NCBI GenBank assembly: GCA_000708835.1
Contig: DF237239.1
Span: 47,446 to 111,445, forward strand
Reading direction: 5' to 3'
DNA from: Klebsormidium nitens
Taxonomy: Eukaryota; Plantae; Klebsormidiophyceae
DNA: 64,000 nt
The notes beneath the pieces are model-generated. The model ran no database searches. It had not been told where the DNA came from and saw only the letters and a program-made list of their open reading frames with translations. Of this stretch, positions 1-64,000 are shown piece after piece (position 1 is the first letter of the stretch; the number at the start of each line of letters is the position of its first letter). The position numbers and the translations under genes are program-made.

Positions 1-335
1 CAACCACAGTTAACGCCCTTAACTATCAGCGCCTTCCACTGTCCATTTGCGTCAACCGTCCGAGAACTGCCGTGTTCTTTGGCGCCCGATTGTTCTTACT
101 TCCAGCTTGTCATTCTGGGCTTGTCGTGAGTTCCACGCAATGCAACGGTTGCTCGTTCGTCACGTTAATCATCATCATCATTATCCGGACTCATGATGCG
201 ACGGGGTTTCCGGCACAGACTCATTGCATGGTTACAAAGCCATGTTGCGTGGCTCGAACACGTGCCTCATGGACATTCTCGTGCCGTTTACTCCTCAAGA
301 ACTCAAGGAATCTGTAGGCGTTCATTGGCCTCGTC

Positions 336-3300
336 TTACCCTTGTTGCATACTGGGCATGACTGGGAAGTCGGACTCCTTGGCCCGTTTGTAGAGGATGG
401 CGGAAGCTTCGAGCCTGAAGGGAAACATGCGGCCTGCTAGAGATCACGCGCCGATGCCACGGCTGCTTTGAGCGAAGCATTGATGGCAAGCTTCAGAACC
501 GAGGCGGTCGGCTGCACGAAAAGAAAGACTACTGCCATAGAGGAGCGAAACGGGTTGCTTTTTACAGCGACTACTCACCAGTGAGGATTCACCACGTGGC
601 GGTTGTTCTTGAGAGCCCAGTGAACCTGCAAAGCGAAGAGCTCGGAAACTGTAACCTGCACTTCATAACATGGTATAGGCAGAGCCAGGGGCGCAATTGT
701 ACGAGACAGTCCGTCTTCGGCAACAGAAGGTTTTGATGGGCGGAATTGATTACGACTCGACATATCTGGAGCCAGAAAACGTTGATCACGAGTATGACTC
801 CAGGGCCGAAATCCTTGCGGAGACGTTCCCCCGCTACCTTGTCGGTGCCCAAGGCCACGGCCACCACGTGGGTGACGGACTCGTCCAGCTTCAACGTACA
901 CGTGGCACCAAACTGCTCCGCCATGCGCCATTTGCCGTTCTGCTGCGGGTGCGCCGTCCCTTGCTGCAGCAAAGAGAGCGGCCGGAACCGACCGGCTCAG
1001 ACAGCGGAGAGTTTTTTCCAATCAGAATTGCGCAGGGCGCGTTGCAAGCGCAAGCGAGTAGCTATGGAAAACATCCGGAAGAGGAAAAGCACAACAAGCT
1101 CGTGATACGGGAAGCAAGCTTGGCGTGAAGCTGGTCAGAACAACGTCAGGTCGACAAAGCGAAGACGTTGCAATCCTGATCCGGATACAGATTAGGCCCA
1201 GCTGTCTAGCTTGAACTAATCGACAGTCCAATTCCAACTCGGCTCCGTAACAGATGGCCAGGTATGATTTCCTGCTTCCCCCGCCACACGCAAGCCTTCC
1301 TCACCGGGAACACCCTGCTGAACACGATCCGCACTCCCTGCAAAATACTCTTCTGGATCTTCTGCAGGATGTCCCGGGCATCCACCCGGGCTGCATCGCC
1401 ATGTGCCCGGAGCGCCCGGAAGAAGTCCCCGTGCACTTGCTCCATCACCCGGGAAGCTGACGCCAGCATGCCGTCGTGCGCACGCTCGTCGTGGCCCAGC
1501 TCGAACAGCGCCGGGCCCTTCTGGCCGAACTGCTGCGGGCTGCCGGGGAAGTACATGTACCTGCTCAGGGGACGAGAGCCGAGAATAAGTATTGAACTCA
1601 AGAGATATTTCGACAATCAGCCGAGATAAATACAAGGTAACCGCACTGGGACGGGTGGGTTAGTTTGGTGGTTAGGGTGGGTATAGGTGCGGAGCAGGTG
1701 TCTTTTCGGGTTGGGATTTTTAGTGCTTATTATTATCTTGGCTTGTTGTCATATTTCTTGATATTTATAGAAATTGGCAGGCCCCGTTTGCAATACCATA
1801 CCTCACAGTCGGAAGGAGCTGCCAAGCACAGAAGCTTCATCTGCGTGGAGAAGTCAGCTGAGAATCGAGCTGGTCAGAGCTGCATCGCAAGCTGCAGCGA
1901 TCAGAAGCTCGTGGAAGCAAAGGTTGTCTGGGGGACCGACACAGGGTACTGGACCGGATCTTCCTGAGACGCTCGAGGAGGCAGTCACAAAAGAGATATC
2001 CGAAGGCTGATGCTTTTGTCAGCCCCAATCCAAACAAAATGTTCGGTACCCAAACACACAAGGAGAGAAAATGCCAGCGCTGCGGTGCCCACCTTTCGAC
2101 GACGATGAGGTTTTGGAAGTGATGCGGCCACACTTTGACGTTGTCGTCGATGATGAGGACGCAGGACTCCATGCCCAGCACGCCATCCAGATCTTTGCTG
2201 CGCAGCGGGGCGGGGGAGTCCCCCGGGGCAGATGGGGGGTCCTCCAAGGTGTCGCCTTTGCTGATTATCCGCCCGGCGAAGTAGTCCCCGGTCGGGTCCA
2301 GGATCTGGGCCATGCGCGTAGCGTAGACGCTATTTCCCATGGTATAAACGTGAAGCTCGTACAGCTGGCTAGCCTGAACGAGAGAAACCGAGAGGGATTA
2401 GCTTCATGAAAGAGTGGCAGGGAGAGGACGCAACCAGGCGGAGGCCTATGACTTCTGAGCTCGATATCAAAGCAAGATCGCACTGATTGAGCAAGTACAA
2501 AGTCTTCAATAACTGGTTCTTAACCAGTCGGCTTTTCGAAGGCTACCGCCTTGAACAGCATTAGATTTTCACCAATCATTCACACAGCAGGCACGGACGT
2601 AACAGGAACAATGAAGCATTCCTGCTTAACTTCAAGTTCCATGGCATAGCAGGGCGGACCAGTTTCCACAAAAAATCACAGTGGCGTGACTCTCAGCAGT
2701 GACGTCAGCAGTACGCTGTCACCTTCTTGAGGAAGGTCGCGACGCCTGGCCGGAGCTTGGTCCACAGCTGCATGTCTGCGAAGCGGTGCAGCTCGCGCGG
2801 CCGAACGGGGTCGGCCCGACACGCCGCGTCCTCCCCCGCCAGCTTCGCCTCCAGCTTCTCGGCCCACCCGGGGCCCGCAGTCGCGATGTCGGAGAACTGC
2901 GCATGATGAAAGATGATACGACCATCATAGTCTGCTTTGACGTTGCTTCCAGACAAAGTCTGCCAGATTCTCGAGCTTATCTGGAATCTGCTTTGCAGCT
3001 AGATGTCAAGCTGAGGTTCGACGATCGTTGATAGGGGACAAGCAGTCGCAGGCTCAAAGTACGCAGCGCAGAGCATAATTGCTCAAATCGTAGTCCGCAC
3101 CAGCTTCTCCTCGGACTTGAATCTTGATTGGCGTTCTTTCTGGAACACGGATTTACTCACGTCACAAAAAAGGTGGGATTGCATGGATACAGCAAAACGG
3201 GGCCTTCGACCTAGCATGGTGCCGTGTATCCAGTCTGGACATCCCTTCCTCTTTTCTTGCGTATTTCCGCGTCTTGCAAGCACCACCGTGAGCAAGCCGT

Positions 3301-6300
3301 GTCCAAAAAGCAGACGCTGTTCCTTATTCCAGTTCTGTTGTCCTACACGGGCCTCCCGACCACCCACCGTGGCAGAGTTGAGCAGCGTGTGGTCCAAGTC
3401 GAGCACGAGGCACAGCTTCTTGGCCGCCAGCATCCGCTTCTGCTCGCCCAACCTTCGCTCCCGCTCTAGTTCCACCGCTGCCCTCTCCTTCTCGCCAAGC
3501 CCGCTCAAAAGGGCATCCACATGCGGATCCCCGCTGATCGCCGACTGGTTCCCGCCAGGAAGCCCGTCGCTCGGCACACGCGCTTTTTTCAAAATGCCCT
3601 TTAACTTGCTTACCCCGTTCGACACAGGGCCTTTCGTTTCAGACCTCGTCTGGCTCTCAGGCCCGGCTTTTCCTGGGGGCCTTGCTGGCGTAGGGTTGCT
3701 CGTTACCAGCTGCCCGCTTCCCTGCCTTTCGAGCCCGTCCCTCGATCTTGCCCCCTCGCTCTCCGCCCCACTCAGTATAGCCGATTCCACGCTATCCGCG
3801 GTTGACAACGTTTGCGCACTATTCCTCGACTGCCCAGACTCTTGCACACTCTCCACGGCCCTCGAGCCCCTCTCCCCGTTTCCAGCCTCTTTCAAGGGCT
3901 GCGCGTTCTCGCGGGGGGGCGCTTTGGGCGGCCGTCCCAGGTTCGAAGGCTCCGTACCCTTACCCCCCTGCGGCGTTGGCTTTCGAGAAGTCACGACCCG
4001 CGACCCGCTTAACGCGGGGCTGGCAGCGCGGGTGGGCGCTGGGCTTTGGCTGCGCGAACCAGCGGGGCTGGGGGCTCTAGAAACAGTTCCCTTTTCCAAT
4101 CGACCGGGCTTTACTTCGACCGAAACTGCAGCCGTCGCAGGAAGGACCGAGGAGTCAGTCGGACCGTACGACGAGGCGCTTTTCATCTGGAGCCCCTCCT
4201 TCCCTCTCGCTGCTCCTTCAAAGCCCGGAGGTTTTTCCTGCGTTCCACTTTCGTCTTGCCCTTTCAGCCGCCGCCGATTGCCGCTCGCTGCACCTGACGG
4301 CCTTTCCCAAGGCAAGCCCACTTTTCTTGCCGCCGGAGCCTGCAAAGCCCGGGCCTTTACGACCGAATTTTGCGAGGCCCCACTCGCAGAAGCTGGCGGA
4401 GCTGGCGGCGCAAAACCCGGAGGCTCTAGAATCTCCTCTGGCAGATCGTCGTCGTCTTCGAGTGGGGACGGTTTCGGATTTGGAAGCTGCCCCCCGACTG
4501 CATCAATCAGGGGCCTTTCTTGCAGCTTCGGAGGCAACAGCACAGGCTGCCAGGACTCCGCTTCAGGACCCCCCGGGGGGCCCAGCGGAGCTGCCTGCAA
4601 ACCTCTGATAGGCTGCCCGAACAATCTAAACCCGGGCGGAAGGTCGAGACCCTTTGAGGGGGCAGCAGAGGACCCTGCTTTTGGTTGGCTTTCGTCGTCA
4701 GAAAAGGCCTCTTCCATGAGCTCTAGCGGGGGACCGGGCTGGGAGCTTCGCAATTGCACTTTGGGCTGAGGTGCCTTTTGAGAAGCGGTGGAGCTGTGGA
4801 TGTCAAATCCGGGGGGAACGGAAGGGGGGGTGAACGGCTGAGAGAATCCTGGGGGGGGCGCAGACGGATCGACCGGCAGACTGGTGTTGGCTGCGGGTTT
4901 GGGGACTTGTTCTGTTCCGAGGGGTTGGGAAGCCCCTCGCGACTTGCCTTCAGCGTACGCCTGAGCATCCCTTCGAAGAGCGTCCAAATTTTCGGAGAGA
5001 GGCTCTGCGATAATGGCCAACTCTTTGATTGAGGGCATCGCCTCGACGCTGGCCTTAGAAACGATTGGCACGTTTGCAGACGACGAAGCAGGGGCTGGAT
5101 TGCAGGTTATGGAAGGGGCGGAGGTGGGTGCTTGGGATGATGTTACAGCAGGGGGCCCCTGTCGAGTCGCAGCAGCGGGCAGGTCCGTGGATTTCCCAGC
5201 TGCGCCACTGGGGGGGGACTTGCTGACTTTGCTGGTGAGATGCTCCAACCAGCTCTCGACCTGCCAAGAAGCAATTTCGAGGCGGTTTAGTAATCCGACT
5301 GAGAAGAGGGTGGCTGTCATTCAGCAGATCTAGCAAAGGCAAAGGCAGCATGCAGAGGGTCACAAGGACACAAGGGCATGACGATGCAGGTGCATAGAAC
5401 TTGGCCGGAAGGAAGTAGTCAGTCCTTACAAGATGCCACACGCTACCGACTCTGCTTGGCAAAGTATCCGGAGCCAGGATGACAGATTGAGGGTATGCTC
5501 ATACCTCTTTGAATTGCTTCGGTGTGAAGAGCCGACCCATGTCCTTGTGGGCCAGCTTGATCAAGCTACAAAGAACAGAGATGCTAACTCTTCAGGTTCA
5601 CAAAGGCAGCTGATTTGACCAGTCCAGCAAATCGGCAATCCACCACCTCGCTCGGGCTTTGCATGGCATACATAAGACTTTCAAAGTGACCCTTATCCTT
5701 TACAATCCCGGGTCAGGTGGAGAACCCCATTGCGATTTCCAGTGCATGGTTCAGGTCAATTGAGAAGCATGTACAAGAATCATTTACTCACAGATGGCCC
5801 AATGTTTCCACCTGCACAAGAGGATGGTGTGTTCGAATCCAGACGAGACTGCATCGTCGAAAGCTGCCACCAATAGATACTTCAAGAAGAAACCTGCTTT
5901 ACAAATTAAATTAAACTTGTCAAGAAGAAGCTTTACAAGACGCACTCACCTCAGCACAGCGTTGTCTTTCCCCTGGTTGCGCCCTGCTCCGGTAGTGCCA
6001 ATGATGTATGCAGTCCGGATGCCAAAGAAAATGTCGTCAGCAGCTTTTGAAACCACTTCTCGTGGCGCCCCCCCCTTTTTGCTGACGGCCTTGCACAGGT
6101 GCCAGACGGCATCCTCCAAAGTCTGGCATACAGAAGCTAACGACCTGAGCAGAGAAAAGCGTACTTGAGATAAGAGCAGTGCGCGCTCTGAAAACATACG
6201 GAGACTCAGGAAGGGACACAGGATCGGAAAAGGCGCCCTGTGCTCAGGTGATGGTCAAAGAACAAGTCTGCCATGCTGCTCAGTGAAGCTTATCATAGCA

Positions 6301-7669
6301 ACTCTTCCTCACAATGCAATCGAAAAGCAGCTTTGAGTATGACTCCATAAATAGTTGATCGAAAGCGAAGAGGAGCGCATGCATCCCAACGTAGATGATA
6401 TAAGCAGGCGGCATATCGCCGAGTCCAAATTGCTCACTTCATCGCCTGCTGCAAGGAGACCTTCCCCGCCAGTGCGTCTGCCTCCCGCAGCAGCCGGGCC
6501 TGCTCCGCAGCTGCATCCCGCTCCTTTGGCGATCCCCTTCCAGACCTGGGGCTACGCCGATCCCCCTCCTTCTGCCTGACCTTGTCAACCCGGTCCCAGA
6601 ACTCTTTCACAATCGCCCCTACTGAACCGACCGAGTCGGCCCTTCGCTCCCGCCTGTCCTCGCCCCTCGGTGCGGACCGGTCTCTAGAGCTTCGGCCATG
6701 CTGCCTGCTCTCCCCGCCTCTCTTTGAAGAGCGGTTCCTTCGCTCTCGAGAGCGAGACCTCTCACGCCGCCTCCTCTCTCGTTCCTGGCTCTGACTCCTG
6801 GCGCGGTAGCGCCGCTCGCGACCATCTTGAGGGCTTTTTGACAAGCGCCGCCTCCTTGGACTGCGCGATCGATCGCGCCCCCTGGGTGACCTGGACCCTC
6901 GCCTAGGGGACCCCACCCTGCTCTTCATGGGCCCTCGTTCATGGGATTCGCTCACATTGTCCTCTTTGACGCTTCTGGCAGAAACCCCTGGAACCGCTTC
7001 GCTTTCAGGTTCAATCTCCTGCTCAGCCACCGCGTCAACAGCGCCATCAAGATCGTCGTCCGCAATCTCCCCTTCCTCCAACTCTCCCTCTTCTTTCTCC
7101 CCATTGTCCAACGCTGCCTCTGCCGAAAGCCCTGTTTGTTGTTTGCGGCTCTCTTCAGAGATCTCAACAGACTGTGAATGGCTAAAAGTTCGCAAGAGAG
7201 ACTGGTCTCTTCTCGCTGGCGAAGAATCCTCCCTCTTGATCCTTTTTGATGGCGACAAGCCCTCTGTCCAATCCTTTCTCGAAGGGGAGACGTCGTCTTG
7301 CCAGCCTGAACCTTCTGACGCTGTTGAATACTCGGATTTAGACTCTTCTTCCGTATGACAAGCTCGGGCCCAGGCAATGTTAGGATGCGAGTAGAGGAGG
7401 GATGGATCACTGATGGGGGGGTACGAAAGATCTTCAGCTGCGGATCCCTTTCGCAAGGCCCAGAAGAAACGCCCCTTCCCATGTTTTGGAACTCGGAGGG
7501 CGACAGTCTGTGGGACAGGGTGCCCCGCTGGAAGACTTGCCCCTTGACCAAATAAGTCGACTTTTCCTGCTGCATTTGCTGCGTCCTCGGAGCTAAACCC
7601 ATCTCCTGGTCCTGCCGGGCTCTCTGCGATCTCGCCTTCTTCCTGTTCGCTGTTCTCAGAGACAGCCAT
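336..7669 (-). CDS. CPL3: RNA polymerase II CTD phosphatase-like protein (FCP1/CPL3 type), multi-exon: RS-rich/low-complexity N-terminus, FCPH/HAD catalytic domain, C-terminal BRCT domain
   Basis: Minus-strand ORF pieces join into one FCP1-type protein: LCLVLDLDHTLLNSA (DxDxT motif, ~3380-3425), LWTKLRPGVATFLKKV (~2720-2775), MGNSVYATRMAQILDPTGDYFAGRIIS and KDLDGVLGMESCVLIIDDNVKVWPHH (2093-2340), ILQGVRIVFSRVFP (~1290-1340), BRCT WRMAEQFGATCTLKLDESVTHVVA (~860-935), and a last exon 414-336 (LEASAILYKRAKESDFP) ending TAA at 336. The start is placed at MAVSENSEQEEGEI (ATG 7669). Exons between ~5300 and 6200 are not fully resolved. Confidence 0.9.
1597..1762. repeat. Intronic short element: imperfect inverted arms around a telomere-like (CTAACC) core
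   Basis: Arms 1597-1636 and 1726-1762 are imperfect reverse complements. The core 1641-1697 (reverse complement ctccgcacctatacccaccctaaccaccaaactaacccacccgtcccagtgc) closely matches 55831-55886. It lies in CPL intron 2092-1561. Confidence 0.6.
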
Positions 7670-8196
7670 AGACTGCTGCAACGACAGCATTCGACAGATT
7701 GATTGTGAGAGGGGTGGACCATCCCAGTCAAAGCTCGGGGTGGTTTTCATGAGCAGGATAAGTTGGGAGTAGACGCGCAACACGGAGTGGTCACCTCACA
7801 TAGACACCGCTTTCATGACATTCCACCCAGTGATCCAAAAGGTGAGCCAGAAAGATTTGAGCACATTCAAAGCGCCAGGGTTGCCTCCTTTTATGAGCCT
7901 TTGCTGCCTGTTGCCATTCTGCGATAACTTCTACCAGTATCATGTCTTGCACAATGGCCTCGTCGCAACAAGCTAAACTGATTCACCAGGAAGCTCCACA
8001 CTTTTGCACACAGGGTTCTCAATGGTGTCATCCTGCGTGTGTACCCCCAAGCACACCAGTGCTCCCAAGCGCCAGGTTACCTGTTGCAGGAGCCCCATGA
8101 GAAGAGAACATGCTGCACCCTTTGCAACCGCGATTGACAACATGCTGTCCACCGGGGGTATAAATAGTGCTGGTTACCAGCTTTGCCATAATCACC

Positions 8197-8351
8197 NNNN
8201 NNNNNNNNNNNNNNNNNNNNNNNNNNNNNNNNNNNNNNNNNNNNNNNNNNNNNNNNNNNNNNNNNNNNNNNNNNNNNNNNNNNNNNNNNNNNNNNNNNNN
8301 NNNNNNNNNNNNNNNNNNNNNNNNNNNNNNNNNNNNNNNNNNNNNNNNNNN
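8197..8351. other. Assembly gap (N run) in the divergent intergenic region between CPL3 and the LRR-RLK
   Basis: Run of N; ORFs crossing it are artefacts. Confidence 0.99.
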
Positions 8352-9134
8352 AATTTCCATAAGTTGGAAGCATGCGCCTTCGGCCGAAATTTGAATTCCG
8401 GTGGCCGTTGGCGAGAATGACAGCCGGTTTGCCCCAAGTTATACCCCCGGTGGTGGTTTAAAGGAAGCAGGATTTTCGCATGTGTGATCTGACCTGGACT
8501 CTGGAGCCATCTGGAGCTAGGCTCTCGTTCACGATCGGTCCATCGTCGTATGGTTCCCACGAACACATAAAATGCGATGTTACATAATATCTGGATAAAA
8601 CTCTTAAAGCCGGGCGGTACTTGAGGTGGCCGAGAAAACTCTTTTTTGCAGAACTTCGGGTATCTGGCCTGAATCAGACGCCTGATCCAAGTCGGCAGGC
8701 CTTTTGACAGGGCCTTTTACTTATGTAACCTTCTCGAAACTTTCCGCCCGGTGATCCGGATCTTGAGATTTACTCAAATTATAAAGTTTCTTGGTTTCGG
8801 TTTCTTCTGCAGATTGGTATGAGGTACGGTACTTCTCAAGCCGAATTGCTCCTATGGTATGTACCTCGGTGTACCACGTGGATCAGAAATGCCATCCGAT
8901 TGGCTAAGAAATCTGGAAAGCTTTTTGCAGCTTTTCGGTCGACGCGCACCCTATTGTAGCATACTGTGGCACCTTTTCTGAGGCATTTCCGTAGAATCTG
9001 TCAAGACCGGAAGAGCAGGACTTGTGATTGATCTTACAATGAAGAGAGTCACCTTAGGCACATTTACAATCTTTGAGAAGGAATATACAATGTGACGGGC
9101 CCTTACGAGAAGCAAAGGACAGGGGGTCTTAAGC

Positions 9135-12100
9135 ATGGGTGCTCAGTTGCTGTTCTTTAGCGGTTGGCTGGTTGTAAGCTCCATCCTGTTAGGTGTGAAA
9201 GTGCAAGCACAAACGTCAAGCCCTTCGACAAACGCAGGTGAGCTGCCTCACCGCCCCTCATGAAGCGTCATCGACACTGTCTGTGGGCATAGCTTTTAAG
9301 AGAATGTATGCTTTTATGTTTCGTCAGCACCACCCTTCCTCACAGGGGGATCCCCCATTTTTTGCTGAAATGGGAGGTGATATGTAGGGGTGAAATGCAA
9401 TTGTCCTTTCCATCCATCATTTTAAGCCTTCTGATTAATGTGGCGGCCTTCTTGGAGTGGCCATTGGGTGTCCTTCGTTTGCACAAGTCGCCGTTACAAG
9501 TTCTAAAGGCGATAGGAGACCAGGTCCTGAACCAACAAAGGTTATTCAGCGGTCAATATCCATCAACGTGTTTCTGCCTGCAGGCACTCTGTTGGCCGTT
9601 AAGGCAGCCTTTGTCGACAACACCCGGTTGGCCTCTTGGCAGCAGGGCTCTGATCCTTGCGGGTAATGCCCTTTCTCGACGTCTGGAAAACTTCGATGCA
9701 TCTCTGATTTTTGGTTCACAAAGAAGGCCTTTAAAGTATGAGAAAGCATAATGCATCCTGTTGGCAAATGACATCGTCAAGCAAATATACTCCAAGTAAC
9801 ACGTGCTTTTTGAAAGCTCTTGCAAGATGCTTCATTGAAGGGTTTTTAATCCTTTTCGATGTAGCATAGCTCTTGAGAGTTATGGCGGTTTCAGAGATGA
9901 TAGAATGCCGTCATTCATACAGCCTCGATGCTCAGGGAGGAACGTTTCTGCACCACTGCCGGCATCAGCTATTCACAATGTACATTGCACAGGGGACAAG
10001 TCTGGGTGGCAGGGCATATCTTCCGTACAGAAGGAAAAAGAGCCCCTGTTCTCTCTCTAGAGTCCGGAAGACAAGTATGTGACCACCACCACCATCACCA
10101 CCATTGATTAGGCAAAAGCTAAGATGAAATTTGCAAAATGCACAATACACCGACGCGTCTCTATTGTGACTACTCAGGACTCCGGCATGGGAGGGAGTAG
10201 GGTGCACTGCTGGCGTCGTCACCAACCTCACTCTGACGCGCTCTTGCGATGGACGGACACCACCTGACGTGTGAGCTTTCCTCTTTTCCATGTTCTGAAA
10301 AGCACAAGTAGGGCCTCCTCAAATCCTGAGCCTGTGGTAATGCAGAAGAAACTTTTGACACTTTGTTACATTGCACTTACTTCTTCGTTACTCTCAAGCA
10401 TCATGCAATGATCCAAGCTTTCCCCCATCTGTGCTCCCCGGTTCTGTTTGAGACGGGTGAGAAACATTTCTCTTGCTTTCTGTCTGCGGTGCACGTTCTG
10501 GTTGCACCTTGCAAACAGGGCGACCCAGAATCTGCGTCCGCTTCTTGTGTATCCGAGTAAACCCCCTGCAAGCCTCGAATTTTGAATCTAGCTCTTTCTA
10601 ACGTGGTGGTGCAGGTGTTCTGCGAACCAGGCGTGGCCCCGTCTCGTTGGGCCCTTCCCCGCTGCAGTAACGAATTTGACTGGGCTCCAGAGTGAGGACA
10701 TCACCTTATCCTCAGCATTTGCGTAGTTTTCAGCTGAGCTGAGAGGGAGGTTTCCTATGTTTGAAAGTTGCGACACTGATGTGCGGTTTTCGGTTCCTTG
10801 TGAAGACAGTGCATCCTGGATCGAGGTTAGTCGCATGATGCTTTCCCTGTGGGTTCATCACCTCGGTAGGCGAATCCGCAGCGCCGGTGTAAGGGCACTG
10901 AAGTGATACTTCGTCGCTTTGTGCAGTACTTGATCTGGGGAACAACAGCATCTCCGGCCCCTTGCCAGTTCAGCTTGGCCTGCTGCCCCTCAATACATTG
11001 TGAGCTGCGACCCTCATTTGTCCTGTTTCTTCAGATTGCTGTTAAGCTACTGTCCCCTTGGTCGGAGACTATGGTTTTTGTAGAGTGTGGAATATCTCAA
11101 GTGTGAAACCTCGCGGCTTTTTACTTGTTCCTAAGCAGATATAGACAATTCCGTATCCATGCTGACAAAGCGGGTTGTCCTCGTTTACCAAGTTCAGATC
11201 TCTTCTCAGGATTACGCATCAACATATCAGCAGCTGCACACAGTTTCTTGACTTTGCGGGGAGTAAGTAAAGCAGGTCACGTCCGACATGGTGCATCCCT
11301 CTGGTGGTGCTTGTGATTGTGTTCATTGGGCCTTTCTTTGACTCTGCAGAATTCTCAACTCCAACAACCTGAATGGCACCTTGCCGGCATCCCTGGGCGG
11401 TGCAGTCAACATGACCGTCTTGTAAGCGATTTCTACGTATTTGTGCAAGTGATATTACAGCCCATGCCGACTAAACGCGCTGACCCTTTTACATCGTGGA
11501 AATAGTATAAGATGGTCATTGTCTTGGACGGAAGCAAGCGGGCAGGACACCTTGACTGCTAATCAATGGGGACATCTCGTAGCGGGAGTCGATGTTGAAA
11601 AGAGAGCGAGCCTACCTTCTGATGGTGCGCATGTAGATTTTGAGATCCATTTGCCAAGAATTTCTTGCAGGGATTCGGCATGTTTGTGTCTGATGCACTG
11701 CTTAAATACATAAGGCACGCTTCGCAAATGATTACCACCCTGCGCACTGCCACTTTTGATGACCCTGTCTTTTGTTCTTCTGCAGTCTCCTCGATGGGAA
11801 CAGCTTCAGTGGGCCCCTCCCTACCTCGTTCGCCAACCTGACTAGCCTCCAGCTTGTGGGCCTTGGCAAGAATCAGTTCTCTGGGCCCCTCCCGGCCTTC
11901 ATCTTTCGAAGCTGGACGCAAATGAAATATCTGTAAGCAAGCAATACCCTCGCTTGATGTCACCTGTAGGATCAGGTGGATCGATCATCCTGTCAAGATG
12001 GGGCTGGAGTGAAGAAAGTTGCTGTCCATTTGCATAAGCTTTTGAACCCTCTGCTGTTGAGTCTGAAGGATAGAGAAGTGAAAGGCAAACGTTTGATGGC

Positions 12101-15100
12101 GGCTGAAGTTGAAGACGGTGACAAGTCCACAGCTAAGACATGTGTCGTTCTCGACGAGCGTCTTGTCTTGATTGCGACTTGAGATGTTCTATTTTCACGG
12201 TCTCCCAATGCGGACTCATTATCCGGATTTCTCGTTGCTTCAGGAATATCATTCAGAACGGTTTCAACGACACGCTGCCACCTGTGGGTTCCTTGGACCA
12301 GCTGTTTCTGCTGGCGCTGTCCGAAAACAAGTTTACGGGTGCAATCCCGGACGGACTCGGATCGCTCAACGGGCTAAACCGCCTGTGAGTATATCGGGAT
12401 CTGTCCTGGCTTACAAATGCTTGACGCGAACGAACGACTGTGCTTACGACCAATTGACGTCTTCACATGGTTCTGCTTGTGTAATAGTGTAGCCCCAGTG
12501 TGTTTAGCGGTTATTAACAAGAGCACTGCCAACAACATTCTCTCTAGCATCTGCTCCTGAGAATTCTCTTGTGCAGAGCCGAAGGCAGTAAAGTCGATAT
12601 CCTGCCTTTCTCAGCTTTCACAGGCAGTCTCCAGGAGTGTGAAGTATCTGAACGTCAAAAGCTGCTCGTTTCTATGGCAGGGAGCTTGCCAACAACAAGG
12701 GGCTCAACGGCTCCATCCCGTCCAGTTTCGGGGCCACGCCAAGCACGCTGCAATATCTGTAAGAAGCTGCAGAGCCCTCTCGTGCTGTTTAATATCCTAA
12801 CGCGAAAGCTTCCTGCTGAATCTTTGGGCGCCCGCTCGCATGTCAAGACAGTATTTGTCTCGCTCAAATCCTTGAAGCAATCAGATCTTGGAGCTCGACA
12901 TGTGCTGAATGCATCCAAGCTTTCCATGCCCCGTTCTGGCGTCTGGTTCCGCTTTCCTGATGATGGGCTGTTCTGGTGCAGGGACCTGTCTAACAACAGC
13001 CTCAGCGGAACCATCCCAGACAACCTGGGAAACATAGTGAGGTCTGGTCGCGCACTCGTACCATCGCAAACCCACACATTCTCAGTTGTCACGCTGTGAA
13101 CACAATCGAAACACGCCCTATTCTCCTGTCCATAGATTTGAGTCCGTTGCTACACTTGTTCTGGACGTTCTTCGGAGTCCCTAGACGATACGTCACAAGT
13201 CCAACTGAAGTTGGATGTTGGGCCTCGTTTCGACGCACGCAAACTTGTCTTGTGCAGCCTCCAGCAGCTGCTGCTTGGGAACAACAAGCTGACGGGGTCC
13301 ATCCCGGCCAGCTTTGCCAACTTCACGAGCAACCTGCAGACGTTGACTCTCAACTCCAACAACCTCACGGGCCCGACGTCCGTACTCTTTAACCTCTGTC
13401 AGGGGAAACAGTGCTACTATGGCGGTGAGCACGGCGGCTCCCTCATGTATTCCCCACTAACGTTGGTAAACCAAATGCTGGTCGTACCATTGCTTGAACG
13501 GCTTTGGTTGACGATCTTGCCACTCCTTTAAAAACATCCGCCTTTGCTTGTCCGAGGAGCGAAAGGCACCTCCAAGGTCCCCATACACTGAAACAAGCGT
13601 GTCTATATTTTGTGACTAGCGACTTGGTCACAAAACTGCTAGTCGCCAGCAGTTGACGTGATATGCGGCCAAGCTTTTGACTGGAACATGCCAGCAAACC
13701 ATCCGCCGGGACGTCTTCTTACCCCTCACTCAGTAGAGGTGCTCCGGCTGAGATTTTCAGAAACTCGGCCATCCATGGGGAACGGAGGCAGCTGCTCATG
13801 AGTTCCTAGAAATGTACATTTCAGGGGTTTTACCGGGCAGTCATCGCGCCTCACGTCATCTTGAGCTAGTTTGCAAATCTCCTGCAGACAATCCTCTGTT
13901 GGGCGCCCCCGTGCCGGCCCCTGTTGCCCCCAGCCCTCCTGCTAGCCCCCCTCCCAGTAGCGTTGTTCCAGTCCCCGCCCCAGCCCCGGCGGCGGCTAAT
14001 GCGCCATCAGAGAGCTCTTCTGCGCCCATCGCAGCCATTCTGGGGGCAGTTGGGGGGGGCGTTGCGGTCCTGGCGGTGTTTGGCATCCTCTTTGTCTGCT
14101 GCCGCAAGCGCATCTTCAAGGAGAAAGGTGCGCTTCTAAAGCGATGACGTTCGCTCCTTTATCGTCGAAAATACCTTGCAACTTTTTGGAGCGAGGGGCT
14201 TTGGTTCGTTGCTAATGAAACTTGACAAAACGGCAGGTTGTTGCTCGGGGGTGACGCGGTGGCGAAAGAGCGCGTGCATCTTTTATGAGACTAGAAGACT
14301 AGTCTAGTCCTCTAGTCTAGACCTGGCTATTCAGTCCAGCTTGATGCTTCACTATCTTCCCCAGCACAAGTCACGATCCCTTCGCAAGCTTGGTGGTGCG
14401 CAGCAAATGCTTGACCAAAGGACTGCGGGCCTTTTGTCATACCACAGCCTTTATGCAAATCTCTGCAAACTCCCCGAGTCGCCACTCTGAGGAATGTACG
14501 AACATCTTTGTTATGTCAACAAGAAAAAGGACGCAGTCCGTGACCGCATCCTGCTCCAACCGATTCTCCTCGGTTTGCCAGGCGCTACGAATCATTCAGC
14601 TGCGCCGGATCCGTTTGATAAGCTGCCGGTAGCTGAGCCCGTGCAGAGGTCGAAGGCCGGGGGGTTGGCGCACGGAGTGGAAGAGTTTAGGTACGCGCAA
14701 TCGACTTTTTGGACTTCTCAGCTTTTTGCAAGTCGTTACATGGACCACCTGATTGGGTGTGCCTGCCTGCCTGCACAGATGTAAGGCAATAGAGTGGACG
14801 GCATTTGCTGCCTTGTCTTTTCAAGGTTTGGTTTTTCTGGAGATTGATGCCTTATCTTGTCAAGGTTTGCTTATCATCTGCAAGAACTTTCGGTAGTGGT
14901 GTCAGTACGGATAGACCGTCGGCCAGAGGGTAGATGTTGCGTACGTCCGGAGTGCACGTACGCCTTCGTTAAGGTTTTTGAATTATTGCCTCTGTGCGCT
15001 TGCAGCTTCACCGAGTTGACACACGCCACCAATGAATGGCATTCGGACAATGTCATTGGAGAAGGAGGGTACGGCAAAGTTTACAAAGGCGGCCTCCACA

Positions 15101-18100
15101 CGAAAGACGGTCCTCAGGCGCGTCGCTGTCTCCACGTTCTCCGCTGTGCTAAAAGAGCTGCTCAACTTTCTTAAAGTCGGAGCTTCTAGCAGCCATTAAG
15201 TGTCTTCGATATGAAAGAGACGAGACTGCCAGCGTATGGGGACACCCGATCAACCGGATTGAGATTGATAATAGGGACTTCCAATGCACAGCGGTAAGCT
15301 GCTCCGCGTTTCGCCTGCTTCTCGGGGATGGGCTAGGGCGCGAAGCTTTCCTGCGCGCAGTCATTGCTTCGGTGGGCGCCGAGTGCTGACGTCATTTCCT
15401 GCCTGACTCTTTTCAGGTAGTGGCCATCAAGCGCGGCGGCCGCCAGTCGCAGCAAGGCGAGCGCGAGTTCCTGCAGGAGATCTCCGCCATGTCCAGAATC
15501 AGGCACAAGCACCTCGTGAGGAGTTACCAGACATCAGAGAGTGTTTTCAGCACTGGGACTGCTTTAAACGTCACCCGCTTGCTTGCTATTTGGCCGCTTT
15601 CCCAGGGTTTTTCGGAGGCAGCCTCTACGTTCGTAAGTCCGTGGAGCCAGTTTGATACTGAAGAGCGCATTGATCCACCATTCCCAGTTCGCTTCTGGAC
15701 AATGTCAAGGTTTTGCGGTCCTCAGCATGGTGCTCTGCCGTTTTGCCTCTTTCCAGGAAAGCGTGGTTGGCTGATTCCAAAAAAAATGTTTAATCAATAT
15801 TCAGGTGAAGCTGGTCGGCTTCTGCGACGCTGGGGCCGAGCAATGCTTGGTGTACGAGTACATGGTCAACGGGACGGTGCAAGACCACCTGTGGGGTGAG
15901 CACTTTTTGAGAGATGGCTCCCGTGTTGATGAATCTGTCTCGAGATGCTGCAATGGCGAGCCGAGCCACCTTCTTTGCAAAGGTGGATAATTGCTTTGAC
16001 ATTTCAAGGGTTTCCGAAGGTCACACCGGGCCTTCTATCCAAACAGGGTTTCCTGAGTCAAACTGATCTTGCTGTGGGTTGCAGGTCGTCTAGCCGCAGA
16101 CGGCGTTCTGGACTGGCCAACGCGCATCCAGATAGCATTGGGCGCCGCCAAAGGTAAAATGCTCCTTCCTGTCCCAAACTCAGTTTCGGATGCCCGTGTA
16201 ACGAATGCAGAGAGTGGGTATAGGACAGCGGAACACATTCAAAGGTAAGTATAGCAGAGGAGGCACAAGTGCCATGAAAGTGGTACGCTTTGCCAACTCC
16301 CATTCTGGGCCACTGCTTCCCTCAAGCTCCTCGAGAGGTTCTAACTCTCAGCCATCGCTGAAGCAGTGGTTTCTTTCCTGGCAGGATTGGAGTACCTGCA
16401 CACCGCAGTGGAGCCGCCCATCATCCACCGGTGAGCCCTGATGGTCCGCCGACATCTGTCCAAAGCACGGCTGCCGCCTGAGACACCTGGCTGTTTCTCT
16501 TTTCTTTCACGGAGTCCGACACAAGTTTTCGACAGAAGCGGGTCTGCTGTGAACGGACACTGCACATAGATAACGTTCCAAGTTTACCGCCCCCGATGGA
16601 AGCAGACTCGTGAGCCGAAAACGGAGCTCATCAACCTGCCAGCAGAGCTGCTGCTGGACACGTCATTCGCTATGATGTGCTCATGCTACATCTTCTGCTC
16701 GGCCGCTATATTTCAACCGCAGCCACGCTTCTTTTCTGGAGGGGAGTCGTGCGCTCGTCTGGTAATCTGGAGCCTTCAAAGGCTGAAGCTTTTTCGTCTC
16801 GTGTGCGTGCAGAGATGTGAAGCTGACCAACATCTTGTTGGACGGGCAACTGAGCGCCAAGGTGGCCGACTTTGGCATCAGCAAACTAGAAGAAGCGCTG
16901 GAAGGGGCCACCTCGGTCAAGGGAACCCTTGGGTACCTCGATCCGTATTACGTTCAGTTTAACGAGCTGACAATCGCGTCAGGTACGCAACCGTCCAGGA
17001 AGCCCTGCCGTGCTGCATCCAGAGCCTGTTGTGAAGCAAACACTTGGAATTGTCGCACATTTTGCGGCATCTGGTGCCCGAGGTCGGGTTCAAGTGCCTC
17101 TTCTACTTTCGTTTCCGGTTGCTCGAATCAGCGCTGCTTCTCGTTCTGATCTGGGAGCTGACTTGGGCTTCGCTCGTTTCCGCAGACGTGTACAGCTTTG
17201 GGATGGTCCTGTTAGAGATCGTGTCAGCCCGCCCGGTGCTCGGGATCGGGAGCGACGGCAAGCCACGGAGCCTGCTGCAGTGGGTGAGGACTTCCGGCCT
17301 TGTCTGGACGGGAAGGCTAGACCGCCGGCTTTTCCAACCGGCTTGCTTCCAATGCTTTAAAACTATTGCTGGAAGTGCACTGATCGTCATTTTGTTCCCA
17401 AGAATGGTGCCAGTTTGAGGATGCTAGGTGCAAGCAATGAACTCGGCTTCCTTCGTCGCTTGGGCTGATGCAGATTCTGCCCTGAACCTGTGTCAACGTA
17501 ACAGGAGAGACTTCCTTGAAGTCAACATAAGTCGGCATTTCTTTTTTCCCTTCTCCCACAGCTGCGTCACGTCCAGGCGCTCGGCGGCTTGGCAAGTCAA
17601 CTGCGTACGTAAGCTAAGCCAGTCCGTCCCGATCGCCCTCCACTAATGCTTCAAAGGTTCTGTTGTTGTAGGCACTCCCCTTCATCCAAGCCAAGCGCAG
17701 CGCCGAGATCGCCGACCCTCGGCTGGACGGCAAGTTCAACCCGGCAAGCGTGCACGCGTTCTGCGCCCTCGGGCTTACCTGCATCCGCAACACGCCCGCA
17801 AAGCGGCCCACCATGGCCGAAATCCGGGTCCACCTAGAACGCATCGCCAAGCACGCGCTGTCCCGGGCGGACGAGTCTGAAGCTTCTAGCGACGTAACGC
17901 CGTACGATCTTGTCAGCCTGGATTCGTTACCGCCGCCCCCCGGGCCAGGGTCGCCGCTGCCAGAAGCGTGGTTTCGAAGCCAGGGCAGTGGGTCCAGTGA
18001 GGGGCCTCCACTCGGGTTCACTGGCGTTGGTAGCACTATCACGAAGTCGTCTACAGGGGTTCACTCTTTTGGGTCCTCCTACGCTCCATCCCAGAAATCT

Positions 18101-18154
18101 TTAGATCATTCGGCGGCATGGGAGGGACCAATCACCACGTTGCACCCGCGGTAG
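9135..18154 (+). CDS. Leucine-rich-repeat receptor-like Ser/Thr kinase (RLK/Pelle family), multi-exon
   Basis: Signal peptide exon 9135-9237 ([25 protein letters not shown]). LRR N-cap ([25 protein letters not shown], ~9585-9660). Plant LRR exons, e.g. [17 protein letters not shown] (~11351), [18 protein letters not shown] (~11787), [17 protein letters not shown] (~12320), [16 protein letters not shown] (~12982), [17 protein letters not shown] (~13275). Pro-rich stalk and TM segment at 13890-14128. Kinase motifs [19 protein letters not shown]|[41 protein letters not shown]. Stop at 18154. Confidence 0.93.
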
Positions 18155-19158
18155 GATCTGTCACAGCCGAAATACCTTCTCTGGTAGCAAGTAGACTGGC
18201 TCTATTTATTTTGGCTTCAGCAAAGAAGTCGTACACGAGAAACAGAGCAACTGGCGGTATCTGCTCGATATCTTGACCTCAGCTTGAAAGCAGTGCTCGG
18301 GGTCAGGATTCGGTATGCGAAAATGGTACTGCACCGGGATTTGTTGGAGTCCGTTCCGACGCGGCCACTCACAGAACAATTGTGGACTGGAGGCTAGGCT
18401 AGGCTATCATGAAGGTTTTGGAACACCATATGTACGGGCCCATCTTCTTTGTGCTAGAGGGCGTGTGAAGTTCCTACATGCTCTGGCACTGCTGGCGCCT
18501 GTTCACAATCGATTTGACAGCATCATGGCGGCAATGAGTAACCCTTGATGGATATTTTATGTCTAAGTGCGTCTATCAAAGGCACATGGGGCGATGCATG
18601 CAGGTACATTGGCAATGCATCCGGTATGCCCTAAAACTGCCCATATGAGTAGCTGGAGGTTCGCCAGTGGGATGACTCTTCCTAGAACGTGGTAATCATC
18701 ATGCAGGATCCTAACTTATATGCTAAGTTGTGCTCAGAAATTTAGTCGAGATGAAACTGCAATCCGGCCCGGCGTGGCCGCCCCACTCTTGAATCAGGAC
18801 GCTGGAACAGAAGCCAAGCACTAGACACATTGAGTAGTATAAGTCATCATAATTATAAACTTATGATCCTGACGTCCAAGAAAGACACTCGGAGCCTCCA
18901 CACGTCATGCTCCTATGATGGACCTACTAAGCATAGTCACTACTCAAAGCTGTACACTGCTGCACGTACCATGGCTGCCGTCCGATCACCTCGACGCTTA
19001 AGAGTCCAACAAATCAGTTTTTTCTCCAAGCAGGGATTGATTCAAGCACGCCTCGTTTTTACAACGCTCAATGGACGGCGCATCAAAAAACGTGGTGTCA
19101 GACGTGTGAAATGCTACCTAGATGTCAACTTCTTCTACAATAAGTGATCACCCCTCCC

Positions 19159-20791
19159 TCAAGCACTACCTCTTTCAAGCAGACTGATACGGACCTTATC
19201 AATGGCCCCTTCTGTCTGCCTCCAAGCAACCACGGACGTCCTCAAAGCTCCATACACTTCCTCCATCGTTCCCCTGCTGATGTACTGGGGAGGTGGTTGG
19301 CTCAAGACTGGTTCTGGGTTGAGTAAGCACGGCCAGAAGTTCCTATTGACGCTGCGAGCATTCTCAAACAATGCAGCAAAGTCCCTCTCCAGCTCGTCAA
19401 TCATCCTCTGAACACTGGCCTCATCTCTGGTGGCAAGGACGGAGCGCAATGGAAGAGCTGGACTGAAGTCGAAGAAGCCCGCAACTCGATCGACCATATC
19501 CTCTGGCAGCCTGGCGGTGAGCAGGCGAGAATTGTGCCAGTCTTGAAGACCACGGAGCATTTTGTACTTGAGCAGAGCCATGGCCACCAGGTGGGGCAAT
19601 GATTGGTGCCTTGATAGGAAGTAGTTGATGGGCTCCAGCGCGTTCGCTCCATTTATGTTCAGGTAGGGCAGATTCAAGTTGCCCCAATCATACCTGCCGT
19701 CCGGATCGCAAGTGGCCCACACTTCATAAAATCGTATGCTTCCTGATCTTTGCCCAAGCGTAACATCAGAAACGGCGTCTCGTCCCGTAGACCCAGGTTG
19801 TCTGAGCGGCACAACCGGAAGCAATCAAGTTCATGCTCCAGAGCACATTGCAAGGCAGGACGTGTTCCGTAGTTGCAGAGAGCTATAATCAAATCTGAGC
19901 GGGCACGCATATAGGCGCGAGTCTCATGGACGCCCCAGAAGTGGCCTACTGCCGAGTCAAACTCGTCAATAGTGCCGTCCAGTCTTGCCATGAGAGAACA
20001 GGGGGGCAGCGCTCGCAGTTTCGTTTCCTCACNNNNNNNNNNNNNNNNNNNNNNNNNNNNNNNNNNNNNNNNNNNNNNNNNNNNNNNNNNNNNNNNNNNN
20101 NNNNNNNNNNNNNNNNNNNNNNNNNNNNNNNNNNNNNNNNNNNNNNNNNNNNNNNNNNNNNNNNNNNNNNNNNNNNNNNNNNNNNNNNNNNNNNNNNNNN
20201 NNNNNNNNNNNNNNNNNNNNNNNNNNNNNNNNNNNNNNNNNNNNNNNNNNNNNNNNNNNNNNNNNNNNNNNNNNNNNNNNNNNNNNNNNNNNNNNNNNNN
20301 NNNNNNNNNNNNNNNNNNNNNNNNNNNNNNNNNNNNNNNNNNNNNNNNNNNNNNNNNNNNNNNNNNNNNNNNNNNNNNNNNNNNNNNNNNNNNNNNNNNN
20401 NNNNNNNNNNNNNNNNNNNNNNNNNNNNNNNNNNNNNNNNNNNNNNNNNNNNNNNNNNNNNNNNNNNNNNNNNNNNNNNNNNNNNNNNNNNNNNNNNNNN
20501 NNNNNNNNNNNNNNNNNNNNNNNNNNNNNNNNNNNNNNNNNNNNNNNNNNNNNNNNNNNNNNNNNNNNNNNNNNNNNNCGCTCGCAGTTTCGTTTCCTCA
20601 CGGTCGGCGCGGCCTACAGCAGCCTTGATGACATTGCAGGAAGCCTTGTGTTGCGGCCAGTCAGCTTTCTGGTGAGCTTCTGAGCAGTAATAGGTGATAC
20701 GGCAGCGCGAGCATCTGAGTTCCTCAGCAAGCTGCTTATTGCAATGTTGGCAAGTGATAGAAATGCCAGCATTGGTGACAGACTGAACCAT
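19159..20791 (-). CDS. Intronless MYND zinc-finger protein with helical C-terminal domain; split by an assembly gap and carrying a 1-nt frameshift (sequence error or pseudogene)
   Basis: MYND motif CQHC...CSRCRITYYCSEAHQKADWPQHKASC at 20630-20760. Merging the duplicated 23-mer across the gap gives an in-frame DREETKLRALPPCSLMARLDGTIDEFDSAVGHFWGVHETRAYMRAR...LCRSDNLGLRD...LRLGKDQEAYDFMK. The protein continues in another frame as WATCDPDGRYDWGNLNLPYL to the stop at 19159. AAG TG TGG near 19720 lacks one G relative to KWW. Confidence 0.8.
20033..20578. other. Assembly gap, probably spurious (flanks overlap)
   Basis: The same 23-mer cgctcgcagtttcgtttcctcac occurs at 20010-20032 and 20579-20601, and collapsing it restores the MYND reading frame. 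Confidence 0.85.
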
Positions 20792-22090
20792 GCCTGAGGG
20801 CTTTAAAACCAAAAGGGCGGTGGGCCTCTTATACTAGTTCATCAGCTGGTTCTTGTTCTTGTGTAGAGTTGGTTGAGAGACTCTTAGCCCTGAGCAGGAT
20901 TCTTCGATCAAGCTGCCAATCAGGCCAAGATGTGGAACCTCCTGCAATCCCAGCATTACATTGGCCGTGAAGGTAGACAGGCGAATGCAGCGGGATGCAG
21001 CAGACAAATAGAACCCGAGCTGCTGGGCGACCTGCTGCCAGCTGTCCCCAGGAATGCGCACACCCGTAGCCTATCCTACTCCTGCTCCTCAGCCTTGCAA
21101 GTTGCAGCCTGCTCTGCAGCCAAGCAGGGCTTTGATCTAGAACTTTGCAGCTCAGGCAAGAGAGACTCAGAGGATTCTGCGCCATAGATTTTAGATTCCT
21201 GGGAATCTCATAATCCGGAGCACCGTCCGATACATTGTCAAGTAATATTTAGCGAAGCTGGAGGTAGTTGGTCGCCCATGCATGGACATGGCTTGTCCCG
21301 GTTCGCTGCAAACCCTTGCAAGCAGCGTAATATTGGCAACGGAAGTGTTCACTATTACCTGAGCGTTCACTAAGTTTCGAAGCCCCGGGCACACAACCAA
21401 GACCTCAGCTGACCTACCCAGGTGATAGGCCCAATTGCTACATATATACAACGTTAAACGACTCGAGAAGGGATAGCGCCAATACACAGTGCATGTCCTC
21501 GCCGTCGGAATGACACTTCAGGGGTCCCCTTCCCAGCCAATTGCATTTAAATAGGTATGTGGCCGATATCAGTCAGCGGGCGAGCTGCCTTAAAGCTCAG
21601 TGATCAGTTAGGTGTAGGTAGTCTGGCACACTTGATTTGTGCACCACTGTTCGGTAGCAGCAATACCCCTAGCTGATCTGAAACAATCTAGCAATGAGGG
21701 GATGAAGAGATTGTCGGGCCATGCAATTCCTTCTACCAGTGTTGCTGATGATGCGACAGCAACGTTAGCGCCTGCAATGAGGCCAAGCTTTCAAAGACCA
21801 AGTCGGAAGCACCATCCAAAGCTTGGAGCGACAGACGCAGCCCCATCTGAAGTTCAGTAGCTGCGGGACGTGTGTCAATGGCTGCGCTAGCTCATGCACG
21901 AGCTGGCAACTGTCCTACTATTGTCGCGACTCCTGAAGTTCGGAGTGGCATGACCCAGACCTCAAACACTGTTTGTAAATTGAGCAAGCGGGGGCTACGA
22001 CCAGCTGTCCATCAACCAGCCCCCGCAGCTTAGCTGGCAGATTGCCAGGCCCCAGCCCTGCAGGCGCAAGCGGCAGCTGCAGCGCTCATA

Positions 22091-25000
22091 ATGGCGAAGG
22101 TCCACCCCTTACCCCCCCCCATGGCCGCGGCGCCTGCGCCGCGGCTGCACTCAGTGCTGAAAGCCCCACACGAGCTGTCCATGTTCAGCATCACCAAAGT
22201 TGCAAAAAAGGTGGAGCAGGGGGTGGCGTTCAAGGTGCGGAAAACGTTCTTCTCGCCCGCGACGCAGAGCGCGTCGCTGTATATATTCCAAGAAGAGGGA
22301 TGGACGAGGAAGACGTGCATTAGGATTGTGGAGCACCCGTGGTTCGAGCGCTGCGTGCTGCTGATGATTGTGGGGAGCTGCCTCACGCTGGCTATGTACG
22401 ACCCAAAGCAGCCCGCGGACTCGGACTACAATACAGCGCTCAACATTGCGGATATGGTGAGGAGCGTTCTTTGACAATTTCACGCAAACACCTTTGGTTA
22501 ACATCTGCATGTGCCTGCGAAAGAGCGGTGCTTCATGATGAAAGTATGTTTGTCATGCTACGGCCTTCTAGAAAAAGTATGAATGAATGCTCACAGTCAG
22601 CTGCAGAAGAAGCAAGGCATCCTGCATCCCTCGTCAAAAAGTCCGCTGAGAATTGTTTTTGGGTGGTAATCAATGCCACCACCTCAGCTCCTGATTGATT
22701 TTCTCCAAATCCAATGCAGGTTTTCAGCATCCTCTTTGCAATAGAAATGATACTCCGGACAATCAGCCAGTGCTTCATCTTTGCGCCAGATGCGTATCTG
22801 GCTTCCGGCTGGTAAGCCTTACTTCCCGCATCACGGTCCTTCTACCAAGAGAACCCACACCAAATGCTTTTGTGACCTTCTGAGCTTTCGCCAGAACTCT
22901 CTGATGGTTCCTGACGAGTGCATGCTTCAAGTGCTTGTCGCAGAGGCCTCTAGCAACCACCTTGATGATGCCACGCTCTATACATGCAGGCGACGCTTGG
23001 ATTTTCTCATTGTGACGGTTTCGTTCATCTCCTTTATCCCCGGGGCAAACAAGGCTGGCACGGTGCGCGTTGTTCGAGTGCTCCGGCCCCTGAAAGCAAT
23101 CAGCAACCTCAGCGGGGCGCGCATGATGGTGAGTGCCCATGCCACTCTTCCACGTTTCAAGGGTAAGCTTCATCCTTGCGGGAATCAGGAGGACGAAATG
23201 AGTTGAGGTCGACTGTGGTCCAGCACTGTCCCTGCTACTTTGATTTTGAAGTTTACATTAGCAGGAAAGAACGAGAACAGGGGGCTACAAAGAGGGGGAA
23301 TGGTCAAGGTGCTAATGAAGCATGCAAGGGAGATGGTTTCGATGGCAGTCCTGAGGAACGCTGCGAGTAGGTTTAGCTGAGCACTTCGTCCTCAGCGGAG
23401 GAGACTGCAGGGGTTGGACAATTAGAAGCCCATAACACTCGAGCAGTCCTTCCAATACAGCTTTCCAATACAGCTGACGCCCTTCATCAAGTGGATTTCA
23501 GCATCCCAGCCACGTGTCCCCGTCCATACAAGTTCTTCAATTCCTGACATAAGCATCCGGGGAATCTTTGAAACACCATCTTCTCCAAGAATTTCAGTAG
23601 GTTTTGCGACAGGCTCGTCAAGATCTTCAGGGGATGAGTCCACTAGCCTGAAGCCAAATTGAATGCATTTGTGCACTCCGTTCAAGATCTCTAGAAGATG
23701 ATCCCACTTGTTGCGGCTTCCCAGGTGACGACATTGATCGAGTCGCTGCCGTTGATGATGGACGTGGGTATTCTTATCCTGTGGCTGGTGCTCGTCTTCA
23801 GCATCATCGGCATGCAGCAGTGGCTCGGCAAAATGAGCTCCAGGTGCTTCGATGCGGTGAGGCGATCCGCCCCGGTCCAAGCCCAGGTCCCTCCTTAAAG
23901 TGAACTATAAGGGGCCTCGCAAGCGCAACCTTCATTTCCTCAAAGAAACCGTGACCTGAGATAAACATCCTGCCGATATGGCTGTACTCGGACCAGTGTC
24001 CCGCTCTAGTTGTCTTGTGCAATCGTGCGGTGCAAAGCCTTCGCAGCTGCTGACACCGTTCGGCGCAGGATATCTGCGGTAATCCGTCCAGAAAAGTTGC
24101 GATCCTCTGCAGCGGTCCTCTCTTTCGTACGCTCGATCTTATCCCCCATTCGATTTGAGAGGGGTAAAACTCTTTCTTTTGGGCGGCGGGGACAAGTGCA
24201 CTTCCCGTCGTCCCACGTTCTACCGCTTCTTTCCGATTCGGTCAGCCATTTTGCTCACCCTTTTCCTCCTCCTCCCTCCTTGAAGCAAGTCGAGACGCTC
24301 GTACTAGCAACCAGCACCAGCAGGACTGCACTTTACCCAGTATGACTCAAAACATAGCGCGCTTGCAATGCGCTCTGATAGAAGCTCCCCTGAACGGTCC
24401 AAAGAGCGACACACTGACACGTGCTATCCTTATTCTGCCTCTTTACAGAGCCACAACCTAAATCCTGATCTGGTTGACACCCCGTGCGTGGCACCCGAAC
24501 ATCAAGGTGGCCACTGTCCCGTGGATCAGGTCAGTAGTTCCACGCGCGCTTCAGGGCCTTGGCTTGCTTTCTGGATCGTTGGAATCCTACAACACTAAGA
24601 GTTCAGGCGCGTGGGCGTGTTGAGGGCGGCCTTTGTACGGTAACAAATTCAGACCAGAGGGCTTCTTGTTTGCATCTGGGTGCTCATTAATGTTGCGGGT
24701 GCTCAACTGAAGATGCTGAAATGCTAGTCTAGATCACAATCACTCGGAATACCTTCTTCGCAACCGTAGCAACAGCAGGCTGTTCCCCCTATCAACCTTT
24801 TCATGTAGCTTGACCTCTCTTGAGTTGGTGAGTGTTGACAAAAGAAGAATGATTCACGTTCTCCAAGACAAACCTTGCTTCCGTCGTATGGCGGTCGAAG
24901 TCAGAACTTATATCGCCATGGCTGCTGTCAGTGTGTTTCCAACTCCCAAAACCGCCCGCCGCATCCTAACCGACTGCGCAGGATGTTCTCGATGCTGCTC

Positions 25001-28000
25001 ACCCCGTATGCGATTCGCGGCAGAAAAGAAGCAATCCAAGCGCGGTGCTGTAATCTACTCATACAAGTAGCTCGGTTCGTGCGGTCTCCGCTAAATCTGC
25101 CCCCCCCCACCCCCCTGCTGCAGATGTGCCTGGACACGGGCCAGGACCCGGACGGCGGCTACACGTCATTCAACAACTTGGCATATGCCGCGCTGGCGGT
25201 GTTCCAGGTGCTGACCATGGTGAACTGGACGAACCTGCTGTACCAGCTGCAGGCGTCCGGCCCCGGCTGGGTGGCCATCGTGTGGTGCTTCCTGCTCATC
25301 GCCATCGGCGCGCTCTTCTCGCTCAACCTCCTCGTCGCCGTCATCGGGTGCGCGCGCGAGAACTGCGTCCCATCCACTTTTCAAAGCGTTGTCCTGGGGC
25401 TTGCTGTTTTTATTGGGCATTAAGTCGGCTCCCTGTGGTCTGGTTCGAAAGCAGTTTTTGGTGAAAAGATCCTAAAGGACTGTCTCCAAGGCCTTCCAGG
25501 CCTCTTGGTGACCTGAATTTTGCAACTCACTTATCGCCGACCAAGAGGCCTGAGATTCGCTACTCTCTGATCGCGGATTCAGTAAGCAAACAGGTTTTCC
25601 TTCCCCGAGCGGGCCCTCCTGCTAAAGGGAACGCAAGTTCGGAGCACTCGATCATTTGAGCACCGTTTCTTTGCATCCGGGTGACGACAAGCTGAATGAA
25701 GTCTTCCTGGCAACCTACTAAACCGTCTGCAAAGCCAGAAGTTCACGTTGAATATGACCTCATGCGGTCACGCCCGCCGCCCAGCCCGGGCGCTCAACCG
25801 CTGATCCCCCTCCCCCAGGTCCAAGTTCTCGCAAGAAAACATGCTGGAGAAGCGGCGCAACTACAAGTCCGGATCGCCCCAAGACGCGCTGGGGCGCAGC
25901 ACGTCGTTCCAGTTTCTGCGCAGGAAGCTGGGCAAGCGCATGTACCGGATCACCAGGAAATTGACGGCGCCGCTCTGGTGGGACATTCCGTTCAGCGCCC
26001 ACCTGCGGCGTATCGTGGCCAGCCCGCGCTTCGACAACGCCGTCATGGCCGTCATCTGCCTGCAGACCCTCCTGCTCTCGCTCGACTACTACGGTGGGGG
26101 ACCGCGCGCGCACCTCGCGGTGCCCACTTCTAAAACTCTTTCTTTGAGAACCCAAGCCGACGATTTGCACAAGGCAGTCGCTTTTTTCTTGTGAGAATGA
26201 GCCTGTTGCCGTGCTGGTTTCTCAAGCAGTCTGCTACGAAGGTGGATTCTCTTTCAAATTGGCGAAGGTTGCCCTCTCCAATAGCGTCTTGAAATATGTA
26301 GGCATGCCAGCATCCCTGGATCGCGCTGCTCGAAGGAACTTTTGATTGTACGTAAAAGTGCTCGTACTTGAGCAAGTGAACAGTCGTCCGGGTAAACGCT
26401 GCCCTTAAATTGTCTTCCTGGGACCACTCGCAACAAAGGTAATGAAAACTCAAAAGATCTGACAGTCATTTTGTTAAGACTCATTTGGCAACGCCAATCG
26501 AATCTGGACCCGTGTTGCAAACGCTACGCACGGCACCCACCCCGGACGCCTTGCCCTTGAGCTTACTAAATGCACAGCGGTCAGGAACTAATTGCTATAT
26601 ATCTAGGCATATATGCTACCTATATACTGAGCGGTAAACGCTCAATTACCCAGCCTATTTGAGACGGATACAGAAACAGTCTTTCAAAGCAACGCGCCAC
26701 ACAGCCGCTGACCCTGAGGCTGCCCCGGTGCAGGCATGAGCGAGACGGAGCGGCTGGTGATCCAGGACATCAGCTACGTCACGAGCGGCATCTTCATCCT
26801 GGAAATGGTGCTCAAGATCTGGGGCCTCACCGTGGGCGGCTACTTCGGCAGCGGCCAGAATGTGTTCGACGCCATCATTGTCATGCTCACCGTCATCGAG
26901 CTCTTCCTCTCCTCCTCCAAGCTCAAGGTGACGCAAGCAGGCCGGCTCGGAGTGTTGGATAAGAGAAGTGGCCTGACTGGACCACCAACTGTTGGGACCT
27001 GAGCTGCTGTGCAACTTGATATCACTGTCTTGTCTTTCTGGGCGCTTGTGCTTTTGATCACAGGAACGGAACTGCTGCCTTCATACCTGAGCTGTCAAGC
27101 TTTGTTTTGACACTTTCACTATGGTAAAGGCGTGGAAGCCTTGACTGGTATGATAGGCAATTCTCGGCCGTTCTGAAAGAGGACCTTGTCCAAACGGCCA
27201 CTGCTGCTCCTCCGCTTTGTTGGGCGCCATTTCTTTCTTTGAATTGAACTGTTGGGCTCTGGTTCCGCAGGCGCTGCAAGCGTTCCGGCTGCTGCGTATT
27301 CTGCGGACGGTCCGCATCTTCCGCGCGTACAAGAACTTCCGGCGGCTTATGGACTCCATCCTGCACGGCCTGGTCAGCCTGCGCGAGTTCCTGCTGCTGC
27401 TCGGCATCTGCATCTTCATCTTCGCAGTGCTCGGCATGCAGGTGGGCACGCATGAAAAACGCTTGCACTCTTCCGCCAACTTGCCAAGTTTCTGGTACGC
27501 TTCATGAACGTTGCTGCCTTGGTGGAGCGGGCGTCTGAAGAAGGGTCACAATCTGCCCCTGCTTCTTCTCGCGCACACTAAGCTATAGCAACCGAGAAAC
27601 AGAGTGCAAAGCGAACGAGTTAAGAAATAGCAGGACATGTGAGCGACTTTCTGATGACGAAGTTCGATCAATTAAATACTTCCTACACCACGCAGATCTC
27701 CCTGGATCGGTACATGATCATGAATCCGAAACCTTGGTTAAATTTAAGCTTTAGAGATCCTGATCCTGATCCTGATCCTGCAATAAGCTGTTCAATCTCA
27801 GAGGACGCTGGAGGCAGTCCATCTAGTAGAGTTCCATAGCTTTTTACAGGCATTCCACTGATCTTCGCGAAAGAACGCTTCCGTTCTTGACCGTGTTTCT
27901 TTTCGCAGCTTGATCCAGCTTGAATCAGGTCGTTATCCGTTCACTTCCACAACCATTAAACCGCTTGTCTCTCCACTTAACCTGTCCGGTTCTTGAGCGT

Positions 28001-31000
28001 GATTTATTTCCCCCCGCAGCTGTTTGGCGGCAACGTGGCATTCTCCGGGGAGCGCCAGAACTTCGACACGATGTGGATGAGCGTGCTCATCATGTTCCAG
28101 GGCCTGACCGCCACCACGTACACCCAGACCATGTGGCACGCTATGCACGCCGTCGGCTGGCCCGCGGCCGCCTACTTCGTCGCCTGGATGGTCGTTGGCA
28201 ACATCGGACTTCTCAACCTGGTCAGCCCGCCCCCGCCTAAGGGCGCTCCTTAAGAAATACTCCTTGCTTTTACTGGAAAACGTGCAGTTTCTTGGTGTGA
28301 TTATGTTTGGACGTCAGCTCTGGAACCAGTCCGCTCCGCAATCTGGCGCCCGTTGACTTCGACCGAAGGCTCATGAGGGTTGTGACACCATTTCCTTGCT
28401 TCCGTCATACCTGACGAGGGACGTCAGATATAATACTGTGCGCTGAGCAGAAATGGCCCGTTCGCGGTGCAGCTGCTGGCTATCATGATTGACCACTTCA
28501 ACAGCGACCCCACCGAGTCCGACGGCGAGCGGAGCATGAAGCGGATGACGGACGCAGGGGACGGGGGCGGCATCTTGTGAGCACGCAAAGAACTCACCTT
28601 TGCGGAACATGACCCGACGAAGGCTTACTTAACACAACCTTTGTCTTTCAACGCGTAGCTTACCTGACTATCTAGCCGAATTCGTTTCCTCGAGTGCCGC
28701 AGCCCCTTATCTGTTCTTTATTGTGTGGACCACTGTCACATGTTTCCACGTGCTTTACGCTTCTACCGCTTCGCGCTTCTTGCAAATTTTTCTGTTCCGA
28801 ACTCATTGCGAGCCGAGACATTCAAGCCATCTTCGTTCCCGACCACTTACGAGAAGCCAGGCTCACCGCCGACCTCCCCCCGCGCGTTCTGCAGCGGCAT
28901 GATCGCCAAGCGGCGGCAGCGCATTTTCGCGCACGAGGCGGAGCGCACGGCGGCGTGGCTGCGCGCGGTGGGCGAGGAGTACGTGCCCAAGAAGAAGCTG
29001 TCGTTCATCGGCCGCTTCAGCTCCACGGTGACCAAGCTGCGCGGCGTCAGCTCGTTCATGCGCAAGAAGAAGTCCGTCACCTCCAGCAACAACAGCTCCA
29101 TCACCTCGTCGGCCGCGCCGAGCGTGCACACCAGTGTCAGCAGCCGAACCCAGCGCTCGGTCACGGGCCGCACCCAGGTCGCGCGCTCGCGTCAGTCCGT
29201 GACGGGGCGCAACTTCCTGTACGCGGCCGCGAACGCGGCGGAGGCGAAGGTGGAGGCGAAGAAGAAGGAGCGAGAGGAGGCGGAGCAGGAGGTGTCGCCG
29301 TGGAAGGCGGTCGCCGCGAAGATGGGCGTCGAGAAGGTGAACAAGGCCAAGCCCAAGTCCATGGTGGCCATCCTCGCGGCGATGCAGCCCAGCAAGACGG
29401 GCGGCGATTCGCCCACGCGCGCGTGGTCGGTGGGGAAGGATCTCTCCGTCAGCCGCCGCTCGGCGTCAGTCGTCGGGCGGACCATGCTCTCTGGGGCGAC
29501 GCTATCGCCGGCCTCCCCCGGGGCAAAGCAGCGGCGGGCATCCAGCATGCTGCGCCTGCAGGTGGACGCCCCGCCGGGCCCGGCAAGCGGCCCGGCGAGC
29601 CCCCCCGACCTTTCAAGCCCCAAGAGCAGGTTCCACGCGCGGCGCGCGCACTCTGTCGCGGACATGTCGGCGCTGCGGGACCGCCTCGTGGCGCAGGCAG
29701 CCGCTGACAGGCCAAACGACACCTCACATCCGACCGTATCGTCTCACCGTGCGATCGACAACGATGGGGAATCCCCTTGGATCGGCAAGCCGCTGTCTTT
29801 GGGCAATTCTCCAGAGCCGGAGGCAGAAGGCGCGAGCGAGCGCGAGCCGCTTCTGCCGCATCTTACGGAATTCAAGATGCGGAAGGCGGGCGCGGAGGAC
29901 GGGTTACAGGGTTTGGTAACGGAGCCCGCGCAGGCGGCCGCGCCCTCCGCGATGCGCGGCGGCATGTGGCGCACGAGGTCAATGCGGAAACGAGAGACGC
30001 GGGGCAGCGCGGAGGAAGATATCGACGAAGAGGAGTGGCGGAACCTTCCGGGTGAGATGACGGAGATCTTATGCAAATCCATAGTCTTTTGATTCCACGC
30101 AGAGCTGCTCAAATTCGATGACACAGGCCACAAGGGTCAGTAAGCAGAGCCGCGCTTGATCACGAACGGCACCACCGGCACCTGGACGTCAGTGTCAACA
30201 TTCAACGCTCTCATCCATCATGCGAGGGTTCTACTTGCCGTGCCTAAGGGAGACGAGTGTCAAGGATCTGAGGCTGACCTCTGACCCTAATCACACTTCC
30301 AAAGCATCCGTCATGTTTCTGTACAGCTCCCAAACAAGCTTCCAGCCACCCATACTCGCCATGCCTCCTTGCCCAGAAAGCCTAGAAACGCCTCCGTGTA
30401 ACAGACGCCCGCCTCCCCCGCGCTTGTCCTGACGCACACGTGGCGCTCTGTGGCAGGTGCTTGCATGCCGTCCAAGCGGCAGCTGGCGCCGCTGCTGTCG
30501 TGGGAGGTCCTGCCGCCACCTGTCCCGGGCGACCTCGTGCTGCCGTACGATCTGCCGGACGAGGTCGAGGATGAGCTGGTGGTGTCCAAGGTGAGCACCG
30601 CGGACGCGGCCGCGGCCGCAGAGGCGCTTGTGGCCAGATCAACCGAAACGTTCTCGCCGGTTCGTCCGTTCCATTCATCTGTGCGGCTTCGCTGAATCTT
30701 GCTCAAAACCTGCTAGCTACGAAGTATTCCACCTACACTCCAAAGCATAGGCTTACCTAGGAGATAGCTAGGCCGCCCGCAGTGAACGCCAAACCCCTGC
30801 TCTTCCGCGCAGGCCGAGCTGCGGCGGCGCGCGGGCATCCCCAAATCGTGCGGCACGCTCATCTCCACCGCGCTGCCGAACGTCGGGCGGCAGCGCCTCG
30901 CGGGCAAGCCGGCCGCGTCGATGACGACCCAGGGTACGCGCGCGCCAACGCGCACGAAAAAGAAGGGCGACCTGAAGGTGGCGGCCAAGGCGATTGGGAG

Positions 31001-34000
31001 GGCGCTGCAGGGGCTGCTGGCGAACCCTATGGAGTCGGCCGGCTGCATGCGCTACAGGTGATTGTGCGCGCGCGCATTCTTGGTATCCATCTCGTCAGAT
31101 CGAACGATCCATGAAGCTCGTACCTGAATGCGGACATCGATTCATCTGGCACCGACCTTGAACTTAAACATGGGCTTGCTTCTCAAGCTCCCCCATCCTC
31201 ATCTCATGCCCGGAATCGGTGTTCACCATTTGCAACGCCTCGCGAGTCGTGCAAATGCGACTCAGAAAGTCTCAGATTGACCTACTGGAACCCCGGAACC
31301 GCTATATTTTCCCACTACGATTTGATACGTGTCTCCCCCAGGTCTCTCGGGTTCCTTCCGCCGACGAGCCCGTTCCGGCGCGCGCTGTTCCTGCTGGTGA
31401 GCAGCAAGGAGTACGAGTGGCTCAGCCTGATCATGGTGATCGCCAGCTGCCTCTCGCTGGCTCTGGACTCGCCGGAGCTCTCCGACACGTCACCGCTCAA
31501 GCACGCGCTCTGGTTCTCCGACATCATCTTCGCCACCTTCTTCTCCGCCGAGTGCCTCGTCAAGGTGAGCCGCCGCGGAGCCGGACTACGCAAAGTGGTC
31601 TCTTCACCTGCGGGTTTTCGGGCTTATAAAGTGATTCCAGCACTGTGTAGATTGAATCGCCGTTCAATTCGCTCGCGGCCAGGTAATAGATCTGATCATA
31701 GGCGCGCGAGCGGGTCTAGGAACTTTCAAAGGAGAGACCTCGACGTCCGCCAATCGTTGCTTCCTGACATCCTGCGCGGACAGAGAGAGCCCATCGCTAA
31801 TCTCGAAACGGCGCGCTGAGTTCAATATCCCCTAACAAGCGCCACAGATTCCCTCGCTCACAAAGGCCTCACCAGAAAGCTCGAAAAGGTTTCGTTGCAT
31901 CACTCAAGGCGAGTGGAGTCGCACGCAGCTCACCCCTCCGCCCCTGGTGCGTAGATCTTGATCATGGGCCTCTACGCGCACGAGGGCGCGTTTTTGCACA
32001 GCTCGTGGAACAAGCTGGACGTGCTGGTTACGGTCTGCAGTATCGCCGCCTGCTTCGTCAGCCCCACCCACCAGGGCGACCAAGTCAAGTCGCTCCGCTC
32101 CTTCCGCCTCCTGCGCGCGCTGCGCCCGCTGCGCATGGTCAGGTGCGCGCTCTGGCGTGCGGCCGCGGGAGGCCGCTGGCGGCCTGCACTTGCTGTTCTT
32201 CATCTCTGATCTATTCTGAGTCGAAAAGTTGGATTTAAGACCTTCTTTGAAGCAACTGAATGATCCAGCGCCGAAACGAGAGATGCGCCAGGCCTCTGAT
32301 CGGCCCCCATCTCCGGAGGCAGATTCAACGCTGCTTGTGCGTATTTCAGCTTGCCTCTACTCTTCAGGGACCAATTCTCACCATCCAAACAAAGGAGACG
32401 TACAAAGAGAGCCGATTGTGTGGGGCTCTTCTCACTGTTGATTACACGCCGGAAGCGTTCACTTACGAGCGAAGACATACCACACATCCCGGCGCAATTA
32501 CTCGCACTGGTAAAAGAAGACGAACTTATCAGGAATCAGGACTTCTCCTGAGTCCCGTTTCCGTCCTTTTTGCAGCAAGCTTAAGAACTTGCGCATGGTG
32601 ATCCTGACGCTGAGCCGCGCTCTGCCGTCTTGCATCAACGTGATTGCGCTGGGACTGTTCTTCTTCATCATCTACGGCGTGCTGGGAGTGCAGCTCTTCG
32701 CGGGCACCTTCTACAGATGCAACGATAACTCCGTGCGCTCGGTCGAGGTACGCCCGAGAGATTCATTTCATTTCTCAGGTCTTGCATCGCAGATTCTCTG
32801 CTCCTTTGAGCCGTATGTTTCTTTTTTGATCCAGCCTTGCATTCCTGTCATGTCTCAGAGGCAAAGCTGTCCCAAATTTTTTTTTGTTGACTTCTAAAAG
32901 TTGGGAAGCCTTGCAAAAATGTGCATTGAAGAAGAGCCCATCAATCCGCTTCATGTGGTTCGAAACGCCCTCTCCCCTCAACATCGATAGAACTTTCACC
33001 AATCGTACAGTAAAAGTATCTTTCAAAGCAGTTGTCGAGTCCCATTGCCAAGCGCAGAGTTCGTCTTTCCTCTCGTCATTTCAATCTCCGGTTTCTTAAA
33101 ATCTGTTAGGTTTTTTGCGTCTCTAAATCTGCGCACTGAATTTTGCAGGAGTGCGTGGGCACCTTCACGGACCCCTCCACCGGGCTGCTGGCGGATCGCG
33201 TATGGTCCAACGCGCACATAAACTTTGACAACCTGTGGTACGCAATCGTGGCCATCTTCGTAGTAGTAACGCTCGACGACTGGCCATCGCTCATGTTCCA
33301 AGCCATGGACGCGACGGGCGTCGGGAAGCAGCCGCGGCTGAACAACCAGATCTGGGCGTCCATCTACTTCATATTTTTGCTGCTCATGGGGGCGGTGTTT
33401 TGGGCGAATCTGCTGGCGGGCGTCGTGACGGACTGCTACTCCAAGCTGCCGCCCGAGGACAAGGACATGCTGTTCATCACGGAGAGCCAGAAGCGCTGGG
33501 CGCAGGCCATCAAGATGAAGCGCTACGAGAACCAGGTGTCAATGCACAAGTCCGCGCCGCCGCAGGTAACCACGGCGGGGTCGCCTGGCTCCCAAAATTA
33601 GGTTTCTCGAGTTTCGGGGTGTGATGTGAAGGAGGTGTATATTGGAAAAAAAAATTGTTTTCTTTGTGCAAGGGTGCGGAAGCTTTTTGGTGCAAACTCG
33701 TTGACACAGCACTTGGAGAGACGAATCGGATGTGAAGGCGACTTTCGACCTGTTTGCAAAGGCTCAAGGGTTGCATGTCACCTCTTTTCCAGAATCAAAA
33801 CGTGGACTTGTTGAAGGTACGTCGTTCATTTCCGCTCCGCAGTGGACTCTTTGGGCAAATCGCAGAATCGTATACCCCCGCGGCGCAGGCGAACGTGGTA
33901 CGGCGGGTCGCGTGGGCGATCGTGACGAGCAAGACGTTCGACTACGCGGTGCTGACGCTGATCATGCTCAACATTCTGCTGCTCGCGGTTCAGCACAAGG

Positions 34001-36514
34001 ACGAGGACTACGTGTGGCTGGAGATCACCCGCATCGGCAACTATATCTTCACCTACTCCTTCTGCGCGGAGCTGCTGCTCAAGCTGACCGCGCTCGGCCC
34101 GCGCAAGTACTGGGCGGACGGCTGGAACCGCTTCGATCTAGTCGTTGTCGCGGGGTCCGTCCTGGACCTCAACGTCAAAACCCTCAACATCGGCGCGCGC
34201 GTGAGTGGCTTTCGATGCTTTAGAAGCGAAGTCACTCTCAACTTTTAGGACTTTTTAAACTGGAAACTACTTCTTTCCGTCGGAGCTTGGACTGAGATTG
34301 AGACTGAGAAACTCTTGCATCGTCTGAAGACGAAACATAGCATTCCATCCCTCCAGTCTCTCTTCAATCTGAGGAACTCCAAGCAAGGGCAGGTTCCTAA
34401 CAGTCCATCCCTGGTCAGAATTCTTTCCACTACCGTCAGCTTCCAGTTTCACCACACAAAAATGAGAAAGGCTGATGGTGCACCAATTACAGTTGTCTGA
34501 TATCTGCTCAAACCCCTGAAGACCCCACCTCCCAGTCTCAAGATTCTCCTCTGAATCGAAGTAACATAAGTTCTAGGTGTGAGAAGAACAGTCCCCGAGG
34601 TAGAGCAAACCAAAAACCTAAACCGGCAATCGCCTCGGGCACCTGGAGTTCGCACCCAAGATGTTGCACGGCCAGTCTGCATTCGGGTGCGAAATTCACG
34701 GAAATCGACAATATACCACACTCCCTCTCTGGGAAACTATCGAACACTCCGTCGAAACAACATCTTCGGTGCGAGATTAAGGGGCCCGAGCCCATTATCC
34801 GCACCCCTACCCAACTTTATCCCCCAGCCTAACCCCACCCGTTTACCGAGCCATAACGTTACCTACCCATTGCTCCACCTTTCTAAACAGTAGGTATGTA
34901 GTCTCAACCGTTTCCCGCTGCCCGCCAGGTGTTTCGCCTGGGCCGTCTGTTCAAGATCATCAAGGCGAGCCGCGGGCTGCGCACTCTGGTGAACGCGTTT
35001 GTGGGTGCGCTTCCGGCCATGTTCAACGTGGGCCTGCTGTTCTTCATCATGATCTTCATCGCCGCCATTTTGGGGATGGACCTCTTCGGAACGCTCCCCG
35101 ACGGCGAGGGCATCTTCGACCACAACAACTACCGCAACGTTGGCAACTCGCTCCTCGCCTGCCTCAAGCTCTTCACCGGCGATAACTGGTGAGCCAAACT
35201 TAGCCGTCTTTAAGTAGGTTCAGAATGTTCCATAATGGTTTTGCAGCGGCTTTGTTCAATCGAAAGCTCCTGACGCGTTAACTTGTTTCCGAAGGCGTCT
35301 GCGACTCTTCTTGACTTGCAGACGCGCCTGACGGTGAGGTCTCTCAGTGCACATTCTCGTGGTCAAAAGGTAGACGGGCTCATCTCGTTTGCTTCTCGCC
35401 TTCTGATGAGCTTTATTCGACTTTCACAACTGGTCAAATCCCTCGAGCTCTGCTCCCTGTTTTTCCCTCAGAACGCCCATCTACTTCCAGACGACATGCT
35501 CGGGCAACGGCGCGAAGTTCAAGCTCTTATTGCCACAACGCCCCATCATACCACTTGCGTTCTGAGCATCTCATTCAACTCTCAAACCTGTTCTGACCCC
35601 TCGAGCTGTGCTCCCTGTTTTCCCCAGGACGCCCATCTACTTCCAGACTACGTGCTCGGGCAACGGCGCGGAGTGTTTGGTTCACATCCTGGTGCCGGTG
35701 TACGTGCTGCTCTACACGGTCATCATGCGTTTCATGCTGCTCAACCTAGTTCTCTCCGTCATCCTGGATCGCTTCACCGACTCCGCCACCTACGAGGGCC
35801 TGCTCTCCACCGACAACTTCTTCGACGTGAGCGCGGCAACCGGGCAACTCTTTCTCCCAACGAGTGCCAAGTCGTGTGCTCAATTTTAAAGACGTGTTTC
35901 GCGCATACTTTCAGGACGCTGTAGATCTTGCTATGAATATGTTGGTTCAGGGGTGAGTTGAAATTAGCAGATTGATGGAGATCAATCAGAAAAAGGGGCT
36001 GCTTCTCGACGAGGTGACGAAATCGGTTCAACTTTTGAGGAGTCAGAGACACCGCTCAGAATTGCTAGCTTGAATTTCATTAGCTTCTGCCTCGCCAAGT
36101 TGGCATCACAGCATATGAAAAACATCACTTCCCAAAGTATTGAAGATAGTGCTACCATTTTTGTAAAAGACGGTAACGATTGTCGAACGAGCGTTCACTT
36201 TGTCAGAGTTGAAGCTTCTATCTTCCGATTTTAGCCGCTTTCCCGTCCCGACTTTGCAGGCGTTGCAGCGCAAGATGCTGCTTGACGGCTTCGTCCGCAA
36301 GCTCAAGATGAAGATCCGCGGCAGCCCCAACGGGCGCACGCTCGCGCGCTCCGCCAGCGCGCGCAGCCTTCTCGAAGGGCCCTCCCAGAACCCCGTCCCC
36401 GCGGGGCTGGTCGCGTTTGCATTGAGCAAAGCCAAACAGCGCGAGCAGCAGCGCGCGACGAGCGGCCGCGAGGTCAACCGCGGGAGCGACGAAGATAGCA
36501 TGCCGTCAAGATGA
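22091..36514 (+). CDS. Four-domain (4x6TM) voltage-gated cation channel alpha subunit, Cav/Nav superfamily, about 22 exons
   Basis: Four S4 helices: TVRVVRVLRPLK (~23059), FRLLRILRTVRIFRAYK (~27283), KSLRSFRLLRALRPLR (~32087), AR|VFRLGRLFKIIK (34195|34929). Four pore loops: FQVLTMVNW (25202-25228), FQGLTATTY (28095-28121), FVVVTLDDW (33257-33283), LFTGDNW (35169-35188 plus 35628). S6 segments FSLNLLVAVI, IGLLNL|LLAIMIDHF, FWANLLAGVVTD, FMLLNLVLSVILDRF. S2-S3 motifs YLASGWRRLDF, GSGQNVFDA, LHSSWNKLDV, WADGWNRFDL. ATG at 22091, stop at 36514. Confidence 0.93.
25497..25552. repeat. Small intronic inverted repeat (13-bp perfect arms)
   Basis: caggcctcttggt (25497-25509) and accaagaggcctg (25540-25552) are exact reverse complements. 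Confidence 0.6.
34650..34845. repeat. Intronic repeat-like insertion: 17-bp inverted repeat followed by a degenerate CTAACC core
   Basis: tcgcacccaagatgttg (34650-34666) versus caacatcttcggtgcga (34758-34774), one mismatch. It is followed by ccgcacccctacccaac...cctaaccccacccgt, which resembles the cores at 1641-1697 and 55831-55886. Confidence 0.45.
35441..35682 (+). repeat. Direct duplication (~75 bp) of the intron/exon junction of the channel's domain IV pore exon
   Basis: cctcgagctctgctccctgtttttccctcag|aacgcccatctacttccagacgacatgctcgggcaacggcgcg (35441-35514) versus cctcgagctgtgctccctgttttccccag|gacgcccatctacttccagactacgtgctcgggcaacggcgcg (35599-35671). Confidence 0.9.
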
Positions 36515-37953
36515 GGATGGCGTGCTTGTACACACGACGGCAAAAGTGTTGCGTGCGGTGTCGTCACCGCAGGGATTGAGGAGATCATTGCCCACCGAAG
36601 GAAGAGGTCAGGGATAGGGCAGTGAGCATTCGGCGAGGCTTACCAGCCTAGCTCAAGGATCAACATACCAAGAGTATAGGCGTCGCATTAGTAGGGTGAA
36701 CTTCGCAACCACAGCTAGCAGTTGATGGTGCATAGAGCGTTGCGTATCGAACTTCACAGCCGCACTGAGGAGGGCGGCAGGTAAAGATGGACGGCGATGT
36801 ACGTTGTCACCAGTAGAGGGGCTCATAATGGATCTTAAGATTAGTCAAAGTTGTCTACTTTGACAGACGGTATCGGAAGCATTCATCTTTTCAACTTGGT
36901 TAAAAGGTTACAACTAAGCTGGATGCGCTTCTGTCCTCCTTGACTCTAGCGTGCCCTTCCGACCGGACAAACACGTTCACTTTTGTAGCTGTGCATCTGA
37001 GCATTTGCCATGGAGACGTCTCTTGCAGCCTGCGTGCTTGTTCCATGCTATCACTATCGCTTAGCATGCAGAATGATCAAAGACCCTGCGTGCCTATACT
37101 TCTTGGGTTAAAGAGAGCGCGCATGAGGAGTGATTGAAAAGGAGGAAGCACGCACGTGTATCTACCCAAGGTTGTCGATGGTGGGTAATCATCCCGTTAT
37201 TCGGCGGGGCATCTATCGTATGAACGTGTGAAAAGCCATGTGCAGGTAGAATGTAAACAAAAAAGGAGCCCGGCCTGTGGCTGTCTTATAGTGTCAGTTG
37301 AAAACTTTCAGAAATACCGTCAATTTGTCACTGGCCGGCCCAGTCATGCAGAGCATGGATTGGCCGGGGACATGGCGCATTGGAGTCTTACATGAAAGTT
37401 TAGCCATCGGATATATGCACACACAGAACATGCTGCCGATCAGAAGCCAGAGTTACCGGCGGCCAGCTGGGCGTATGCGCATGCAAAACGCCCCGGCCAT
37501 GCTACAAGCACACAAGGCTTCATCGTATGCTTGACTCGGCGCTATGATCGATGGGCAGAATTCAGATTCCGCAAACGTTCGTCATATGCTGGAGATATAC
37601 AGCTTCCGTTTTATGTTTCAAGCCGCCTGAGCCGCGCGATGGTGTTTGGAGCCTTCCGAAGGTGTAGTGAGCATCGTGTCGACCAAAGCAAAGGTCAGCA
37701 TTGACTCCCAAGGCAGATTAGACGCCTGGCAGTCCTGTCACGATTTGCTCAGGAAATTGCAATTGTTGGCATCAATAAACCCAAGCGACCCAGGTGTAGA
37801 GGAACAGCCAAATTGCTTATAGAGAGAATCGCACTTCCATTTACAACGAGCAAGCCATTCCACTGTGTCTAATGCCCTAGCCGGTACTCGAGAATTTCCG
37901 TTCCCTCTTCTGATCTGCCACGAACAGCCCCCGCTCGCTCACACGCCCCCAGC

Positions 37954-40900
37954 CTATGGCGCTTTGGCCGCTTTGAGGCTCCTCGCGCTAATAGCGACCC
38001 CGGGCACATTCTCCGAGCTGCGAGTGGTGCTCAGCGGCGTGTGGCCCGCGGACCCAGTGGCCAGCCTCCCGCTTCCGTCTTTGGGTGTCCCCCCGGCGCG
38101 GCCTGCGAGCGGCGACTTGACACTCACGGCCGCGGCTTTGGCACTCTGCGGGGGTTCGCGGGCGGATCTGCAGCCCGAGACGAGTATTTGTAGCGGGGCG
38201 GGGCATACTGGCTAGAATGAAACATCTCAGGGCTGCCAAAAACGAACGAGTTTGACTGCCCAACAGGTGCACTGCACTCCACGTCGCCCACGAAACGCTC
38301 CACACAAGGATGTTCGCGCAGGGGGAAGGGACATGCTTGCAACTCGCAAGGTCTCTAGTCTGGTTACCAACGAGCAGAAGGCGAGCATTACAGAACTGAC
38401 AAGCAAAACGCGTGGATCGACTCGTAAGCAGGCAAATACCTCATGAGAACTATTTGGACTGACTTAGAAAGTGCTCGGCAGATCGAACGCTCACCCCGTG
38501 TCGCCGTTGTGGGTGAAGCCCAGCGGGGTGGACAGTCCGGAAAGGCCGGCCCGGCTCAGGCTGGCGGTCAGCGTCGCGTGGCGCTGCTGAAGCGCGTGAA
38601 CCTATAGCATATTGGCCAGAAAAACACTGAATACTCGTGGCGGCGCGAAAAAGATATAAAATCAGTCTCACGTCCATTGGATCTCAGGGATAGCATCAGG
38701 TTTGGTGTGTTAGTCATCCCTTGCGCAATACAGGGGAGGAATATTTCGATGTACTGACGGTGCAGCAGCTTCATTTGCGAGTGCAGATGAGTGCACGTCG
38801 CTTCTTGGTAATCGATTGGTAGCGTCGACGCTTCTTGTAGATGGCCGTTGTAAATCGGGAAAAAGTTAAGCTAACAAGTGACATCTCAATCTGCCCGCGC
38901 GCGCCCACCTTTTCTGTGAGCGACTCCGCGAGCTCTTTCTGCGCGGCCACGTCGCTCAGCAGCTCCGGCTGCGTGATGAGCCCGCTGGCCAGCTTCAGGT
39001 TCTTGGTCTCTGTCATCGCCGCGTCGCGCGCGCGCTTCGCGCGCTGCAGCCGGTCCCGCCGCTCCGCCACCTCCCGCTCCAAGCTCTCCAGCAGCAAGCC
39101 CTCCGCCTGCGCGGTTGAGAGAGCTTTTCGTGACAGACCGAAATCAAAGCAACGGTGGCTTTATCCACCAGCGTGCCGGTAAGGCTGTCTTGCCTTCTGA
39201 CGGCATAATCTAGCCTGTTTCCTCGTCAAGGGCGCCTCCATTTTGTACACGGACTGTCTCTCCGCTATCTGCATTCATACTCGAAGCGTCATCTTTTGAA
39301 CCCCGTCCTTCCATCGTGCGGAGGCTTTTCAGCTATTGTCGTTGCGAGAAAATGCTCTCGATGTGCGGCCTCTTCCTGAGCACGGCCTGAGAGACCCAGG
39401 AATCTCAGTTTTCGCACTAATGCTAACAGTAATGCTACGCAAAGAGATTCATCCGCCGATCCAATCGAGATCCGGAAACTTTGTTCCGCCAGTCTACATG
39501 AAAAGAGACCTCCAACCACCAGCACTTCCGCGGTAGACAGTTGGCAGTAATCTTGGGTCCAAGAGCAAGTTAACAAAGATAAGATAGTGAGACGACAGGG
39601 GCGGCGGGCGGCACCTCGGCGTCGCGGTGGACGTGTTGCAGCTTCTCCTTCTGGTGCGTCAAAATGTGCACCGTCGTGCACACCTTCTTGCGCAGCTTCG
39701 CCAGCTCCTCGTCGCGCACCTTCACCTGCGCCCACCGCGCGGCGCCGCGCGTCACAAACGCGGACCAGATTCGCCGGCCAGACTAACGCTTCTATATTTC
39801 CGACTTCCAGAACGAACTTGCCAACACGCTAGAATGATATAGGAAGAAACGAAAGCACGTCGGGTTTCCCTCAACCCGGACTGAACGAGGAATCTGCGCA
39901 GCTTCTGAAGTTGGAATGATCTCTAACAATCAAAGCGTGTCGCTTGTGCCGCAGAAGCAAACGGCAACCCGCCGGCAGGGCTGGCGGATGTGTGAGGTGG
40001 CCCGCAAGATTAAGAGAAAACATAATCACCCCTCTTGAAACCGTTCTGTTTGACATCCGCACTCTGTTCGTGAGGACTGATTCTCCAACACAATCCATCT
40101 TCAGACTCGGTCCGGCCGCACCTTCTCTGAGAGCGACTGGTTCTCGATCTTGAGCTGCTCGAAGTCGACTTGGTGCAGGCCGTCCGCGAGCTCCTCTTTG
40201 CGCTTGAGCGCGCGCTCCAGCCCCGTCAGCGTGTTCTTCAGAATGATGCTCTTCAGCCGCACCGCCTCCACCTCCTCGTCCTTGGCGCGCCCCGTCGCGT
40301 CCAGCTGCGCGCGCAGACGGTGTTAAACATTGGTTTGAAACCCTAAAACCTTTCAACTCTTTATTTGACGAGATTCTACTTTCAAAGCTTTTTGAGTTAT
40401 GAAACGGGCGGTAAGCGTAAAAAAAGAATCGTGTGCTCCCAGATATGTCCAGATGAGTGAAACACAAGGAGACGTCGAAAACGTGTGGTGGACCGAGTTT
40501 CTGCGCACGTCTATGTGTCCTTACATCAAACAGGTTGCTGGCACTGGTTCGCATATTATAAAAGGAATCCTTCACAGATCAAGCGAGTGCCACCATCAAA
40601 GTACGGCCTTGCTCCAGGGCGTACCTGGCGCAGGTGTTTCGTGGGGATCCCCCGACCGGTGCGGCTGTTCTCTGCCTCGCGCGCGACCTCCATCTCGAGC
40701 TGCAGGTAGTTGCTGCGGATCTGCGCCGCGCTGTCCTGGCGCGCCTGCAGCTCGTCCTTGGCGCGCTCGATGGCGCCGTCGAAGTGTGCGCTCACGCGCC
40801 GCAGTTCCTCCGCGCCCCCCACCCACTGCTGCAAACTCTGCACGCCGGGAAGAAGGGGTAAACGCTTTCACTTTGTTGACCCGAAGAAAGTTGGTAATAG

Positions 40901-43154
40901 AAACGAGGACTCTAGGAGGCAACATGCAGAAACGCTCCGGAAAAGCTAATGAACACACACAGCTGCATTGTAAGTGGACAGACTAATCGCTGAGTGGACT
41001 GTGGCAGGGAGATTGTGTCGAGCGCAAACGTGTTGCGGTTACGTAGCACGAGCGCACTTTGACGACGCGGCAGCTGTTAGCCCCATGTCACCACCCAGCA
41101 TTGGCCAACGGAAAGAGTCCACGGAAATGCTGGCGTCCGGCACCTGAAACTCCAAAACCCAAAACCCTAAAATCCTAGTATCGGGCCCGCCAGACGGGAG
41201 GGCAGGTATTGGCCAGAGGTTGGTGGTTTACGAGAGCGGAGTCGTCAGTATCATGCTCCTGCCATGTCCAGACGAGGGTTGGTGATCGACGTTTCGTCCA
41301 ATTTCTTTTCGCGCTTCTGAGTATTGATGTATGTCGCACCACCCCACCGCAGGAAGTTTTAGCTCTAATATCAGACGCGGAATTAACATGCTCCAAGATA
41401 CGCTCACAACTTGCCGGACACAGTCGGGTGCAAGTCAGAAGAGGTACAAGCCGCCAAAGTGCTCTGGCTGTCGGCCGCTCACCGAGATATAGCGCATGTC
41501 GTCGTCCAGCAAGCCTCCTTCGTTGGAGAATTCGCCGGCCGCCCCCTTGGCCGCAATCAGCGCAGCGCACCGCTTCTGCAGCTGCTGGTTCTCTGCCACC
41601 AGCCGCGCGTGCTGCTCAGTTGCTTCCTGGGGATGACAAAAGTCAGCCTCTTCAACCGGTAATAAAGGAAGAGTTGCCACACTCACAATCGCCTTCCGCT
41701 AAGAAGAAAGACGAGAAGGCAAGGGCATGGTCTTGGATCGGAAAGCAGATCGTAATTTCAGATTCTGTGTGGGCACCAGGCTGCAACAAGCACATCACTT
41801 TGAGGAGTCTCCGAACTGACACTTGAATTGCTGCTTCCTTGCACCAAGTCACTGGTGATGTCCGCTACGGCGGACATATCTACACAGAATCTGAGCCTGA
41901 TACGTCTGGCACTCCCTTTGGATGCCAGAGATTCAAACACGCTCCCCCTCCTCTCGACCGCTGGGAACTTTAACAGGTCTGACAAACTAAGAGAGATCAG
42001 CTGTACACTTAAGAGGAAGCGTGTGTGGCATATTTCTGTCCTTACTTGCAGTTGGGCAGCTATGAGGTCCTCTTGCACGGGAGCTGCTTCCGGTTCCACC
42101 TCGGACACGTCTTCCGGAGGCGCAGGCGCTTGCGGCACCTGGAAGTCGTCATCGAATCCCTGCACAGAGTTCAAGCCTCCTTCACAACTAGTTGCAGAAT
42201 GAACTTCAACTGTGAAGAATGGGCAATTGCTGGACTTGCGCGCGGTGGGCAGCTGTAAAGTCAAAGAGGCACAACACTGCATCAAAGAGAGTGTTATACG
42301 GGGAAAAAAAAGGACAGGTTAGTGATGAGCCACTGATTCTTATCGTTTAAAAGCAGGCAGCCACGATCTATTGAACGCACCTCGATTTCCCCGTCCCCCT
42401 GGCCGGCTGTTTCCAGTACGTCCGCCGACATCAGCGCCGGTTCTGTAGCAGCCTCAGCATTTCCCAGCAACAAATTGAGCTCTTTAGCAACCGCACCAGG
42501 ATCAGCAGGCCCATCATTTGGAGCCGCTTCTTGACTTTGACGCGACGGTGAAGCCCGCTCGACAGAGGTTGACGCCCGCCCACTGGAACGCTTTCTTTCA
42601 GCCTCAGCTGATGCCCCCTCCAGCGGTGCTATTTGAGTGTCAGCCTTGCCAGCAACTGCTGGGCCTGCCCCATCTCCCTCAGGTAACCCCTCAATGTCTC
42701 CTTCTGCAGCCTCCGAGTCCGGTTGTATTACTTCCGTCCCTTCTGCTGCGCCAGTATCGTCTCTAGCTGGTCCATTACTGACTCCATTGCTCTCAACAGA
42801 AGGGTCTGCAGCTGCGTCAGCTTGGCCCCCCGCATTCGCAACCTGCGCCTCCAGAGCTTCGGGGCTGAGGGGGGCTTCTGCGGGCTCCTCAGCAGAACCC
42901 GTCACCACCTCATTGTCCTTTTCAGTACCAGCGGCTGGTCCTCTACTTGATCCTCTTGCTGATCCTGTCTCTCCTGCACCGCTCTCAACCGGTGCCGTCT
43001 GATCCGCATCATCAGTCCGCCCCTGAGAATGTGACCGTCTCTTAGCATTGCTCTCGCGTCTGTCTAGAATGGTGGACGTCGTGGCATCATTGCTCAACTC
43101 CTCTCCGGTCCCCGCTTGCTCTGCACCTTTCCCGTCCAGAGCCTCATCCGCCAT
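37954..43154 (-). CDS. CCDC96: Coiled-coil domain-containing protein 96 (CFAP184; DUF4201 family) with a long acidic low-complexity N-terminus, multi-exon
   Basis: Exons give AENSRTGRGIPTK (~40640-40680), DEEVEAVRLKSIILKNTLTGLERALKRKEELADGLHQVDFEQLKIENQSLSEK (40125-40285) and RDEELAKLRKKVCTTVHILTHQKEKLQHV (39630-39715), the hallmark CCDC96/CCDC113 motifs. ATG at 43154 (MADEALDG). Splicing at 38492|38167 extends the frame to TAG at 37954; unspliced read-through stops at 38491. Confidence 0.85.
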
Positions 43155-44321
43155 GCCCCACAACGTCTATGTGAGCTCCTCCTGTCTGAGCTAGCCTGCC
43201 ACCTTATATTGTGGCCTAAGTGCGAGTCCCTGTTCGAGCTGTCAGCGAGCTCTACGCTGACAACAGGCTCTCCCCGTTCCAGAATCAGCTTCTGAGGCTC
43301 GTTCCAGTGATTCTGGCCAGCTACACCGTCTCCCTGAAAGCCCGTTACATTGTTAACATGAAAGGAAAAAGAGAAGGACCTACCAGTCACGTTCCTTCTA
43401 CGTTAGAGTACTGCTCAAGGCTACGGTGAGGCACAGCAGGTATCCTGATATCAGTAATGGCGCTTGGAGCTGAACTTTGAATACCGATAGCTGAGGCTTT
43501 CAAATAGCCCTAGAAAGCAGATTGCAATACCTATGTATTTTAGCCTCAGCCTATTTCAAGGAATACAGGTTTTCAGGCTGCGATTAGCCGGCTGATCACG
43601 TTCGTATACGGTACATAATATGTAGTACCATATTGTCGATTAATGTTACATAACGCGTAAGCTACGTCAGGACGTACAGCGCCAACCGTTTTCTAACATG
43701 CATGATGACAGAGGATGGTGGCCGCCGGGGCTCCATATATTCGCTCTTCAACCGTTCTGAAACTGCGCAATCTGGTAAGTTCACCCTAATTGCGCCTCGG
43801 CATCGAAACTGACCTGTTGACGGAAGCTGAAGTCGGCCGGGAACTTCACACCCGTCGACGCAAGGCGATTGTCCCACTGAGGATCGAGTACCAAGCTGGG
43901 GTTTGGAATACTTACAAGTACGACCTATGTATGTAGAAGCAAGCCCTACAATGACATACAAGAATAGACCGGTGAGATGAATACGTATCTAGGTATCTTA
44001 CCTATTAAAGTAAAATTCTTCGACTCTTGATCGTTCTATGAACTGCATTCAAACTTTTAAAGGAGCTTTTGATGGTTCGAGTCCCGTCGCATCCAGTGAA
44101 TTGAGGTGCATTGGCCGTACGTGGGCACTGCATTGACACCAACTATCCAGCTCTTGCGGCACAAGTTTGCATTAGGGTCCACCTCCGGCAAGCTACTACA
44201 TTGTGCTCTCGAATAGAATGACAAGCTAGAAAAGTACAGTATCTAGTTCAACCATGAGCACCGTCATGTAGGCGGTGTTTGTTGAAAGGCTGTTTCTCCG
44301 TGGCCTCTCCTTCCCCAAACA
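43155..44321. promoter_or_regulatory. Putative bidirectional promoter region between CCDC96 and CEP131
   Basis: Head-to-head start codons ~1.17 kb apart with an AT-richer core at 43500-44100. No specific cis-element was identified. Confidence 0.45.
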
Positions 44322-47300
44322 ATGGACAGCGTACTCGAAGAAGAGGACTCTAGCGCCCCCGTCCCGCGCCTGCGGAAATGGCCCAGGCTGAAGCCCATCC
44401 ACAAGAGCTCAATGCTGTCTCAACCCAATCAGCAAGGCCACAGCATTGGGGTGAATCCAAGGGCAGCTGTACGGGGATCTTTTCAGGAGGGAGGACGTGA
44501 ACGGGCTGACACAGTGGGTCTAGAAGAAGCAAGGTTAGAAGCACAACGGGACTCGGGCTTGGAGTCTGGGAAGGAGGTTGAAGAACGAGAGCTGGAGCAC
44601 AAAGTAGCAAGCGATGGGGCAGCTGCTTTGCTGAGGCACTCTGGAGTTGATTCAGTGGAAAGGACCATGTTAAAAAATGGTGTGCAGGCAACCGAAAACG
44701 AGCATATTGGTAGGATCAACAAAGAAGGGGACAGTGGCAAGTTGGCCACACGAAAAGATCCTGACAGCGATGCAATTGAGCAGCCAGCTGCTGAACTTCA
44801 GGGGCCGCCTTTGACCAGAGGTGCCCAATACAAGGAGCCGCTTTGTGACCATCCAAGTGCACGAGAGAGGGACGAGTCAGAGTCGGCCACACCCAGCTTG
44901 AAAGCATCAGCCAAGAGAAAGAAGGTCGCCGTACCGTCTCAGGGGTCCTCGCTCCGAAGCTCTGTGGCTAGCGTACACAGACAGCCCCAGGAGCGGAGCA
45001 CGGGACGAGTCAGCGAGTCCTTGACGGACGTTGCTCGAATACTAAACGAGAAGCACGGGAGGGAGAATGCGCCAAACACACCGCTGCTGAAGCAACGTCC
45101 CAGCTCTGCTCGGAGCAGCTTGCGGGGTCCGCCAGTGGAGCGGGGAGGGCCCTTGCGGAAGTCGGTTCTCACGCCCAGGTCCATCTCCGGCGAGAACGGC
45201 ACAAAAAATACGGCCCAGAAGGTCGACCAAGGGGCCAGAGAAGCAGCTCTTGTAAGGAAAATGGGGAACCCGTCGTCAGATAGTGTGCCATTATCAGCAA
45301 CCAGGCCTTTGCTAAATCCGGCAAGTGAATCATCTGAACGAGGAGAAGAGCAGCCAATACGAAATAGTGACCCAGGTTGTCAGGCAATCTCATCTGAGGA
45401 GCAGAAAGCGGAGGCAGAAGGGGCATGGGGGGAAAGTATGACAGGCACCGGGTTGGAGGCCTCAGAAACAAAGGACGAGTCAGAGAGAGGTGGCATTGGC
45501 CTGGACATGGACGCAGTAGGGACTTTGACAGCAGGGGGCATCGACGAGGAGGGGGCTCAACCAGAAGATGTAAAGAAGGTGGAGACAACACTTGAAAGTT
45601 TTGGGGAAAGGCCGAGCAGCGCTTTAGACATTTCCCAGGGTGCGGAAGCTGCCACCTCGTCACTTGCCCAGCCATCTGAATTTTCTGGATTCGATAGGAG
45701 TTCGAACGTGCTGTTGGAGAAGCAATGTCCACCAACCAACTCTAAGCAGCCAATAGATGCTTCGGCCTTAGAAAGAAAAGGTACTTCGGCTAGTTCGATG
45801 GCAACCCTTGGCCAGCCCGATCTGCCGGACAGCAAAGCTCTTCTGCAGCCCGCTCGCACGTCGCTGTCCGCTCAGAAGCTGTCGAGCATCTTGAAGTACC
45901 TGGAAGAGGTCAATGCCAGCCAGCAGCAATACCCTTCCGAGTCAGAAGACATGGCGTCGTCAAGCGCAGAACTTCTCCGGCCAACAAGGATCCAAGTGGC
46001 CCGCGTTAGGCACAGACTGTCGTCTACTTTTGAAGACGGCGAGTCTGAGGCCGGGTATCCGCTCGACTCAATGAGCACGGCGTCTCTGGAAGCGGCCTCC
46101 AGGATGCGCGGGCTTGAGGGGCCGTCCGGCACTGCTTCCGAAGCGAGCTTCCTACTCGAGAAGACTCCGAGACGTGCGAACACGGCCCGCAGCCGGCCCC
46201 CAGAAACCGGGGGAACCGGAACCGGAACGAGCAGCCCTGTGTCCAGAAGCGGCCAGGGGCCTGCTTTGGTGGCGAGCGTGTACCAGGTCAGTGCCCAGCT
46301 TTACTGTACCATACTTCAGTTTCGTTGGGGGCTAGAGTTTGCCTACTAGGTTGTGCCGTGCTGAGTTTCGTAGGTGTCTGATCGACTTGCACATTCTGTT
46401 GAAAATTCCGACATTATGAAAAGCAAAAGGCTTTTGCTTCACTTTGGGGTTTGTGACTTCGTATCTAAGCCTGTGCTGTGACCGGATACGTTTTATAATC
46501 TGTAATTGCATCCTTTTGGCAACACGCGATCAAGCGCAATGCCACGTGTCTCAGGGTGTGAAGGCGAAGCTGCGTGCACTCAAGGGCGAGATAGCGCTGC
46601 GAGACGAGGCGATTGCAGCCCTGCGGGAGGAGGTGCGGGCGGCGCAGGAAAAGCACACGGCAGAGCTGAAAGAGTGAGCATTCAATGACGAAGCAATGCT
46701 ACCAGGCTCATTTTGAAAAGCCGATGTCATTGTTGCCTAGAAATAGCTTGAGGATCGTTGAGGTACCTGAGGAACCCATCTGCCTCGCGCAAACGGTTGC
46801 TTCATCTCCAATCTAGTCGAACGGGAGAGGCAATCTCGTCTCTCTTGAGATTACGGGCTGCCTCCAGTCCGCTGCAGCAGTTGTCCCATGTCGAAGAAAA
46901 CCGATTGAGCAAGAGCCCTTGGGCTCCTCTGACTTGATACTGCAACTATATACTCAGAACTCCCTCCAGATCTAACTACCTTTGACGCCCCTTGAGTGCA
47001 GGCTGGAGTCTCGTCATGCTGCGTCATGCCAGCGTCAGCAGGCGGAGTACGAGGCTGCGCTGGCGCGCCACCTGGCGTTCGTTGACAAGCTGCTGGGCGA
47101 CAAGGACAAGCTGGCCGCCAAGTGCACGCAGATGGCGGCGGACGTCAAAGCCGCAGAAATCAAGGTGAGCAGGGCGGCAGCGGTGAGGGGCCGTACCATG
47201 TGATTGGGCAATGACCCAGAGTCAGGTAAGTGTTGAAACTCAAGGTTGTTTTTGCATTACCTTTGCCGAGCCATTTCGGCTAGCCCGGCAAAGCTCAAGC

Positions 47301-50300
47301 GGAAAAACCCGAAGCAAACGAGCTTTCAGAGAGTAGATTAATACCTTGAGGAAGCTGATAGTTTAGAATCTATTGTTTTAAGCAGAGTTTGGAAAGCTTG
47401 AAGTGGCTGCCTTTTAACCTTGTGGATATGTAGCCACGCCTGCAGACGGAATCTTACACCATTGAGTCTAAGCAAAGCTAAACCCAGTCTTGGACGTGTG
47501 TCCAACACTCACGTCGTGCGTGTGCAGTTCGAGGAGCGGGTGCGGGGCGTGCAGGAGCAGAGCGCGCGCGAGCTGAAGAAGGCGCGCGAGCAGTGGGCGG
47601 CCGCGGAGAAGGTGAAGCGCGAGCAGTGGATGGCCGCCAAAGTGCACGAGGTCAAGGCCATGACCGTCAAGGGGCTGGAGCCGCAACTGCAGCGACTTAT
47701 CGAGGTGAGACAACGGTGCGCTATTTTTTGACCGCTTAGCACCAGATGCAGAGGACATATGAGGAGACTTAGGACTGCAAATCACACAAGAAGCACTTTT
47801 CAAGCAGGCCAAACGTCGGTTCTTCACTTCTCCTGACCCGCTCCTGTCGCTTCAGCTTGGGTGCTCACGTCAATGCCATCTCGTTCCTCATCTGCGTCAC
47901 CTGGACATCAACTCGTGCTCGCTTTTACGTTCGTAGTAGCTTCTCACCTGCTGTCGTCTTCTTGTCCAATTCAGAAGCACAAGTCGGACGTCCAGCGGCT
48001 GGAGGCGCGCCACGTGGCAGAGCTCCGAGCGCAGGCGGACAAAGTGACGGCGGGTCACGAGCAGGAACAACGGCATCAAAGGGAACGCCTACTCAAGGTG
48101 GGCCGCGTGAAGGGCCCATATGTCCCATGCTCCTCACTTTAACTGCAAATTGATATTCAAACGCCCAAGAAGGCCTCCCCAACGTTGGTCATCTATGCTC
48201 CTGCGTTTCTTATACGTCATCTTTGCGTATGACTCCCTTCGTGTTTTTGATAGACAAGCAGGAGGTTCTGGTCACAGTGGGTTAAATTAAGCAGTTCCGG
48301 GTGGTCACACCTCCTGAAATTTGTGCGCCGTTCGTTTGATCAGGAGAAGGACGAGGCGATCGAGCAAGAGCGGAACAGCGCCCAGACCAGGCTGCGGGAA
48401 CAGTCGGAAAGGTGACCCAGCGAACGCACATTTTCTGTTAATTCAAGAAAGCTCTGCGCAGTTGCCTCCGCACCTAGACGGCCGTACAGGTGTCTGAATA
48501 ATTACAGTGATTGATGAGTCATGACCCACAGACTCAGCAAAGATACGCCCCCTGACCGCAGCAAGAAATTGAAAACGTGAGAAGTTCGAGCATCGCCGGT
48601 GACATTCTGGCCATCTCAAAATTGTCATCAGGCACGTTTCCTTGCAAACCAAAAACCAGCAAACACCCTCTTCGATCGCTGTCACCGGAAGAGAAGTCTC
48701 GCCCGGCACCTCAGCGCGCGCGTGTTTGTGGCGTGCAGGTACGAGCAGCAGCTACTGCTCGCGCGCATGCGCGTCGGCGCCGACATGGCCGTCCAAATCG
48801 AGCGCGCCGAGGCCGCGCGGCGCGACGACAAGAAGCGCCACGAGGAGCTGCTAAACCTCAAAACCCTGGAGGCGCAGGAACGCGAGGCCGCGCTGCGCCA
48901 GGAGATGGCGCGCGCGGTGCAGTCTGCGGCGGCGGAGGGCCGCGCGGCCGCGGAGAAGGCGGCCGCGCAGGTCGCGCAGGAGAGGAAAGAGTGGGAGGCG
49001 GCGCTGCAGGAGAGAGTGCGCGAGGAGTGCGCGCGGCGCGAGGCGGAACTGCGGCGGCGGAGCGACGAGCAGATGCGCGACGAGCTGAAGGTGGTGATGG
49101 CAAGGCTGGCGGCTGAGAAAGAGGAAGAATTAGAAAAGCGGGTCAGCGCAGAGGTAGAGCGGGCGAGGCAGGCGGAGAAGAGCGCGGAGGAGGCGCGCAA
49201 AGGGAGGGACGACCTGGAGACGCGGCTCGAGAAGCGGATTCAAAGTGCAGTGCAGGTAGGAGCGCACGGTTCACCCTGTAGAAAACAGACAGTATGTATG
49301 ACCTAATCACGCCTTAATGCTGATGTCGTTGGATGAGTTCGCATATCTTTGATTGAATCTTTCGCAGACAATTTGGTCCATCTCCATCTGCTAAACTTAC
49401 GCAGTCCCCACATTGAAAGATCAAAGCGAGTGACGTTCTCAAACTGCCTCCCCAGACCTACCATTTCTATCCTCTCGCCATTCGGGCCATTGAAGATATC
49501 ACTGTATTCGACCGAGGCATGAGCATTTACTGAAAGTTCGACCAAAAGAGTGGCATTGGAGAGCATGGGGTGATATTGATCACAGCCCGCCTGCTTCTCA
49601 GCCGCGTTATCTGTGTGATGCTAGGCAAAGGCGGACGCGCTGCAAGCTTTGGTGGCGTGCCAAGAGCAGCGCGAGAGCCTCGCGCAGCGGTGCGACATGG
49701 AGGGGCGCGAGATCCACAGCATGAGGAAGCAGGTGAGCCACAAGGGGGGGGAGATTTGAAAGGTAATATAAGCGGAGTCTTTTCTGAGAATGCCTACGAA
49801 ATGACCTGTTCAGGGCAGACCGCTATGAAAGCGCAAGACTCAGATTGTGTGGACGAGCACGAATATCAGGAACCTTGCTTGACGAGAAACGACGCAATAT
49901 CACAAGTCCAGAACGTAGAGAGGTGGGGCAGGCTTCGTTGATTACGCAATCAGAAGGCTTTTGCCTACGTTGAGAAGAATCGCAGATAGCTATCAGCTGT
50001 AGAGACGGATAGCAACGAGAAGGCCGATAAACAAGGCGGTTGGCAAATCGGCGCTCAGCGTGCCCCGCAGGTGGAGGCTCTGACGCAGAAGCTGGAGAGC
50101 AGCGACGCAGAGCTCCGCTCGCGGGTAGCGGAACGGACGGAACAGTTGCGGAAGCAGGTGGGAGAGGTGGAGAACCGTGAAGATCAGCTGAGACAGCAGC
50201 TGCGGGCCGCGGTCGCCGCGAGTGAGGCGGTTAAAGCCAAACAGGTGAGGCGGGCCGGCCAGGAGGGACGTCGCGGATGAAACTGTAGGTCCTTCAAATT

Positions 50301-50753
50301 ATGCTGCCCTCAAGCTCAACCGCGCTACAAAGTAGGCAGAGCACATGGCGTCTAGTCGGAAAAGAAAGTCACGAGTCATTTTGGGAGTCAGTTTCGCTAT
50401 TAGCCTGGTTGAAATCTGTTCTCCAGATGTTCAGGTTTGTCAAAATGCAAAGAGCTGTGGTTTTTGACTGGCAATGGGCGAGTCCTGACCGCTACTCCGT
50501 CCACTGTCTCGTTCATTCCCACTGACACGCGTTCGTTTGTCGGGGGGAAACGGTCGTTTACCTTCCGCTGAGTCCTCTGCTGCGTCCTGCGCTGCAGGCG
50601 GAGGAGCTGTCCGCGGTGGAGGCGCAGGTGCGCGCGGCGATCGCGGCGCGCGACGCGACGGTGACGGCGCTGCAGCGGCAGCTGTACACCGCGCAGGAGC
50701 GCGTGCGCGACATGGAGCAGCAGCAGCACGACCTCCTGGAAAGCTCCATGTGA
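44322..50753 (+). CDS. CEP131: Centrosomal protein 131 (AZI1) homolog, multi-exon, long disordered N-terminus and coiled-coil C-terminus
   Basis: LSSILKYLEEV (~45878-45910), YEAALARHLAFVDKLLGDKDKLAAKC (47048-47125), AAEKVKREQWMAAKVHEVKAMTVKGLEPQLQRLIE|KHKSDVQRLEARHVAEL (47597-48025), RDELKVVMARL (~49077), and final exon ELSAVEAQVRAAIAARDATVTALQRQ ending TGA at 50753. These match CEP131 motifs as I recall them (YEATIQRHLAFIDQL, EKWISEKTKKIKEVTVRGLEPEIQKLI). Confidence 0.85.
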
Positions 50754-51637
50754 ACGCGCGTGCGGCCACGGAGTCGGACGTACACGCTTGCAAAACCAAT
50801 GTGTCGGTTCTGGCACAGACAGACCGCGAAAGCAGGCAGCTTACGGCAAGGATGAAGTATCTGTGAGGCCGGGTAACTCTTCTGTGCTATATCAAATTAG
50901 AGAGCGAAAAGTCGCTAAGTTCTTCACCGGGTCGGAATGGCAGCCACTTATCTTGCTACTGATTTAGGTGAGCCCGATAAAGGCTGCATTACATGTGCAT
51001 ATATCAGTCCTCAGGTTTAGCCGGTCCGTTTGAATGCGCGCATTTAAAGCTAGCAACGCACGAACCAAGCATGTTCACGACCGTCGGTGACGAGCCGGTA
51101 GTCACATACACACTTCGAAGTATATAGACCATGGCATGATGACTAGAAGGATGTAGACTGGTTCTCATGGAAGTAATCTTGACCGAAGATTCCATGTGGA
51201 TCTTATTCATGAAGATGCATGGTAAAGCCTATTTCCCTTGCATAATGAAATGCAGCGAGCCATGGCCAAATGATTCGATATTGTGCAGAATAACGGGCAG
51301 CTGCCGCATGCATAGAGGCAGGTGGGGGCCGGTTAAGTCGACTTCGCCTTCGCGGCGAGCTCATGAGCTCTTCCATCGAGAGCGAGCAGGGAGCCTTCCT
51401 CAGGTGACTTGGGTAAGTCCTCGAAGATGAAGATGCTCAGACATCCTGGCATTTCTAACATTGTTGTCCCCCCGCCCGCATTTTACAATTCATAAACGTG
51501 AGGGGGCTTTCCCGTGTCACTTATTGTGTCGAGGGGTTTTGAAGTAATCAGCTCGTTTGGCTTATCGGACGTCCAGTAGACTATCTTCTTGCCTCACACT
51601 ATTCTTAGATTCTCAAATAACTATGGATGCGATTCGC

Positions 51638-52829
51638 TCAGCTCTCACTGATGCCAGTGGGATAAGAGAAGAAACCTCTGTCGAGCAGTACTGTAAGGGG
51701 ATTGCTCTTCTGTGGAGCCGTTCTTTTGAAGAAGACCGGAAGGAAAGGGGGAACGCAGCGAGCGCCATCAACGGAACAATCATAGTGCGCGACTCCACCC
51801 TCCTCGGCGTCGCCCTCCCCTCCCTCGTCCTCCAACCCCTTCCTTACTTTTATGCCCCGCTCTAGCATCGTTCGCAGAGCGTCATCGTCACTATCACTAT
51901 CCGCGTTCTCAATATCCTCGTCGCTCTCGTTCCCTGTCGTCGCCCTCCGCTCCTTTCTTTCTTCGCCTTAGTTGCGGAAGGCGCCCCCGCATCGGAGTCC
52001 TCGTCCGAGCTGTTCCCGCCCTTGCCCTGCTTCCGGCCGGGCTTCTGCAGACCGGAACGGAATGGGTTCAGTCGCGATTTGATACTAAAGTCGTTATGAT
52101 ATTCTCTGATTCAGGAAGATGTAGACGCTTGGATAGTCACTGGGCAACCAGAGAAACATTTGGACTTTTTGTTTTTAGAAAACGGGGCGCCTTCTGCCCG
52201 AAACGATGGAGAGGATGAAGGGCGTCCTTCTCTGACCTACCGATGGGCTATTCCGGCACGTACCAGCTGCAGGTCGACCGCGGAAGAAAAAGATTTCAAG
52301 CCCTGTGAAAGTGCCCCATACAGCCTTCAACATCGAACCGCTACGTGTCTAAACTGACAGCGGACTGCTCTGACTGCTGGAACCCCCCTGAAAGGCCTAG
52401 CACGAGGAAAAGGCAGTGTAAGCCGTAGATATCTCATCTTTCCGACTTCTCCATAATATGACCTCGACAAGAACGGCGTCCTTCGAGCGAGTGGAGAGAG
52501 GAAGACCGCCAAGAGAATCACAAACCCCATTCGGAATGGATCCAGGACAGAAGTTGGGGATGGATTCAACCAGAATGGGACTCAAAAGTCCCCACCTTGG
52601 CCGCCTTGGCTGCGTAAACGTTGTAAAAGAAAGCGTCGTTCGCCGTGAGCCGGCTCTCCTCCACTGCCGCAGATGCGTCACCTCCCCCGAGCAGGTGCGA
52701 TCGCGCGGCGTGGCCCTTCTGCAGCGGCTGGATGAGCGAGGCGCCCTCGACTGATCCTGCCGCCTTGACGGCGCGAGGCTTCTTCTCGACGAAGCGGTCG
52801 AAGAAGATGCTCCGGGCGAGGTCCCCGTC
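51638..52829 (-). pseudogene. Fragment resembling the C-terminal part of NOC1/MAK21/CEBPZ (CBF-domain ribosome biogenesis factor)
   Basis: Exon 52829-52596 reads DGDLARSIFFDRFVEKKPR...GASLIQP...NDAFFYNVYAAKAAK, like the family motif D-L-L-xFLDKFxEKKPK...EDxxFHKFY as I recall it. Exon from 52044 is basic then acidic (SSDEDSD, GNESDEDIENADSDSDDD) with a frame break near 51960. There is no room for the N-terminal two-thirds because GT61 ends at 53341. Confidence 0.55.
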
Positions 52830-53340
52830 CTACAGCTGTGAGAAGAGGGGGGGGGAGAAGGGAGTGTGAGCCGGAGAAGCGTATCAATTTTCTGGATTCT
52901 TTCAAGGGCTGCTTTTTTGCTGGCTGAAAAGTAGCGGTCCAGGAAGGATGGGTCACGAGAGACACTCCTGTTGAGACCCATGTTGAATAATAAGACGAGG
53001 CGCTGTTCGAGTGGCTGGACAGGGAGTAGTTCAAAACGAGACCTGCAGGAGGCCCCTTCAATGAATCAACGAAGGCAACCTATCGGTTGCTTTGACAAGA
53101 CACATCGTGCGGATTTTGCGACCGACAGGACAGTGGCACGAACCTGCCAGCCCACCTGTTTCGCACCTGCCGCCGCCCGTCCTCCTCCTGTCTCCGCTAC
53201 TTTGCACCCCCGTAGCTGACGTCACTGTTGGTCCTGCTGAGTGCGCACCGCCGTCACCATCTGCAGCGCTAGGAAAGCTTTCCGTGCTGTTCGAGCACAC
53301 AACCGCCTCACCGTCCTCGTGGGCGGTAGTTCCATTTGTC

Positions 53341-55286
53341 TTACAGTTCCGGCTCTTTCATGGGTGACTTCAATCCCCCACGCCCCCTCTTGAGAATAGC
53401 AAGGGCCTCATTCACAAGTCCTTGAAATGTCTTCTCCGGTAAATCCACGTCCGCAAAGTGGTACATGAAAAGAGAATCAGCGGGGATGCCTTCCACCGGC
53501 ACCTTGTGGATGGCACTATGATCGTCTACCGTGTATTTCAGATAGGATAGGCCGCTGACAGTGGCCACGGTGTGGTAGAGCCCCCTATCCCGCTGCTTAT
53601 CGTTGTACACCTCGATGACTACTGCGCCAATGGGTGCATGAGGGAGGAGAGCGAATCCTGCACAAGCAGTGTCAGAACTTCAGCTAGTGGGCAGTTGAGA
53701 GCAGCGTGCTCTGAGTCATGGTGGAGTCGACACCCATAACCTGACGCTCTTTTGATGGTTGAGGTGCTTTGGTTTTCGGCTCAAAACAGTCAGCTTGCTT
53801 GTGAGAGTGCCCCTTCCTTTACACAGCAGAAAGGCAGGATCACAAAGCAGCCACCTCAACACAACACTCCAACATAAAGCCAATCACTCATGAGGCAGAT
53901 GACTTCTTGCATGTCATGATTCACAAGCATTCAAACAGCCGAACTGAGATGTCTAGGTTGACACGGCAGCTTCTCTAGTGCTCAGTCACAGGGTCGTCCT
54001 GTGCTGACCAAATGGAGAAGCCAGCTTGAAATAAAAGTTGGCCAACGAAATCAGGGACCAGCTGCTTTGCTCCTAACTGGAACACTCGACATTCCAGACA
54101 TACACCTTGCTTTGAAGCAGGCACAGAAGGTTCAGGCGGCTCACTTTCCAAAGAGATTCTACCTCTCCTTTCACAAGCGAAGGGTTTCCGTACCCTCACC
54201 TGCACCATGGGTACCAAACACAATGGACGCATTCCGCACCGCAGAGATCTGCTCAGACCAGCTCATTGTTGCGCTATGAATGGTGTAGGGTATATGGAGG
54301 GCCCTTGCCAGCTGGGCCCAGTTGTTGATCCTCCGGTTCGCTTCCCGCTTGAGATAAACTAGGGTCGGCCGCTCTGGTAGACGCGGATGCTGTTGTGGGA
54401 GCCCAAAATGCGCCGCAATGAAATCACCATACTCCGTCACAGAAGGGTTGTAAGTGGCCGTCGTGTGACTGCCGCAACCCCACTTGTAAGAAGTGCGCAT
54501 GAGGGTAAGCTCCTGAAAACACTTGCGGTCAGAGAAATGTCTCCAATCAGCAGTCTCCGACTGCTTGAAAGCATAGTACAACTCCGGCAAGCCGCGTTCT
54601 GTCAGAGAGGGCATGTCGAACTTGTCGATTATTGCGATTCGCCGGCCAGAACAATTCCCCCAACCTCGAAGTCGCATGTTTTGAAAGAGGGGATAAATAT
54701 CCATGGCGCTGTCCTCAAACAGGTTTTTGGTGCGGGATCGATCCAGCAAAATGGTAGGCATTTTGTCAAAGCCCTCCTTTCCCGGCACTACCCCCTCCTC
54801 AGCGGATAAAATTTTGATTCGGTTTCCGGCAGACCCGCTCTCTAGCTGGCAGCCTTTTGTTGGAGGGTTTGGAATGTGGCAATCGCTGGCAACTTCGACC
54901 AGCCACTTGTCCTGGACGTATCCCGTCGCACTCTGGTTCCTTGAGAAGCAAGCATTGCTAAACACAAAAGAGCAGTGCTCTTCATTGTCACACTGCAACC
55001 CTTCTCGATCAGTTGGCCCATAACCGGGCGTGTTCCAGGGCAGGGTTTCGCAAGCTGCACTGCGGTTATCCAGCTGGAGAAGGCCCCACCTCAAAGCATG
55101 TTCGCTTTTTTGTTTCCCTGAAATTGTCGAATCGAAGAGTAAGTCAATGTACACGCCACCAGCTGAATCATTGCTTCTTAGGCTTGCTAGGCCCAGCGGT
55201 ATTGCCAGGCCCAGGGCGGCCACCAAGAAGATCCAGAAAGTCTGATTATAGACACGTGGTACGCGATCCATCTGCCTGATTAGCAC
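53341..55286 (-). CDS. Glycosyltransferase family 61 (DUF563) type II membrane protein, two exons
   Basis: Exon 1 (55286 or 55271 to 54200) has an N-terminal TM (FWIFLVAALGLAIPLGLA), PTLVYLKREANRRINN and SEQISAVRNASIVFGTHGA. A GT-AG intron 54199-53658 joins G+GA to give HGAGFALLPHAPIGAVVIEVY...LYHTVATVSGLSYLKY, the GT61 HGAG/VIE motif. TAA at 53341. Confidence 0.85.
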
Positions 55287-55729
55287 CTGCTGCTCCGCTT
55301 AGGGCCCCCCGGCCGGGACCCCTTTGTTGATTTCCTGAGGTTGCAATGCACCATATTCACTTCAACAGCTCGCGCTACCTCGAAGGTGCGTTCACTCTTT
55401 AGGTCGCCTTCTTAATGGTTACAATGTCAGAACTTGACAGAGTAAACTTCGTGCAGCACCAGTGCTGCGGAGGGGCATTGCCATTTGCAACCCAATTGAG
55501 AAGAAGATGGATCGAGTTTCTCAATAATAGTGATAGCTGATGGAGCCAACCGTAGTGGTATTCGCCTCGAGGATTACTGCTTTTCCAGCCCAGCTAGCTG
55601 GCAGCTTGCAACTTGCAAGTCGCGACTCCATTATGCAGTGACGCACTGGTGGTCAGTATTATCAACGGTGGCACTGGTTAACCGTACCTATCCAATGAAG
55701 ATGAACAGTCGGCTGAGCTCGGCTCCATA

Positions 55730-55927
55730 CCGGTAACTCTCGTGTGACCTTAAATGGGCGTGTGACCTATAAGATACGTGTACTTACCCGGGGACTTAAA
55801 CTAGAAGACATAACGCAAATAATCCACCCGCTCTGCACCCCAACCCACTCTAACCACCATACTAACCCCACTCGTCCCCCAGGTGCCTATGGGTCACACG
55901 GCTCTTAGGTCACACGAGAGCTATCGG
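55730..55927. mobile_element. ~198-bp MITE-like element with 21-bp imperfect terminal inverted repeats and a telomere-like core
   Basis: Left ccggtaactctcgtgtgacct versus reverse complement of right end ccgatagctctcgtgtgacct. Inner repeats gcgtgtgacctat / atgggtcacacgg. The core matches the CPL intron element. No clear target-site duplication. Confidence 0.6.
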
Positions 55928-56420
55928 ATCGAGTCTCGGCTCCCCCATGAACGAACCGTATAGATTCATGGACCCGGCGGTCTACGATCGACACCGTACA
56001 CGTGGTCATTGTGACACGCGTCCAAGTCAAAATGCCGGAAGTCGGATTCATGTCATGTCGCATACTTATTACTGGGGGAGCCAGTCACAGTGGGAGTCAG
56101 TGGACGCCAGTAAGTTGTGTTGTCATCATTTCGCCGACTCGTACGGTCATACGTCAGAACATATGTTCCAGCTTCCGAAGTCCAACCACCCCAAAAATAG
56201 CCTGGTGACGGTCCGAGAGTCCGAGTCGGACCCGGGACCGGAGTCCGGACTTGACTCCACTGAGGCAAAACGTACAAAACTGGTGAACTCCTTTCGAAAG
56301 TTCGGACGCGGACGGTCTTTGTCCATTGTTTTGGGTAGTACCTACTAGGTACTACCGGCGGGATTGGTATTGGTGGACGGTTTGCACCGTTTAATACGAG
56401 TACGGTAGCAGCCGGGCAGT

Positions 56421-56541
56421 CTCTGTGACATTAGGGTTAAGTCACAAAGTACTGATGGAGTGTTAGGGTTACGCCACTTACTGTGACGGTTTGTTAGGGT
56501 CACGTCACTTCCCTGTGACTGCTCTCAGATTAGGGTTCCAC
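56421..56541. repeat. Four degenerate ~32-bp tandem units each containing TTAGGGT (telo-box-like)
   Basis: TTAGGGT at 56431, 56463, 56494 and 56530, most framed by ctgtgac...cac. A perfect 11-bp-arm palindrome ggtagtaccta-c-taggtactacc lies just upstream at 56334-56356. Confidence 0.6.
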
Positions 56542-57424
56542 TAACGGCTGAGCACTTAGTCCTAGGATTTTGGTTTGGTTAGGACCACCCGGTTGGCAGG
56601 ACGATGAAAAATACCGCAAGTTTTGTCGACCTGACCGACGACAGGAACCGTCCGCGTCCGAACTTTCGAAAGGAGTTCATGCAAGTTTTGTGCCTCTTGC
56701 TCCACTGAGTCCGGCCACTGGTGTTGTTGGATCAGACCGTCGTACGGGGCAACTTTGCGTGCGGAAGCTACCCCCCGGCAACAACGCTCAGATCAGTAGC
56801 GCAGGCCGAAAAGTTGGGCAAAACAACACCTTGACTCGTGAGTTCTCGGCGATCAGGCTGCTCTTGAGAACACCCGCAGCCCGCTCTGAGCCCCTGAGTT
56901 GGGCAGAGGTCGGGACCGATCAATGCCGGTGAAAGTATGCCCGGCCAAGACTGCTGGAGAAGTCAAGTTGAAGTTCATGAGGTACGTGGAGTGAAGGAAG
57001 GAAGGAATCCGGATCACGCAAACCTGGTGTAGATAGAACACAAGATGGTGTAGATAATCCATACCAACTCGGGACCAACTCAAGACCAACTCTCAACCAG
57101 CGTATCAGTGTACGTCTTGAGGTAAAAGGTCGCTAGTAATGAAGCAGAGCTCGGACAGGCTTGGAAGCTGCAAATCCTCCCTGTAATTGAACAGGCTGCT
57201 GGGACATGAACCCATGTACTGGATGAGCTTGGCCCCGCGGCCATGTGTAACCCTTGCAGTCGATCACTGTTCCGTCTGGGTATGAAAAGCAGCCTGTCCG
57301 ACCCTATACAGCTTGTCGATAGTCCGCTTCTCCGTCCCACCTCCCTTCATTGACATCAGGGCTCTCTCCATTCGCCCTCTAAGAGCCTTCGACCGCAAGA
57401 TTGCTATTTCCTCAAATCTCCAGC

Positions 57425-60400
57425 ATGAAGCCGTGGTCGTCCACTGCAGCTCATGTGGGCTTCCTGACCCTCTTCGTCCTTTGCTTGGGCACCGGCCCCC
57501 TTGCCCATGCCCAGGACACTTGCGCCAGCAGTCCCCACACCGCATCCATTACTTGCACCAGGGACTGCAGCATGGAGTCTAACACCGGTAATCTGCTGGT
57601 GCAAAACGACTTTCTATCTGCAGCTGCAGGAACACTACAGCGGCAAGGGGGCACTTTTCCGCAGTGTTGCTCCGACTGTGCTGCCGCTGCCCCGTCTGAG
57701 TGTGTCCTCTGGAATATCGAAGCCGGTAGTGGCTTCGGAGATAACGCACAGACCGCCATTGGGGACTGTTATTTTTGACGGATGCCACCTGCGCATCTGG
57801 AGCCACGGTACTCAGCAACTATCCGCCGGGAATGTATGGCGGACGCCCCTGCCCAATGACAGTGACTCAAGATTCGCATTGCAATGTGGGGGGGATTAAA
57901 ATCTGACTTCCATGGTACGCCAACCCCAAAACTGTTTGGCCGCAAAGTTGATTGTTGCTATCCATGAGCAGAGTGAAGGAGCAGACTTGAGTTGCATTGG
58001 GCCACCTGATGCTTTTCAAAAGCAGGGTCAAAAATGGAGCAGTTATGCTCCTTGCTTGTTGCGTGCCCGATCTGTGTAGGCTAATGCACTAGAAAGAGTG
58101 CGCCTACTAACTGTGGAAGCAATTGTGGGTAACCCCTTTGACAGCTTTTCAGAGTAAGGCCCGCTTATAAATCATGTTGAAGTAACCACCATCACAACAC
58201 TACCTCATCCTGTGTCAGGGCAAAGCAAGAAGAGTTCTCATAAAGCAAGGGGTGTGGTCCTTTGCAGGCATTGCTGGCTTTTGGTATGCCTTCTTGACTG
58301 ACATCGGTCTTCAGGTGAGAGCTCCATTCCTTTGAAAGTCCTGGCCTGCCATGATTCTCGCAAAGTCTATTCCCTAGCATCTATGATAATGATGAGGTCA
58401 CGGCAAGCTTTGCGATGATGGCCCAATTGACGTCCACAACTCCAGTGAAGGTATTCTTGAAGGTACATACATGTGCAGGCATAAGCCGAATCTGCAGTGG
58501 TGTTGTTTCATGGGTTCTAAACATGCCTACGGACAGTAGTTACCGCCAGGCTACGCCCCCCTCTCATAGCAGACAAAGTCCCATAGCAATCACCATGGTC
58601 TTTATGGGAAGCTGTCTTGAGTTCCTTTCCAAGATAAAGCCCCTAGGTTCACAAGCCTTAGCAAAGCAGCTGAAAGCCCTCTTGACTACTTTTCGAACGC
58701 AGGGTCTTTAATCAACAATTGACTGCACCCATCTTTGCAGATCAATGCCAAGCTAGTCGGACCGATCGCCGAGTGCCCTGAGAAGATGACTTGGCTGGAG
58801 GAAGTGGGTTCAATGCAGATCTCTTTACTCCAATCGAACTCATACCATCCACGTCTCCTGAAAGTCACGACTGCCTGCAAAGCTTTGAACTGAAGTTCAG
58901 TGTAGTGACAAATGTGCTCCGAGCTTCCAAACTCCATATAACCCGTCCGGCCAAGTGGAATTCACTTGAGGAGCCTCCCTTTTCCGTGTCAGATGCACAA
59001 AGTGGGCTTATTGGGAATCATATGCAGCAACGCTTTCATGTTTGTGTAAATGATGCTTGCTTGTCCCAAGCCTTTCCTTATGTTGATCGGGACCACTACG
59101 ATGCAGATTGCGGTGGTCTGGATCGACGAATCTGGCAAGAAGCGTTCATTGGCGGTCAAGATCGACCAAGAAGCAAACTGGTACGAACAAGACGTCTTCC
59201 AGTTCGAGAGTGATGAACAGAGCGTCGAAGCTCCAGCACCGGTGAGAGTTTTGGAAACTCTGTCGCTTTTCCCGATTGCTTGATATTCTGCCTGGCCATT
59301 ATCAACTTTACTCATGGCAACTTCGGTCCCTTCGTTCTAATGACGTACGTCTAAATAAAGGCAGTGAAAGCTTCTTTCTTCGGGTGGCAGGTGGGCCTAT
59401 TCTGTCCTTCACATGAATCGTCTGACTTATCTGGCTGATAGCAAAATGTGATCTTGCTTCCAGGTACGAAAGTGAGTTGGCTGAAGGTCACAATACATCA
59501 GTGAAACAAATATGCAGCTGCCAGCCTGTTGAGTCATGCAACGCACAACAGATTGTTGACACCAGTATCGTAAGTAGACTGGGTCCTTCAACCCCACTCT
59601 TGTTGCATCACCGTGGTTCCGGCTCTCCACTGATAAATGAGCCAATGCCCGTGACTGAGCCTTTACCACTTGAGGAACAGTTTCCCGATTGTCAAATGAG
59701 TTCTTGCAATATGAAACTCACGACGGCTGAAGCCGTTTGAAGTTACCTCTTGCAGGCCACCAAGGACGCGAGCTCCATCACGCGCGAACCCGACGTCGCT
59801 TGGATGGCTGACGACGGCTCTGCTTCCGTTTTAAGGGTGCCCAACGAGTGGAACACGTCAGTGTTGTCCGTTCCTGACGTCATCATGGTGCACATCTCGA
59901 GCGACGTTGATGAGTGGATCCAAGGCTCAGCTGACCCTCTGGGAGCTTACGGGAAGTACCTGGATATGTCCATCAAATACGTGAGCTCCGCAACTAGTCA
60001 TCAGATTACCTGTGGTTCATCACGCTTTATTCGCAAACCCTTCCCTCGAATGATTACGCTAGTTGGTCTGGCCTTGGGTAGGGGCACAGAGGGGCCTGTC
60101 GCATCTTGCTTCTAGAGCAGAACGAATTCTCTGGAAAACCGTACCTGACAAGCAGGTTCCACCGCCACGGTGTCTATCGAGTGCTTGGTGGAACCTGACA
60201 TGGCAGGTGCTCTAGACCACAAATCACCGGGTGTTTAAAAACAAAAACCGTGGCACGAAAGCCTTGAAAGTTTCATCTCATCTTCAGGAACCCACTTTCT
60301 CTCACAGGTGCGTCCCCTTTATCCATCCGTGCACGGCATCATCGGCCAAATGCTGCAGCCCAACGCATACGAGATCAAGATGGCCATCGAAACGAGCAAC

Positions 60401-60535
60401 AAAGAGAAGCGGGAGCGCGTCGACGGCGACGATGATCTGTACGAGGTGGCCGGGCTGGCTGACACCGAGTGCCACTTCTGCCGCTTCGACCAGGGTGAGT
60501 GTCAACCAGCTGACCATGATGACGCCTCCATTTGA
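57425..60535 (+). CDS. Secreted protein: signal peptide, Cys-rich PAN/Apple-like module and Root_cap/LEA-like domain; six exons with two compensating frameshifts in exon 1
   Basis: Signal peptide (FLTLFVLCLGTGPLAHA/Q) then CCSDC...CVLW...CYF. Spliced exons 57914|58268-58314|58741-58803|59107-59241|59756-59980|60308-60535 read DFHGIAGFWYAFLTDIGLQINAKLVG...KMTWLEEIAV...VHGIIGQMLQPNAY...GDDDLYEVAGLADTECHFCRF. This parallels plant root-cap proteins as I recall them (FHG...SDxNLQINARFIG...TWIQALG; VHGVLGQTY...GEDKYxTSSLxSTDCxxCxF). The frame breaks in T5 at 57772-57776 and in G7/A4 at 57888-57901. Confidence 0.7.
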
Positions 60536-62039
60536 GGTCGACAGCTGTTTTTCGCGCATTTGAACGCATGTGGCGTATACGAGCCGCAGTTGTCGCTCGA
60601 GTATCTTACCAGAGGATTACATGAGGGCTCCTCCAACCCCCACACTCACAAGCAGCTACGTCCGGGGGACAAAACCAGCCCAACCGCTCAGCCTCCCATC
60701 ATTCAAGCCTCGCTTTCTATTGAGGACTTTGGAACAGTCTTACGGGACTTTCAGACTTCAGAAGCAACCACGGCTTGACAAGGAAATCTTTTGCATCAAA
60801 AGCCTTCTCGTTCAACGGATTCAATATCTGCAGCCCGCTTTGAACGTTCAAGTCCCGAAAGGCTTCCGCTGACCGATTCTGCTGCCCAAGTCGTTACATT
60901 AGTGGTGGTCTTGGTTCATAACGAACGGCTCATGAGGGGCCTGAAGGTCACATCAGTTCATGGACTGCCTCGCTGCTTACAGTTCACAGGCCTTTGAGAG
61001 TCGATCAGTGCATAGGCAGACTCTTCTCTCGAGCGGACTGGTTCGCGCTGCTTCCGTCCCCTCATGATTTATTCTTTTTACTGTAAAGTATTTTGCTGTG
61101 TGGAACTCAGCCCTCGTGTTCGCTCCTCCCCCTCGTCCCAATCCTGTTGCACGTGGATTTGCCTCAACAACACATTCCCAGCTGCCGCAGAAACTACTGT
61201 AAGAATACTCCGATTACGTTTTCAGGTGCCTCGGAGAAGTCTTTGGCAGAAAGCGCATTCTGAAAAGTGCCGTTGCTAGCCCGGAACGATGTGACGAAAA
61301 ATAAGAGCGGCCTCATATCGGGCCCAGTTCGATTCTGGCCAACCAATCATGCTTGGACCCCCTTGGATTCATAGCACGTCTCCGCATAGGCGCCGGGTGT
61401 ATTACTAGGACGCATGATTCCTCTTTATGCTGCATGCAGCTGAAGTAGGTCCTCGTCTGTTCCCCTTGCTTCATTCGGTTGCTTCACTCCTTCGGTTGAT
61501 TCGAGGGGATTACGTAACACGGCAACAACAAGACAAAAAGATTCTGCAGATGCAAGAGGCATGTGGAGGAGGATGAGAGGAAATCGTTGCAGGTTATTTA
61601 CGTGTGGACTGTAAAGAAAAGTGCAGCGTCACGGACTCGATTAGCTGGCAGGTCATTTGTTGATCGAACTCACTGACTCTAAGTCCAAGCGTAGCGACAA
61701 TCGCGTAGTTTATCGATAACACTGCATGAGAGCTCCGTGACATACTTAAAAGTTAAAACCGGTCAAGATCGCCGACTGCCAGGGAACTAACTGTGTCATT
61801 TCGAGCTGTGAGCTGCGCCGAGCCAAAGGCAATACTAATCAATGGATGATTTAAGCAACCGAGTAATGCTTACAACATGGCTCTTCGACATGATTGCAGC
61901 ATAACAATAGGGCATGCCATAATGCATACAACAGACCGTATTCGACTTCAAGCTGATCGGTTGTTATATATGCGTTTTGATGCGCAACTTGCTTGGCAAG
62001 CCTGACATGATGTACGTATTTCACAGGGCGAAATGGCTT

Positions 62040-62350
62040 TTCCCCGGGGCCAGTCCCCGGAGCCTCCCTGGACTCACTCCGGGGAGCAGCCAGGGAAGCG
62101 TACTCCCCGGGGTGCGACCGGACTCCGGGGAACCGGTCCCCGGGGTCGAGGGGCCGGGGACACCCCGTGCTGTCAGTCCCCGGCCTGTCCCCAAGTCCGG
62201 GGACCTGCTCCCCGCCCTGTCCGAGACCCCGGGGACGGCGACTCCGGGGAGCGACTCAGGGGAAGCCGTCCACGGAGTCTGGGCTCTGTGTCCCCGGACA
62301 TGCGACTGGTCCGGGGACAGCCACACCGGGGACGAGACTCGGGGAGCGAC
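62040..62350. repeat. GC-rich low-complexity tract of CCGGGG/CCCCGG motifs
   Basis: Dense CCGGGG and CCCCGG motifs (e.g. ccggggac, gtccccgg) in both orientations within ~310 bp, against a lower-GC background. Confidence 0.6.
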
Positions 62351-62702
62351 TTTTTGACGTCATTGCGGGCCTTCGCCCGTGGCAGCAAGCAGGCAAAGAT
62401 GCTAAAGGGATAGATCAAGCTAGAGGCCAGCCGAGATTCAGCACAAGAGTGCAACAGGGAATCCTCACTGAGTTGCTAATTATATATATCGGATACGAAG
62501 CAGGACTTGAAACAATTATCAAGCACAGAAAAGGAAAGAAGCATACTGTAGACGGAAAACGAAACGGACGGATCAGAAATTTTGGAATGGTTGATCGACA
62601 AGTCTGCAATTCCGGCCGCATCATTCTGCTAAAGCGCATGCTATATATATAACCGTGATGCAATCGTACGCGGCATGGACTGGTTCAATCAGGCATGCAA
62701 TC

Positions 62703-63036
62703 TGAGCGGGGACAAGGAGAATCGGTACCGGACGGAAGCTAAGGCTAGGGGCTGTTGGAACCGTGAACAGTGACGTCAGCTTTAGGTTGCTACGTCTTCG
62801 TGTCTACATCGGCCGTTCAAATGTCACCTACACAGCATCCGACGGCAAAAGTTGCGTTTGTGAATCCTAGCACTCCGTATTTAGCAATGTGCATATCAGC
62901 CGATAACCACTCCCACAGGATCTATCGATCTAACGCTTCAGAACCAGAGAGGTGTAACTTTGGGTTGAGAAACCGCGAATCTAACAGGCCCCAGCCTTAG
63001 CTTCCGTCCGGTACCGATTCTCTTTGTCCCTGCTCA
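62703..63036. mobile_element. MITE, 334 bp, ~54-bp terminal inverted repeats, 3-bp target-site duplication ATC
   Basis: Left arm tgagcggggacaaggagaatcggtaccggacggaagctaaggctaggggctgtt (62703-62756) pairs with right arm aacaggccccagccttagcttccgtccggtaccgattctctttgtccctgctca (62983-63036). ATC flanks both sides (62700-62702 and 63037-63039). Confidence 0.85.
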
Positions 63037-64000
63037 ATCTGTAAAACTTCCGCGTCCACACTAACAATGCGGTGATTGACAAAACATCATCAGCGGCCAA
63101 AAAAACGGACAAACCCAGTGTCGTGCAGGCCTGGCCCGAGCCTAACGACCGCATGTTCGGAAAGATAAACCTGCGATCCAGTCGAGGTGTTTGGAATCAT
63201 ACAAGTTAACAAATCTACCAGAGCACGGCAAACTTGCAAGCGTCTTAGCCGACTGGAGGTGTTGCAAGAAGAAAGGACTCAGTCAAGTTTTCCTGACGCT
63301 CCGACACAAGAATTTAGACGCTTTTGTCACACCGACAGGGAAAATGCATGAGGGATTCCAAACCTTACGTTTGGGCAAGGCTAAAGACCACGACCTTTAC
63401 GTCAGAGATGCGACTCGATTGAGCAGTGAAACCATCACGCTTGCAAGCCCAAACACTGCAGGCGATCCGTGGTCTCCCTAGTCCAGCATGCAAGTGCGCA
63501 TACTTTTCCATGGCCGCAAACGGCGACATGCTCCCAAACCGCCCTTCTTCCGCTTCTTGGACCCCTTCCCGGGACCGCCCGATCTGAGGGCTCTCCTTCC
63601 TTTGCAAAGGCGGCGAATCCTCATCTGGCATCCTTGCGCTGGGCGGCCTTTCCTTCTGGTCGATCCGGCCTCTTCTGCTTCCCTTTATAGGCGGAATCCC
63701 ATCTTCGGCTTTACGCCAAGCACGCCTTTGTCGCCGTCTGAGTCCTGGCCGGGAACCCTCAACGACCTTTCGATTCCAAAAAATGTTTGGTGTCCGATTT
63801 GCGTCAGTGGACACATGATGTGTGCCATGGACGCTAGATTGTACAATACCGATCCGATCGTCGTACAAAAGCTTAAATTAAAGGCGCGGATCCTTGGATT
63901 GCTCATGCAAAGTCCGAAATATGTTCCGATCGCTGCCGGATGCACAAAGGGCGCGGTGCAAAACGAGAAGCTGAAATTCAAAATGATTTAAGCAATGTCA

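What the first reader, a model, noticed from the sequence alone, without database searches (positions are those of the whole stretch)
25202..35630. Four-domain voltage-gated channel with a highly atypical V/T/D/D selectivity-filter ring
Seen: aligning each pore loop on the T-x-[E]-x-W motif gives TM[V]NW (codon 25220), TA[T]TY (28113), TL[D]DW (33275) and TG[D]NW (35181). Domain II also lacks the +1 Asp and has Tyr in place of the conserved Trp. Established: known rings are EEEE (HVA Cav), EEDD (Cav3), DEKA (Nav1), DEEA (Nav2) and EEKE (NALCN), and that ring sets ion selectivity. All four S4 helices keep 4-6 regularly spaced basic residues and I found no stops in the spliced frame, so the gene does not look decayed. 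Inference: a channel class with two uncharged filter positions, possibly non-selective, monovalent-permeable, or a non-conducting voltage sensor. I know of no described channel with this ring but cannot search to confirm.
Basis: partly seen in the sequence, partly recalled or inferred. Interest (0 to 1): 0.85.

Follow-up and report, generated by a model that had tools for sequence, protein, structure and literature searches.

The report
Algal voltage-gated channel, half-neutral filter
This green alga has an intact, transcribed gene for a four-repeat voltage-gated ion channel in which two of the four usually acidic pore residues are uncharged. The same trait occurs in a wider group of green-algal channels, so it is a real but untested variant, not a one-off or a dead gene.

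Summary
Profile alignments to solved Cav3, Cav1 and Nav structures put V and T on the Glu positions of domains I and II.

I rebuilt the gene: 22 exons, 22091-36514, 1846 aa, all introns GT-AG, no stop. Spliced contigs from four public runs of one study cover exons 4-12, both odd pore exons included, with no differing letter.

Two related genomes have the same gene with the ring kept (V/T/D/D in one; the T and first D in a partial one). dN/dS is 0.14-0.22 in the membrane domains and 0.03-0.38 in the pore loops, so the gene is not decaying. The window holds no alternative pore exon.

The ring is not isolated. In trees the protein sits in a strongly supported green-algal clade (Pycnococcus, Myrmecia, Trebouxia, many metagenome sequences). 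Its rings are E/E/D/D, E/S/D/D, S/S/D/D, Q/A/D/D, R/S/D/D and R/D/D/D. Loss of the domain I/II acids is therefore a recurring trait there.

The channel also has a Nav-type LFIT inactivation motif.

Ion selectivity is untested; weak Ca2+ selectivity is my inference. First-stage notes (unchecked) report other four-domain channels with odd filters elsewhere in this genome.

The parts
22091..36514 (+). Whole coding span of the four-domain channel gene: 22 exons, 1846 codons plus stop. Exons: 22091-22456, 22720-22811, 22990-23128, 23725-23856, 24449-24529, 25124-25347, 25819-26093, 26734-26927, 27271-27441, 28020-28220, 28473-28576, 28895-30051, 30457-30590, 30813-31057, 31342-31564, 31955-32142, 32576-32747, 33149-33565, 33889-34200, 34929-35188, 35628-35826, 36260-36514.
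   Evidence: Exons 4-12 come from spliced RNA contigs. The others come from GT-AG sites conserved in the orthologous loci L003/L001 and L002. The frame is open. The exonic share predicted for 24800-34700 is 0.41; the runs hold 0.37-0.40 of the sampled words.
25124..25347 (+). Exon 6: domain I pore loop and S6. Filter codon V303 at 25220-25222 (motif TMVNW).
   Evidence: The motif is identical in orthologue B.
28020..28220 (+). Exon 10: domain II pore loop and S6. Filter codon T590 at 28113-28115; the +1 position is T591 and Tyr replaces the pore Trp (motif TATTY).
   Evidence: TATTY is kept in orthologues B and C.
33149..33565 (+). Exon 18: domain III pore loop, S6 and III-IV linker. Filter codon D1409 at 33275-33277 (motif TLDDW). 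Nav-type hinged-lid motif LFIT at 33470-33481.
34929..35188 (+). Exon 20: domain IV S4, S5 and pore loop. Filter codon D1694 at 35181-35183 (motif TGDNW, as in Cav3).
23060..23122 (+). Domain I S4 voltage sensor (R-x-x-R-x-x-R-x-x-K).
27274..27345 (+). Domain II S4 voltage sensor.
32084..32594 (+). Domain III S4 voltage sensor, split by intron 16 (32084-32142 and 32576-32594).
34192..34982 (+). Domain IV S4 voltage sensor, split by intron 19 (34192-34200 and 34929-34982).

Best explanation
The locus is a working gene for a four-domain (4 x 6 TM) voltage-gated cation channel. It belongs to a green-lineage clade with Asp in the domain III and IV filter positions, as in T-type Cav3 channels, and with a Nav-type hydrophobic inactivation motif in the III-IV linker (shown). 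In this clade the acidic filter residues of domains I and II have been replaced several times; V/T/D/D is the Klebsormidium version and is held by selection (shown). Four charged S4 helices should open the pore on depolarisation, and the LFIT motif should close it quickly (inferred from homology). The only acidic residues near the filter are D1409, D1410 and D1694, all on the domain III/IV side, and the domain II 'beacon' Asp is missing. The pore should therefore bind Ca2+ weakly and pass a mixed cation current, not a Ca2+-selective one (inferred, not tested).
For: Transcription and splicing: contigs of runs X1-X4 join exons 4-12 at GT..AG sites with no differing letters, and they use the V and T pore exons. 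Their word share of 0.37-0.40 matches the exonic share of 0.41 in my model. Integrity: 1846 codons without a stop. All eight core extracellular cysteines named in PMC4436565 are present (read from the translation). An Asn is kept in every S6. Selection: orthologue B has the same 22 exons and V/T/D/D; orthologue C keeps TATTY and TLDDW. dN/dS in the four domains is 0.14 (A-B) and 0.22 (A-C), and in the pore loops 0.03-0.17, with one small-sample A-B value for domain II at 0.38. Clade: support is 100* in FastTree (7 rows) and in IQ-TREE (16 rows). Named members are Pycnococcus (Q/A/D/D), Myrmecia (E/S/D/D, S/S/D/D) and Trebouxia (E/E/D/D). Inactivation motif: DKDMLFITESQKRW aligns with Nav1 GQDIFMTEEQKKY and Nav2 MFLTESQKHY, while Cav3 has nothing comparable. 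Selectivity reasoning: neutralising the domain II +1 Asp turns Cav3 channels sodium-permeable (PMC10120453); the ring residues set selectivity (PMC5824947, PMC4436565).
Against: No current has been measured for any member of this clade. Residues outside the ring and pore geometry also shape selectivity (PMC4436565, PMC10120453), so a prediction from the ring alone can fail. A Val at the narrowest point has no studied precedent and might hinder conduction. The RNA evidence is assembled contigs from one study, which drop rare isoforms. I could lay them on only 5.9 kb, so splicing in domains III and IV rests on conservation. The name Klebsormidium nitens comes from earlier scan notes and I did not verify it.
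Confidence: 0.6

Rival explanations
1. The channel is still effectively Ca2+-selective. The three Asp on the domain III/IV side (D1409, D1410, D1694), together with backbone carbonyls, form a sufficient divalent site. On this view the change in domains I and II tunes conductance or block, not selectivity.
For: Domain III has Asp at both the filter and the +1 position. DIII-D and DIV-D are nearly invariant across the clade. T-type channels with EEDD already range from Ca2+-selective to Na+-permeable depending on features outside the ring (PMC4436565).
Against: In the channels studied so far, every Ca2+-selective four-domain channel listed in PMC10120453 has an acidic ring plus a beacon Asp in domain II or IV. 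Here both beacon positions are neutral (T591, N1695).
Confidence: 0.2
2. The pore no longer conducts. The protein works as a voltage sensor or scaffold that signals to partners, as non-conducting CaV1.1 variants do in some fish muscle (from my own knowledge).
For: A hydrophobic Val sits at the constriction and two acids are lost. The voltage sensors are intact.
Against: The pore loops are the most strongly conserved parts: dN/dS is 0.03-0.17 in most pore-loop comparisons against 0.28-0.38 in the II-III linker. The S6 Asn residues, the core cysteines and the inactivation motif are all kept. That is not expected if permeation were dispensable. Clade members with polar Q/S/A at the same sites suggest a functional pore.
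Confidence: 0.1
3. The odd ring is not what the cell uses: rare isoforms with other pore exons, or RNA editing, restore acidic residues.
For: Contigs cannot exclude rare variants (wording). This genome is reported to hold duplicated pore exons in a CNGC gene (earlier notes; unchecked).
Against: tblastn of both pore exons against the whole window finds only the four known pore exons. The contigs show no differing letter. Orthologues keep V and T in the genome.
Confidence: 0.03
4. It is a decaying gene copy or an assembly artefact.
For: None found. An N gap lies 1.5 kb upstream of the start codon.
Against: The frame is open and all 21 introns are GT-AG. The gene is transcribed. Exon structure is conserved in two other genomes and dN/dS is well below 1.
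Confidence: 0.02

Closest known systems
Green-algal clade of four-domain channels: Pycnococcus provasolii XRA99340.1, Pseudoscourfieldia marina XRB13810.1, [Myrmecia] bisecta KAK9829920.1 and KAK9823223.1, Trebouxia sp. KAL0023530.1, and many marine metagenome sequences
   Same: They form one clade with the window protein, with top support in three trees. Shared features: Asp in domains III and IV, mostly non-acidic domain I/II filter positions, a hydrophobic-x-T motif in the III-IV linker, and a C-terminal RKMLLD motif.
   Different: Identity to the window protein is only 30-39%, and the Klebsormidium stem branch is long (about 1 change per site). Only Klebsormidium has a hydrophobic Val in domain I, Thr in domain II and Tyr for the domain II pore Trp. 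None of these proteins has been studied functionally as far as I could find. Part of the clade may be the prasinophyte group with Arg/His rings (WSC XXIX) of PMC5824947, but I could not link them by accession.
Animal and choanoflagellate T-type (Cav3, low-voltage-activated) calcium channels
   Same: They are the best matches among solved structures for all pore exons tested. The domain IV motif TGDNW is identical, and domains III and IV carry Asp. FastTree places both in one 46-row group (95*).
   Different: Cav3 is E/E/D/D in every known animal, with Asp at the domain II +1 position (PMC4436565, PMC10120453). Here the ring is V/T/D/D with Thr at +1. Cav3 lacks the Nav-type III-IV motif found here. 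The sister relation is not resolved in the IQ-TREE runs.
Nav1/Nav2 sodium channels (DEKA / DEEA rings)
   Same: Both have an asymmetric filter with uncharged positions. The III-IV linker motif LFIT-ESQKRW aligns with IFMT-EEQKKY.
   Different: In Nav the acids sit in domains I and II and the neutral or basic residues in III and IV, the reverse of this channel. There is no Lys here. They are not close in the trees.
Other protist four-domain channels with unusual rings (Paramecium E/S/L/L, Chlamydomonas T/E/N/D, and others) described in PMC5824947
   Same: They show that non-acidic and even hydrophobic filter residues occur in natural four-domain channels. Their selectivity is likewise unknown.
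   Different: They are different clades with different rings. That survey holds no streptophyte sequence.

Membership tests
[quoted passage not shown] | Four tandem Ion_trans (PF00520) repeats in one polypeptide | tested here: met
   Four domains align with all four repeats of Cav and Nav structures. ORFs over the orthologue's exons carry PF00520 marks. The spliced protein of 1846 aa holds four pore loops.
[quoted passage not shown] | Arg/Lys at every third position in S4 of each domain | tested here: met
   Domain I has R-R-R-K plus one distal R; domains II-IV have 6 or more basic residues each.
[quoted passage not shown] | Eight core extracellular cysteines: 4 in DI S5-P, 2 in DIII S5-P, 2 in DIV P-S6 (PMC4436565) | tested here: met
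   Read directly from the translation: four Cys between S5 and the pore helix of domain I, two in domain III (YRC...EEC), two in domain IV (TTC...AEC).
Cav3 / T-type (LVA) calcium channels | E/E/D/D filter ring | tested here: not met
   The ring is V/T/D/D.
Cav3 / T-type (LVA) calcium channels | Asp at the domain II filter +1 ('beacon') position | tested here: not met
   The position is T591.
Cav3 / T-type (LVA) calcium channels | Phylogenetic position inside or sister to Cav3 | tested here: inconclusive
   FastTree gives one 95* group. The deep nodes are unresolved in IQ-TREE.
Cav3 / T-type (LVA) calcium channels | Helix-loop-helix gating brake in the proximal I-II linker | not tested
   The I-II linker is short (about 55 aa) and basic. 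I made no structural or profile test.
Green-algal x/x/D/D clade (unnamed) | Monophyly with the Pycnococcus, Myrmecia and Trebouxia channels | tested here: met
   100*.
Green-algal x/x/D/D clade (unnamed) | Asp in the domain III and IV filter positions, with domains I/II variable and mostly non-acidic | tested here: met
Nav-type fast inactivation | Three hydrophobic residues followed by T/S in the III-IV linker (PMC5824947) | tested here: met
   LFIT at aa 1474-1477 aligns with IFMT of Nav1 and is invariant in the three orthologues. Whether it inactivates the channel cannot be tested here.

The most novel reading that the evidence does not exclude
The green lineage, including a streptophyte close to the land-plant stem, keeps a distinct functional class of voltage-gated four-domain channels. 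These would be fast-inactivating, with a half-neutral filter that makes them monovalent-permeable or non-selective. That would be an independent, plant-side route away from Ca2+ selectivity, parallel to the animal Nav invention. V/T/D/D would be its most extreme form.
Probability: 0.3. Interest if true: 0.7.

Novelty: new variant of a known kind. Interest (0 to 1): 0.5.

Why it matters
Land plants are reported to have lost four-domain voltage-gated channels (PMC5824947, PMC6509283), and no streptophyte is in the published survey of their filter rings. Here a streptophyte alga has an expressed, selectively maintained member. Its filter has lost the two acids that Ca2+ selectivity depends on in studied channels, and it keeps a Nav-like inactivation motif.

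With its chlorophyte relatives it gives a natural series: E/E/D/D, E/S/D/D, S/S/D/D, Q/A/D/D, R/S/D/D, V/T/D/D. Electrophysiology on this series could show how much of the ring a four-domain pore needs. It could also show what kind of electrical signalling the algal ancestors of plants had.

Tried and rejected
- I could not retrieve an annotated Klebsormidium protein for this gene. The spliced protein has no reference, so I did not hand it to the search tools or the structure predictor.
- A profile of seven clade members and a single-sequence search were both capped at 8000 candidates and swamped by animal channels. They returned clade members but no Klebsormidium entry.
- MAFFT on 125 full-length proteins timed out. 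I cut the proteins into four domain segments instead.
- A PDB search with the 55-aa III-IV linker alone found nothing. A local phmmer against Nav and Cav sequences already fetched gave the alignment.
- Rfam found nothing in the window.
- Paper searches for Klebsormidium plus channel terms found no description of these genes. The supplement of PMC5824947 lists no streptophyte.
- The filter rings in that paper are in a figure that is not held, so I could not check whether Q/A/D/D-type rings are printed there.
- My first ring extraction was off by one residue; I corrected it. Some row labels in the tree still carry the -1 residues. The topology is unaffected.
- I considered and rejected pseudogene, assembly error, misalignment and mutually exclusive pore exons (see rivals).

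Full report
**What is at the coordinates**

The + strand between about 22.0 and 36.5 kb holds many short open frames that match ion-channel transmembrane segments. phmmer of three pore-exon translations against all PDB chains gives T-type Cav3 channels as best hits (E = 5e-18, 4e-06 and 1.5e-35), followed by Cav1/Cav2 and Nav.

The alignments have no gaps around the filter:
- Domain I FQVLTMVNW lies on Cav3 FQVITLEGW.
- Domain II FQGLTATTY lies on FQILTQEDW.
- Domain III VVVTLDDW lies on LASKDGW.
- Domain IV FTGDNW is the Cav3 motif itself.

No Asp or Glu lies within 12 residues of the filter position in domains I and II. The lack of acids there does not depend on the alignment register.

**Gene model and transcription**

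One search for sequencing runs found four runs of one study that hold 0.37-0.40 of the sampled words of 24800-34700. Laid on 23600-29500, their contigs skip eight intervals, each bounded by GT..AG, and show no differing letter. The joined pieces give an open frame of 663 codons that contains both unusual pore exons. Contigs without introns can only come from RNA, so the gene is transcribed and spliced as read.

I placed the remaining junctions by aligning the window to two orthologous genomic loci and requiring conserved GT/AG sites and a continuous frame. The loci were fetched through two exon-sized database proteins: L001/L003 from one sample and L002 from another.

The result is 22 exons, 22091-36514, 1846 codons, 21 GT-AG introns and no internal stop. 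The model predicts that 0.41 of 24800-34700 is exonic, matching the word share held by the runs. One contig of 6582 nt is long enough for the whole 5541-nt coding sequence.

Splicing of exons 13-22 was not seen directly, because only one 6-kb lay was allowed.

**Is the gene under selection?**

- Orthologue B (L003 plus L001) has the same 22 exons with conserved splice sites. Length changes occur only in multiples of three, and it encodes TMVNW / TATTY / TLDDW / TGDNW.
- Orthologue C (L002) is partial, from domain II S2 to domain IV S3. It keeps TATTY and TLDDW.
- Nei-Gojobori estimates for the whole gene: dS 0.30 and dN/dS 0.20 for A-B; dS 0.55 and dN/dS 0.30 for A-C.
- By region, dN/dS is 0.14 and 0.22 in the four membrane domains and 0.28-0.38 in the long II-III linker.
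- In the 41-residue pore-loop windows it is 0.03-0.17 for five of the six comparisons. The sixth, domain II in A-B, is 0.38 and rests on two changes.

The pore is thus among the best-conserved parts of the protein. tblastn of both odd pore exons against the whole window finds no extra copy, so there are no mutually exclusive alternatives here.

**Other functional marks**

- All four S4 helices keep basic residues at every third position.
- Every S6 keeps its Asn.
- The eight extracellular cysteines said to be shared by all 4 x 6 TM channels (PMC4436565) are present (translation).
- The III-IV linker reads DKDMLFITESQKRW. This aligns with GQDIFMTEEQKKY of Nav1 and MFLTESQKHY of Nav2, whereas Cav3 sequences have no counterpart. 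The motif is invariant in the three orthologues.

The channel therefore combines a Cav3-like domain III/IV filter half, a Nav-like inactivation particle, and neutral domain I/II filter positions.

**Relatives**

An exhaustive HMMER scan with the domain III exon found only two close proteins, the exon fragments of orthologues B and C. After them identity falls to 26-40%.

I read the filter ring of every four-domain hit by local alignment to the window's pore loops. Of 124 hits, 51 are E/E/E/E and 18 are E/E/D/D; 14 hits have two or fewer acids, and none is V/T/D/D.

The trees place the window protein as follows:
- FastTree puts it in a 100* clade with R/D/D/D, R/S/D/D, Q/A/D/D, E/S/D/D and Q/S/D/D sequences, inside a 95* group that also holds the Cav3-type E/E/D/D channels.
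- With further members added, IQ-TREE recovers a 16-row clade at 100*. The link to Cav3 is not resolved there.

Named members are all chlorophyte green algae:
- Pycnococcus provasolii and Pseudoscourfieldia marina: Q/A/D/D
- [Myrmecia] bisecta: E/S/D/D and S/S/D/D
- Trebouxia sp.: E/E/D/D, pieced from two near-identical proteins

Within subclades the ring is stable: Q/A over 47-82% identity, R/S or R/D in another group, V/T in the three Klebsormidium-type genomes. Between subclades it differs. An E/E/D/D member inside the clade suggests that the neutral domain I/II residues are derived, and derived more than once. I did not root the tree or test this formally.

**What is known**

PMC5824947 surveyed 277 four-domain channels. 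[quoted passage not shown] It includes no streptophyte and found none in embryophytes.

PMC4436565 states that all known Cav3 channels are E/E/D/D. PMC10120453 shows that neutralising the domain II +1 Asp makes Cav3 channels sodium-permeable.

I found no paper on Klebsormidium four-domain channels. Earlier notes of this scan name the genome as Klebsormidium nitens and list other four-domain channel genes with odd filters (E/Y/E/E) elsewhere in it. I did not check either point.

**Mechanism**

Shown: the gene is intact, expressed and constrained; the voltage sensors are charged; an inactivation motif is present; and the only acids near the filter are D1409, D1410 and D1694.

Inferred: it is a depolarisation-activated, fast-inactivating cation channel with a weak-field, one-sided filter that binds Ca2+ poorly. 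It would therefore pass monovalent and divalent cations with little discrimination.

The main rival is that the three Asp still give useful Ca2+ selectivity. A non-conducting sensor is less likely given the tight conservation of the pore loops. Only electrophysiology can decide.

**Verdict**

The ring is a new variant, but of a pattern shared by a green-algal clade and within a family already known for ring diversity.

Noticed in passing
window 35440-35520 versus 35600-35680: Intron 20 holds a partial tandem copy of the acceptor region and first ~16 codons of exon 21 (true exon start 35628). The copy has its own CAG and a near-identical reading (TPIYFQTTCSGNGA). It is absent from the orthologous locus L001. 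If spliced, it would add out-of-context sequence.
   Followed up: partly
window 33470-33481: A Nav-type hinged-lid motif (LFIT, followed by ESQKRW) sits in the III-IV linker of a channel whose pore is otherwise Cav3-like. It is invariant in three orthologues, and relatives in the clade have VFIT, MVFT or VMLT.
   Followed up: yes
window about 21300-22090: The RNA contigs reach 1271-1381 nt upstream of 23724, which is 670-780 nt beyond the ATG at 22091. This means either a long 5' UTR (the block 21716-22465 is 80% conserved with L003) or an unseen upstream exon. An in-frame stop at 22031 precedes the ATG.
   Followed up: no
window 38868-40313, minus strand: The next gene downstream matches the CCDC113/CCDC96 coiled-coil family (PF13870, marked on the orthologous ORFs of L001). 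That family is tied to cilia and flagella, and it lies beside a channel type that is flagellar in Chlamydomonas. This may be coincidence.
   Followed up: no
window 20000-20700: There is a run of 701 N (assembly gap) between a zf-MYND gene on the minus strand (19152-19967) and the channel gene. A protein kinase gene lies at about 14-18 kb.
   Followed up: no
L002:1876-2076 (orthologue C, domain II pore exon): The most distant orthologue keeps TATTY but has gained two acids nearby (MFDGLTATTYTETMW against MFQGLTATTYTQTMW), at -5 and +4 of the filter position. This may partly compensate the charge in the outer vestibule.
   Followed up: no
proteins P0286 and P0289 (Trebouxia sp. C0005 / C0004): P0289 is a four-domain channel but is named 'mitochondrial thiamine pyrophosphate transporter' in its source record, probably a fused or mislabelled gene model.
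   Followed up: no
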